Origin: Paraspadella gotoi
Taxonomy: Eukaryota > Animalia > Chaetognatha
Direction of reading: 5' to 3'
Assembly (NCBI GenBank): GCA_051294375.1
Contig: JBJCIZ010000403.1
Span: forward strand, 1 to 13,677
DNA: 13,677 nt
Made by a program: the position numbers and the translations under genes. The notes under the pieces are model-generated. The model saw nothing but the letters and a program-made list of their open reading frames with translations. It was not told where the DNA came from and searched no databases. Below are positions 1 through 13,677 of this stretch, piece by piece. Each line of letters opens with the position of its first letter. The first letter of the stretch is position 1.

Positions 1-449
1 AAAAGCAGGATCATGTCAATAATATTTCTCGCCTAAAATTCCATTTCCCTTTCACATTCCTACTTGCGTAAGACAAAAGTAGTTATCATATAAACGTCAT
101 TGTATTTTATTTCTCGGCGCGCAGTTTCCTCTTTCTATGTTATAGTTCTGAATAAAACTCTCGTCATTTATCTTGGTATCGAATTCTGTTGACTAAAAAT
201 TCCTTCCTTGCCACTAACTCAAAAGGGTTTGGAGCAATTTGTGAGATGTTGTCAGAATATGAATAAAATTTGAACAGTTTCATTAGCATTTACTAAGGGC
301 AATATTTTAAATGAGTCATTTTTTTAATCAGTCATAACTATTATATTAGTGAATATTATGCTTTTATATTACAGTCTTAGATGGGCCTTTGGGAGCTCTA
401 CAACATATATGAGTTACGGTTATCTCGAAAAAATTTTTGTCACAGGTCA

Positions 450-635
450 AAATTTAATTAAAGTTAATTAATTATTTAATTAATTAATAATTACTTTATT
501 CAAGTTAATTATTTAATTAATTAGGCTATTTGATCAGAAATGTTTGTTTTGATGATTAATTGATTGATTAATTAATTATTGATTAATTAATTGACTAATT
601 GATTAATTTGCTGATTAATTATTTGATTAATTATT
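450..635. repeat. Low-complexity TTAA/TGATTAAT repeat
   Basis: Repeated ttaattaa and ttgattaa units. Confidence 0.8.
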
Positions 636-1305
636 ACATCTTGCATTTACATTTAAAATAAAAAGAAAAAGAAGCATATGTAGATGGCAAAACTAAACTC
701 ACTTTGACGTCACACTTGAGACGTACGTTGACGGGCCACTGGAGGCTCGGAAGAACGCTTGGATGAGCTGAAGAGGTCGGCGAGGGTTCCGAGATGGTCG
801 TGGTAAAGTGGCGTAAAGATTGGCGCTCGTGGCGTTGAGATATGAAGAGATTAGTTTCGATTGAATTCTTATTTTTGGAGTAGTTCTTAGACTTGAAGAT
901 AAAAGTTTATTATAACCAACTTATTTGGTTAACTTGTAAAAGAAAGACCTTAATAAAATAATCAAAGCATATAGATATTCATACTGCTTCTGCCTTCAAG
1001 CAATGAAAATATCTATATGTAAAATCACAATGAAATCAATCATTTAATCAATGAACAATTATAATAATTAATGAACGAATTGTGGAGACTACTAATAAGC
1101 TTAGTATTTCGCGAAGGTTTTTAGTAGAGAATTAAATTGTAGAAAAGATTCGAAGCTGGATTAAAGTAAACAATGTAAGGTGAATCAGCTGAAGAATCTA
1201 GTTCAAATCGGTTTGCTCTTTTGTTGCAGGAAAACAAAAGATAAACAAAATAATAACAAGTAGATTTAATCTAATATAAACTTTATCGGAAAAGATTTTA
1301 TTATT

Positions 1306-1380
1306 ACCAGAGTGGCGACATTGGTTGAGGCGCTGCTAGTGAATACAGAGTCCCGAGTTCGAGACGCATGGAGCACTCTT
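1306..1380 (+). repeat. tRNA-derived SINE-like or degenerate tRNA fragment
   Basis: Pol III A box TGGCGACATTGG (1313-1324) and B-box-like GAGTTCGAGAC (1355-1365) at tRNA-like spacing, followed by a T-rich tail. No clean cloverleaf. Confidence 0.5.
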
Positions 1381-1609
1381 TTATTTATTTTAAAATTAAA
1401 TAATAAATCCGATTAAAAAATATATCAGTGTTCTTCAAGTAAAATATCGATGCCTTGCCGTTCGCCATCACCATTACTCCGTGGAGGATTTTATATCGGT
1501 ACTCGAATCCCACATCGCCCCCAGACGGAAATATCACGATTTGCGGAACGTTTGGGCTTAATCAGGTAAGCTATAGTGATTTGAAGTAGATATGAGAAGT
1601 TCATTGGTA

Positions 1610-2200
1610 AAGCTTGTTTCTCTCTTCTTAAATACAAAAATCGCTAAAATCCGCATTAACCAGGTATTACTAGAACCTTATGCTACTGTTCAACCTGACA
1701 ATGATATTTAGTTCAGATAAACCTGGTTAAACGAATATAAGAAAGTCAGAAAAGAAAAAATTTGAAAAACCTAGTTCTTTCTTTGTTATATTTCGATGAT
1801 TGACTTGTCAACTGTAAGTATATTCTTTCTTAAAACTCAAAACCGCAACAGACCATAATAGCCAAAACCGATTACTAACTAATAAAACTATTATCAATTT
1901 TTAAATATAATAAACCTGTTTTAACGAGTAAATGCAAGAAAAATTTTAAATTCTTGAAACATAGTTAATTTCTATATATTTTGCGCGAATGTCTGTGGTT
2001 GAATACCTTATTTGAAAAAAATCAAATTCTCTCTTAATTTTTAAAAATCGCAATGAATCGCATCAAACCCAGACTAAGTAAACCCTTCCTTTATCTAATA
2101 AAACCTATAGATATTACCAGCAGTGATAAACCTGGCTAAACGAGTAACATGAAGTAAAAAAAATGTTTTTGTAAATTCTTTTAATGTAAAATACATGAAG
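1610..2200. repeat. Degenerate tandem repeat, ~200-bp period, ~3 units
   Basis: ataaacctg(g/t)(t/c)t(a/t)aacga recurs at ~1717, ~1910 and ~2126. aaaa(t/c)cgc recurs at ~1637, ~1839 and ~2044. Confidence 0.65.
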
Positions 2201-2594
2201 TATGTTAAGAAAAAATTATATTACTTTATACGTATGAAAAAATAACATTTGTCCTTATGCATATATCCAAGGGGAGACAATCAGCTTTCGAACGCCGTAT
2301 CATTTTATGCAATTAACCATAGTATAAAAATGGCAGTTGGCCAAATAAAAAAATAATTTATTTTAGAGGAGTAAAAGAAAAGTAAAAAGAAAGGAAAGAA
2401 AGTTACGAGTTTTAGCGATCTTTTCTGTGTCAAAAGCCCGCAAGACCATCTACTTATCAGTTAACCTATCAAAATCTAAATCGATGACATGACTTTTTTC
2501 ACTCGATTTTGAAATTTTTTTTTTCCTGGAGGTCTGAGGCACCATGAACCCCTCTCTCGCGCGGATTTCCGAGGTGTTGACAAAATTTTTTTTT

Positions 2595-2722
2595 CTCCTC
2601 CGCCCCCCTCTCCTCCTCCATCTCCTCCCCCCTCCTCCTCGCGAAAAAAAAATTTTTTGGGGGGGAGGAGGAGGAGGGGAAGGGGAGGGAAGAGGGGGGG
2701 AAGGGGAGGGAAGAGAGGGGGA
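2595..2722. repeat. Polypyrimidine / A9T7 / polypurine quasi-palindrome, G-quadruplex/triplex-prone
   Basis: C/T tract 2595-2640, aaaaaaaaattttttt centre at ~2652, G/A tract 2659-2722 with many runs of 3 or more G. Confidence 0.7.
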
Positions 2723-3199
2723 AGATTCTTCTTTCGCGAAGAAGAGGCGGAGGGGAATTGGACGGCGAGTAAGGAGGCGGGGTAAATGCGCGGCAAGAAG
2801 GAGGACTGAAGCTTCCCTCGGTTATTCTCGCTTTTCCTCTCAGCAGTCCCTTCATTCTGCTCATCTCTCGGTCGTCTTCGTCGTCGTCCAAATGTCTCCA
2901 AGAATGATAATAACTAGACGACAAAGAGGACGGTCGCCACCTCCCTTTCTCGGTTATCTCGAGTAGATCGGCCTCGGGATCATAATCTTCTTGAGTGGGC
3001 GCCGGGGGTGCCTCGAGAAATAGGGGAGGAATTTCGGGGGGCGGAGTCGAGATCGACGCCTCGGCCCAGGGACCGCGGTCCTTGGGTAACTCAAAGGGCC
3101 AAGTTCTGCCGGCCGCCGCCGGAGCCGCCATAGTTTCCAAGGAATAGCATTTCGGTTTGAGAGAAACGCATTTGTATAAAAATCCGGCCCCGGACTCGT

Positions 3200-3265
3200 C
3201 TGAGGAGGAGAGAATGAGAGAATGAGAGAGGGAATGAGAGAATGAGAGAGGGACGTTTCGCTCAC
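3200..3265 (-). other. pPolB intron 11 (66 bp, GT-AG), contains a TCTCATTC-type simple repeat
   Basis: AAAG|GTGAGC ... CTCCTCAG|AC. Restores GCLK-DE. Confidence 0.88.
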
Positions 3266-3366
3266 CTTTTAAGCAACCGAGTCTATTCCTATTATGATCC
3301 CTCCACATTTGTAATATAGGTATTCTGTCCTTGTTTTCCAACCAATACGGATGGGTTTCTTCGGGA

Positions 3367-3426
3367 CTATAATTAAGTAATATAAATAATCTAATAATGA
3401 TAATATATTAATCAATTATTATTTAG
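3367..3426 (-). other. pPolB intron 10 (60 bp); donor reads CT
   Basis: GAC TA|CTAAAT ... TTATAG|T CCC. Gives LDVKDYPEETHPYW (cf. FDTSDYPxDHPLY). Confidence 0.7.
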
Positions 3427-3521
3427 TAGTCTTTAACGTCCAAAATGAAACAGAGATTGGCCCAATCGCGCCAAAACGAAGCCAGTCGACTCTTGTATCG
3501 GAAAGCCAAGACGAAGGACTC

Positions 3522-3584
3522 CTAATAATATTATTATAACAATTATTATTTTTTCTTAAATAGAATTAAAATCTTTCGGTTCAC
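3522..3584 (-). other. pPolB intron 9 (63 bp, GT-AG) within motif C
   Basis: GAC ACG|GTGAAC ... TATTAG|GAG TCC TTC. Gives DT|ESFV. Confidence 0.8.
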
Positions 3585-3700
3585 CGTGTCATTTTGTTGC
3601 AGCCTCATGCTCACGTCGGTCCTAGCTTCGTTAAACACTCTTCTTAGATTCATTTGAAAGAATAATATGTTAATAAATTTTGAGTTTTCCAGTATGCATC

Positions 3701-3750
3701 CTTAATTAATTAATTAATTTATTATTAATTCATTATTTTAAAATTCTAAC
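3701..3750 (-). other. pPolB intron 8 (50 bp, GT-AG)
   Basis: GGAG|GTTAGA ... TTAAG|GA. Gives KPIMVG-GCILENSK. Confidence 0.85.
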
Positions 3751-3925
3751 CTCCGACCATTATCGGCTTGTTCAAGACGCAAGCGTTTTTCTCGAATTTT
3801 AACAAGATCAAAGAATCGGAGAGGGTCTCGCAGCTGTGAAAATCGGCGCGATTCATCGCCCGTCTGGCCAATTTTTTGTCGAAATACAAATGGATATTGT
3901 GTTTTCCTCGTATGTTTTTGATGGT

Positions 3926-3994
3926 CTATGTATATATATAAAAAAATATTTGTAACTGAAATATTATATATGATATTACTATAAATCAGTTTAT
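3926..3994 (-). other. pPolB intron 7 (69 bp) just after motif B; donor reads AT
   Basis: GGC AAG|ATAAAC ... CATAG|ACC ATC AAA AAC. Gives YGK-TIKNIR (cf. FGK-TMENVR). Confidence 0.8.
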
Positions 3995-4368
3995 CTTGCC
4001 GTACAAACTGTTTACGATCGTCTTGTAATGATTTTTTAAGAATGGCGACTCGGCCCGGTTTCTTTTTTCTTCCCACGCAAGTAATCAACTTAGGAGTCGA
4101 ATCCCGTAACGTTTCGCGAGCCGTATCGTTCGAGGAGACAGTTGGTTTTTGGGCGCGGTTCTCTTCTCACCGAGGGGGGGGTACGCTCCCAAGGAAGAGT
4201 GTAAATGATCGGGCAAATATATGTCGCACTCCACCATGAACCCCACGTTCGCCTCGTGCATCCAATCCTTGTAACGACCGTCTTTCGTCATGGCCAAAAT
4301 ATCGGCGAGTTGATTACTCGGGATGGTGAAAAAACCTCCTTTCGGTAGAGGGTACGACATCGCTTTAC

Positions 4369-4434
4369 CTATAATAATCAAAAAACGCGGAAATAAGTTA
4401 TGTATTGTTGCGATTATTATATTATTATACTTAA
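4369..4434 (-). other. pPolB intron 6 (66 bp) within motif A; donor defective as sequenced
   Basis: AT-rich in-frame 22-aa interruption between DLY and GKAMS, with TATAG acceptor. Donor reads G|TTAAGT. Confidence 0.8.
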
Positions 4435-5155
4435 CATAGAGATCGGTAAAATCTTGATAAATTAAGTGAGTACTGCCCTCGTCCTTGTAGTCGAAACCCA
4501 CTTGGCCATTGTTCGCTACGGCGTAGCGCTCGGAAACGGCGCATACGCCCCCCGAATCATACGCTCGTAGGTCAAATATTGAAGGGAATCGGCTTCGCCG
4601 AATAATGGAATTTCCACTTTGGTCATTGACAGAAAAATGTCGAGACCGATTCCCGCGAAACCGTAGTAATGGGTCGGCGAAATGCCGTGAAGTTTCACGG
4701 TATTTTCGATGAAATATTCAAAAACGGCTTCCAAGGTCAGGACGTCTATGGTGTTATAAGATAGAATAAACTGTCCAAAGTCGCTAAAGTTAAACATTCG
4801 GTAAATGCCGAACGTTTTTTCGTAATCTTCTCGACTACAAATTTCCTTGGACATGTCGTCCATAAATTCATTGATGGAGGGAAGGTCGGGATCGCTCAAG
4901 CGGTCCAACAAAAATGCCGAATATGGCATTTTTATTTTTTGTAAAATTTTCATGAAATTTTGACCTTTAGCCTCTCCATAGGTTTCCGCGATATATTCGT
5001 ATACCGGTTTGAAAAGTTCTTTCAAAGTTTTAACTTGGGCGCATTCTATGCAAGGGGCTGTGACCACTGGTTTCCGACAACAAACGCCCCCCCTTTTTTC
5101 TCTCGATTCCGTAGTCAGATTATCGATCAGAGCCGCGAGGAAAGAAGACTGAAAC

Positions 5156-5230
5156 CTGGGGTGGGGGCGGGAGGGAGAGAGATAATCGAGTTAATTTAGT
5201 TTTATACTATTCGTTAATTTAATAAAATAC
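5156..5230 (-). other. pPolB intron 5 (75 bp, GT-AG)
   Basis: ACAG|GTATTT ... CCCCCAG|G. Gives TYR|FQSSFLAALIDNL (cf. RFMxxSLxxLvxNL), in frame with ORF 4516-5067. Confidence 0.85.
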
Positions 5231-5486
5231 CTGTAAGTACATTTCACTCTGATTGTACTAATTTTGGAACATTGACAGGTCAATCCCTCATCTTCCTCTC
5301 GATCTCTGACGATCCATTCGGAGAGATCTCCGACTTGCTCGTCGGAAAAAGTAATCGTGATTCTTGTTCGCTACGAATTCGAATTCGTCTACATCGTCGT
5401 CGAACTGATCCTCGTCGTCATTATCATCATCGTCGTCGTCGTCGTACTCTTTCTCGGCCTTTGTTTTGCAAAAATCGCAGTTAAAC

Positions 5487-5559
5487 CTCGAGAGAGAGGG
5501 GGGAGGGGGAAAGATAAAAGGCCATCGAAACGCGCCATCGTGTGGAGGAAAAAAATCAC
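5487..5559 (-). other. pPolB intron 4 (73 bp, GT-AG)
   Basis: AG|GTGATT donor, pyrimidine tract, atypical GAG acceptor. Frame continues FDIR|FNCDFC. Confidence 0.7.
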
Positions 5560-5739
5560 CTTATGTCGAAGGAGATAAATTTCTTCATCGAAGATTCCGT
5601 CAGAATATTGGTGACGGACTTGACGTTAAAGTTGCTGTTACGATCTTTTAAACCGTGAAAGATTGCCGCGGCGTTGAAATTCATGTTATGAAACAGGAGC
5701 AACACTTGTAATCTTACGGTATATTTCGCGTTGCAAGAT

Positions 5740-6409
5740 CTTTTAATAAGAAGGAAAAAAAAGAAAAAGGGACTCTTGTTTTTTCAAAGGTGAATTTCAC
5801 TCACTCGCTAACCTGCACATTAAGGCGTAGTGAAAGTTAAATACGAAAATTCTAAATGTCAATTATGAACAACATACCATCAGTGAACATTAATTTGTAA
5901 AAAAAAATAATTTTATGTTTTTAATTTTCGCAGTAGGCCATATTTATATATAGTATTATCCTTATTAAATCGAAAAATTTCAAAATAGGCTTTTCTTAAT
6001 TTTGAATGCAGATTTGAATTCCTTGTCAAAAGTTGATAAAAGAAAATATAAATCATTTTAAAATTCTTTCATTAAGTGGGTTAAAAATTAAAAAAACTAT
6101 ATTTAATATATAAAAGTTAATTTTCAGCTTAAAATATAGTTTTTCTAATTTTGACCCACCTAATGAAGGATTTTTCAAAAAGAGTTATATTTCTTTTATC
6201 AACTTTTATAACGAATCCAAATCTGCAAAAAAATCTTAGAAAAAATGTTTTGAAATTTTACATTTATTGGTTAGTACTAGTATAAATATGCCTACTGCGT
6301 AAATTGACAAATTTATTATAAATTGTTTTATTACATAAATGTTGATTAGATAATATTGTTCGTTCTCACTTTAGAATTTTAATTAAAGTTAAATTGTTAC
6401 TCGCTTAAC
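5740..6409 (-). other. pPolB intron 3 (670 bp; inferred ancestral 73 bp plus insertion)
   Basis: TGCAG|GTTAAG ... TTAAAAG|ATCTTGCAAC. A second donor copy lies at 5812. Confidence 0.85.
5821..6398. mobile_element. Foldback/MITE-like AT-rich imperfect palindrome inserted in intron 3
   Basis: The arms are reverse complements centred at ~6120: aaaattctaaa/tttagaatttt, cgcagtaggc/gcctactgcg, gcagatttg/caaatctgc, aaaagttgataaaagaaa/tttcttttatcaactttt. Flanked by direct repeats at 5803-5820 and 6399-6417. Confidence 0.85.
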
Positions 6410-6733
6410 CTGCACATGGTTGCCCTATAATTCCCAGTACGCCAACAATGATCCAGCACGCGATGGTTGGTACTCTCGTCGTTGAGAACCTCGTGACAAC
6501 AGTCGCAATGAGTGGCTTCGGTGTGCCTCTTCAACTCTTCGTCGGTCAAAATTGGGGGATCCGGAAATAAATGGAGCAGACCGTACAAAAGCTTAGCGTC
6601 GTCTCTCAAGGAGGCGATGAATAGCTTGGCGCAATCGGACCGATAAAAGATCTCGGAAGAAAAGGTCTTCGGAGAACTCGCTGTGAACTTTGTAGCAATA
6701 CGAAGCGGACATATCTCGCTGGTAAATTCCAAG

Positions 6734-7383
6734 GACGCGCGATTCTCCAACACGGTTTAAAGCGGTGCAAACTTGACAATTTGTCACGTGTTCAAGATGT
6801 AAGTCAGTCTTGACCCAAGGATAAATGGGATCATCTTCTTCGGTCAAAGGTTGTTGACATCCGGGACGCCGTTCGACCTCTGGCGCCGCTTTGGCATAGG
6901 TCTCAAAATCCGCGTATATCACGTACGGGTGTCGTAACGAGTAATGATGATGTTTAAACTTCATCACGGACCCGGGTTGAGGATATTTGACCACCTGCGT
7001 TTGTCGAAGAACGCAAATTCGAAATGGACAAAGAAGGTAGACTCTTGACTCGTGGATGACCGCTGCGATTTCCAACACGGTTTCAAAGCGTGCAAACTTG
7101 ACAATTTGTCACGTGTTCAAGATGTAAGTCAGTCTTGACCCAAGGATAAATGGGATCATCTTCTTCGGTCAAAGGTTGTTGACATCCGGGACGCCGTTTC
7201 GACCTCTGGCGCCGCTTTGGCATAGGTCTCAAATCCGCGTATATCACGTACGGGTGTCGTAACGAGTAATGATGATGTTTTTAAACTTCATCACGGACCC
7301 GGGTTGAGGATATTTGACCACCTGCGTTTGTCGAAGAACGCAAATTCGAAAATGGAGCAAAGAAGGAACTCTCGACTCGTGGA
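6734..7383. repeat. Tandem direct duplication, ~325-bp unit (6734-7056 and 7058-7383), of the ExoI-coding segment
   Basis: Near-identical copies differing mostly by small indels. Confidence 0.95.
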
Positions 7384-7393
7384 GTAAAGACAT

Positions 7394-7468
7394 CTAGGAT
7401 AGGTGGGTGGGGGGGGGTTAAGTGAGAAAGGAAGAAAAAGAAGAAGAAAAAGAATAAAAGACACTTGC
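7394..7468 (-). other. pPolB intron 2 (75 bp, GC-AG)
   Basis: AG|GCAAGT donor, CCTAG acceptor. Joins C-P-R|C-L-Y (CxxC). Confidence 0.75.
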
Positions 7469-8049
7469 CTAGGACAAAACGTGTTTTGTTCTTTTGTAAG
7501 ATGAACCTTGTTTTCCGAGAAGACGAGACAGAGTTAATAGTACAAAAGTGGGATGACTTTTTGTTGTATAATTTTAACAAATTTACAACCTTAACGTTTC
7601 GAATTCAGTAGTTCCGTTTCGGTCCGATACGTAAAGGGAAAAAAGAATGCTCTTTATCTTTCCCCTATCGTTCATCTTGCGCACGTAAGAGTACGCGTTT
7701 ATCGCGAGCGAGGGGTTCAGGGCTTTGATCTTTTTTAGATCCGATATCGAAACGGGGCAACTCTTCAAGAGGTCGCCGAAATTAATCTCTCGCGAGTGCT
7801 TGAGATATTTACCCGGCCTCAATTTGGAATCGTCGATCTCCGGATGAAGCCCCGCTAATAGCGAAATCAGTAAACAGTTCTGATCTCTCGATTACACGTT
7901 CGTGACTGCTTTTTTCCGATTAATGAAATCGGGAGTCTTAATGAACGAGCCGATGACTTTTTTGGACCGCAGATTGTAAAAGAAAGAAGGAAGAATGCGG
8001 ATAAAAGTCAAATCCGCCTGGCTCACGTTTTGAAATATAAGAAAGCTTC

Positions 8050-8138
8050 CTGATAATAAAAAAAAAAGAGAAAAAGAGGGAAAAAATGTAAAATAAAAAT
8101 ATTCGTGAGTAACTAAAAATGAAGAAGAGAAAAAATAC
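8050..8138 (-). other. pPolB intron 1 (89 bp, GT-AG)
   Basis: TCAG|GTATTT ... poly-T TATCAG|GA. Restores ESG-SFLIFQNV in frame. Confidence 0.85.
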
Positions 8139-9229
8139 CTGATTCCAATTTGTTTTCGATTTGCAAGGAAAACAGGCCCGTGATATGATCCAAAACCCCA
8201 TCCAAATCCGTCCCCAGGTTGATGAGCTCCGATTTGTGGTCGTAATAAAATTGCACGGTTTCATCGTGGTCCGGACGGAGGTAGGTGACCAAGATGCAAA
8301 CGTGAATTTTTACAACCGGAACCCGCTTCAACGTTCCCTTGATGAATTTTTTTAATTGTTTCTGCAGACGAGAGAGCGCCGTTCTGTAGTCGGCCAGCTC
8401 CAAGGTTGGCACGAGTCTGACCGTTTTAACGACATTGCAATATTTGCGGCATCCCCCTGGACTGATGCGATACATGTCCCCATCATCAGCCGGCGCGGAA
8501 TCGTCATTATCCTCTTTTTCTTTTTCCTCCGTCAACGCTATCTTTTCCTTGGTGATCGACTTCTGCGAACGCAAAATCGATTGACCGAGGTCCGACCCGG
8601 TTTACGCCAACGCTTCTTGATCGTCATCGTCGTCGCGTCGTCGTCATCATCGTCCCCAGACCAAGGGAGCCCTTTTTCCCGGCGAGTCATCGTCGTCCTC
8701 TCTTTTCCTTTTCCCTCCTCCCAACCTGAGGTCCTCGTTCCTCAAAAAGATCGACTGCCAACAGGGAAGTTGATCGTCGTCGACGGGGGGGTCCGTTGTC
8801 GTTGTTGTCTGTTTGACGGAACGGCCGGCTGTTGCTGCTGCCTCCTCCTCCAACAACTTCAAACAGTTCCCGGTTCGCGAACGAAAGGAATCGGCGAGTA
8901 GTCGCGAGGAGGGAGTCCGTTAGAAACAAGGAAAGTTCGCTTTCGTATCTCCTCTCACTCGATTCGTCTAACTCTTTGTCATCGTTAAAAGAAGCCATCT
9001 GTTTGATTTTTAAAAAATATTTATTTAACATTTTTTCAACAAGTCAAACATCATTTCGCCGTTTAAACAAAATTTTATCGAGTCCATTTCATTAGCGCCT
9101 CTAAAGTTATTCTCTAAATGATATTTATAATAGTCATAAAATTTAGTCGAAATTATTTTATTACAGTCGTATAACGATTCTCTAATAATGGGTAAAAATA
9201 GGCTACATGAGGATATAATATTTTTATTA

Positions 9230-9714
9230 CTAGAAATTTCTTACTATGCTAATAATTAATTTTTCAAAAACTTTGATCAGTTGTAGGATTTCATTGTAAG
9301 CTAAATCAGTTTCGGAAAATGCCAAAAAGCAACAGTTTTCAAAGTGTTTAATAAAATGTACATTATCGGGGTCCAGGTGAGATTCCCGTCGGCATTGCTC
9401 AACTTGACGAAGGATGGATGGAACTTGTGACTCGATTTTGACAAACGTGATTGGGAGACCGTTCGCAAAGGACCAGACATGCGCCAACCTCCCTCTCATT
9501 GTGCAGATACGCCGTCCAGATGGTTCAGGAGTTGACCCTCGCGCGCCGCCAATCTCTCCGAGGAACAGTAGTTTGATTTGGAAACGGCGGAAGGACAGAC
9601 AACGTCGGTGAAGTATATACAGAACGAGTGATATAAACAGTTAATGTGGAAGCATAGCTTTTGCAAAGTTTGACAGGATTCAAAAAAATTATTTATTTCC
9701 ATTGAAAAACCCAT
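9230..9714 (-). CDS. Hypothetical protein; ORFs 9496-9714 and 9230-9499 are probably one frameshifted gene (~160 aa)
   Basis: Two co-oriented ORFs overlap by 4 nt and have similar composition. The ATG is in an AAAAATG context. No recognisable domain. Confidence 0.5.
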
Positions 9715-9734
9715 TTTTCTTTAAAAAAATAAAA

Positions 9735-10517
9735 TTAAATAATCATACGATTGTTTACTAAATTTTCATAGGTTGATTTAAGAAATATGGCGCATCTATG
9801 ATTGCAAGAACATTGCGGCGGACTACAAGATTCGACGGCGATGTTCATTTGTACATCAGAGTCTCCCAACACCTTTTCTATGCATTGTCGCCATCTATCA
9901 AAATTTTCCCCTAAATTTTCTACGTTAAATTTATGGAAAAATGACCGGTAACTTAAAAAATTGATCAGAAAATCTTCCCTTTCTTCCCAATTGCTAAACT
10001 CTATACATTTTAAAATTTTATAACATATCGTATATGTTTCAAAAATATCTCGCAAAGAATGTAAATATTGTCCTATTTCACAAATTAAGTTACAAATTCC
10101 ATTCTTACTGTGCTGATTACCTTCGACGTGTAAATATTCGATTGAAAAAGACATAAATTTTAAAGGATTTAGTACTAATTTTTTAAAGAAGGAAAAGTTA
10201 GTTTTTAGCTGGGCGATATCCGGATTTGGAAGCTCGTGGTCAAAAAGGAAAAGTTTTTGTCTGTATACGCTCAAGTCCGGATCGTTCTCGGCATCTACCG
10301 CGGAAGCTATTTCTTCCCGACTCCCGTGAAACCTCGAGACGATGATGGAGATGGTGTGGTCCACCACTCGGTATTCGCGATGAAACAGATGGTGAGTTTC
10401 CATCAAGACTCGAAGCATGAACGTCAGCTTCTGCAAAAAACTCGATCGATGGGCCACGTCAACCACCGTTGGAATGGGATCTACCGCAAATTGTTCCATC
10501 TCCATCATCTCCGCCAT
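9735..10517 (-). CDS. Hypothetical 260-aa protein, intact and intronless
   Basis: Long ATG-initiated ORF in AT-rich DNA, co-oriented with pPolB. C-terminal C..CSC.H.C cluster. No family recognised. Confidence 0.75.
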   Translation of the reverse strand: MAEMMEMEQFAVDPIPTVVDVAHRSSFLQKLTFMLRVLMETHHLFHREYRVVDHTISIIVSRFHGSREEIASAVDAENDPDLSVYRQKLFLFDHELPNPDIAQLKTNFSFFKKLVLNPLKFMSFSIEYLHVEGNQHSKNGICNLICEIGQYLHSLRDIFETYTICYKILKCIEFSNWEEREDFLINFLSYRSFFHKFNVENLGENFDRWRQCIEKVLGDSDVQMNIAVESCSPPQCSCNHRCAIFLKSTYENLVNNRMII

Positions 10518-10615
10518 GATTATCTTTTCTCAAAAAACACAAATTTATACGGAAATATTAAACCACAAATTTCTACGGAAAGAATAAACCACAAATTAAA
10601 AGATTAAAGATTTCT

Positions 10616-11195
10616 CTAATTGTCTTTTTTAGCCCTCTTATTCGTGCCCACGTCGTAATCGTCCTCATCATCGTCGTCCTCCTCGTCGCGACAACGCGAC
10701 TTCTCCTCTTTCACGAAATCCATCAGCGACTGGAATTCCACGAGGGAAAGATAAATGGTTCCCAGATTTATCATCACCGTCTTGGTTTGACCAGTTGCGG
10801 CGGTAAAATGGTACAAACTTTAGAAAAAATATATAATTTATATTAATTTTTTTATCAAGATAAACTGATAAATGACAAAAATAAAAAATAAAAAGTACCG
10901 CTTGAATGGAGGTCCTGGCGAGCGGAGACACTTGATTCCTATTGGAAAGCGCCAGCGATAGCGAACGAGAGATAAAGATCCGATCACCGGTTACATTATT
11001 GTACCCAGATGTCTCGCAAGTACTATATATATATAAATAATTTTTTATTTTATAAATTTTCCTTTTGTTAAAACCGCAAAATGAAAAATTCACCTCTGGA
11101 AATGGTCAATGTCCTGGGTACCGTAGCGATTGACTCTACTAAGTGCGTAGTAAAATATTCTGCTCCAGGGTTTATAACTTTATGTACAAAATCTT
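10616..11195 (-). pseudogene. Multi-exon hypothetical gene with acidic and NLS-like C-terminus (5' end unresolved)
   Basis: Exons 11195-11094, 11022-10899 and 10817-10616 joined by GT-AG introns 11023-11093 (71 bp) and 10818-10898 (81 bp) keep one frame ending DEEDDDDEDDYDVGTNKRAKKDN. One TAA at 10991-10993. Confidence 0.6.
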
Positions 11196-11456
11196 CTATA
11201 AGAGTGTGGCAGGATCATAAAACATTCAAACGAACAAACATATACTTTCCATAATTACGCGTATGGGTTATAAAAAAGAATTTATAATACACATTTTTAC
11301 AATTATAACACGCTCTCCGTTTAGTGCCATATTTATACTACGTTACTCTACTTATGTCATAAACCAATCAACTCTCTAAATATCAAAGATCAGTGGTTCT
11401 CTTTTCTGTGCATACATATATATTTGCTTGCAGCGATTTGTGTGGCTGTTCCTCAT

Positions 11457-11600
11457 AAAAAGTTGATAAATAAGTAAATATAACTCTTTTTGGAAACACA
11501 TTCCATTCCATTAAGTGGGTCAAAAATTATAAAAAAGCCTTCATTTAAAACTTGAAATTAAACTCTTTTAAGTGTGTATAAATATAGTTTTTTTTTGAAT
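11457..11600. repeat. Fragment of the same foldback family as 5821-6398
   Basis: aaaagttgataaa...aatataactctttttg...cattaagtgggtcaaaaatta...aaatatagtttttt matches the central part of the intron-3 palindrome. Confidence 0.75.
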
Positions 11601-12539
11601 GTTTATAGAGCATCGGCCAGCTCTGGAAAGGCCACACTTTTAAAAATGATTTACTATTTGGTGATTTAGTGCTACAACTTTATGACGAGGAATCTCAAAT
11701 TGCAATCTCCATAATTAAGAGAACAGCCTATTGTTTTAAATTCTGTTTTGATTTCGTAATAAGAGTATGATTAACCATAATATATTAAATATAGCCTACA
11801 TAAGAAATTAAATTTTTTTACAAATTAATCATGTTCACATAGCATGGATTTAAGACATGCGTATGTTTGTTTGTCATGAACATTGAACTTTTGTAACTTT
11901 TCCATAACTGCTTAACTTTCACGTAATCTGACCTTATTGCTCTAGTCCAACTGCTTTCGACTGAACAGGCTACTAAAGCGTTCCTAGCTTCTTCGAAGTA
12001 AGGCTTCCGAGCTCCTATAGGCAGACATGACGCTAGAGAAGTACACCTATCGAACTTGAGCGAATGAGACCGCAGCCGGAATTCCAGCCCGAAGGCAAAA
12101 GAAAGAGGTCGTAAGTCCTTTCTCCACTAGGTGTCTTTATGCACAACGTGGCAGCTGGCGGCTTTCACGGCGAGCCACGATTACGGTGAAAACGTGAAGG
12201 AAGAACATACGGGGAATCGTTGATAGATCATGGAACTGGAGTGAGTGGCATAAAATGAAAGCGTAGAAAATTGATTGTCATTCATACTATCATCTTAGCT
12301 CGCCGATTCATTCATTCAATTCAATATCTTATAGATCAGAGGTACTCTCTGGTTTTGACGCTCGGGTTATCAGAAGTGATGATTGCTGATCTATGTCTTT
12401 TTGGGCTCAGCCTTAATGGCTTCCAAGGACAAACTAATTAAAAAATACACTAAATATGTAATATATTAAAGTCTACGATGTCATCGATGTAATGAAGAGA
12501 AAAAAATGGAATAAGGACAATTTTACTATTTTTACTTAC

Positions 12540-12979
12540 TGAACTTCTTCATTTCTATCCACCGCGGTTCCCTCCAGCCGCCCCTTAGTGCGAAAAATGT
12601 GCCATTCTCTTTCTTTTTTACCGATGTTCGGCGCAAGTGTTTCACCTTTTTTCTACAAAAAACGAAAAAAAATTAAATTAAGTTCCGCGTATATATAATA
12701 TATTCAAAATTACCTTAAATTTAAATTTTTTTTTTTTAAAGAATTAATGACATCAATTAATTGAACGAGTTCAACGTCTCTCGTCGTACGATTAATTTTA
12801 TTTTCTTTACACCCTTGGCAAAGGTAAATAAATTAGTCCTTACAAGTTGGACATACAGCGTTATCTTTATCATTATTAATAATTTTTCGTAGCAAAAAAT
12901 ACAAGTTGGATGGCCTCCCGCAATGGTGCGCCGTTGGCGAAAAAAATCTTCCGTAACAGACTGGACAACGCATAGACAT
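12540..12979 (-). pseudogene. C3HC4 RING-finger protein (putative E3 ligase), spliced and disrupted
   Basis: MSMRCPVCYGRFFSPTAHHCG / GHPTCIFCYEK / IINNDKDNAVCPTCKD via compensating +1/-1 shifts. TAA at 12833-12835. GT-AG intron 12653-12713 in frame to KKGETLAPNIG. Further GTAAGT donor at 12539. Confidence 0.7.
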
Positions 12980-13124
12980 ACTGTCGGGTCTGTAAAATAG
13001 GTGGAAAAAAAGGTCTTATTTATACCCATACTGAAAAGCACTTGAAATGTCAAAAGTAAGAATAAGTGGCTCGGTTTTGTGATTACACAGTGTGTATTTT
13101 TATTTTTTCCTCTACTCTCTATTA

Positions 13125-13677
13125 TTCAAACAAATCTTTGGCTACGTTCCGCTGGCCTTATCGGTTCTTTTTAAAGAAATCAGTCTCGATCCAAAATCGA
13201 TGTTGTAATAACGGCTAAAAAATGTAAACTGTCCTTACAACCTCGTTAATCTTTTACTTACTGTTAAAAGATGTTTTTTGCGTGGTGGAACCCGATCAGG
13301 TAAACGCGTTAGTAATACTTTATTTTATTAAAATATTGTTTAAATAATAAAAAAAAAACCCATTAAGATACTTACTGTAAAACCGAAAGGGTCAATGGTG
13401 AAGAAAACGCGTCCCCCTTTCTGGTGGACGAAAAAGTCAATGACGATAGTTAGGACGACGACGGTTTCCATCACGACACCACCATGAAGCACGGATCAAA
13501 CGATATCAGAAATAAGTTCAACCACGAGCGAGATGAAAACGAAAGAAGTGAGCGAGACGAACAAAAGGACGATGACGACCAAGGAGGTAACTGCAACGAC
13601 CCACGGGCGAGTAGAGACGACTGGGGATTGGCGAACGACCCACGGGCGAGTGGAGACGACTGGGGATTGGCGAACGA
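13125..13677 (+). pseudogene. Possible acidic low-complexity protein with 13-aa repeats, truncated by the window
   Basis: One frame across putative intron 13300-13367 gives ...CFLRGGTRS|DTYCKTERVNGEE...DEQKDDDDQGGNC(NDPRASxDDWGLA)2. Stops at 13206-13211 and 13451-13453. The acceptor lacks a pyrimidine tract. Confidence 0.4.
13595..13677 (+). repeat. 39-bp tandem repeat (2 units plus a partial third)
   Basis: aacgacccacgggcgagt(a/g)gagacgactggggattggcg at 13595 and 13634; third unit starts at 13673. Confidence 0.95.

Follow-up and report, generated by a model that had tools for sequence, protein, structure and literature searches.

The closest described relatives of the locus analyzed here are the Polinton/Maverick elements (polintoviruses, adintoviruses/MELD viruses) that encode a protein-primed DNA polymerase (pPolB) of the endonuclease-VII-insert type. 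In the accessible parts of the respective reports, the core genes are described as intronless in intact vertebrate Mavericks (PMC8097293) and in a nematode Maverick (bioRxiv 2022.07.12.499685), and gene finders are said to label decay insertions in vertebrate Mavericks as 'introns' (PMC8097293). The available text on dinoflagellates describes eupolintoviral elements that bear introners (PMC12166617), while that on the nematode element describes the Maverick-borne, intron-bearing cargo genes wasp and krma (bioRxiv 2022.07.12.499685).

The gene found in the window (the whole analyzed stretch of 13,677 nt) shares with the known pPolBs the domain order, the motifs Exo I/III and Pol A/B, and the fold of its sixth exon, but differs from them in having its exonuclease domain and tail enlarged by insertions and in carrying 11 intron-like stretches, where the vertebrate and nematode core genes have no introns (cf. 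Table 1). Like the dinoflagellate elements, it would have spliceosomal-type introns inside a Polinton-like element; however, the dinoflagellate introns are described, in the part of the source at hand, as transposon families with only about 25% in coding regions (PMC12166617), whereas the 11 stretches found here have nothing in common beyond low-complexity tracts and are all located within the polymerase gene. Similarly, wasp and krma are presented in the available text as captured cargo (bioRxiv 2022.07.12.499685), whereas here the core replicase itself is split. Contigs from six public runs (three studies) hold a main form of the gene, 96-97% identical to the window copy, that keeps the introns and lacks several of its lesions, and a second form that is 84% identical. 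Taken together, we consider it probable that the window holds a decayed copy of a Polinton/adintovirus-type pPolB with 11 likely spliceosomal introns, and that this copy belongs to a likely multi-copy mobile family that would need the host spliceosome.

Table 1. Exons, intron-like stretches and insertions of the pPolB gene in the window; a slash marks the point at which an intron cuts a motif.
Feature	Position	Strand	Description
Exon 1	8139..8998	-	ATG 8998; N-terminus acidic and of low complexity, containing stops and frame changes; pPolB homology from about 8502
Intron 1	8138-8050	-	89 nt, GT-AG
Exon 2	7469..8049	-	In-frame stop 7894-7892; frame changes between about 7620 and 7480
Intron 2	7468-7394	-	75 nt, GC-AG; cuts CPR/C; interior different in main form
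Exon 3	6410..7393	-	Exonuclease motif I and endonuclease-VII-like insert; tandem duplication; frame change near 6700
Tandem duplication (325 nt)	6736..7383		315/316 aligned bases identical, 11 gaps
Intron 3	6409-5740	-	670 nt = 73 + 597, GT-AG; cuts MCR/SCN
Fold-back (MITE-like) host repeat (597 nt)	5809..6405		In intron 3; arms match at 206/242 aligned bases
Exon 4	5560..5739	-	Exonuclease motif II region
Intron 4	5559-5487	-	73 nt, GT-AG; weakest homology support of the 11
Exon 5	5231..5486	-	Acidic, cysteine-bearing insertion vs homologues; frame change near 5340
Intron 5	5230-5156	-	75 nt, GT-AG; indels vs main form
Exon 6	4435..5155	-	Exonuclease motif III to polymerase motif A; frame change near 4547
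Intron 6	4434-4369	-	66-67 nt; cuts motif A (DLY/G); donor ambiguous in window copy
Exon 7	3995..4368	-	Reaches motif B; profile-placed
Intron 7	3994-3926	-	69 nt; after motif B (YGK/T); odd donor, main form differs
Exon 8	3751..3925	-	Profile-placed
Intron 8	3750-3701	-	50 nt, GT-AG
Exon 9	3585..3700	-	End inside motif C
Intron 9	3584-3522	-	63 nt, GT-AG; cuts motif C (DT/ES)
Exon 10	3427..3521	-	Homology
Intron 10	3426-3367	-	60 nt; odd donor, main form differs
Exon 11	3266..3366	-	Homology
Intron 11	3265-3200	-	66 nt, GT-AG; open in frame; cuts LK/DE
Exon 12	2499..3199	-	Homology to about 3120, then proline/acidic low-complexity tail

Identity and extent of the polymerase gene

Profile comparison identified the minus strand from 8998 to about 3120 as a coding region of Polinton/adintovirus-type pPolB. 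The read-through sequence, with X at every break, scored 393 bits against a profile of 32 full-length homologues (1178 columns), and the gene pieces followed this profile in order from column 18 to 1079, the columns being continuous over gaps (748/749, 914/915 and 482/482). The original prediction had named the gene as a pPolB and had pointed to a stitched protein out of line with this family as the result that would speak against it; judged by the profile, both the family identity and the collinearity hold. The structure model of exon 6 resembled the PolB of a MELD virus (E 3e-5, TM 0.69) and also matched bidna-type pPolBs and the PolB of a Drosophila-associated adintovirus, while the named sequence neighbours of the gene include proteins from two insects. 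Of the domains proposed for confirmation, PF02945 (Endonuclease_7) gave a match below its cut-off (E 0.005; 17.1 bits against 23.6) to the putative endonuclease-VII-like insert that separates exonuclease motif I from motif II, and the Pfam search gave no PF03175 match from any single ORF or piece of the window. For comparison, 6 of the 10 full-length homologues scanned matched PF03175, and 7 of the 10 matched Endonuclease_7 (E under 0.001).

The gene is divergent: its nearest full-length homologue among the 32 is at most 28% identical, and in a FastTree phylogeny of 33 rows it sits on the longest end branch (2.17), without a supported group. Word-indexed protein searches with exons 6 and 7 returned no matches, PDB searches by sequence and by fold gave no real match, and no related loci were found in viral and metagenome contigs. 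The acidic residues of Exo I, Exo III and Pol A are present, and so is K/N/YGK of Pol B. The acidic residue of exonuclease motif II is missing from the window copy; four of four runs differ from the window within this codon (place 5675). In motif C, the second acidic residue of the window copy is Glu, in a codon that the contigs compared here do not span; the homologues have DTDS in all 27 of 32 full-length sequences that match the motif C pattern (one match lying outside motif C). Downstream, the homology ends near 3120 and the C-terminal profile has no counterpart for the last 88 of its 220 columns, the sole match to the thumb region (2584-2483) being in another frame and non-significant (-2.9 bits). 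Hence the end at 2499, as first drawn, is unsure.

Intron-like stretches and their splice signals

All 11 stretches proposed at first are present at the motifs that had been named or implied, ten of them with a length of 50-89 nt and one with 73 nt plus a 597-nt fold-back repeat. In the window copy, seven of the 11 have GT-AG ends, one is GC-AG, and three (introns 6, 7 and 10) have non-canonical donors, while the AG acceptor is found in all 11. The 22 nt before this AG contain at most one G in 10 of the 11 introns, whereas at most two G were seen before only 8% of 276 exonic AGs, and the upstream exon ends in AG at eight introns. With regard to the U2 type, the ends are canonical in 8 of 11 cases, the 3' tract is G-poor and the reading phase is restored, the donor of intron 6 being ambiguous: drawn as a 67-nt GT-AG intron, it shifts the reading frame by one. 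A homology-blind GT-AG scan recovered six introns (1, 2, 3, 5, 8 and 11), though this is a weak control, as it gave 17 candidates on the minus strand and 10 on the plus strand.

The junctions were further scored in spliced and read-through form, giving 26.8 against 2.9 bits for intron 6, 24.5 against 8.0 for intron 7, 31.8 against 13.8 for intron 8, and 20.2 against 3.8 for intron 11; the junction of intron 3 scored 29.3 bits when spliced, without a read-through control. Introns 9 and 10 are backed jointly only, introns 1, 2 and 5 are in register with the profile with individual junction scores below zero, and intron 4, for which the profile gave no placement, has splice signals only. By these scores, support is strong for five introns, joint for two, weak for three and confined to splice signals for one. 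We regard the 11 stretches as likely spliceosomal introns, as predicted from the DNA.

That these short stretches are unspliced decay insertions in a dead element appears very improbable. In favour of it, splicing is predicted here from DNA signals, the window copy has three non-canonical donors, and there is the precedent of miscalled 'introns' in vertebrate Mavericks, as related in the available text of PMC8097293. On the other hand, the AG ends are invariable, GT or GC donors are found in 8 of 11, the lengths fall within a narrow range, the reading phase is regained once the stretches are taken out, and the main form does not share two of the three odd donors (intron 7, place 3994; intron 10, place 3426). 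On the last observation, we also rejected the idea that the lineage as such uses non-canonical splicing. Intron 11, though open in frame, was rejected as protein-coding, since its spliced form scores higher. An origin from introners was likewise dismissed: the best pairwise intron scores were 16-35, attributed to pyrimidine- or AT-rich tracts, and terminal inverted repeats were absent. No spliced contigs occurred among the runs examined, none of which is recorded as RNA (X8 is RNA by guess and keeps the introns), and run X10 (organism B; RNA by guess only) gave one 84-nt record. A joint of X8 from 3775 to 4434 was not accepted as a splice, having a depth of 11, unknown letters in between and ends other than GT-AG.

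The neighbouring genes were also said to carry introns of the same size, and splice signals did point to candidate intron-like stretches of 71 nt (11093-11023) and 58 nt (donor at 13375) in them. No host homologue was found for these neighbours. Neither Pfam nor PHROGs gave them a name, the ESM Atlas had no usable match for two of them, and a word-indexed protein search had none for the 260-aa neighbour; by eye, neighbours read as PC4-like and RING-like. No gene for a major or minor capsid protein, packaging ATPase, protease or integrase and no terminal repeat was recognized within the window, in which ARAGORN found nothing. The gene is not flanked there by a long inverted repeat, and the contigs extend beyond the compared stretch on either side.

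Decay of the window copy and its related forms

The original prediction expected the removal of introns to rebuild the gene, and missed that the window copy is broken and decayed: removal leaves no open frame, and stops, frameshifts and other lesions persist. In addition to these, the copy has a 325-nt duplication, a 130-nt deletion and the three odd donors. In X5 and X8, contigs run through most introns at the DNA level and contain neither the fold-back insert, which contigs of X1 lack too, nor the tandem duplication, which may be an assembly artefact. The main form has about 130 nt near 4067, and a further 10 nt near 4093, that are absent from exon 7 of the window copy. CpG-type decay was indicated by 11 of 21 places in TG/CA context vs 15% of all T/A, a signal that is weak because a CpG-rich region would call for a higher background.

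The runs contain at least three sequence forms, with an about tenfold contrast in depth. In X3, contig depth was 411-456 for the main form and 41-44 for the divergent form, and a contig that agrees fully with the window over the deletion had a depth of 40. The main form compared with low-depth contigs at 92-151 vs 12 in X6, 2570-3531 vs 214 in X2, and 13-27 vs 11-12 in X8, i.e., with ratios from about 1-2 (X8) to 8-16 (X2, X3, X6). This hints at about 1-15 copies, varying by sample, per-contig depth being a poor measure of copy number. Among the differences that were listed, 7 of 12 indels fall in introns, which make up 15% of the stretch. The listed differences comprised 40 of 340 and 40 of 196; the substitutions among them lay at third codon positions in 14 of 19 cases in exons 7-11 (p 0.0004; split chosen post hoc), in 4 of 19 in exon 6 (no excess), in 18 of 38 over all listed exonic places (p 0.05), and in 8 of 23 in the tail. 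The third-position excess in the core and the faster change of introns suggest that the spliced protein has been under selection since the forms diverged.

The original prediction left the choice between an intronised element and a domesticated pPolB, and the data favour the former as a mobile family because of the several forms, the depth contrast and the decay of the window copy. Domestication, meaning that a captured pPolB gained introns at a single locus, its catalytic site possibly altered and a low-complexity tail possibly added, and that the window shows a null allele or paralogue, is unlikely: the many introns, the longest end branch, the altered motif C and unmatched thumb of the window copy, and the merely 1-2-fold ratio in X8 would suit it, but the three forms, the about tenfold deeper main form in X2, X3 and X6, the intron-bearing neighbours with no host homologue found, and the decayed window copy argue against it. 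We also find it improbable that an old, long immobile, intron-bearing element was copied passively, either through tandem or segmental duplication or as part of another repeat. In X5 and X8, main-form contigs extend over 2.2-2.3 kb without a break, which near-identical copies in an array would also produce, and element ends were not seen; however, the third-position excess in the core and introns changing faster than exons speak for selection on the spliced protein. Finally, the main form could be free or reactivated linear virus-like DNA, its load varying by individual, with the window as an integrated fossil. This is quite doubtful, since the varying main/low-depth ratio that suggests it fits integrated copy-number variation equally, as with the 4 vs 44 adintoviruses given for Amoebidium isolates in the available part of PMC11244446, and neither ends nor virion genes were seen.

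Proposed history of the split gene and its significance

In the favoured reading of a mobile family, the integrated element would be transcribed by host RNA polymerase II and the major spliceosome would then take the introns out of its transcript. As these elements replicate from DNA to DNA without reverse transcription, introns once gained would never be removed; every new copy would inherit all 11, and introns would accumulate in a long-resident lineage. Later, the window copy would have acquired the host fold-back repeat in intron 3, a deletion of about 130 coding bases, and point lesions. A more far-reaching version, which we put forward tentatively, is an intron-rich lineage of Polinton-like viruses still amplifying in its host, with a deeply divergent 12-exon replicase, spliced accessory genes and a dose that varies about tenfold between individuals.

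The novelty is one of degree, as introners in dinoflagellate polinton-like elements are already in print, and Repbase-type or supplementary annotations may list intron-bearing Polintons. As far as its accessible text goes, a large survey of endogenous viruses calls ORFs and does not consider introns (bioRxiv 2025.04.19.649669). Since no single ORF here yields a PF03175 match, lineages of this kind would be missed or dismissed as decayed. If the main form is mobile, a DNA-only replicator can reach the intron density of host genes and keep moving; intron gain could then be tested where evolution is fast and copies are many, because the 96% and 84% forms lend themselves to position-by-position comparison. 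If the reading of an amplifying lineage is true, the host would harbour a DNA virus or transposon whose genes are structured entirely like those of the host and could be controlled through splicing.

Identity and extent of the polymerase gene

Three sources of evidence were used: the window itself, 150 homologues retrieved by using the gene's longest clean exon (exon 6) as query, and contigs of public sequencing runs. In a Pfam scan of 28 ORF pieces from the window, none matched PF03175 and one gave a sub-threshold match to Endonuclease_7. Exon 6 as a query retrieved 1054 proteins at E-values up to 0.001, the best 150 of which shared 25-37% identity with it; PF03175 was present in six and Endonuclease_7 in seven of ten full-length homologues scanned. 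Two of the ten nearer named homologues looked up bore insect names, which, with the AT richness of the introns, would point to an animal host. A profile built from 32 homologues of at least 1000 aa was searched against every one of the window's 674 stop-to-stop pieces and gave 17 matches, of which 15 lay on the minus strand from 8502 to 3126 in column order and the other two scored below 2 bits. Columns 317-368 were matched twice because of a 325-nt tandem duplication. These collinear matches, together with the 393 bits scored against the same profile by a read-through with an X at each break, bear out the original prediction of a Polinton-type pPolB. Its proposed span was 8998-2499; the homology ended near 3120.

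The predicted model of exon 6 (pLDDT 77) resembled the PolB of a MELD virus, bidna-type pPolBs and the PolB of a Drosophila-associated adintovirus in a fold search, and had no match in the PDB. None of the 32 full-length homologues shared more than 28% identity with the gene, which formed the longest end branch of a tree with no supported group. The gene is a real feature that functions in the manner of a Polinton pPolB; the full Polinton to which it would belong is putative. Among homologues P0001-P0168, many ORF-called pPolB fragments broke off at columns 703-710 of the profile, and several of these carried short hydrophobic tails. These ends, near which the query itself ended, hint at a possible intron common to other lineages and absent here.

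Intron-like stretches in the gene

All 11 predicted short introns (i1-i11, numbered 5' to 3' along the gene) were found as intron-like stretches. Ten were 50-89 nt long, and intron 3 had a body of 73 nt enlarged by a fold-back repeat of 597 nt. The summed depth of this repeat was very high in each of the four runs compared there. Seven stretches had GT-AG ends, one had GC-AG and three had an odd first dinucleotide; all 11 ended in AG, preceded in ten by at most one G within 22 nt (8% of 276 exonic AGs had at most two). No family resemblance beyond low-complexity tracts was detected among the 11.

Junction tests were strong for i3, i6, i7, i8 and i11; i1, i2 and i5 were in register with scores below zero, i4 was not placed by the homologue profile, and neither i9 nor i10 was significant alone. 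With a C-terminal profile built from 41 proteins, exons 8-12 when spliced scored 50.4 bits as a single domain in which i9 fell at motif C, whereas the same region with i9 and i11 left in split into 30.4, -1.8 and 6.7 bits. The view that the stretches are never spliced appears highly improbable.

Related sequence forms and decay of the window copy

Nine runs from three studies contained 28-36% of the sampled words of the window; contigs of six of them (five samples) and of one run of another organism were compared with it. The main form in these runs was about 96-97% identical to the window copy (records 17 and 18 of run X5) and retained the introns as DNA, and a third form was about 84% identical over 4436-4930. 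Per-contig depth ratios of main to low-depth forms were about 10 in X3, 8-13 in X6, 12-16 in X2 and 1-2 in X8, a contrast that is only a hint, since copy number cannot be read from contig depth and the window itself may derive from one of the runs. That the main form is free viral DNA seems very unlikely.

The window copy is dead. Its exons 1 and 2 carry stops and frame changes, exon 3 the duplication and a frame change; further frame changes lie near 5340, 4547 and 4093, and about 130 bases are missing near 4067. Exonuclease motif II lacks its acidic residue, and motif C has Glu in place of the second Asp. Main-form contigs skipped the fold-back insert (X1, X5, X8), lacked the duplication (X5, X8) and were without the ~130-nt deletion. 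They also departed from the window copy in three single places: where intron 10 begins, at its first base (six of six runs), likewise at the first base of intron 7 (all three covering runs, one comparison), and inside the Exo II codon (four of four runs, one comparison). These three oddities are therefore lesions of the window copy. The duplication (one substitution, 11 gaps between its units) was absent from bridging contigs and may therefore have arisen in assembly, and the same may hold for some single-base frame shifts; the ~130-nt deletion is real, given a 192-nt contig of X3 identical to the window across it.

The tail to 2499 was of low complexity, with third codon positions making up 8 of 23 listed differences. 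A non-significant C-terminal profile match at 2584-2483 hints that the gene may truly end in another frame. Contigs of X6 and X8 carried other sequence on either side of ~2545, and the 3' end varies among copies; 2402-2543 was well conserved and, in X5, at the depth of the main form.

Seven of the 12 listed indel rows of one contig comparison (28 more exist) fell in introns, which make up 15% of the stretch. Third codon positions accounted for 18 of 38 listed exonic substitutions; when exons 7-11 were set against exon 6, a post hoc split, the shares were 14 of 19 and 4 of 19 respectively. This count took the listed rows only (40 of 340 and 40 of 196) and left out the tail, intronic places and positions 2477, 5675 and 7046. 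Selection on the spliced protein would have gone on after the sequence forms split, the window copy dying afterwards. Passive amplification of an old intron-bearing element, with these substitutions in view, we consider unlikely.

Neighbouring genes and published elements

Features of the window
Feature	Position	Strand	Remark
pPolB gene	8998 to ~3120	minus	
Exon 5	5231-5486	minus	acidic, cysteine-flanked ~70-aa insertion in exonuclease domain, outside homologue profile
Fold-back repeat	5809-6405		in intron 3
Tandem duplication	6736-7383		in exon 3
Frameshifted ORF region	9720-9025	minus	upstream of pPolB
Intronless 260-aa ORF	9735-10517	minus	upstream of pPolB
Small gene	10620-11200	minus	71-nt GT-AG intron 11093-11023; PC4-like by eye only
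Intron-bearing gene remnant	12500-13480	minus	RING-like Cys/His spacing ~12975-12840, by eye only
Partial relative of fold-back repeat	11449-11839		
Stretch resembling a tRNA-derived SINE head	1310-1376	plus	by eye; no tRNA given by ARAGORN
39-nt tandem repeat	13595-13677		window edge, in GC-rich open frame

Neighbouring genes had been said to carry introns of the same size, and both the small PC4-like gene and the RING-like remnant show intron-like stretches of that size; the former has a likely second intron near 10899-10819 and an acidic tail, and the latter is interrupted by frame changes. Neither Pfam nor PHROGs named the upstream neighbours, and the 260-aa ORF had no homologue in a word-indexed protein search, Pfam, PHROGs or the ESM Atlas. 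Nothing in the window could be recognised as a capsid, ATPase, protease or integrase gene or as a terminal repeat. Taking together these neighbours and the several sequence forms, we hold it improbable that the polymerase is a domesticated host gene.

In the titles and keyword passages of the literature surveyed, no intron-rich animal Polinton polymerase was found. The 11 intron-like stretches set the window pPolB apart from intact vertebrate Mavericks, described as lacking introns (PMC8097293), and its core polymerase is itself split, unlike nematode Mavericks, in which core genes are reported intronless and only cargo bears introns (bioRxiv 2022.07.12.499685). Introners are reported in dinoflagellate eupolintoviral elements (PMC12166617), and GT-AG sites were not found in Oxyrrhis elements, according to the passages seen of PMC12721341. 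The main text of PMC8502044 has no word starting with "splic", and passages of bioRxiv 2023.08.22.554363, PMC12220804, 10.64898/2026.07.28.741278 and 10.64898/2026.10.13.758929 held nothing on spliceosomal introns in pPolB.

Most likely, the gene belongs to an integrated Polinton-like element that would be transcribed and spliced as host genes are; we infer the splicing, mobility and virion formation of this element. Polinton-like elements replicate as DNA only. Because of this, introns once gained would never be purged and would be inherited by all daughter copies.
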